Shown in pieces: positions 1 to 64,000 of a stretch of 64,000 nt of DNA. The DNA lies in the NCBI RefSeq assembly GCF_041248615.1, contig NZ_CP158426.1; one strand, written 5' to 3'. Position 1 is the first letter of the stretch, and each line of letters starts with the position of its first letter. The translations under genes were made by a program, and so were the position numbers. The notes under the pieces are model-generated. The model was not told the origin of the DNA, made no database searches, and was given only the letters and a program-made list of their open reading frames with translations. Origin of the DNA: Escherichia coli (GTDB taxonomy: Bacteria; Pseudomonadota; Gammaproteobacteria; Enterobacterales; Enterobacteriaceae).

Positions 1-312
1 AAGATTGCGTGCCGCAATACAGTCGCCCCAACGGTCAGGGACTTCATCGCTGAAAAAGCAGTTTTCATCAATGGCGCGTTTGCATAACGAGTAATCCCAC
101 GAGACGGTAAAATTCTCCGGGATGTGCATTTTCTGGCTGTTACGGGCAAACATAATATGCTGCAGGCGCGCTTCGACATCCACTTTGGTCAGGTAGGTTG
201 ATTCCATATCAGTGACCATTTCCAGCATCTCCAGAAGCTGTCGGACCAGACTTTCCAGTGACTGTTCTTTGGCAAGGGATTGCGAGACGCGGGCGATAAT
301 CTGATCTGACAC
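1..312 (-). CDS. dgcP: Diguanylate cyclase DgcP (YeaP), N-terminal part only; gene runs off the window start
   Basis: Reverse-strand translation from a GTG at ~310-312 reads VSDQIIARVSQSLAKEQSLESLVRQLLEMLEM..., which I recall as the YeaP N-terminus; position next to yoaF fits K-12 synteny. Not in ORF track (no stop inside window). Confidence 0.7.
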   Translation of the reverse strand, partial: MSDQIIARVSQSLAKEQSLESLVRQLLEMLEMVTDMESTYLTKVDVEARLQHIMFARNSQKMHIPENFTVSWDYSLCKRAIDENCFFSDEVPDRWGDCIAARNL

Positions 313-494
313 GAAACAACTCCAGGATACGGCGGGTAAATGCTGATTATTTAATCTTTGCAGGCATGATAAAACATCATCAACAAAGATGAAACAAGGC
401 GTAATATGATTTGAGTGAATGTAATAAAAATAGTGCTGCAAAACAAAACGATACCGCGATACTCTAAGTCTGGATAAATATGTGAGATCAATAA

Positions 495-749
495 ATGAAA
501 ATTATCAGTTTTGTTCTGCCTTGCTTACTGGTCCTGGCTGGTTGTTCAACCCCTTCTCAGCCAGAAGCACCCAAACCGCCGCAGATTGGTATGGCAAATC
601 CGGCGTCGGTCTATTGCCAGCAGAAGGGCGGGACGCTCATTCCAGTGCAGACAGCGCAAGGGGTCAGCAACAATTGCAAATTACCGGGCGGTGAAACGAT
701 TGATGAATGGGCATTGTGGCGACGGGACCATCCGGCTGGTGAAAAATAA
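495..749 (+). CDS. yoaF: Lipoprotein YoaF (DUF333)
   Basis: 84-aa ORF with signal peptide and lipobox (LAGC); recognised as YoaF from recall; synteny. Confidence 0.9.
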   Translation: MKIISFVLPCLLVLAGCSTPSQPEAPKPPQIGMANPASVYCQQKGGTLIPVQTAQGVSNNCKLPGGETIDEWALWRRDHPAGEK

Positions 750-770
750 CCGCCGGATGCTGTACTAAAA

Positions 771-1118
771 TCACAAGCTACGTAGCCAGTCGGCCAGCAC
801 CAGCGCATGGTTCTGCGTGGTGTTTTTTGCTGAGTAGAGCAGGGTCAGCGGCTGTTTTTTGGCGATGTCCGCCAGCCGCTTTCCTTCTTGCTCGTGTTGC
901 GCCAGTTCTGCAAGATATTGCTCGCGAAAGGTTGCAAAATCGACGACTTCGCCGTGAAAGGCTTTGCGCAGTTCCGTTGACGGCGTGATTTCTTTATCCC
1001 ACTCATCAAGGGCTAAATCGGTTTTTTTGATACCACGCGGCCAGAGGCGGTCGACCAGTACGCGATAACCATCGCTCTGTTCTGCCGGATCATAAACGCG
1101 TTTGCACTGAATATTCAT
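771..1118 (-). CDS. yeaO: DUF488 protein YeaO
   Basis: ORF 771..1139; start moved to internal Met (MNIQCKRVYDP...) giving 115 aa as I recall for YeaO. Confidence 0.85.
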   Translation of the reverse strand: MNIQCKRVYDPAEQSDGYRVLVDRLWPRGIKKTDLALDEWDKEITPSTELRKAFHGEVVDFATFREQYLAELAQHEQEGKRLADIAKKQPLTLLYSAKNTTQNHALVLADWLRSL

Positions 1119-1172
1119 CGTGTTTGTTCTCCCTTCCACGCATGATTGGTCACGTCACTATAGCACCGGATA

Positions 1173-2354
1173 TTAGCGAATTTCTTTGTCTCTCCCGGCG
1201 CAAAGTCCGAAAATCGCCATCAGTAGTGAAAGTATGGCAACACCCATCAGTGGTATGGACCAGTCACCGTTAGTATCGTGTATTTTACCCATCAGCGGCG
1301 GCCCACAGGCTGCCAGCAAATACCCGACGGATTGTGCCATCCCCGAGAGTGCCGCCGCCTGATGCGCAGAACTTGCCCGAAGACCAATGAACGTCAACCC
1401 CAGTATCATTGTTGCGCCGGAACCAAAACCGAAAAGCAGAGTCCAGGTGATCGCGTGCGCTGGCATAAAGCAGAGCCCAACCGCGCCCACTGCGCACATC
1501 AAGGCAACGAACGCTGCAATACCACGCTGATCTTTCACATGATGTAAGAAAAGTGGGATCAGCAAACCGGGAGCTGCTGTGGCTAGTTGCAGCAAACCAT
1601 GCAGTGAACCCGCCTGTGCTTCGCTATAGCCGTGACTGATGAGGATCGCCGGAAGCCAGCCAATAATCACGTAATAGACCAGTGAGTTGATCCCAAGAAA
1701 CAATGTTACCTGCCAGGCAAGCGGCGAACGCCAGATACCCCGAGTATGTAAGGCGCGTGAGGTACTCAAATTTGCATGTTGTTGACTTCGCCACTGTGGC
1801 AGCCATAAAAAAAGAGCCAGCAGAGGAAAAGACATCAGCATGAGCAACGCGCCTTGCCAGCCAAAACCGTTCAAAGCCAGCGGCACGACCATAGCCGATC
1901 CCAGTGCCGCTGCAGCTCCCATTGTCAGGGAATATGCGCCGGTAAGTCTGGCGACGGAATGAGGGAAATCGCGTTTAATTAATCCTGGCAGTAAGACATT
2001 GCCTAATGCAATCCCACCGCCAATGACCGCTGTACCGCCAAATAAGAAGTAAGGCGAAGGGAGAGAGCGAATTGCGATGCCAGCACAGATCAAAAGTAAC
2101 GCGGCAAACAGGCTACGTTCCATACCAAAACGTCGCGCCACCGGGGCAGCCAGAGGTGAGATTAGCGCAAAGGCTAATAATGGCAGGGTGGTCAATAAGC
2201 CGGTTTGCGCCGTCGTCAGCGAGTAAGCGGAACGAATCGTATCCAGTAACGGTGCTGCGCCGGTAAAGGTGACGCGTAATGTTGTGGCAATCATTAAAAT
2301 GCCAGCGATAAGGACAATCCTGTTTTTGCCGCTTAATGAAGTTGAACAGGTCAT
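1173..2354 (-). CDS. yeaN: MFS transporter YeaN
   Basis: 393-aa highly hydrophobic ORF with multiple predicted TM segments; synteny with K-12 yeaN. Confidence 0.9.
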   Translation of the reverse strand: MTCSTSLSGKNRIVLIAGILMIATTLRVTFTGAAPLLDTIRSAYSLTTAQTGLLTTLPLLAFALISPLAAPVARRFGMERSLFAALLLICAGIAIRSLPSPYFLFGGTAVIGGGIALGNVLLPGLIKRDFPHSVARLTGAYSLTMGAAAALGSAMVVPLALNGFGWQGALLMLMSFPLLALFLWLPQWRSQQHANLSTSRALHTRGIWRSPLAWQVTLFLGINSLVYYVIIGWLPAILISHGYSEAQAGSLHGLLQLATAAPGLLIPLFLHHVKDQRGIAAFVALMCAVGAVGLCFMPAHAITWTLLFGFGSGATMILGLTFIGLRASSAHQAAALSGMAQSVGYLLAACGPPLMGKIHDTNGDWSIPLMGVAILSLLMAIFGLCAGRDKEIR

Positions 2355-2450
2355 ATGCTTCTCATTGTTACAAACGAGGCTGTACCTTACCGTTTTTATT
2401 GTTATGTTGAATCAAGCTAAAATGACAAATTATCGCTAAATTCGGACAAA

Positions 2451-3272
2451 ATGATGCACAGGTTGAATCTCAATGGCTATGAACCCGACCGACACCATGA
2501 AGCCGCGGTCGCATTTTGTATTCACGCCGGAACGGATGAGTTAACCAGTCCTGTACATCAGCACCGCAAAGGACAGCTGATACTGGCGCTACATGGTGCA
2601 ATTACCTGTACGGTGGAAAATGCTTTGTGGATGGTGCCACCGCAATATGCGGTTTGGATACCGGGCGGAGTGGAACATAGCAATCAAGTGACAGCTAACG
2701 CTGAACTCTGTTTTCTGTTTATCGAACCCAGCGCAGTGACAATGCCGACAACCTGTTGCACATTGAAAATATCGCCCTTATGCCGGGAATTAATTTTAAC
2801 CCTGGCAAACAGGACGTCGACTCAGCGTGCTGAGCCGATGACCCGCAGATTAATTCAGGTCCTGTTTGATGAACTCCCTCAGCAGCCACAACAACAGCTG
2901 CACCTACCCGTTTCTTCTCATCCTAAAATTCGCGCGATGGTGGAGATGATGGCGAAAGAGCCCGTCGAGTGGGGGTCATTGGGGCAATGGGCTCGCTTTT
3001 TTGCGATGAGTGAACGCAATCTTGCCCGACTGATAGTGAAAGAGACGGGGTTGAGTTTTCGCCAGTGGCGTCAGCAGTTACAGCTGATTATGGCGCTTCA
3101 GGGATTAGTGAAAGGCGATACTGTACAGAAAGTTGCTCATACGCTGGGGTATGATTCAACAACGGCCTTTATTACTATGTTTAAGAAAGGCCTGGGGCAA
3201 ACGCCAGGCCGATATATTGCGGGATTAACTACTGTTTCCCCACAATCAGCGAAACCAGACCCGCGGCAATAA
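2451..3272 (+). CDS. yeaM: AraC-family transcriptional regulator YeaM
   Basis: 273-aa ORF with cupin-like N-terminus and C-terminal AraC-type HTH; synteny. Confidence 0.9.
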
Positions 3273-3675
3273 GCGGGCCAACCGGTACGCCGCGAAACAG
3301 CGCCACGCCCAAAACAGTGCCCACCAGCAGCCCGGCGACCAGTTGCGGCTGGCTGCCCATTAACGTCACGCCGCGCCCACCTAGCCAGGAGACAATAACG
3401 CCTACTGCAATTGCCACCAGCGATTTCCAGTTCAGAAACGAGTGAATCAGGGTTGAGGGCGGTAGCGTCCCGCTGGCGATGGGGGCCATAACGCCAATCG
3501 TCAGAATGATTATCCCGATACTTAGCCCCTGTTTTTCAATCCACGGGAAAAAGGTGCTTAACGGTGTGACGCGGACAATGATTAACACCAGAATTGAAAC
3601 GGCGACAGTGGTGTTATGACTGATAAAGCCCAGCGCAGCTAACCCGAGCAGGATCAGCAAAGTGACATCAAACAT
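3229..3675 (-). CDS. yeaL: Inner membrane protein YeaL (UPF0756)
   Basis: 148-aa hydrophobic ORF; synteny. Confidence 0.9.
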
Positions 3676-3844
3676 CGTGGTTTCCTTGCCAAAAAATAAT
3701 AAGCCTGCTTACTTTACGCTTGCTGCAGGAAGGAAGTAGAAAATCTTTACGTTTTTTGCATAAAAAATCAGGCGAACTGTCATCAAACTGCAATTTGTGC
3801 ACGCTAACAATAACGTGAAAACAGCTATCTCCCGGGGGCATACT

Positions 3845-3949
3845 ATGAACGATCAAATGTTCGTCGAGACACTGATTATCACGTCATCGTTTTTTGCCAT
3901 TGCTGTTGTGCTGGTTTTGTCCGTTCTTCTTATCGAACGGACAGGCTAG
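3845..3949 (+). CDS. yoaI: Small membrane protein YoaI (34 aa)
   Basis: ATG at 3845 translates to [34 protein letters not shown], matching the K-12 small protein as I recall; below the ORF-track size cutoff. Confidence 0.7.
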
Positions 3950-4453
3950 TTACGCAGTGCGGCGGAAATTGACCAGTTCTGGTTGCGCAATGCGCAAATA
4001 ATCCGCGGTTTTCAAAATAACGGATTTATCCAGCATGCCTGCATTGAAGGCGATTTCATCAAATCGTTCGAAGAGTAGGGGATCGGCAACCAGTTTGAGT
4101 TTTGGATGGAAGCTGAAAGGGGGGATCGCGCCGAAGACACAGCCTGTGAGTTCATCGACTTCCGCCGGGCTGGCCAACGAAGCGCGTAATCCGCCTATAT
4201 GGCTGGCGAGTTGGCTCAGATCGGCCTGTTGATCGGCAGCGAGGATCGCCAGAACATGTTGATTTACACCATTGCCTTTGACTTTACATACCAGTGCCTT
4301 AGCCCCCTGGCCTAAAGCGGTGCCACGAATTTCTGACACCGCTTCACATTTACCTACCGCTTCATGGGTAACGACGCGGAAGTCAGCACCTTCTTGTGAT
4401 AATAAAGCGATTAACCGCTGATGCGTCATGCTTCCTTTAGCCATTTCAGTCAT
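3950..4453 (-). CDS. yeaK: YbaK/ProX-type aminoacyl-tRNA deacylase YeaK
   Basis: 167-aa ORF; synteny and family recognised from recall. Confidence 0.9.
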   Translation of the reverse strand: MTEMAKGSMTHQRLIALLSQEGADFRVVTHEAVGKCEAVSEIRGTALGQGAKALVCKVKGNGVNQHVLAILAADQQADLSQLASHIGGLRASLASPAEVDELTGCVFGAIPPFSFHPKLKLVADPLLFERFDEIAFNAGMLDKSVILKTADYLRIAQPELVNFRRTA

Positions 4454-4495
4454 TTCATGCTCCTGAGATTACAAGCAAACAACCACAGAAGGTTA

Positions 4496-5986
4496 TCATG
4501 AACGGCTGTTTTTGTTCTGCTTATTGACATATAAACGCTCATCGGAAGCTTTATACGCATCATGTAACGTATCGTTTTCTTTCATCGCGTAAATACCGGA
4601 AGAGAAGCCGATCTCTTTCTGCGGCGCGATATGTTGCAGACGTTTTTCGATACGTTCAGGCAGTTGTGCTGCAATTTGCGGCGTCGAATCGACTAGAATG
4701 ATGCAGAATTCATCGCCACCGAGTCGGATGGCATAATCACTTTTACGAATCGACTGTTTAATCGCCTGAGCTAATAACGTAATCGCTAAATCCCCCTCCT
4801 GATGACCGAGGGTGTCATTTATTTGCTTTAACTTGTCCATGTCAATTGCAATAAACATCACCGAAGAACCGGATTGCACCAGTTTTTGCAACCGCTGCTC
4901 CAGTTCAGGGGTTAAAATTTTGCGATTATACAGTCCTGTCATCGCATCACTAATATTTTCTCGCGACACATTTTGGTATAAACGGAAGTGCATCCGCACC
5001 ATATTCAGCAAAATTAACGCCGTCAAAATCCAGAACAGAACGCTTTTCCACGAAGACGTGATAAAGTAAAGAATATCAATGGATAACGAGACACGAATGC
5101 CGCCCGGTAAGTCATGGACGTAACTGACATACTGGAACAGATTATCTTCGCTCTGGTTGATGATAATGTCGCGCCCCGAATCGGTATCGGTTAGCGTGAC
5201 ATTGAGAAAACGCCAGAGGAGAGGGCGGTCATGAGTGTAAAAGATATTCCGCAGATTGTTTTTGTTAATATCCAGCAGCACAATCCCTTTTAGCTGCCCT
5301 GCGACATATACCGGCGTCAGCAAACTCATCACGTTCTGTTTAGTACGCTGATCCTGGTAAATGCTCGATAAAACGGTACGCCCGGTAAATACCTTTTCAA
5401 TATCTTTGCGATCGATGCCAATACTTCCTGACTGCAGGAAAGACCAGTTATTCATCGCAAAGTACTCAACATTAACCGGCTCATAAAAATAGACATAGCG
5501 GTCATTGAGATCGAGATAATAGTGAAATTTCTCTTCGGCCATCCCAAGACCTGAACCGTAATCATCCTGGTGGCGGTTGCCTTCCACTGCCTGATCAAAA
5601 GCGGGTAATAGTGCTGCAGCTTCCACAATTGTGTCGCAGTCAGTGGATGCGGTTTGTAGTGTGCCGCGTAAGCCAGGGTATTTATGGGCAGTCAGGTTTA
5701 AGCCATGGGTATTATTTGCAGACTCAAAAGCCTCGCAGATGGTGCGCCGCTGTTCTGGCGACACTTCCGACTGCTCAGCAGCGAGAGCGCGCATCACATG
5801 CGCGGCAATACTCTGATTCTGATACTTATCATAAAGAAAGGAGGAGTCTGCTCTCTGCACGATATAGCGCAGATAGGCACTCATTGCTCTGTCACTGGCG
5901 ACAAGTTCAAAAATAAGGAAGGAAGATGTCAGCACAATGACACTTGCGGCGATAAAATGCCGGAGCATTCTATGGTGCAATTTCAT
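4496..5986 (-). CDS. dgcJ: Diguanylate cyclase DgcJ (YeaJ)
   Basis: ORF 4496..6166 (556 aa); start set to internal Met MKLHHRMLRHF... giving 496 aa; C-terminal GGDEF motif present (RLGGDEF). Confidence 0.85.
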   Translation of the reverse strand: MKLHHRMLRHFIAASVIVLTSSFLIFELVASDRAMSAYLRYIVQRADSSFLYDKYQNQSIAAHVMRALAAEQSEVSPEQRRTICEAFESANNTHGLNLTAHKYPGLRGTLQTASTDCDTIVEAAALLPAFDQAVEGNRHQDDYGSGLGMAEEKFHYYLDLNDRYVYFYEPVNVEYFAMNNWSFLQSGSIGIDRKDIEKVFTGRTVLSSIYQDQRTKQNVMSLLTPVYVAGQLKGIVLLDINKNNLRNIFYTHDRPLLWRFLNVTLTDTDSGRDIIINQSEDNLFQYVSYVHDLPGGIRVSLSIDILYFITSSWKSVLFWILTALILLNMVRMHFRLYQNVSRENISDAMTGLYNRKILTPELEQRLQKLVQSGSSVMFIAIDMDKLKQINDTLGHQEGDLAITLLAQAIKQSIRKSDYAIRLGGDEFCIILVDSTPQIAAQLPERIEKRLQHIAPQKEIGFSSGIYAMKENDTLHDAYKASDERLYVNKQNKNSRS

Positions 5987-6166
5987 GATAAATGGCACTC
6001 CTTCGGTTAGTGAAACGAGAAAACCAGATAAAGTTCGATTGCGGCCTGGCACAGGGGCGCTAATTATACTCATCTCTGCGCCGCTGGGGAGGGGAAATTT
6101 AGGGGTAATAGTAATAAATTGTATGCAAAAGCCACGCAAAAAGCATGGCTCTGAATATTTTTGCAC

Positions 6167-7642
6167 TTAAATATGATGAATAATCACTTTGTTGCCCCCC
6201 TCGCTTTTCGCTTCGCGTAAGGCTTTATCTGCTTCCGTCATGACAAGCGAGATATTACGTGTGTCACCCGTTGAAAAAACCGTGCCAATACTGATGGTCA
6301 TTTGCTCAGGAACATCATATCTGTTACTAAAGCCGGTCAGGAGTTCGACATTTTTACGCATACGTTCCGCAATGATTTTTGCCTGGGCACTATTGAGTTC
6401 GGTAAATAGCAAGCCAAACACCTCACCCTCCAGTCGCGCTAAAATATCATCGGGGCGGATGCTTTGCTGGATAATATCGACAATTGAAACCAGCACTTTA
6501 TCACCCACACGATGTCCCCATTGGGCATTGATGCGTTTGAACTGATTAATATCAACCAGCATGACACAGAAGTCCTTAACAACAGGTCGCGACAATAATG
6601 ACTCTACGCTGTTGAAAAAGTAGCGCCGATTATAAATATTGGTCAGCACATCATGAACTGCCAGTTTGCTGGAGAGTTGCAGTTCCTGAAAAATGTTATA
6701 AATCAGAAAAGACACAACAAACAGTTTACTGGAGACTTCAATCCCGCGACTGATATACCAGATGGTGTAATTATACTCATCCAGAGTTAGTAGAAGTAAG
6801 TTGCAGCATAGCGATGCCAGACATAATAATGCTATTAACGGCCATAGTTCGCTGGCTAATCGTGTACGCATGATAATAAAGAACAGTAAAAATGCCCACA
6901 GACAAACCAATATTTTTGTATAGTTGATTCCCCAGGTCGCAGTATGGTTGTCCGGACAGTAATCGACGACATACAAAGAATAGTCAGCGTTATAACTGCT
7001 CAGATTGTGTGCCAGAAGGGGAAAAACTAAAAAAGGAATCAGCGCCAGTAACAGAATGCCAGTTTTTTTCTTATTGTTGTCAAGGATGTTGTCTTTCCCA
7101 TAACAAAAGAGCGCCAGCGAGGTTAAACAAATGAAACTGAGTTGGCGGAAAATATAGAAAATAGAAACATCATTCGACTTTGTCTGGATCAGTGTACTGC
7201 CGTTGATTGGTTTATGGATAATTACAATGGTTTCAACTAAATAGATAAGGCCACTTAAAAATGCAAGGCTTAAAATGAGTGTTGGTAAAATTTGTTTGTT
7301 AGTGAAATACTTCATTAACATGAAAAGAAAAATGACGGCGTTAAGGAAAAACAAAGCCACAACAACCATCAGGTAATTCATCTGTGGGATGAGTTTTACA
7401 TTCGTGTTTTCGTTATATAAGGTAGTAATGCAAAATAAAATTAACGTCAGCAATAAGCTGAAAATAAAAAAGCCTTGAGCTTTTAATTTTTGTGTACCCA
7501 TAGAAGCCATAAAAAGGAGAGCAATGTGAGTGCTGGATTTTATTGATGGCAGAGATATATAGTTTTGACCAAGATCAATTTTCGTTAACGATAAAAAATA
7601 TTTAAAGAATAACCCCAGGGAAACACGTGTTGACCGAATCAT
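6167..7642 (-). CDS. cdgI: Degenerate GGDEF-domain membrane protein CdgI (YeaI)
   Basis: 491-aa ORF with N-terminal TM region and C-terminal GGDEF-like domain (RLEGEVFG); synteny. Confidence 0.85.
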   Translation of the reverse strand: MIRSTRVSLGLFFKYFLSLTKIDLGQNYISLPSIKSSTHIALLFMASMGTQKLKAQGFFIFSLLLTLILFCITTLYNENTNVKLIPQMNYLMVVVALFFLNAVIFLFMLMKYFTNKQILPTLILSLAFLSGLIYLVETIVIIHKPINGSTLIQTKSNDVSIFYIFRQLSFICLTSLALFCYGKDNILDNNKKKTGILLLALIPFLVFPLLAHNLSSYNADYSLYVVDYCPDNHTATWGINYTKILVCLWAFLLFFIIMRTRLASELWPLIALLCLASLCCNLLLLTLDEYNYTIWYISRGIEVSSKLFVVSFLIYNIFQELQLSSKLAVHDVLTNIYNRRYFFNSVESLLSRPVVKDFCVMLVDINQFKRINAQWGHRVGDKVLVSIVDIIQQSIRPDDILARLEGEVFGLLFTELNSAQAKIIAERMRKNVELLTGFSNRYDVPEQMTISIGTVFSTGDTRNISLVMTEADKALREAKSEGGNKVIIHHI

Positions 7643-7788
7643 TTTTCCGAATGATTGTTTTCTGGAACTAAATTGTGTAAAGGTTATGCTGTCATATTTA
7701 AAGCGATTGTAAGCTAATGTATGTAATAAATGAGATAATTTACAGTGAGCTAAAAATCAGCCAGGCGATAATGACCCGGCTGATAGTT

Positions 7789-9084
<1,296 letters not shown>

Positions 9085-9184
9085 CTACATTTGCCAACTG
9101 TATGCTACGCCTGTGTTGCCGCTTCTCTGGCCCACGGTTCGCTGTCGTTGTAGGCCCGGTAGCATGTGTACCGGGCCAGGGTTG

Positions 9185-11119
9185 TTAAGACGATTTACGT
9201 ACGCGCAAATACCATTCGCACAGTAAACGCACCTGTTTACGGGTGTAGCCTTTTTCCATCATACGGTCGACAAAATCGTCGTGTTTCTTTTGCTCGTCGG
9301 TTGACGTTTTGGCGTTAAACGAAATAACCGGCAACAGCTCCTCGGTATTGGAGAACATTTTCTTCTCAATAACCGTGCGCAGTTTTTCATAGCTGGTCCA
9401 GTTCGGATTGCGTCCGCTGTTATTCGCTCTGGCGCGCAGTACGAAGTTAACAATCTCGTTGCGGAAATCTTTTGGATTACTGATCCCCGCCGGTTTCTCG
9501 ATTTTCTCCAGCTCGGCGTTAAGAGACTCGCGATCAAACAGCTGCCCGGTATCCGGATCGCGATACTCCTGATCCTGAATCCAGAAATCCGCGTAGGTAA
9601 CATAACGGTCGAAAATGTTTTGCCCATATTCGGAATAGGATTCAAGGTAGGCCGTCTGGATCTCTTTGCCGATAAACTCGGCATATTTCGGGATCAGATA
9701 ACCTTTCAGGAACTCCAGATAGCGTTCTGCCTGCTCTTGCGGGAACTGCTCGCGCTCGATCTGCTGTTCCAGGACGTAGAACAGATGGACCGGGTTTGCC
9801 GCCACTTCTACATGATCGAAGTTGAACACGCGGGAGAGGATCTTAAACGCAAAACGCGTCGACAGACCGTTCATCCCTTCATCGACACCGGCGTAGTCAC
9901 GATATTCCTGATACGACTTGGCTTTGGGATCTGTGTCTTTCAGACTTTCGCCATCATAAACCCGCATCTTTGAATAAATGCTGGAGTTTTCTGGCTCTTT
10001 AAGGCGCGAAAGAATGGAAAAACGTGACAGCGTTTCCAGCGTGCCAGGGGCGCAGGGGGCGTGAGTCAATTCACTGTGATTAAGCAATTTCTCGTAGATT
10101 TTGATCTCTTCGGAAATGCGCAAGCAATACGGCACCTTCACGATGTAAACACGATCAAGGAAGGCTTCGTTGTTTTTGTTATTACGGAAAGTGACCCATT
10201 CGGATTCGTTCGAGTGGGCGAGAATAATCCCGTTGAACGGCAGGGCGGAGATACCTTCCGTCCCGTTGTAGTTACCTTCCTGAGTGGCGGTTAGCAAGGG
10301 ATGCAGCACTTTAATCGGTGCTTTAAACATCTCAACGAATTCCATGATCCCCTGGTTGGCGCGGCACAGTGCACCGGAATAGCCGTAGGCGTCCGGGTCA
10401 TTCTGCGCGTAGTGTTCGAGTTTACGAATATCGACTTTCCCAACCAGCGCGGAGATGTCCTGGTTGTTCTCATCACCGGGTTCCGTTTTGGCGATAGCAA
10501 TTTGTTGCAGAATTGACGGCCAGACCTTCACTACCCGGAACTTAGTGATATCGCCACCAAATTCATGCAGGCGTTTTGCCGCCCACGGCGACATGATGGT
10601 GCCGAGATAACGGCGAGGAATGCCATACTCTTTTTCCAGAATCTGCGCATCTTCCTGCGGATTGAAAAGACAGAACGGATGATCGTTGACCGGGCTACGC
10701 TCACCGTTGGCGCTCAATACATAAATCGGTACGAGCTGCATTAATGATTTCAGTCGCTCAGCAAGCGATGATTTACCCCCACCCACAGGCCCCAGCAGAT
10801 ACAGGATTTGTTTCTTCTCTTCCAGCCCCTGAGCCGCGTGTTTCAGATAAGAGACAATCTGTTCAATCGCGTCTTCCATGCCGTAAAACTCTTCAAACGC
10901 CGGATAACGTGCAATGACCCGGTTAGAAAAGAGTCGAGAAAGTCTGGGTTCCTGGGCTGTATCGACCATGACAGGCTCACCGATAGCCATCAATAGCCGC
11001 TCAGCCGCGTTGGCATAAGCACTGCGATCTTGCCGACAAGTGGTAAGAAACTCCTGCAGTGTGAACTCTTCGTCCTTGGCAGCTTCATATCGCTGGCGAT
11101 AGTGATCGAATATATTCAT
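9185..11119 (-). CDS. yeaG: PrkA-family serine protein kinase YeaG
   Basis: 644-aa ORF with Walker A motif (GPVGGGKSS); synteny. Confidence 0.9.
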   Translation of the reverse strand: MNIFDHYRQRYEAAKDEEFTLQEFLTTCRQDRSAYANAAERLLMAIGEPVMVDTAQEPRLSRLFSNRVIARYPAFEEFYGMEDAIEQIVSYLKHAAQGLEEKKQILYLLGPVGGGKSSLAERLKSLMQLVPIYVLSANGERSPVNDHPFCLFNPQEDAQILEKEYGIPRRYLGTIMSPWAAKRLHEFGGDITKFRVVKVWPSILQQIAIAKTEPGDENNQDISALVGKVDIRKLEHYAQNDPDAYGYSGALCRANQGIMEFVEMFKAPIKVLHPLLTATQEGNYNGTEGISALPFNGIILAHSNESEWVTFRNNKNNEAFLDRVYIVKVPYCLRISEEIKIYEKLLNHSELTHAPCAPGTLETLSRFSILSRLKEPENSSIYSKMRVYDGESLKDTDPKAKSYQEYRDYAGVDEGMNGLSTRFAFKILSRVFNFDHVEVAANPVHLFYVLEQQIEREQFPQEQAERYLEFLKGYLIPKYAEFIGKEIQTAYLESYSEYGQNIFDRYVTYADFWIQDQEYRDPDTGQLFDRESLNAELEKIEKPAGISNPKDFRNEIVNFVLRARANNSGRNPNWTSYEKLRTVIEKKMFSNTEELLPVISFNAKTSTDEQKKHDDFVDRMMEKGYTRKQVRLLCEWYLRVRKSS

Positions 11120-11554
11120 GGTATGCCGTCCTTTCGTTTTTTAGCACAGGTTAAGAGCCGTTCATATGAATAGTAGAGGCTCCCGGAAGAGGTAAACTGA
11201 ACGACGTCTCTTGCTAAAACACAGCAACTCTCATGCCATTTTATCGACGATGAGAACAACGTGCCCGGTGATACACCTTCAAAATTAAGCGTAGATGGCA
11301 AATGGAAAACTTGCCTGCACGGCTTTCTTAATTTCAATGGCATATCAACAACTCATCCATAAATTTTGCATAATTAATGTAAAGACCAGGGTCGCCAGTA
11401 ACGCTAAATTCATTTGGCTGTAAGCGCGGTGTCATCCGCGTCAGGAAAATTAAACAGTTACTTTAAAAAATGAAAACGTAAAAAGGTTGGGTTTCGATGT
11501 ATTGACGGGTAAACTTTGTCGCCCGCTAAACATTTGTTTAAGGAATGATTAATT

Positions 11555-12301
11555 GTGACCAAACTCAAACTTCTGGCACTTGGAGTGCTTATCGCAACGT
11601 CTGCAGGCGTAGCGCACGCTGAAGGTAAATTTTCCCTGGGCGCAGGCGTAGGTGTCGTTGAACACCCATATAAAGATTACGATACCGATGTTTACCCAGT
11701 ACCGGTAATCAACTATGAAGGCGATAACTTCTGGTTCCGTGGCTTAGGTGGTGGTTACTACCTGTGGAATGACGCAACGGACAAACTTTCAATTACCGCT
11801 TACTGGTCGCCGCTTTACTTCAAAGCGAAAGACAGTGGCGATCACCAAATGCGTCACCTGGATGACCGTAAGAGCACCATGATGGCTGGTCTGTCTTATG
11901 CTCACTTTACCCAGTACGGTTACCTGCGTACCACCCTGGCTGGCGATACCCTGGATAACAGCAACGGCATTGTCTGGGATATGGCCTGGTTGTATCGTTA
12001 CACCAACGGCGGCCTGACCGTGACTCCGGGTATTGGTGTGCAGTGGAACAGCGAAAACCAGAACGAATACTATTATGGCGTATCGCGCAAAGAGTCCGCT
12101 CGCAGCGGTCTGCGTGGCTATAACCCGAACGACAGCTGGAGCCCTTACCTGGAGCTGAGCGCCAGCTACAACTTCCTCGGCGACTGGAGTGTTTACGGTA
12201 CCGCGCGCTACACCCGTCTGTCTGATGAAGTTACTGACAGCCCGATGGTGGATAAATCCTGGACTGGCCTGATTTCTACCGGGATCACCTACAAATTCTG
12301 A
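11555..12301 (+). CDS. mipA: MltA-interacting outer membrane protein MipA
   Basis: 248-aa ORF with signal peptide, GTG start, C-terminal aromatic residue typical of beta-barrel; recognised as MipA. Confidence 0.9.
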   Translation: MTKLKLLALGVLIATSAGVAHAEGKFSLGAGVGVVEHPYKDYDTDVYPVPVINYEGDNFWFRGLGGGYYLWNDATDKLSITAYWSPLYFKAKDSGDHQMRHLDDRKSTMMAGLSYAHFTQYGYLRTTLAGDTLDNSNGIVWDMAWLYRYTNGGLTVTPGIGVQWNSENQNEYYYGVSRKESARSGLRGYNPNDSWSPYLELSASYNFLGDWSVYGTARYTRLSDEVTDSPMVDKSWTGLISTGITYKF

Positions 12302-12336
12302 TAATGCATCTTTCCAGGGCATTTTGTGCATAAAAA

Positions 12337-12357
12337 CAGGGCGTCACGCCCTGTTTT
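12337..12357 (+). terminator. Putative rho-independent terminator downstream of mipA
   Basis: GC-rich inverted repeat CAGGGCG-tca-CGCCCTG followed by TTTT. Confidence 0.5.
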
Positions 12358-12390
12358 GCATTACGGTGGTGCAATACCTGGGAGGAAACA

Positions 12391-13245
12391 ATGCAACAAA
12401 AAATGATTCAATTTAGTGGCGATGTCTCACTGCCAGCCATAGGGCAGGGAACATGGTATATGGGCGAAGATGCCAGTCAGCGCAAAACAGAAGTAGCTGC
12501 ACTACGCGCGGGCATTGAACTCGGTTTAACCCTCATTGATACCGCCGAAATGTATGCCGATGGTGGTGCCGAAAAGGTGGTTGGGGAAGCATTAACCGGT
12601 CTGCGAGAGAAGGTCTTTCTCGTCTCTAAAGTCTATCCGTGGAATGCTGGCGGGCAAAAAGCGATAAATGCATGCGAAGCCAGTTTACGCCGTCTCAATA
12701 CTGATTATCTCGATCTCTACTTATTACACTGGTCTGGCAGTTTCGCTCTCGAAGAGACTGTCGCAGCGATGGACAAATTGGTCGCCCAGGGCAAAATCCG
12801 CCGCTGGGGCGTTTCTAACCTTGATTATGCCGATATGCAGGAACTCTGGCAGCTGCCGGGGGGAAATCAGTGTGCCACTAATCAGGTACTTTACCATCTC
12901 GGTTCACGAGGGATTGAGTACGATCTACTTCCCTGGTGCCAGCAACAGCAGATACCGGTGATGGCTTACAGTCCGTTAGCTCAGGCCGGGCGGTTGCGCA
13001 ATGGGCTGCTAAAAAACGCAGTAGTCAACGAAATTGCACATGCTCACAATATCAGCTCGGCACAAGTATTGTTGGCGTGGGTAATCAGCCATCAGGGTGT
13101 GATGGCGATTCCAAAAGCGGCCACGATTGCCCATGTCCAACAGAATGCGGCTGTGCTTGAGGTCGAACTTTCTCCAGCGGAATTAGCTATGCTGGATAAA
13201 GCGTATCCGGCACCAAAAGGAAAAACTGCGCTGGATATGGTGTGA
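12391..13245 (+). CDS. yeaE: Aldo-keto reductase YeaE
   Basis: 284-aa ORF; AKR family; synteny. Confidence 0.9.
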   Translation: MQQKMIQFSGDVSLPAIGQGTWYMGEDASQRKTEVAALRAGIELGLTLIDTAEMYADGGAEKVVGEALTGLREKVFLVSKVYPWNAGGQKAINACEASLRRLNTDYLDLYLLHWSGSFALEETVAAMDKLVAQGKIRRWGVSNLDYADMQELWQLPGGNQCATNQVLYHLGSRGIEYDLLPWCQQQQIPVMAYSPLAQAGRLRNGLLKNAVVNEIAHAHNISSAQVLLAWVISHQGVMAIPKAATIAHVQQNAAVLEVELSPAELAMLDKAYPAPKGKTALDMV

Positions 13246-13254
13246 TGTTGATAC

Positions 13255-13279
13255 GTGCCGGATGCATCGCACCCGGCAC
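13255..13279. repeat. REP-like palindrome between convergent yeaE and yeaD
   Basis: Inverted repeat GTGCCGG...CCGGCAC containing GCCGGATGC-like REP core. Confidence 0.35.
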
Positions 13280-13295
13280 ACAACATTAACGCAAA

Positions 13296-14180
13296 TTAAC
13301 GTTTGGCAACGCGAATGGATTGCGCCAGATGTGCAGGTTTTTCTTTGGTGACTTTTTGCGTTTCTGAAGCGTAAGCCGTTTCTACACAAACAAAGGTCTT
13401 GTAGCCATCGTCCGGCATGTCGCCCATGCTAACTGAAAGCGCCGGTCCCGGATTCCAGCCTACAACGTTCAGATGATGCTGGTGACCTACGGCGATAATA
13501 CGATTCAGCGCTTCATCATTAATCACGCTGCAATCTTGCGGATTCAGATACACGCGATCGGTACGGTCAGGGAAGGTCTGAATACCGTCGGTCAGTACAT
13601 CTTCTTTCGCGTCATTCACTTTATCAATGAAGCGATCGCCCAGCCCACTGACGCTTACCTTAGCGATATCACCCACGTTAAAGTAGGTATGCAGGGCAGA
13701 GGTGGTTTCAAATTCGCCGTGTGCTTCAAGATCGATTTCACAGGTTTTACCCACGCGGAAATACGCTAACAGCGTAAAGTCGTGCGGCCAGAATTTTTTC
13801 GTCTCTTCGCTTTGCGTCAATTCAAAAGTCAGCGCTACGCCATCAGCATCTTCATGATGTGATTTCAGCGTCCACGGCAGGTTGCGGGCAAAACCGTGCG
13901 CAGGCAGGCCTTGTTGTGCAGCCGGACCAAACCACGGCCAGCAAACCGGTACGCCACCGCGAATAGCGACGCCATTTTTGAACGGTGTGTTGTTACTCAA
14001 CCACAGAACTTCTTCTTCACCCGCAGGTTTCCATGAGAGAAGGTGTGCGCCCTGTAATGCAAAAGAGGCTTTTACCTGGGGATGATCGACCACAATGAGG
14101 TCCAGTTCATCCAGTTTACGACGGGAGAGGACAGGGGAGATTTGTTCGATGACCGGAAGGGCAAAAATTTTCTTAATCAT
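13296..14180 (-). CDS. yeaD: Glucose-6-phosphate 1-epimerase YeaD
   Basis: ORF 13296..14201; start set to Met giving 294 aa (MIKKIFALPV...). Confidence 0.85.
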   Translation of the reverse strand: MIKKIFALPVIEQISPVLSRRKLDELDLIVVDHPQVKASFALQGAHLLSWKPAGEEEVLWLSNNTPFKNGVAIRGGVPVCWPWFGPAAQQGLPAHGFARNLPWTLKSHHEDADGVALTFELTQSEETKKFWPHDFTLLAYFRVGKTCEIDLEAHGEFETTSALHTYFNVGDIAKVSVSGLGDRFIDKVNDAKEDVLTDGIQTFPDRTDRVYLNPQDCSVINDEALNRIIAVGHQHHLNVVGWNPGPALSVSMGDMPDDGYKTFVCVETAYASETQKVTKEKPAHLAQSIRVAKR

Positions 14181-14211
14181 GACGCAGTCCTTTAACTTCA
14201 TTTTATCAGGT

Positions 14212-14243
14212 AAAAAAAAGAGCGACCGAAGTCGCTCTTTTTA
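14212..14243 (-). terminator. Rho-independent terminator downstream of gapA
   Basis: On the minus strand a hairpin AGAGCGAC-ttcg-GTCGCTCT is followed by a run of T. Confidence 0.6.
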
Positions 14244-14263
14244 GATCACAGTGTCATCTCAAC

Positions 14264-15271
<1,008 letters not shown>

Positions 15272-15600
15272 CTATTTGTTAGTGAATAAAAGGTTGCCTG
15301 TAAAATTACAAAAACCTTACGCAGCGTCAAGCGGAATCGTGTCAATCATTGCGACAAATCAATCCTGTGCCTAAGCATTACGCGACTGACTCGCCTCACT
15401 CTTCCTTTGGGCTTGAGACCACATGGGGTCGGCGTCCCGAATTTTAAAGGGCAATTACGATAAAAATGTGATTTTCATCACGATTTAGGTGCAGCCATTT
15501 CGTCGAGATCAAGTTTAGGACAAATTTTTGCCAGTTGGTGTTAATGTTTTGTTAGAATCAGTCACGTAATGTGAGCACGATTAAAGTGAGATGTGAGCAA

Positions 15601-16014
15601 ATGGCTAATAAACCTTCGGCAGAAGAACTGAAAAAAAATTTGTCCGAGATGCAGTTCTACGTGACGCAGAATCATGGGACAGAGCCGCCATTTACGGGTC
15701 GTTTACTGCATAACAAGCGTGACGGCGTATATCACTGTTTGATCTGCGATGCCCCGCTGTTTCATTCCCAAACCAAGTATGATTCCGGCTGTGGCTGGCC
15801 CAGTTTCTACGAACCGGTGAGTGAAGAATCCATTCGTTATATCAAAGACTTGTCACATGGAATGCAGCGCATAGAAATTCGTTGCGGTAACTGTGATGCC
15901 CATCTGGGGCATGTCTTCCCCGACGGGCCGCAGCCAACGGGTGAACGTTATTGTGTTAACTCAGCCTCTTTACGCTTTACCGATGGCGAAAACGGCGAAG
16001 AAATCAACGGTTGA
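15601..16014 (+). CDS. msrB: Peptide methionine sulfoxide reductase MsrB
   Basis: ORF 15571..16014; start at [10 protein letters not shown] giving 137 aa; CxxC zinc motifs present. Confidence 0.9.
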
Positions 16015-16055
16015 AAAAACGATTCAGCAACTTATTCCACAGGAGCGGAAAAATT

Positions 16056-16328
16056 ATGAATCTTGATGACATTATCAACAGCATGACGCTTGAGGTATAC
16101 CAGCGTTTGTCGACCGCCGTTGAATTGGGCAAATGGCCTGATGGCGTTGCGTTGACCGAGGAACAAAAAGAGAACTGCCTGCAACTGGTGATGCTGTGGC
16201 AAGCCCGCAATAATACCGAAGCACAGCATATGACAATTGACACAAATGGTCAGATGGTCATGAAGAGCAAACAACAGTTAAAAGAAGATTTTGGTATCTC
16301 AGCAAAGGCTATTGCCATGTTTAAGTAA
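16056..16328 (+). CDS. yeaC: DUF1315 protein YeaC
   Basis: ORF 16011..16328; start at MNLDDIINSMT giving 90 aa; synteny. Confidence 0.85.
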   Translation: MNLDDIINSMTLEVYQRLSTAVELGKWPDGVALTEEQKENCLQLVMLWQARNNTEAQHMTIDTNGQMVMKSKQQLKEDFGISAKAIAMFK

Positions 16329-16567
16329 GTGGTTTGTCCCCTTTTTGCCGCGGTTATAAAGGGGATAGCCAACAATAACCCCACGACTCATCTCAATTAT
16401 CTCGTCACGACCAGGCTAAGTCCCAGCCCGGTCTCTTGCAGTCGCGTTCACGCCTGAATGACTTCTCCTGAACTTAAGTCTCAGACCTATTTGGCCGGTA
16501 ATCCCTCTCAAATTTGCTCATTTTGCGTTCCGCCTTCCATCAACCTGTAACAGATCCAGCCATTTTC

Positions 16568-16619
16568 TGCGTAATTGTGATCTGAGTTGTAAAACGCAGA
16601 TCATTATCTGTGTTTTACA
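16568..16619. promoter_or_regulatory. Nested inverted repeats in the ydjL upstream region (candidate operator)
   Basis: TGTAAAAC ... GTTTTACA and CTGCGT ... ACGCAG inverted repeats about 80 bp upstream of ydjL start. Confidence 0.3.
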
Positions 16620-16697
16620 GATTTAATGTTGACCTCAAAAATCATGTGGGTAAGTATGATGACCATCTAAGCAAAACAAAACACAGAGGATGACGCA

Positions 16698-17774
16698 ATG
16701 AAAGCACTGGCTCGGTTTGGCAAAGCCTTTGGCGGCTACAAGATGATCGATGTCCCACAACCCATTTGTGGCCCGGAAGATGTAGTGATTGAAATTAAAG
16801 CCGCGGCAATCTGCGGCGCAGACATGAAGCACTACAATGTCGATAGCGGTTCTGATGAGTTTAACTCTATCCGCGGCCATGAGTTCGCAGGTTGTATTGC
16901 GCAGGTTGGTGAAAAAGTCAAAGACTGGAAAGTGGGGCAACGCGTCGTGTCGGATAACAGCGGTCACGTCTGCGGCGTTTGTCCGGCCTGTGAACAAGGT
17001 GATTTTCTGTGTTGTACAGAAAAAGTAAACCTTGGTCTGGATAACAATACCTGGGGCGGTGGTTTTTCCAAATATTGTCTGGTTCCTGGTGAAATTCTCA
17101 AAATTCATCGTCATGCATTGTGGGAAATCCCTGATGGTGTTGATTATGAGGACGCAGCCATACTTGACCCTATCTGTAATGCCTATAAATCCATCGCGCA
17201 GCAATCGAAATTCCTCCCTGGTCAGGATGTGGTCGTCATCGGCACTGGCCCACTCGGGCTGTTCTCCGTACAAATGGCGCGGATTATGGGGGCGGTAAAT
17301 ATCGTCGTCGTTGGTCTACAAGAAGATGTGGCGGTCCGCTTCCCGGTTGCAAAAGAACTGGGTGCGACGGCAGTAGTAAATGGTTCTACCGAAGATGTGG
17401 TGGCGCGCTGCCAGCAAATTTGTGGCAAAGACAATCTGGGACTGGTGATTGAATGCTCCGGTGCCAATATCGCACTGAAACAAGCCATCGAAATGCTCCG
17501 TCCGAACGGGGAAGTGGTACGCGTTGGAATGGGCTTCAAACCTCTTGATTTCTCGATTAATGACATTACCGCCTGGAACAAAAGCATCATTGGGCATATG
17601 GCCTATGACTCCACCTCATGGCGTAACGCTCTCCGGCTATTAGCCAGCGGCGCTATCAAAGTCAAACCGATGATCACGCATCGTATCGGCCTGTCGCAAT
17701 GGCGCGAAGGGTTTGATGCGATGGTCGATAAAACCGCAATCAAAGTGATCATGACTTACGACTTTGATGAATAA
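16698..17774 (+). CDS. ydjL: Zinc-dependent sugar-alcohol dehydrogenase YdjL
   Basis: 358-aa MDR-family ORF with Zn ligands and GxGxxG; first gene of the ydjLKJIHG cluster. Confidence 0.9.
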   Translation: MKALARFGKAFGGYKMIDVPQPICGPEDVVIEIKAAAICGADMKHYNVDSGSDEFNSIRGHEFAGCIAQVGEKVKDWKVGQRVVSDNSGHVCGVCPACEQGDFLCCTEKVNLGLDNNTWGGGFSKYCLVPGEILKIHRHALWEIPDGVDYEDAAILDPICNAYKSIAQQSKFLPGQDVVVIGTGPLGLFSVQMARIMGAVNIVVVGLQEDVAVRFPVAKELGATAVVNGSTEDVVARCQQICGKDNLGLVIECSGANIALKQAIEMLRPNGEVVRVGMGFKPLDFSINDITAWNKSIIGHMAYDSTSWRNALRLLASGAIKVKPMITHRIGLSQWREGFDAMVDKTAIKVIMTYDFDE

Positions 17775-17800
17775 CTACTCTCCTGAAGGAACGTTATCGC

Positions 17801-19180
17801 ATGGAACAGATAACAAAACCGCATTGTGGTGCACGGCTGGATCGCTTACCGGATTGCCGCTGGCATTCGTCAATGTTTGCCATCGTCTCGTTTGGCTTGC
17901 TTGTCTGCTGGAGTAATGCCGTTGGTGGCTTGATCCTCGCGCAGCTGAAAGAGTTGGGCTGGACAGATAATTCCACCACTGCCACATTCTCAGCAATCAC
18001 GACCGCCGGAATGTTTCTCGGTGCGCTGGTTGGCGGCATCATCGGTGACAAAACCGGTCGCAGAAATGCGTTCATCCTCTATGAGGCCATTCATATTGCC
18101 TCGATGGTGGTCGGTGCTTTTTCACCGAATATGGATTTCCTTATTGCCTGCCGTTTTGTGATGGGCGTTGGGCTGGGAGCTTTACTGGTGACGCTGTTTG
18201 CTGGTTTCACCGAATATATGCCCGGTAGAAATCGCGGAACGTGGTCCAGTCGGGTTTCTTTTATTGGCAACTGGTCATATCCGCTCTGTTCATTGATTGC
18301 GATGGGACTCACGCCGCTGATTAGTGCAGAGTGGAACTGGCGAGTACAACTGCTTATCCCTGCAATATTGTCGCTTATCGCTACGGCGCTGGCCTGGCGC
18401 TACTTTCCTGAATCCCCGCGCTGGCTGGAATCGCGCGGACGGTATCAGGAAGCCGAGAAAGTCATGCGGAGTATAGAAGAAGGCGTCATACGCCAGACGG
18501 GAAAACCTTTGCCGCCCGTGGTTATTGCTGATGACGGTAAAGCGCCACAAGCGGTGCCGTATTCAGCCTTAATGACAGGAGTATTACTGAAACGCGTGAT
18601 ATTAGGCTCTTGTGTGCTGATTGCCATGAACGTTGTGCAGTACACACTAATTAACTGGTTGCCAACAATATTCATGACCCAGGGGATTAATTTAAAAGAC
18701 TCGATTGTTTTAAATACCATGAGTATGTTTGGCGCGCCATTTGGTATTTTTATTGCTATGCTGGTGATGGATAAAATTCCGCGTAAAACAATGGGTGTGG
18801 GGCTATTAATCCTGATTGCGGTGCTCGGATATATCTATTCACTGCAAACCAGTATGTTGCTCATAACGTTGATTGGTTTCTTCCTGATTACTTTCGTCTA
18901 TATGTACGTTTGCTATGCCTCGGCAGTGTATGTCCCTGAGATCTGGCCGACAGAGGCCAAATTACGTGGCTCCGGTCTGGCGAATGCAGTAGGGCGAATC
19001 AGTGGTATTGCCGCACCTTATGCCGTTGCAGTGCTGCTCAGTAGTTATGGCGTAACGGGAGTCTTTATTCTTCTGGGGGCGGTTTCAATTATTGTCGCAA
19101 TTGCTATCGCCACCATTGGAATTGAAACCAAAGGTGTCTCCGTTGAAAGTTTAAGTATTGATGCAGTAGTCAATAAATAA
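17801..19180 (+). CDS. ydjK: MFS sugar transporter YdjK
   Basis: 459-aa 12-TM-type ORF; synteny. Confidence 0.9.
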   Translation: MEQITKPHCGARLDRLPDCRWHSSMFAIVSFGLLVCWSNAVGGLILAQLKELGWTDNSTTATFSAITTAGMFLGALVGGIIGDKTGRRNAFILYEAIHIASMVVGAFSPNMDFLIACRFVMGVGLGALLVTLFAGFTEYMPGRNRGTWSSRVSFIGNWSYPLCSLIAMGLTPLISAEWNWRVQLLIPAILSLIATALAWRYFPESPRWLESRGRYQEAEKVMRSIEEGVIRQTGKPLPPVVIADDGKAPQAVPYSALMTGVLLKRVILGSCVLIAMNVVQYTLINWLPTIFMTQGINLKDSIVLNTMSMFGAPFGIFIAMLVMDKIPRKTMGVGLLILIAVLGYIYSLQTSMLLITLIGFFLITFVYMYVCYASAVYVPEIWPTEAKLRGSGLANAVGRISGIAAPYAVAVLLSSYGVTGVFILLGAVSIIVAIAIATIGIETKGVSVESLSIDAVVNK

Positions 19181-19196
19181 TACTGGTGGATTCAAA

Positions 19197-20240
19197 ATGA
19201 AAAATTCAAAAGCAATATTGCAGGTGCCGGGCACAATGAAAATTATTTCAGCAGAAATACCTGTGCCTAAAGAAGATGAAGTTTTGATTAAAGTGGAATA
19301 TGTCGGTATTTGTGGTTCAGATGTACATGGTTTTGAATCAGGCCCGTTTATTCCGCCTAAAGACCCAAATCAAGAAATTGGCTTGGGTCATGAATGCGCC
19401 GGGACGGTTGTGGCTGTGGGAAGCCGTGTGCGCAAATTTAAAGCGGGGGATCGGGTAAATATCGAACCTGGCGTTCCTTGCGGTCACTGTCGTTACTGTC
19501 TGGAAGGCAAATATAACATCTGCCCGGACGTTGATTTTATGGCGACACAACCTAACTACCGCGGCGCATTAACGCACTATCTGTGTCATCCGGAGAGCTT
19601 TACTTACAAACTGCCCGACAATATGGACATGATGGAAGGGGCGCTGGTGGAGCCTGCTGCAGTCGGGATGCATGCCGCGATGCTGGCAGATGTTAAACCG
19701 GGTAAGAAGATAATTATTCTGGGAGCGGGTTGTATTGGTTTGATGACGTTGCAAGCGTGCAAATGCCTGGGAGCTACGGATATTGCCGTCGTTGATGTAC
19801 TGGATAAACGTCTGACAATGGCGGAACAGCTCGGCGCGACAGTGGTTATTAACGGTGCAAAAGAAGACACTATTGCACGCTGTCAGCAATTTACCGAAGA
19901 AATGGGCGCAGATATTGTTTTCGAAACAGCGGGTTCTGCGGTCACCGTTAAACAGGCACCTTATCTGGTAATGCGCGGCGGTAAAATTATGATTGTTGGT
20001 ACTGTACCGGGCGATTCGGCAATCAATTTCCTCAAAATCAATCGCGAAGTCACTATTCAGACAGTATTCCGCTATGCCAATCGTTATCCGGTCACGATTG
20101 AAGCTATTTCCTCAGGGCGATTCGATGTGAAATCGATGGTGACACATATTTACGATTATCAGGATGTACAACAGGCATTTGAAGAGTCGGTTAACAACAA
20201 ACGCGACATTATTAAAGGCGTTATTAAAATTAGCGATTAA
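19197..20240 (+). CDS. ydjJ: Zinc-dependent dehydrogenase YdjJ
   Basis: 347-aa MDR-family ORF (GHECAG, GxGxxG); synteny. Confidence 0.9.
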   Translation: MKNSKAILQVPGTMKIISAEIPVPKEDEVLIKVEYVGICGSDVHGFESGPFIPPKDPNQEIGLGHECAGTVVAVGSRVRKFKAGDRVNIEPGVPCGHCRYCLEGKYNICPDVDFMATQPNYRGALTHYLCHPESFTYKLPDNMDMMEGALVEPAAVGMHAAMLADVKPGKKIIILGAGCIGLMTLQACKCLGATDIAVVDVLDKRLTMAEQLGATVVINGAKEDTIARCQQFTEEMGADIVFETAGSAVTVKQAPYLVMRGGKIMIVGTVPGDSAINFLKINREVTIQTVFRYANRYPVTIEAISSGRFDVKSMVTHIYDYQDVQQAFEESVNNKRDIIKGVIKISD

Positions 20241-20260
20241 TTAATACGGGAGAACAGAAT

Positions 20261-21097
20261 ATGCTCGCAGATATCAGATATTGGGAAAACGATGCCACAA
20301 ATAAACATTATGCAATTGCCCATTTTAACGTATGGAATGCAGAAATGTTGATGGGCGTTATCGACGCAGCCGAAGAAGCGAAATCACCGGTTATTATTTC
20401 TTTTGGTACAGGTTTTGTCGGGAACACCTCATTTGAAGATTTCTCTCACATGATGGTATCAATGGCAAAAAAAGCAACGGTGCCGGTAATAACTCATTGG
20501 GATCATGGTCGGAGTATGGAAATTATTCATAACGCCTGGACTCATGGTATGAATTCATTAATGCGTGATGCTTCCGCATTTGATTTCGAAGAAAATATTC
20601 GTTTAACCAAAGAGGCTGTTGATTTCTTCCATCCGCTGGGTATTCCGGTAGAGGCAGAATTAGGGCATGTCGGTAATGAAACCGTTTATGAAGAAGCGCT
20701 GGCGGGCTATCACTATACCGATCCTGACCAGGCGGCTGAATTTGTTGAACGTACGGGCTGTGACTCATTGGCTGTCGCCATCGGCAACCAACATGGGGTT
20801 TATACGTCAGAGCCACAATTGAATTTTGAGGTCGTCAAACGCGTACGCGATGCCGTTTCTGTTCCGCTGGTTTTGCACGGCGCATCGGGGATCAGTGATA
20901 CCGACATTAAAACTGCAATTTCGTTGGGTATCGCGAAAATCAACATTCATACGGAGCTCTGTCAGGCCGCAATGGTAGCAGTGAAAGAAAACCAGGATCA
21001 GCCTTTCCTGCATTTAGAACGTGAAGTACGTAAAGCTGTAAAAGAACGGGCATTGGAAAAAATTAAACTGTTCGGTTCTGATGGCAAAGCGGAATAA
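20261..21097 (+). CDS. ydjI: Class II aldolase YdjI
   Basis: 278-aa ORF resembling tagatose/fructose-bisphosphate aldolase class II; synteny. Confidence 0.9.
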   Translation: MLADIRYWENDATNKHYAIAHFNVWNAEMLMGVIDAAEEAKSPVIISFGTGFVGNTSFEDFSHMMVSMAKKATVPVITHWDHGRSMEIIHNAWTHGMNSLMRDASAFDFEENIRLTKEAVDFFHPLGIPVEAELGHVGNETVYEEALAGYHYTDPDQAAEFVERTGCDSLAVAIGNQHGVYTSEPQLNFEVVKRVRDAVSVPLVLHGASGISDTDIKTAISLGIAKINIHTELCQAAMVAVKENQDQPFLHLEREVRKAVKERALEKIKLFGSDGKAE

Positions 21098-21101
21098 TGA
21101 T

Positions 21102-22049
21102 ATGGATAATCTCGACGTTATTTGTATAGGTGCCGCTATTGTTGATATTCCATTGCAACCGGTCAGTAAAAATATCTTTGATGTGGATTCTTATCCTCTT
21201 GAAAGAATCGCAATGACCACCGGGGGTGATGCAATAAATGAAGCAACAATTATTTCTCGTCTGGGCCATCGCACAGCATTAATGAGTCGTATTGGTAAAG
21301 ATGCCGCCGGGCAATTTATTCTCGACCATTGCCGCAAAGAGAATATTGATATTCAAAGCCTGAAGCAGGACGTCAGCATAGATACCTCAATTAACGTTGG
21401 ACTGGTGACGGAGGATGGCGAGCGGACGTTTGTCACAAACTGTAACGGCAGTCTGTGGAAATTGAATATTGACGATGTTGATTTTTCGCGGTTTTCTCAG
21501 GCGAAATTATTATCTCTGGCCAGTATTTTCAACAGTCCTCTATTGGATGGTAAAGCGCTAACAGAAATTTTTACGCAAGCTAAAGCCCGGCAGATGATTA
21601 TCTGTGCCGATATGATCAAACCGCGGTTGAATGAAACGCTGGATGATATTTGCGAAGCATTGAGTTATGTCGATTATCTGTTTCCTAATTATGCCGAGGC
21701 AAAATTACTCACCGGGAAAGAGACACTGGATGAAATTGCTGACTGCTTTCTTGCGTGCGGCGTAAAAACGGTGGTGATTAAAACGGGTAAAGACGGCTGC
21801 TTTATCAAGCGTGGTGACATGACGATGAAGGTGCCGGCGGTCGCAGGAATAACCGCCATCGACACCATTGGCGCGGGCGATAACTTTGCTTCAGGTTTTA
21901 TTGCGGCACTGTTAGAAGGCAAAAATCTGCGTGAATGCGCACGCTTTGCCAATGCAACGGCGGCTATCTCGGTTCTAAGCGTCGGTGCCTCCACCGGCGT
22001 AAAAAACAGAAAGCTGGTCGAACAATTGCTGGAAGAATACGAAGGATAA
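21102..22049 (+). CDS. ydjH: PfkB-family sugar kinase YdjH
   Basis: ORF 21081..22049; start at MDNLDVICIGAAIVD giving 315 aa; GAGD motif near C-terminus. Confidence 0.85.
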   Translation: MDNLDVICIGAAIVDIPLQPVSKNIFDVDSYPLERIAMTTGGDAINEATIISRLGHRTALMSRIGKDAAGQFILDHCRKENIDIQSLKQDVSIDTSINVGLVTEDGERTFVTNCNGSLWKLNIDDVDFSRFSQAKLLSLASIFNSPLLDGKALTEIFTQAKARQMIICADMIKPRLNETLDDICEALSYVDYLFPNYAEAKLLTGKETLDEIADCFLACGVKTVVIKTGKDGCFIKRGDMTMKVPAVAGITAIDTIGAGDNFASGFIAALLEGKNLRECARFANATAAISVLSVGASTGVKNRKLVEQLLEEYEG

Positions 22050-22058
22050 TGAAGGCAA

Positions 22059-23039
22059 ATGAAAAAGATACCTTTAGGCACAACGGATATTACGCTTTCG
22101 CGAATGGGGTTGGGGACATGGGCCATTGGCGGCGGTCCTGCATGGAATGGCGATCTCGATCGACAAATATGTATTGATACGATTCTTGAAGCCCATCGTT
22201 GCGGCATTAACCTGATTGATACTGCGCCAGGATATAACTTTGGCAATAGTGAAGTTATCGTCGGTCAGGCGTTAAAAAAACTGCCCCGTGAACAGGTTGT
22301 AGTAGAAACCAAATGCGGCATTGTCTGGGAACGAAAAGGGAGTTTATTCAACAAAGTTGGCGATCGGCAGTTGTATAAAAACCTTTCCCCGGAATCTATC
22401 CGCAAAGAGGTAGAAGCCAGCTTGCAACGTCTGGGTATTGATTACATCGATATCTACATGACGCACTGGCAGTCGGTGCCGCCATTTTTTACGCCGATCG
22501 CTGAAACTGTCGCAGTGCTCAATGAGTTAAAGGACGAAGGGAAAATTCGCGCTATAGGCGCTGCTAACGTCGATGCTGACCATATCCGCGAGTATCTGCA
22601 ATATGGTGAACTGGATATTATTCAGGCGAAATACAGTATCCTCGACCGGGCAATGGAAAGCGAACTGCTGCCGCTATGTCGTGATAATGGCATTGTGGTA
22701 CAGGTTTATTCGCCGTTAGAGCAGGGATTGTTGACCGGTACCATCACTCGTGATTACGTTCCGGGCGGCGCTCGGGCAAATAAAGTCTGGTTCCAGCGTG
22801 AAAACATGCTGAAAGTGATTGATATGCTTGAACAGTGGCAGCCACTCTGTGCTCGTTATCAGTGCACAATTCCCACTCTGGCACTGGCGTGGATATTAAA
22901 ACAGAGTGATTTAATCTCCATTCTTAGTGGGGCTACTGCACCGGAACAGGTACGCGAAAATGTCGCGGCATTGAATATCAACTTATCGGATGCAGACGCA
23001 ACATTGATGAGGGAAATGGCAGAGGCCCTGGAGCGTTAA
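22059..23039 (+). CDS. ydjG: Aldo-keto reductase YdjG
   Basis: 326-aa AKR-family ORF; synteny. Confidence 0.9.
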   Translation: MKKIPLGTTDITLSRMGLGTWAIGGGPAWNGDLDRQICIDTILEAHRCGINLIDTAPGYNFGNSEVIVGQALKKLPREQVVVETKCGIVWERKGSLFNKVGDRQLYKNLSPESIRKEVEASLQRLGIDYIDIYMTHWQSVPPFFTPIAETVAVLNELKDEGKIRAIGAANVDADHIREYLQYGELDIIQAKYSILDRAMESELLPLCRDNGIVVQVYSPLEQGLLTGTITRDYVPGGARANKVWFQRENMLKVIDMLEQWQPLCARYQCTIPTLALAWILKQSDLISILSGATAPEQVRENVAALNINLSDADATLMREMAEALER

Positions 23040-23175
23040 ATACTCAACACGATTCACCTCTGTTTCTGTGAAAACTGTGATGAAAATCTGTGATTCAAAC
23101 AGGTTATTTTGAAAGTAAACATCGGTTATGCGATAATCGCGCTAATGTGATGTAAAAAGATACAGGGGTGTAATC

Positions 23176-23934
23176 GTGGCGGCAAAAGACAGGATTCAGG
23201 CAATTAAGCAAATGGTTGCCAACGATAAAAAGGTGACAGTCTCAAATTTGAGTGGGATTTTTCAGGTAACCGAAGAAACCATTCGCCGCGATCTCGAGAA
23301 GCTGGAAGATGAAGGCTTTTTGACCAGAACCTATGGTGGTGCTGTTTTAAATACAGCGATGTTGACGGAGAATATCCATTTTTATAAGCGCGCTTCATCG
23401 TTTTATGAAGAGAAGCAGCTTATTGCACGCAAGGCACTACCCTTTATCGACAATAAAACCACTATGGCAGCCGATTCCAGTAGTACCGTTATGGAATTGC
23501 TCAAATTGTTGCAGGACCGTAGTGACCTGACGTTGCTAACTAACTCGGCGGAAGCGATTCATGTTCTGGCTCAATCAGAAATTAAAGTCGTTTCAACGGG
23601 GGGGGAACTAAACAAAAATACACTTTCCCTGCAAGGAAGAATTACTAAAGAGATCATCAGCCGCTACCATGTCGATATCATGGTAATGAGTTGTAAAGGT
23701 CTTGATATTAACAGCGGCGCGCTGGACTCTAACGAAGCGGAAGCTGAAATCAAAAAGACAATGATCCGTCAGGCGACAGAGGTTGCGTTATTGGTTGATC
23801 ACTCTAAGTTTGATCGCAAAGCTTTTGTCCAGTTAGCTGACTTTAGTCATATTAATTACATAATAACTGATAAATCACCGGGTGCAGAGTGGATAGCATT
23901 TTGCAAAGACAATAATATCCAGCTGGTGTGGTAA
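23176..23934 (+). CDS. ydjF: DeoR-family transcriptional regulator YdjF
   Basis: 252-aa ORF with N-terminal HTH and DeoR C-terminal sugar-binding-like domain; synteny. Confidence 0.9.
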   Translation: MAAKDRIQAIKQMVANDKKVTVSNLSGIFQVTEETIRRDLEKLEDEGFLTRTYGGAVLNTAMLTENIHFYKRASSFYEEKQLIARKALPFIDNKTTMAADSSSTVMELLKLLQDRSDLTLLTNSAEAIHVLAQSEIKVVSTGGELNKNTLSLQGRITKEIISRYHVDIMVMSCKGLDINSGALDSNEAEAEIKKTMIRQATEVALLVDHSKFDRKAFVQLADFSHINYIITDKSPGAEWIAFCKDNNIQLVW

Positions 23935-24051
23935 TTTAAGCACACGTTGTCAATATTATTTGTTCCTGCGCCTGGAAAATAAAATGATGATAAAGATGCG
24001 GCAAGTGAATTTGCCGCAATTGCTACCTTTTTAGCAAATCCGAGGCACCTA

Positions 24052-25410
24052 ATGGAACAATATGATCAAATTGGCGCAAGACTGGACCGCTTGCCTTTGG
24101 CCCGGTTTCATTATCGTATATTTGGTATTATAAGCTTTAGTCTGTTATTAACGGGTTTTTTGAGTTATTCAGGCAATGTTGTTTTAGCAAAGCTGGTAAG
24201 CAATGGATGGTCAAATAATTTCCTCAATGCCGCCTTTACCTCGGCATTAATGTTTGGTTATTTCATCGGCTCTCTTACCGGTGGGTTCATCGGTGATTAT
24301 TTTGGGCGGCGCAGGGCTTTTCGCATAAATCTTCTCATCGTCGGTATTGCGGCAACAGGGGCCGCTTTTGTCCCTGATATGTACTGGCTCATCTTCTTTC
24401 GCTTCCTGATGGGCACAGGAATGGGGGCGCTGATTATGGTTGGCTATGCTTCGTTTACGGAGTTTATCCCCGCGACGGTGCGTGGAAAATGGTCCGCGCG
24501 GCTCTCATTTGTCGGTAACTGGTCGCCCATGTTGTCTGCGGCGATAGGCGTGGTGGTTATCGCTTTTTTTAGTTGGCGGATAATGTTTCTGCTGGGTGGT
24601 ATTGTCATACTGTTAGCCTGGTTTCTCTCAGGTAAATACTTTATTGAGTCGCCTCGATGGTTGGCGGGGAAAGGACAAATCGCAGGTGCAGAAAGCCAAC
24701 TTCGTGAAGTAGAGCAGCAAATTGAAAGAGAGAAGAGTGTTCGTTTACCCCCGCTTACTTTGAATCAGAGCAACAACAAGGCTAACGTAATCAATGGTAC
24801 TTTCTGGCTGCTGTTTAAAGGGGAAATGTTACGACGTACATTAGTCGCGATTACTGTTTTAATTGCAATGAACATTTCACTTTATACCATCACCGTATGG
24901 ATACCGACCATATTTGTTAACTCCGGCATTGATGTCGATAAATCAATATTAATGACTGCTGTTATTATGATTGGCGCTCCGGTAGGAATATTTATTGCGG
25001 CATTAATTATTGATCATTTTCCTCGTCGATTATTTGGTTCCGCCTTGCTTATTATTATTGCCGTGTTAGGCTATATCTATTCAATTCAGACTACAGAGTG
25101 GGCGATTTTAATCTATGGCCTGGTGATGATCTTCTTTTTATACATGTATGTTTGCTTCGCGTCGGCGGTTTATATCCCGGAACTTTGGCCAACGCATTTA
25201 CGCCTGCGTGGTTCGGGTTTCGTTAATGCCGTCGGACGGATCGTCGCGGTCTTCACGCCTTATGGCGTTGCGGCACTATTAACGCATTATGGGTCGATCA
25301 CGGTGTTTATGGTACTTGGTGTCATGTTATTGCTCTGTGCGCTGGTTCTCTCCATTTTTGGCATCGAAACGCGGAAGGTGTCGTTGGAAGATATTTCTGA
25401 GGTGAATTAA
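24052..25410 (+). CDS. ydjE: MFS transporter YdjE
   Basis: 452-aa ORF paralogous to YdjK; synteny. Confidence 0.9.
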   Translation: MEQYDQIGARLDRLPLARFHYRIFGIISFSLLLTGFLSYSGNVVLAKLVSNGWSNNFLNAAFTSALMFGYFIGSLTGGFIGDYFGRRRAFRINLLIVGIAATGAAFVPDMYWLIFFRFLMGTGMGALIMVGYASFTEFIPATVRGKWSARLSFVGNWSPMLSAAIGVVVIAFFSWRIMFLLGGIVILLAWFLSGKYFIESPRWLAGKGQIAGAESQLREVEQQIEREKSVRLPPLTLNQSNNKANVINGTFWLLFKGEMLRRTLVAITVLIAMNISLYTITVWIPTIFVNSGIDVDKSILMTAVIMIGAPVGIFIAALIIDHFPRRLFGSALLIIIAVLGYIYSIQTTEWAILIYGLVMIFFLYMYVCFASAVYIPELWPTHLRLRGSGFVNAVGRIVAVFTPYGVAALLTHYGSITVFMVLGVMLLLCALVLSIFGIETRKVSLEDISEVN

Positions 25411-25462
25411 ATCTTTCGTTGATGGCATCAATTGCCAGATGTGCCACTGACGTGTTTTATTT

Positions 25463-25493
25463 GGCCTACAATGGCAGTACAGAATTGTAGGCC
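25463..25493. repeat. Inverted repeat (possible bidirectional terminator) between convergent ydjE and pncA
   Basis: GGCCTACAA ... TTGTAGGCC stem around a 13-nt loop. Confidence 0.4.
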
Positions 25494-25502
25494 AGCGTAA
25501 AA

Positions 25503-26144
25503 CTACCCCTGCGTCTCTTCCCAGTCTGCCAGCGTATATAGCGTTGCCCCAGCTGCTGACATCTCCATAAACGCGTGCGCACTGTCCTGGGGCTGGATAT
25601 TCACACCACGACAACCATCGGTAATCACATTAACCTTATAACCTAACTGTAATGCGTCCAGCACGGTAAACTTCACGCAATAGTCAGTAGCCAGGCCCAT
25701 AATGATCAATTCATCGATTTCATGATCGCGTAACCAGTCATCGAGCGTGGTTTTCTGCCGACGGTCGTTATCAAAAAAGGCACTGTAACTGTCAACTAAA
25801 GGATTTTCGCCTTTATGGAACACCGCTGCGATCGCTTTTTGGTTCAGTAACGGATGTAATTGTGCGCCTTCACTGTTCTGCACACAGTGATCTGGCCAGA
25901 AGGTTTGTGGCAAACCGTCGAGTTGGCCTGGCGTATAAGGCTCTACACCGTGCTGACTGGCAAAACTGCCGTGATTCGCCGGGTGCCAGTCTTGACTGGC
26001 GATAACCGCTTCACCGCGCGACTGGCACCAGTCAATCAGACGGTTAGCGACATCCACCGTACTGTCACCTTCCGGCACGGCGAGCGCGCCACCAGCACAG
26101 AAATCATTTTGTAAATCGACCAGTAACAGGGCGCGAGGGGGCAT
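25503..26144 (-). CDS. pncA: Nicotinamidase/pyrazinamidase PncA
   Basis: ORF 25503..26162; start at MPPRALLLVDLQNDF giving 213 aa. Confidence 0.9.
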   Translation of the reverse strand: MPPRALLLVDLQNDFCAGGALAVPEGDSTVDVANRLIDWCQSRGEAVIASQDWHPANHGSFASQHGVEPYTPGQLDGLPQTFWPDHCVQNSEGAQLHPLLNQKAIAAVFHKGENPLVDSYSAFFDNDRRQKTTLDDWLRDHEIDELIIMGLATDYCVKFTVLDALQLGYKVNVITDGCRGVNIQPQDSAHAFMEMSAAGATLYTLADWEETQG

Positions 26145-26154
26145 TGCAGTCTCC

Positions 26155-27171
26155 TTAATCATCCGGCGTCAGTTCGCCGCGCAGGTTTTGGCTCATAGCC
26201 TTGCGAATGGTTTCTGTATCCAGTTCCTGGCTAAGCAGGTAATGCAGTTTGGTTAGTGTGGCTTCTACAGTCATATCTGCACCGCCAATAACGCCGGCAT
26301 GGGCGAGGGCGTTACCGGTGGCATAACCACCCATGTTCACTTTACCGGACATACATTGTGTCAGGTTGACTACCACAATACCGCGATCGCTGGCTTCTTG
26401 TAATTCTTGCAGGAAGGCTTTGTTTTGTGGCGCATTACCCACGCCATATGAGCGCAGAATCAATGCTTTCACCGGTTGGCGCAGAAAATTGCGCACGACG
26501 TCAGCAGAAATCCCTGGATAAATCGTCACTACGCCAATCGGTTGTGGGGTGATTGGATGAACGATTAATTCCCCTTCACCGTGCGGGGCGGGTGGCGTAT
26601 TCAAACGACGAATATGGATACCTGCTTCCAGTAACGGAGGAAGGTTTGGAGAGGCAAACGCATCAAAACCATCGGCATGGGCTTTGGTGGTACGGTTGCC
26701 ACGATACAATCGGTTATTAAAAAAGAGCGTTACTTCGTTGATAGGATAATTCGCCGCAACGTACAACGCATTCAGCAGATTAATTTGTCCGTCAGAGCGT
26801 AACTCAGCCAGCGGGATTTGTGACCCTGTCACAATAACCGGTTTACCGAGATTCTCGAGCATGAACGACAGCGCAGAGGCGGTATACGCCATCGTGTCGG
26901 TGCCGTGCAGAATGACAAAACCATCATAGTCGTCATAATGCGCTTTAATATCTTCAGCAATATGCTGCCAGTCTTCTGGCGTCATATCTGAAGAGTCCAT
27001 CAGCGGCGTATATTCATGAATGGTGAAATCTGGCATCTCCGGGCGATGGAATTCCGGCATCAGCGCCAGTTGGCGCTGTAGATGACCTGACACCGGAATA
27101 TAACCCTGCTCGGAACGCTGCATCCCGATGGTCCCGCCCGTGTAGGCGACGTAAATTGATTTCTTTTGCAT
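26155..27171 (-). CDS. ansA: Cytoplasmic L-asparaginase I
   Basis: ORF 26155..27324 has a non-protein-like N-terminal extension; start at MQKKSIYVAYTGGTIGM gives 338 aa. Confidence 0.9.
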   Translation of the reverse strand: MQKKSIYVAYTGGTIGMQRSEQGYIPVSGHLQRQLALMPEFHRPEMPDFTIHEYTPLMDSSDMTPEDWQHIAEDIKAHYDDYDGFVILHGTDTMAYTASALSFMLENLGKPVIVTGSQIPLAELRSDGQINLLNALYVAANYPINEVTLFFNNRLYRGNRTTKAHADGFDAFASPNLPPLLEAGIHIRRLNTPPAPHGEGELIVHPITPQPIGVVTIYPGISADVVRNFLRQPVKALILRSYGVGNAPQNKAFLQELQEASDRGIVVVNLTQCMSGKVNMGGYATGNALAHAGVIGGADMTVEATLTKLHYLLSQELDTETIRKAMSQNLRGELTPDD

Positions 27172-27292
27172 GATATTGATATGAATGATATCGAAAGAGC
27201 AAAAGTATATACGTGAGGCAGGGGGAGCGCACCTGATACTATGCGGATAAGGAAATATGGGGCGAGACAGCGGGAAGAGGATTCGTCGAGGT

Positions 27293-27325
27293 AAAAAAAA
27301 TGTGGCCGACGATCTGTCGGCCACT
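27293..27325 (-). terminator. Rho-independent terminator downstream of sppA
   Basis: Perfect 9-bp stem GTGGCCGAC-gatct-GTCGGCCAC followed on the minus strand by a T-run, just after the sppA stop. Confidence 0.6.
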
Positions 27326-27336
27326 CAGTACAAGAC

Positions 27337-29193
27337 TTAACGCACGTTGGCGCAGGTCAGGCAAAACGCATAACGGTTTTGTGGGTCGTTAAACGCTGCC
27401 AGCTTGTCGCTTTCACTTTTAACGCTAGAGGCTACCGAGGCCAGCGGTGCAGGTAACATGGCCTGGAACGCATCTGGCAACATTGCCCGGACAGAACCAG
27501 ACATGTTGTCCATCACTTTGTCGAAGAAGGTCGGTTCATCAACGTAGTATTCCAGATGCCACTGTTTCACTTTTGCCAGCTCTGCTGCTTTGGCGACCGC
27601 ATCATCGAAATCCCCGAGACTATCGACCAGCCCGTTAGCTTTTGCATCCTGACCGGTCCAGACGTGGCCCTGGGCGATTTTATCAATCTGCTCCGGCGTC
27701 GAATGACGCGCATCAGCAACCAGCGTGATAAAGCGTTTATAGCCATTCTCAATGCTTAACTGCATCATCTGCTGCGCTTCCGGCGGCAGTGCCCTGGTGA
27801 TAGAAACATCCGCCAGCGGTGAAGTTGAGACACCATCAGTATGAACACCAATCGAATCCAGACTATTTTCTACGGTGGTGATCACGCCGAAGATACCGAT
27901 AGAACCGGTCAGGGTGCTGGGGTTAGCCACAATGTAATTAGCTGGTGTGGAAATCCAGTAACCACCAGATGCCGCCATGCCGCCCATCGATACAACCACA
28001 GGCTTACCCGCTGCCCGGGCTGCTGCCAGTTCAGCGCGAATCACTTCAGACGCGGTAACGCTGCCGCCTGGGCTATTAACACGCAGGACAATCGCTTTCA
28101 CTTTCGGGTCAAGGCGAGCGTCGCGGATTTGTGCCGCAGTGGTATCACCGCCAACATTCCCCTGAGTTTCCTCGCCATCCATAATTGCGCCATTAGCGAA
28201 GACGACACCGATACTGTCACCGGTATCTGCCGGCGTTTTCAATGCGTAATCGTAATAACTGATGGCGCGATAATTTTTATCAGTTTTACTCCAGCCGAAC
28301 TCTTTGGTCAGAGTTTTTTCGATTTCGGCACTCGATGCCAGCGCATCGACCAGCTTGTTTTCCAGCGCATATTTCGCGGTATCGCCACCGGTTTTGGTTA
28401 AACCCTCAAGCAACCCTTGCGCGCCAGGGAATACCTGCTGAGCAGGGATCTGCCGGTTAGCGGCAACAGTATTCAGATAGTTTTGCCACAGCTCACCAAT
28501 CCAGCGGCTGTCAGCTTCGCGGGCTGCCGGTGACATATCATCACGAATAAACGGTTCAACGGCAGATTTATACGTACCCACGCGGAACACATGGGTGGAA
28601 ACTTTCAGCTTATCCAGCAACGATTTGTAGTACAGACCGTTGGTGGCAAAGCCGTGCAGATCCACCACGCCTTGCGGTGACAGCCAAATTTTATTGGCGA
28701 AACTGGCGAGATAATATTGCCCCTGGCTGTAGTTCTCGCCTATGGCATAAACTGGTTTCCCGCTGTCACGAAACTCTTTCAGGGCTTTGCCGATGTACTG
28801 CATAGACGGTTGGTCGCCGCCTGCGAAGTTTTTCAGATCCATCACGATACCGGTGATATTGCGGTCATCCTTCGCCTGGCGAATGGTATTGACGATATCA
28901 AACAGTGAGTTTTCCTGCAGACGATCGGAACTGGCACCAAGCAGTTGGCGGCTTAATTTACTAAACCGCTGAGAACTGTCGGGTTTATCGACGATCACAC
29001 CAGAAATGTCCAGCAGCAGTGCGCCACGACTGGCCGTTTCTTTCGAATCACCACCACTGACCTGCATCCAAATCCCCACACCAACCAGTACGAGAAAAAT
29101 AAAGAACAGGTTAAGTACCATTTCACGGACGAAATTCAGCAGACGCCACGTCCATTTAAAAAATCCGGCAATAAATCGCCAAAGGGTTCGCAT
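27337..29193 (-). CDS. sppA: Signal peptide peptidase A (protease IV)
   Basis: ORF 27337..29205; start at [10 protein letters not shown] giving 618 aa; two ClpP/crotonase-like S49 repeats. Confidence 0.9.
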
Positions 29194-29353
29194 GTATTCT
29201 CCCAACTAAAGGTCACACCTGTCACAGGCGCAATAGATGTGGTTATCGTAATGACCCAACCGGCACTTGTCAGCAGGAATTGCGGACTGTGCTGTAACAA
29301 AATCCACTCTCGTGTTAATTTTGTGAATAAATATCACGACAGGAGTTAATCAA

Positions 29354-29905
29354 ATGGATGCACTCGAACTATTGATCAATCGCCGTAGCGCCTCCCGCCT
29401 GGCTGAACCCGCGCCAACGGGTGAACAACTGCAAAACATCCTGCGTGCGGGTATGCGTGCGCCGGACCATAAGTCCATGCAACCGTGGCATTTTTTTGTG
29501 ATTGAAGGGGAAGGACGCGAGCGTTTCAGCGCATTATTGGAACAGGGGGCCATTGCTGCCGGTAGTGATGACAAAGCTATCGACAAAGCGCGTAATGCGC
29601 CGTTCCGCGCACCGCTCATCATAACGGTGGTGGCAAAATGCGAAGAAAATCATAAAGTCCCGCGCTGGGAACAGGAAATGTCTGCGGGATGCGCGGTCAT
29701 GGCGATGCAAATGGCAGCCGTTGCCCAGGGATTTGGCGGCATCTGGCGCAGTGGCGCATTAACTGAAAGTCCGGTAGTGCGTGAAGCATTCGGTTGCCGT
29801 GAGCAGGATAAAATTGTCGGTTTTCTCTACCTTGGTACGCCGCAGCTGAAAGCATCTACGTCGATTAACGTCCCGGACCCGACGCCGTTTGTCACTTATT
29901 TCTGA
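29354..29905 (+). CDS. ydjA: Nitroreductase-family protein YdjA
   Basis: 183-aa ORF; synteny between sppA and selD. Confidence 0.9.
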
Positions 29906-30021
29906 TAATTGTCGCGAAACTGTCTGGATTGTGAGCAAAGGCGCAGGAATTCAGACACTCTCACTTATCACTTCACGGAATGAGGGTTACCATACCCGGA
30001 TTGCATTGACAGGAGATGTCC

Positions 30022-31065
30022 ATGAGCGAGAACTCGATTCGTTTGACCCAATACAGCCACGGAGCTGGTTGCGGCTGTAAAATTTCCCCAAAAGTGTTGG
30101 AAACCATCCTGCACAGTGAGCAGGCGAAGTTTGTTGATCCGAATTTGCTTGTGGGTAATGAAACCCGCGACGATGCGGCGGTGTACGATCTGGGCAATGG
30201 CACCAGCGTTATCAGTACCACCGACTTCTTTATGCCGATCGTTGATAATCCTTTCGATTTTGGCCGCATTGCGGCGACTAACGCCATCAGCGATATCTTC
30301 GCGATGGGGGGCAAACCGATTATGGCGATTGCGATCCTCGGCTGGCCGATTAACAAACTTTCCCCGGAAATTGCCCGCGAAGTAACCGAAGGTGGACGCT
30401 ATGCATGCCGTCAGGCGGGTATTGCGCTGGCTGGCGGTCACTCCATCGATGCGCCGGAGCCGATTTTTGGTCTGGCGGTAACGGGGATCGTACCGACCGA
30501 GCGGGTGAAGAAAAACAGTACCGCACAAGCCGGATGCAAACTGTTCCTGACGAAACCGCTGGGGATCGGCGTTCTTACCACGGCTGAGAAAAAATCACTG
30601 CTGAAACCAGAACATCAGGGACTGGCGACGGAAGTGATGTGCCGGATGAACATCGCAGGCGCGTCCTTTGCCAACATCGAAGGCGTAAAAGCGATGACCG
30701 ACGTTACGGGCTTTGGTCTGCTGGGGCATTTAAGCGAAATGTGTCAGGGTGCTGGTGTGCAGGCGCGCGTCGACTATGAAGCGATCCCGAAACTGCCGGG
30801 GGTTGAAGAGTACATTAAGTTGGGCGCAGTGCCTGGCGGCACCGAACGTAACTTTGCCAGCTACGGTCATCTGATGGGTGAAATGCCGCGTGAAGTGCGC
30901 GATCTGCTGTGCGATCCGCAAACTTCTGGCGGTCTGCTGCTGGCGGTCATGCCGGAAGCAGAAAATGAGGTCAAAGCTACAGCCGCCGAGTTTGGCATTG
31001 AACTGACGGCGATTGGCGAACTGGTGCCAGCGCGCGGCGGTCGTGCCATGGTTGAGATCCGTTAA
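30022..31065 (+). CDS. selD: Selenide, water dikinase (selenophosphate synthetase)
   Basis: Translation [26 protein letters not shown]... with the CGC active-site loop; 347 aa. Confidence 0.9.
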
Positions 31066-31069
31066 TTCA

Positions 31070-33025
31070 ATGCGGTTGTTTATTGCCGAAAAACCGAGTC
31101 TGGCGCGCGCCATTGCTGATGTCCTGCCCAAACCGCACCGGAAAGGCGATGGCTTTATCGAGTGCGGTAATGGTCAGGTGGTGACCTGGTGTATCGGTCA
31201 CCTGCTTGAGCAGGCGCAGCCAGACGCCTACGACAGCCGCTATGCGCGCTGGAATCTTGCTGATTTGCCGATTGTCCCGGAAAAGTGGCAATTACAGCCC
31301 CGACCCTCCGTGACCAAACAACTTAATGTCATCAAACGCTTCCTGCATGAAGCCAGCGAAATCGTTCACGCCGGTGACCCGGATCGCGAAGGGCAATTAC
31401 TGGTGGATGAAGTGCTGGACTATCTGCAACTGGCACCGGAAAAGCGCCAGCAGGTGCAGCGTTGCTTGATAAACGACCTGAACCCGCAGGCGGTTGAGCG
31501 GGCGATCGACCGTCTTCGTTCCAACAGTGAGTTTGTGCCGTTGTGCGTTTCTGCACTGGCGCGAGCCCGAGCCGACTGGCTGTACGGCATCAATATGACC
31601 CGCGCTTACACCATTCTCGGTCGCAATGCGGGTTATCAGGGCGTACTTTCCGTGGGACGCGTGCAGACGCCCGTACTCGGACTGGTGGTGCGCCGCGACG
31701 AAGAGATTGAAAACTTCGTGGCGAAAGATTTCTTTGAAGTCAAAGCGCATATCGTGACACCTGCCGATGAGCGGTTTACCGCTATCTGGCAACCGAGCGA
31801 AGCGTGTGAACCTTATCAGGATGAAGAAGGGCGCTTGTTACATCGTCCGCTGGCGGAGCATGTGGTCAACCGCATCAGCGGCCAACCGGCTATTGTCACC
31901 AGCTATAACGATAAACGGGAATCAGAATCCGCACCGCTGCCGTTTTCGCTTTCGGCGTTGCAGATTGAAGCGGCAAAACGCTTTGGTCTGAGTGCGCAGA
32001 ACGTGCTTGATATCTGCCAGAAGTTGTACGAAACGCACAAGCTAATCACTTATCCGCGTTCCGATTGTCGCTATCTGCCGGAAGAGCATTTTGCCGGACG
32101 CCACGCAGTGATGAATGCCATCAGCGTTCATGCACCGGACTTGTTACCGCAGCCAGTGGTCGATCCAGATATACGCAACCGCTGCTGGGATGACAAAAAG
32201 GTCGATGCGCACCACGCCATCATCCCGACCGCACGGAGTTCTGCGATCAACCTGACGGAGAACGAAGCGAAGGTCTATAACCTGATTGCCCGTCAGTATT
32301 TGATGCAGTTCTGCCCGGATGCGGTGTTCCGCAAGTGTGTTATCGAACTGGATATTGCCAAAGGCAAATTTGTCGCTAAAGCGCGTTTTCTTGCTGAAGC
32401 AGGCTGGCGCACGCTGTTAGGCAGCAAAGAGCGCGATGAAGAAAACGACGGTACGCCATTGCCTGTGGTGGCGAAAGGCGATGAGTTGCTGTGTGAAAAA
32501 GGTGAAGTGGTAGAGCGGCAAACCCAGCCGCCGCGTCATTTTACCGATGCAACACTGCTTTCGGCGATGACCGGGATAGCACGTTTTGTGCAGGACAAAG
32601 ATCTGAAAAAGATCCTTCGTGCGACCGATGGTCTGGGGACAGAAGCGACTCGCGCCGGGATTATTGAACTGCTGTTCAAGCGAGGCTTCCTGACCAAAAA
32701 AGGGCGCTATATCCACTCCACCGACGCCGGAAAAGCATTATTCCATTCGCTGCCAGAGATGGCGACGCGACCGGACATGACCGCGCACTGGGAATCGGTG
32801 CTGACGCAAATCAGCGAAAAGCAGTGTCGCTACCAGGACTTTATGCAACCGCTGGTGGGGACATTGTACCAGTTGATTGATCAGGCAAAGCGCACGTCGG
32901 TAAGGCAGTTTCGGGGAATAATGGCTCCCGGCGGTGGAGAAGGGAAGAAAAAGGATTCGCCACGCAAGAGAGCGCCGAAAAAAAGCCCGCCATCAGAAGA
33001 GGCGGGCAATGGAGTGATAACATAA
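31070..33025 (+). CDS. topB: DNA topoisomerase III
   Basis: ORF 31013..33025; start at [16 protein letters not shown] (Toprim N-terminus); about 651 aa. Confidence 0.9.
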
Positions 33026-33601
33026 AGGTTCTTTCAACCATCTGATACTGAAGATTTTTATGGCCGGATTAGGCGTTTGAACTGCACCCCAAATGTTGGA
33101 CATAATCTGACATCTGAAGGTGCAGTTTATGAAACATTCATTTGAAGTAAAACTTGCCGCTGTAAATCATTACCTGGCTGGTCATACAGGCATCATTTCT
33201 ACGGCAAAACTCTTTCAACTTTCTCACACCAGCCTCTCACACTGGATTAATCTTTTTCTTCTTCACGGTCCTCGGGCACTGGATTGCAGACACAAGCGTA
33301 GCTATTCTCCTGAAGATAAACTTTGCGTGGTTCTTTATGCTCTCGGGCATTCTGAGTCTCTACCCCGGGTAGCTGCCCGGTTTAACATTCCCAGCCACAA
33401 CACGGTTAAAAACTGGATAAAAGGCTACCGCAAATCTGGTAATGAGGCCTTTATCAGGCGCAGGAAGGAGAAAAGCATGACCCGTTCTGATGATACCCAT
33501 GAAAACGAGGCAAACATGACGCCGGAAGAGATGAAGAATGAGCTGCGTTATCTTCGCGCAGAAAATGCATATCTGAAAGCCATGCAGGAGCATCTCCTGG
33601 A

Positions 33602-34478
<877 letters not shown>

Positions 34479-34512
34479 GAGCCTGTTTAGGATTCTGTGT
34501 AAATGCCTTTTC

Positions 34513-35721
34513 TCAGAAGTGACCGTCCAGGCGGTCACCGAACTCGATAATAAAGCGGCTCATTGCCATTCGCCAGTCCTTCAACGGCATCGTCCATTTC
34601 TGGGACGCAGACTGGATTGCCAGCCACACCACTTTTTTCACCGAGTCGTCTGTCGGGAACACTTTACGCTTTTTGATCGCATGGCGGATCACGCTGTTTA
34701 GCGACTCGATGGCATTCGTCGTATAGATCACTTTGCGGATGTCCGTTGGATAAGCGAAGAACGTGGCAAGATTCGGCCAGTTAGCCTGCCAGCTTCGGCT
34801 TATCTGAGGATAGCGACTGTCCCAGGCCGCAGCGAACGCTTCCAGTGCCTGCTGACCTGCCTCTTCCGTGGGAGCCTGATAAATCGCTTTCAGGTCGCGA
34901 GTGACGGCTTTGTAGTCCTTCCATGACACGAAGCGCAGGCTGTTGCGCACCATATGCACGATGCATAACTGGATGCGGGCCTTCGGATATACTGTGTTGA
35001 TGGCATCCGGGAAGCCTTTCAGGCCATCCACACAGGCGATGAGGATATCGTTCAGACCGCGGTTTTTCAGTTCAGTCAGCACATTGAGCCAGAACTTCGC
35101 CCCTTCATTTTCGGCCAGCCACATACCCAGCAGTTCTTTCTGACCTTCGATATTGATGCCCAGTGCCAGGAACACCGATTTGTTGATGATGCGACTGTCC
35201 TGCCGAACTTTCAGGACGATACAGTCAAGATAAACAATGGGGTAAACAGCATCCAGTGGTCGGTTTTGCCATTCTACAACCTGCTCCATCACGGCATCGG
35301 TAACCTTTGATATCAGTGCCGGTGAAACATCTGCGTCATACAGTTCTTTGAACGCAGCGGCTATCTCACGGGTGGTCATCCCTTTGGCATACAACGAGAG
35401 GATCTGGTTATCCATCCCGGTAATACGGGTCTGATTTTTCTTTACCAGTTGTGGTTCGAAGGTACCGTCACGATCGCGCGGAGTACGCAGTTCCAGTGGA
35501 CCGTCGCCTGTGATAACGGTCTTTGTGGAATAACCGTTGCGGGAGTTAGCTCCTGGTCTGGACTGATTTTTCTCATACCCAAGATGGTGTGTCATCTCTG
35601 CATTGAGAGCGGCTTCAACGCTGAGCTTTTTCAGCAGCCGATCAAACTGACTGAGGTCTTCAGGGGTTTTGAGGTTTTTGGCCAGTTCGTTAGCCAGAGC
35701 CTGTAACTGTTTTTCGTCCAT
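34513..35721 (-). CDS. IS256-family transposase (IS1414-like)
   Basis: 402-aa ORF with mutator/IS256 transposase features; similar to my recollection of IS1414 TnpA. Confidence 0.8.
   Translation of the reverse strand: MDEKQLQALANELAKNLKTPEDLSQFDRLLKKLSVEAALNAEMTHHLGYEKNQSRPGANSRNGYSTKTVITGDGPLELRTPRDRDGTFEPQLVKKNQTRITGMDNQILSLYAKGMTTREIAAAFKELYDADVSPALISKVTDAVMEQVVEWQNRPLDAVYPIVYLDCIVLKVRQDSRIINKSVFLALGINIEGQKELLGMWLAENEGAKFWLNVLTELKNRGLNDILIACVDGLKGFPDAINTVYPKARIQLCIVHMVRNSLRFVSWKDYKAVTRDLKAIYQAPTEEAGQQALEAFAAAWDSRYPQISRSWQANWPNLATFFAYPTDIRKVIYTTNAIESLNSVIRHAIKKRKVFPTDDSVKKVVWLAIQSASQKWTMPLKDWRMAMSRFIIEFGDRLDGHF
34890..35006 (-). CDS. astA: Enteroaggregative E. coli heat-stable enterotoxin 1 (EAST1), embedded out of frame in the transposase gene
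   Basis: Minus-strand translation from 35006 gives MPSTQYIRRPASSYASCIWCATACASCHGRTTKPSLAT then stop, the 38-aa EAST1 sequence as I recall it; four Cys present. Confidence 0.75.
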   Translation of the reverse strand: MPSTQYIRRPASSYASCIWCATACASCHGRTTKPSLAT

Positions 35722-35792
35722 AAATTAACCTTCATTTGATGCTGGATTGAACATATCAAAATCAGGCAATTACACAAATCTATGTACAGGCT

Positions 35793-35832
<40 letters not shown>

Positions 35833-35859
35833 GTTTGCGCTGTATCCGGCACAATTGTC

Positions 35860-37203
35860 TTAAATCACGCCCTGGCTTAACATCGCATCCGCAACCTTCA
35901 CAAAACCGGCAATGTTCGCGCCCTGCACGTAGTTGGTTTGCTCACCTTCACCACCATGCTCAACACAGGCATGGTGGATATCCAGCATGATGTGATGCAA
36001 ACGTGCGTCAACTTTCTCGGCTTTCCAGCCCAGGCGCGCAGCGTTTTGCGCCATTTCCAGGCCCGATGTTGCTACACCGCCAGCATTAGCCGCTTTACCC
36101 GGTGCAAACAGTACGCCTGCCTGCTGGAACAGTTCAGTCGCTTCGATGGTGGTCGGCATATTTGCCCCTTCGGCGACGGCTTTAACGCCATTGGCGATAA
36201 GCTGATGCGCGGCGTCAACATCCAGTTCGTTCTGGGTGGCGCAAGGCAGGGCGATATCAACTGGTACAGACCACGGCTGTTGGCCTTCGAGATAGACCAG
36301 ACCAAATTCTTTGGCGTAATCTGCCACTCGACCATCGCGGCTGGCTTTGATTTCGATAAGACGCGCCAGTTTCTCTTTCGTGAATCCGCTTTCATCAACT
36401 ACAGTGCCACTGGAGTCTGACGCAGTGATCACACGAGCACCAAATTCCATCGCTTTTTCGATAGCGTACTGGGCGACGTTGCCGGAGCCAGAAACGGAAA
36501 CGCGCATTCCTTCAAAACCCATACCGTGGCGTTTTAGCATTGCTTCTGTGAAATAAACCAGACCGTAGCCGGTAGCTTCCGGGCGAATAAGACTGCCGCC
36601 AAATGAAAGGCCCTTACCGGTGAAGACGCAGGCGGTATTGTTGGAGAGCTTTTTCATCATCCCCGCCATAAAGCCGACTTCACGACCACCAACCCCGATA
36701 TCACCTGCCGGAACGTCGGTATCCGCGCCCAGGTGGCGATACAGTTCAGTCATCAGCGCCTGGCAAAAACGCATCACTTCACCTTCGCTTTTTCCTTTCG
36801 GATCGAAATCGCTGCCGCCTTTACCACCGCCCATCGGCAGAGTAGTCAGGGCATTTTTGAAGGTTTGTTCGAAGCCGAGGAATTTGAGAATGGAAAGGTT
36901 AACTGACGGATGGAAGCGCATACCGCCTTTGTACGGGCCGATGGCAGAGCTGAACTGCACACGCCATGCACGGTTGACCTGTACCTGGTTGCGATCATCA
37001 ACCCATACCACGCGAAACTGGATCACGCGCTCCGGTTCAACCAGACGCTCCAGTAATGACATCTGGCGATATTTTGGATTTTGTTCAAGAAAAGGCCAGA
37101 GTGTGGTCATTACTTCACGAACGGCTTGCGCGAACTCGGTTTGATTCGGGTCGCGCTTTTGGACATGGTTGAGGAATGACTCCAGAGAATATGTCTGATC
37201 CAT
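35860..37203 (-). CDS. gdhA: NADP-specific glutamate dehydrogenase
   Basis: 447-aa ORF with GGGKGG and Glu/Leu/Phe/Val dehydrogenase motifs; C-terminus ...DAMLSQGVI. Confidence 0.95.
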   Translation of the reverse strand: MDQTYSLESFLNHVQKRDPNQTEFAQAVREVMTTLWPFLEQNPKYRQMSLLERLVEPERVIQFRVVWVDDRNQVQVNRAWRVQFSSAIGPYKGGMRFHPSVNLSILKFLGFEQTFKNALTTLPMGGGKGGSDFDPKGKSEGEVMRFCQALMTELYRHLGADTDVPAGDIGVGGREVGFMAGMMKKLSNNTACVFTGKGLSFGGSLIRPEATGYGLVYFTEAMLKRHGMGFEGMRVSVSGSGNVAQYAIEKAMEFGARVITASDSSGTVVDESGFTKEKLARLIEIKASRDGRVADYAKEFGLVYLEGQQPWSVPVDIALPCATQNELDVDAAHQLIANGVKAVAEGANMPTTIEATELFQQAGVLFAPGKAANAGGVATSGLEMAQNAARLGWKAEKVDARLHHIMLDIHHACVEHGGEGEQTNYVQGANIAGFVKVADAMLSQGVI

Positions 37204-37438
37204 AGATATAAAACCCTTATATATTAATACGATTGTGCTTATGTTGTTTATGTCATGTGCTTTTGCAGTTTTCGACTATACCATCAAGAATGTGACGGTA
37301 AGCAAGAAAAAAATGACCCAGGAAAGCAAATTAATAACGAGAGTAATCTCATAACCAAATGCGATAACTCAGACGCTAAAGTTTTGCCACCCGGCTACCG
37401 TTATCAGTAGCAGAGACAATAACGTTAAGGAGTTCCCT

Positions 37439-64000: not shown

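Follow-up and report, generated by a model that had tools for sequence, protein, structure and literature searches.

The inverted repeats that lie upstream of ydjL in Escherichia coli are probably a phased array of binding sites for YdjF, the DeoR-family regulator whose gene closes the same cluster. Comparison of ydjL promoters across phyla points to a unit of about 17 bp that YdjF would recognize, the dyad AATCTGTG-N3-CACAGATT with a minimal core of TCTGT-N5-ACAGA, which stands ahead of the ydjL −35 hexamer and again, at the same distance, ahead of that of ydjF itself. YdjF is among the uncharacterized transcription factors of E. coli (it is listed as such in PMC4797297), and the sugar-acid pathway that ydjLKJIHG specifies is poorly understood. 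In a biosensor screen (PMC6561318) the ydjL promoter, off in culture and active in the mouse gut, was one of the most dependable switches of this kind, as would be expected for an inducer-controlled promoter. The searchable literature, with RegPrecise and RegulonDB lying outside the search, yielded no YdjF operator, regulon, EMSA, footprint, ChIP-exo, DAP-seq, or SELEX data; the PPTP-seq library includes both promoters, and no YdjF knock-down line is among the rows listed there.

Results

The ydj locus and its inverted repeats

The window, by which we mean the whole 64-kb stretch of E. coli chromosomal DNA that was analyzed, matches strain CFSAN061763 at 100% identity and carries in order gapA (minus strand), msrB and yeaC (both plus strand), a spacer, ydjLKJIHG, ydjF, and ydjE. 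The spacer measures 369 bp, from the end of yeaC (plus strand) at 16328 to the start of ydjL (16698–17774, plus strand), the first gene of ydjLKJIHG. Both annotation and domain content place the product of ydjF (23176–23934, plus strand) in the DeoR/GlpR family, with Pfam matches to HTH_DeoR (PF08220, E = 2.9e-17) and DeoRC (PF00455, E = 2.4e-49). Gene order and domains thus agree with the context given in the initial annotation, which had set the repeats in the promoter region of ydjLKJIHG with a DeoR-type YdjF encoded downstream. The recognition helix of YdjF, VTEETIRRDL, is conserved among its orthologues, but TIRRDL is a signature common to the whole DeoR family, and the helix is therefore not discriminating.

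Four words had been described as forming nested palindromes upstream of ydjL, and all four are present: TGTAAAAC at 16588–16595, GTTTTACA at 16612–16619, CTGCGT at 16567–16572 (beginning one base ahead of the 16568 at which the annotated region starts), and ACGCAG at 16594–16599. Both inverted repeats exist, but they are interleaved rather than nested because ACGCAG overlaps the 3′ end of TGTAAAAC. The pair TGTAAAAC/GTTTTACA makes up the outer section of a larger inverted repeat, TGTAAAACGCAGAT/ATCTGTGTTTTACA (16588–16601 and 16606–16619), which has 14-nt arms that are complementary at 13 of 14 positions and a 4-nt loop. This repeat is the sole one of its class in the window, against an expectation of 0.125 per window in first-order Markov randomizations that keep dinucleotide frequencies, and only 0.05% of spacer-sized random sequences from a first-order Markov model hold such a repeat. 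The second pair, CTGCGT/ACGCAG, extends to 7 nt (TCTGCGT/ACGCAGA) and is of a size expected by chance, as the same 381-nt stretch contains 24 inverted pairs of at least 6 nt. Other short repeats that overlap the region are ATCTGT/ACAGAT and TGATCTGAGTT/AACGCAGATCA. The latter was set aside as a candidate element, its left arm lying in 16582–85, which varies even within E. coli. A possible anti-Shine-Dalgarno pairing of 16601–16616 with 16678–16693 was likewise rejected, as the fold of 16575–16712 has a z of −0.40 and keeps the local hairpin instead. The 98-bp block that contains the long repeat occurs in exactly one copy per genome in 4,327 E. coli genomes, so it is not a REP or other dispersed extragenic palindrome.

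A motif defined outside the Proteobacteria finds the ydjL and ydjF promoters

A complete ydjL-K-J-I-H-G-F cluster was found in Escherichia, Citrobacter, Klebsiella, Raoultella, Yokenella, Budvicia, Symbiopectobacterium, and Enterobacillus, and the same cluster in the same order, with the YdjF orthologue last, was found in Lachnospiraceae, Eubacteriaceae, Anaerococcus, Atopobiaceae, and Megamonas. The locus of Enterococcus alishanensis has a different arrangement, with ydjK-ydjL-ydjI together and ydjF about 8 kb away. With 11 E. coli proteins as queries, the YdjF orthologue was the only regulator detected with the cluster. Identity to the E. coli proteins outside the Proteobacteria is 76–84% for YdjL and 41–56% for YdjF; at such divergence neutral DNA is expected to be randomized, and yet a recurrent unit persists in the ydjL promoters. 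In its non-proteobacterial form this unit resembles AATCT(G/T)TGAAACACAGAAAAA and can be summarized as AATCTGTGAAACACAGA. Unbiased Gibbs sampling of the non-proteobacterial ydjL upstream regions returned T[GT][TC]GAAA[CT]A..., and iterated scanning of these promoters showed same-strand units recurring every 20–21 bp, with the −35 hexamer inside the last of them.

A matrix of 17 columns was built from 15 sites, all of them non-proteobacterial and chosen by hand from the iterative scan with some subjectivity; these high-scoring sites and the 17 columns were used because a first matrix made at a loose threshold drifted to A-rich sequence. When this matrix was applied to the window (127,968 positions), the top-ranked match was 16607–16623 on the minus strand (AATCTGTAAAACACAGA, 23.3 bits), within the ydjL promoter region. 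Rank 2 was 23085–23101 (AATCTGTGATTCAAACA, 16.5 bits), in the ydjG-ydjF spacer, and rank 3 reached only 12.8 bits. The top scores of 200 null windows averaged 15.5 bits, with a maximum of 21.7 bits; from these windows, the chance of a 16.5-bit match within the ydjG-ydjF spacer is estimated at about 7e-4.

The matrix was also applied to the loci fetched from other genomes. Among 24 Enterobacterales loci, 21 have their best match at the ydjL site, 81–85 bp before ydjL, and in 16 of the 22 such loci that include ydjF a site ranked second or third lies 83–86 bp before that gene. Sites also precede ydjF in Enterococcus and Atopobiaceae, at 59–70 bp. In one Lachnospiraceae genome, where ABC-transporter genes stand before ydjL, the motif is found 5 kb upstream, at the true operon promoter. 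The Enterococcus ydjK-ydjL operon is preceded by TCTGTGTTTTAA-N10-TTGACA, in which TCTGTG and TTGAC are 22 bp apart as in E. coli.

Predicted units and core promoter at ydjL

The main predicted YdjF operator in E. coli, unit B (16606–16622), is the dyad ATCTGT-GTTTT-ACAGAT, read on the minus strand as AATCTGTAAAACACAGA; it holds GTTTTACA. A weaker second unit on the plus strand, unit A (GAGTTGTAAAACGCAGATC, 16584–16602), holds TGTAAAAC and ACGCAG and is centered 21 bp upstream of unit B. The unit A position scores 4.2 bits in E. coli, 12–14 bits in Citrobacter and Intestinirhabdus (AAGTTGTGAAATACAGA), and 19.4 bits in Serratia (AATCTGCGAAACAAATA). A possible degenerate third unit, unit C (TTTCTGCGTAATTGTGA, 16564–16580, plus strand), is a weak assignment: it holds CTGCGT and its half-site TCTGCG lies 20 bp upstream of the half-site of unit A, but its matrix score is below zero and it is conserved in Escherichia species only, being degenerate or absent elsewhere. 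On the other side of unit B, the operator-like unit D (AATGTTGACCTCAAAAA, 16625–16641, plus strand, 6.7 bits) contains the −35 hexamer TTGACC (16629–16634); in the promoters of Firmicutes and Atopobiaceae, too, an AATG(N)TTGA unit trails the strong unit by 20–21 bp. Hexamers of the TCTG(Y)G type start at 16566, 16586 (degenerate), 16607, and 16628 (TGTTGA), with spacings of 20, 21, and 21 bp. In Klebsiella and C. amalonaticus an operator-like unit of 12.8–13.4 bits also covers the spacer between the −35 and −10 elements.

The predicted −10 hexamer, AAGTAT (16652–16657, plus strand), follows TTGACC by 17 bp and would place the start of transcription near 16664. In the Enterobacterales alignment the TTGA of the −35 element is invariant, TTGAC (16629–33) is invariant or nearly so, and positions 2, 5, and 6 of the −10 element (AA.TAT) are invariant or nearly so across 25 sequences. 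A consensus scan had preferred the promoter TTTACA-17-AAAAAT (16614–16642); this candidate was rejected as it is not conserved, whereas TTGACC-17-AAGTAT is conserved across the 25 sequences. The center of the unit B dyad, at 16614, is 15 bp from the first base of TTGACC.

These predicted units account for the appearance of the region. The long inverted repeat arises because units A and B face each other, and half-site copies in alternating orientation give the impression of nested palindromes: in terms of the units, CTGCGT is a half-site of the degenerate unit C, ACGCAG is the right half of unit A, and TGTAAAAC and GTTTTACA are the centers of units A and B.

Conservation follows the units rather than the long repeat

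A scan with YdjL gave 58 loci, and 25 Enterobacterales sequences upstream of ydjL were aligned, the genera compared being Escherichia, Citrobacter, the Klebsiella oxytoca group, Raoultella, Yokenella, Intestinirhabdus, Budvicia, Symbiopectobacterium, Enterobacillus, and Serratia. Between genera the DNA is unrelated until about 16570, and from there to the ATG it forms a conserved block that covers units A and B and the −35 and −10 elements. Invariant or nearly invariant positions spell TTGTG/AAA...CAGAT in unit A and ATCTGTGTTTTA(A/C)AGAT in unit B. The 98-bp block shows almost no variation among the 4,327 E. coli genomes, while a comparison of this strain with K-12 gives a difference of about 9% for the half of the spacer nearer to yeaC; the positions that do vary in the block, 16582–85, are the spacer of the CRP-like site described below.

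The pairing between the arms of the long repeat is no better conserved than its columns. Across the 25 sequences 84.6% of the cells of the 14-pair helix can pair, compared with 84.9% for shuffled partners, and a single two-sided change is seen. The G:C pair 16589/16618 is mismatched in 20 of the 25 sequences and three other pairs are of the G·T type in 15 of 25 each, which makes the perfect complementarity of TGTAAAAC and GTTTTACA an Escherichia feature. For CTGCGT/ACGCAG, conservation across orthologous promoters had been proposed as the test, and this half of the initial annotation does not survive it: outside Escherichia the pair is not conserved, with 53% of cells pairing compared with 52% after shuffling, and it does no better than slid controls. 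The dyad inside unit B, by comparison, is kept in 84% of cells, and at one position it has changed on both sides, from ATCTGT...ACAGAT to ATCTTT...AAAGAT. Symbiopectobacterium, Enterobacillus, and Serratia keep unit B and lose its complementarity with unit A; in the last two, unit B is the perfect palindrome AATCTGTGTTTCACAGATT.

A second copy of the motif at the ydjF promoter

The rank 2 match, unit F2 (AATCTGTGATTCAAACA, 23085–23101, plus strand), is a predicted autoregulatory operator of YdjF. An upstream half-unit, F1 (TTTCTGTGAAAACTGTG, 23063–23079, plus strand), has its TCTGTG 22 bp upstream of that of F2, and its CCTCTGTTTCTGTG is conserved across Enterobacterales. The promoter that follows, TTGAAA-17-GATAAT (23109–23137, plus strand; −35 at 23109–14 and −10 at 23132–37), is the constitutive RpoD promoter of ydjF found by RNA-polymerase SELEX with no factor added (PMC3946193). 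Its geometry is that of ydjL: the dyad center, at 23094, is 15 bp from the first base of the −35 hexamer, and TCTGTG stands 22 bp before TTGAA here as it does before TTGAC at ydjL. Hexamers of the TCTG(Y)G type upstream of ydjF start at 23065, 23087, and 23107, with spacings of 22 and 20 bp. The presence of the motif before ydjF at the same distance from the −35 hexamer suggests autoregulation. Distant half-site-like sequences also occur near the ribosome-binding sites of ydjL and ydjF.

A CRP-type half-site beside the predicted units

A conserved CRP-type half-site that adjoins the units had been overlooked in the initial annotation. The site, AAT-TGTGA-TCTGAG-TTGTA-AAA (16573–16594), has a perfect left half, TGTGA (16576–16580), and a right half, TTGTA, that matches at 2 of 5 positions; the best 22-mer agrees with the consensus at 12 of 22. 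All 25 Enterobacterales sequences have TGTGA, and its flanks, TTTGTGATCT, fit a CRP left half; the N6 spacer, by contrast, is variable even among E. coli sequences. TGTGA is absent from the Firmicutes promoters, and the TGTGATCT element from those of Firmicutes and Atopobiaceae. Relative to the predicted start near 16664, the CRP-type site is centered near −80. Binding of CRP to the ydjLKJIHG promoter by EMSA, and "Crp activation," are reported in PMC8085971, and a CRP SELEX study lists ydjF as a target (PMC3105977).

Discussion

YdjF has HTH_DeoR and DeoRC domains and its gene stands last in the cluster in all taxa examined; a conserved motif precedes the operon, and the same motif is found before ydjF. 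The earlier proposal of a YdjF operator in the ydjL promoter is therefore backed, as an idea, by the cross-phylum motif and by the copy at ydjF, but the predicted anatomy differs from the one first described. The GTTTTACA arm does lie inside the best match of the window; the predicted unit is a dyad of about 17 bp, ATCTGT-N5-ACAGAT, accompanied by a weaker unit 21 bp upstream, and not the palindrome between the arms.

In the mechanism that we propose, unit B would be centered at about −50 and unit A at about −71, with degenerate units at about −91 and over the −35 hexamer, so that the units would be spaced by two helical turns. Without inducer, YdjF dimers or tetramers would bind cooperatively on one face of the DNA, from the strong unit B towards the −35 element. 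YdjF would then sit between the CRP half-site and RNA polymerase and could block both initiation and CRP-dependent activation; the position of the units between the CRP-type site and RNA polymerase fits such an anti-activation component. Release would be expected once a pathway intermediate of the sugar-phosphate type binds, the usual mode of DeoRC sensing. Candidate inducers would be phosphorylated products of the YdjH kinase and substrates of the YdjI aldolase, compounds that the Raushel laboratory is reported to have described as higher-carbon 2-keto sugar acids. A caveat to reading the region as an operator array is that the E. coli scores of units A (4.2 bits), C (below 0), and D (6.7 bits) are low.

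Repression by YdjF is the likelier mode of action, and activation, alone or with CRP through the same units, is a possible but less probable variant of the operator reading. Unit B, at about −50, lies upstream of the core promoter, a position from which an activator could work as well as a repressor; sites at about −50 and −71 ahead of a promoter with a poor −10 element, AAGTAT, would be natural for activation, and the DeoR family does include an activator, FucR. The Firmicutes promoters that carry the same array are, however, near consensus (for example, TTGACT-17-TAAAAT and TTGAAA-17-TACAAT), so that activation would not be needed there, and the same unit precedes a ydjF promoter that RNA polymerase recognizes without any added factor (PMC3946193). 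Moreover, an operator-like unit lies over the −35 hexamer, and Klebsiella and C. amalonaticus have one over the spacer as well. Most DeoR-family members are repressors. It is the near-consensus Firmicutes promoters, the factor-free ydjF promoter, and this family tendency that lead us to favor repression. A different division of labor, in which CRP would use the TGTG repeats as half-sites and YdjF would act at other places or not at all, seems improbable to us. The invariant TGTGA with its CRP-like flanks and variable N6, the EMSA shift and CRP-activated behavior of the operon described in PMC8085971, and the SELEX listing of ydjF (PMC3105977) all speak for CRP, and since the motif itself contains TGTG, the Enterobacterales conservation could partly serve CRP. 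Yet the dyad spacing is wrong for CRP, with TGTG-N3-CACA in the unit compared with TGTG-N8-CACA in TGTGA-N6-TCACA, and the CRP-type site itself has a poor right half and a 22-mer that fits at barely more than half of its positions. The AATCTGTG units are also conserved in Firmicutes and Atopobiaceae promoters where TGTGATCT is absent, and they track the YdjF orthologue and its own promoter. Most likely, CRP occupies the adjacent half-site in addition to YdjF and not instead of it.

It is very unlikely that the long repeat acts as RNA, that is, as a terminator, attenuator, or stabilizer hairpin in msrB-yeaC read-through transcripts that insulates ydjL. A scan does mark it as resembling a terminator (15 pairs, 4-nt loop); its fold of −17 to −18.8 kcal/mol has a z of −2.96; and the transcript that has been used as the "ydjL 5′ UTR," which begins at 16221 inside yeaC, would include it. 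Against this, only 4 of the 15 pairs are G-C, the tail ATTTAATGTT is not a U-tract, pairing in the 25 orthologues is no more frequent than after shuffling and includes a single compensatory change, and the complementarity of unit A is lost in the three genera named above. Term-seq places the 3′ end of yeaC at about 16385, past a different hairpin (16337–65), and lists none near this one; for ydjL no 3′ end was detectable in LB. Premature termination at ydjL is Rho-dependent and falls inside the open reading frame at about 16852, as determined with a fusion that began at 16221 in yeaC, and upstream of the block no conserved promoter is seen. Even less credible is an origin in chance features of an AT-rich spacer, or in bent, phased A-tracts (a UP-like element) that involve no specific protein. 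The units are A/T-rich and about 21 bp apart, and short inverted pairs abound in the stretch (the 24 counted above), but the TCTGTG/CACAGA cores, which go beyond A-tracts, are conserved across phyla, the unit B score exceeds those of all 200 null windows, and a repeat such as the long one is expected in only 0.05% of spacers.

Two specific RNA assignments were examined and dropped. A Rho-independent terminator was rejected for its A/U-rich stem, for the lack of a U-tract, and because no Term-seq 3′ end is listed at the corresponding K-12 coordinates. A structured cis-regulatory RNA was rejected as there is no covariation beyond column conservation, the wider fold has a z of −0.40, and there is no Rfam match; a search of 15000–18000 at permissive thresholds gave only a chance snoRNA-like match (E = 0.6).

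Taken with the phylogenetic distribution, a YdjF operator array allows a broader and more tentative reading, which we consider less likely than not. The control module, consisting of YdjF, the AATCTGTG units phased at 21 bp, and a −35 element fixed 22 bp from TCTGTG, may have moved with the ydj island between Firmicutes/Actinobacteria and Enterobacterales with its geometry kept, and the CRP half-site may have been added later by Enterobacterales. Addition of that half-site upstream would have made the imported repressor, in part, an anti-activator of the host's global regulator. As part of the same reading, a conserved long-range helix within the ydjG-ydjF spacer may mask the ribosome-binding site of ydjF on read-through mRNA, which would leave YdjF to be made only from its own autoregulated promoter.

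With a concrete candidate operator, two predicted target promoters, and a defined geometry, the question of how this cluster is regulated becomes directly testable. Knowledge of the operator would also aid the engineering of the ydjL promoter as a gut sensor. More generally, an operator–promoter module found across phyla would exemplify the joint movement of a gene cluster and its regulatory unit, even though the type of mechanism is not new.

Several well-studied systems resemble the arrangement proposed here. GlpR of the glp regulon has the same HTH_DeoR and DeoRC architecture as YdjF, and its control regions have several imperfect dyads of about 20 bp side by side, spaced by two helical turns, with CRP as a co-regulator and a phosphorylated intermediate as inducer. 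The GlpR half-site is of the TGTTCGAT type, as compared with AATCTGTG at ydjL, and whereas GlpR binds over the −10/+1 region, the strongest unit at ydjL, where YdjF binding is predicted, lies upstream of the −35 element. The deo operon likewise has a palindrome of 16–17 bp for a DeoR-type helix-turn-helix protein, several operators, and CRP sites in the promoter. DeoR acts through widely separated operators and DNA looping by an octamer; the units at ydjL are, in contrast, contiguous and phased, and looping is unsupported. The CytR/CRP promoters deoP2 and cdd offer a likeness of another kind, as there a specific repressor site lies beside or between CRP sites upstream of the core promoter, and by analogy YdjF might repress by preventing activation through CRP and not by covering the −10 element. 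CytR differs in belonging to the LacI family, in contacting CRP directly, and in using two CRP sites, whereas one CRP-type half-site is seen at the ydjL promoter. The logic followed here is that of RegPrecise-style regulon inference, in which a cluster-encoded regulator is paired with a palindrome that precedes both the operon and the regulator gene across taxa. Judged from sequence against these systems, a YdjF operator array with a CRP site at a catabolic promoter is very probably an ordinary type of switch, previously undescribed for YdjF.

An accessory ydj island

The whole ydjLKJIHG-ydjF-ydjE block (window 16329–25410) is absent from about 1,100 of the 5,425 complete E. coli genomes. In genomes without it, represented by locus L064, homology with the window runs only as far as the stop codon of yeaC, with pncA immediately after it. 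Because so many genomes lack the block and yeaC adjoins pncA in its absence, the ydj cluster is an accessory island whose insertion point lies between these two genes.

The yeaC-ydjL spacer and transcripts reaching ydjL

Immediately 3′ of yeaC lies a hairpin, TCCCCTTT...AAAGGGGA (16337–16365), whose stem is kept in other Escherichia species while its loop has diverged. The published primary 3′ end of yeaC from Term-seq maps about 20 nt past this hairpin, at about 16385, even though the hairpin has no U-tract after it. Farther into the spacer, the block TTTTGCGTTCCGCCTTCCATCAA(C/T)CTGTAAC (16521–16551) is common to E. coli and divergent Escherichia species, with diverged flanks on either side, and its conservation was not seen in the other genera compared.

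The published fusion described as the ydjL 5′ UTR plus ORF starts at 16221, within yeaC, and a Rho-dependent termination region has been reported for ydjL at about 16852, some 155 nt inside the ORF. Transcripts reaching ydjL in laboratory culture therefore originate upstream and abort, and are not initiated at the conserved TTGACC promoter (−35 at 16629–16634).

Unit B, the main predicted YdjF operator, also contributes to a 16-nt inverted repeat with 88% complementarity, in which TCATTATCTGTGTTTT (16601–16616) is matched by AAAACACAGAGGATGA (16678–16693) in the ydjL ribosome-binding region. Folding gave no support for pairing of these two arms in RNA (z = −0.40). A similar sequence resembling a half-site, ACAGAGG, lies upstream of ydjF. 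The 16678–16693 arm may represent an operator half-site on the downstream side, or the match may be a coincidence with the Shine-Dalgarno sequence.

The ydjG-ydjF spacer

RNA of the ydjG-ydjF spacer (23045–23190) has an unusually stable predicted fold (−44.8 kcal/mol, z = −4.9), which includes a conserved 12-bp long-range helix between ACCUCUGUUUCU (23057–23068) and GGAAACAGAGGUG (about 23159–23170). The helix covers the ydjF Shine-Dalgarno sequence, and in the E. coli minimum free energy fold pairing continues across the ydjF GTG start codon. On operon mRNA that reads through into ydjF, such a structure could shut off translation of the gene. A role at the DNA level is equally possible for the helix arms, as covariation is almost nil and both arms contain TCTGT/ACAGA half-sites.

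A published re-analysis of LexA ChIP-chip data (PMC3542263) placed a degenerate LexA-like site, CCCTGTATCTTTTTACATCA (23148–23167), on the opposite strand within the 5′ region of ydjF. Among the entries available from the PPTP-seq supplements, deoR knock-down gave a mild increase for the ydjF promoter and fis knock-down an increase for the ydjL promoter.

The ydj cluster in other phyla

An identical ydj gene order is found in Lachnospiraceae, Eubacteriaceae, Anaerococcus, Atopobiaceae, and Megamonas (loci L023–L046), where YdjL is 76–84% identical to that of E. coli. This shared order and level of identity point to transfer of the cluster between phyla. Two Firmicutes loci without ydjK carry a tandem pair of matches to the YdjF-associated motif, spaced by 20–21 bp and located 107–190 nt 3′ of ydjF (L024, 14802–14838; L036, 14895–14932). 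These matches probably mark a further promoter of the same regulon, possibly one that serves a transporter gene.
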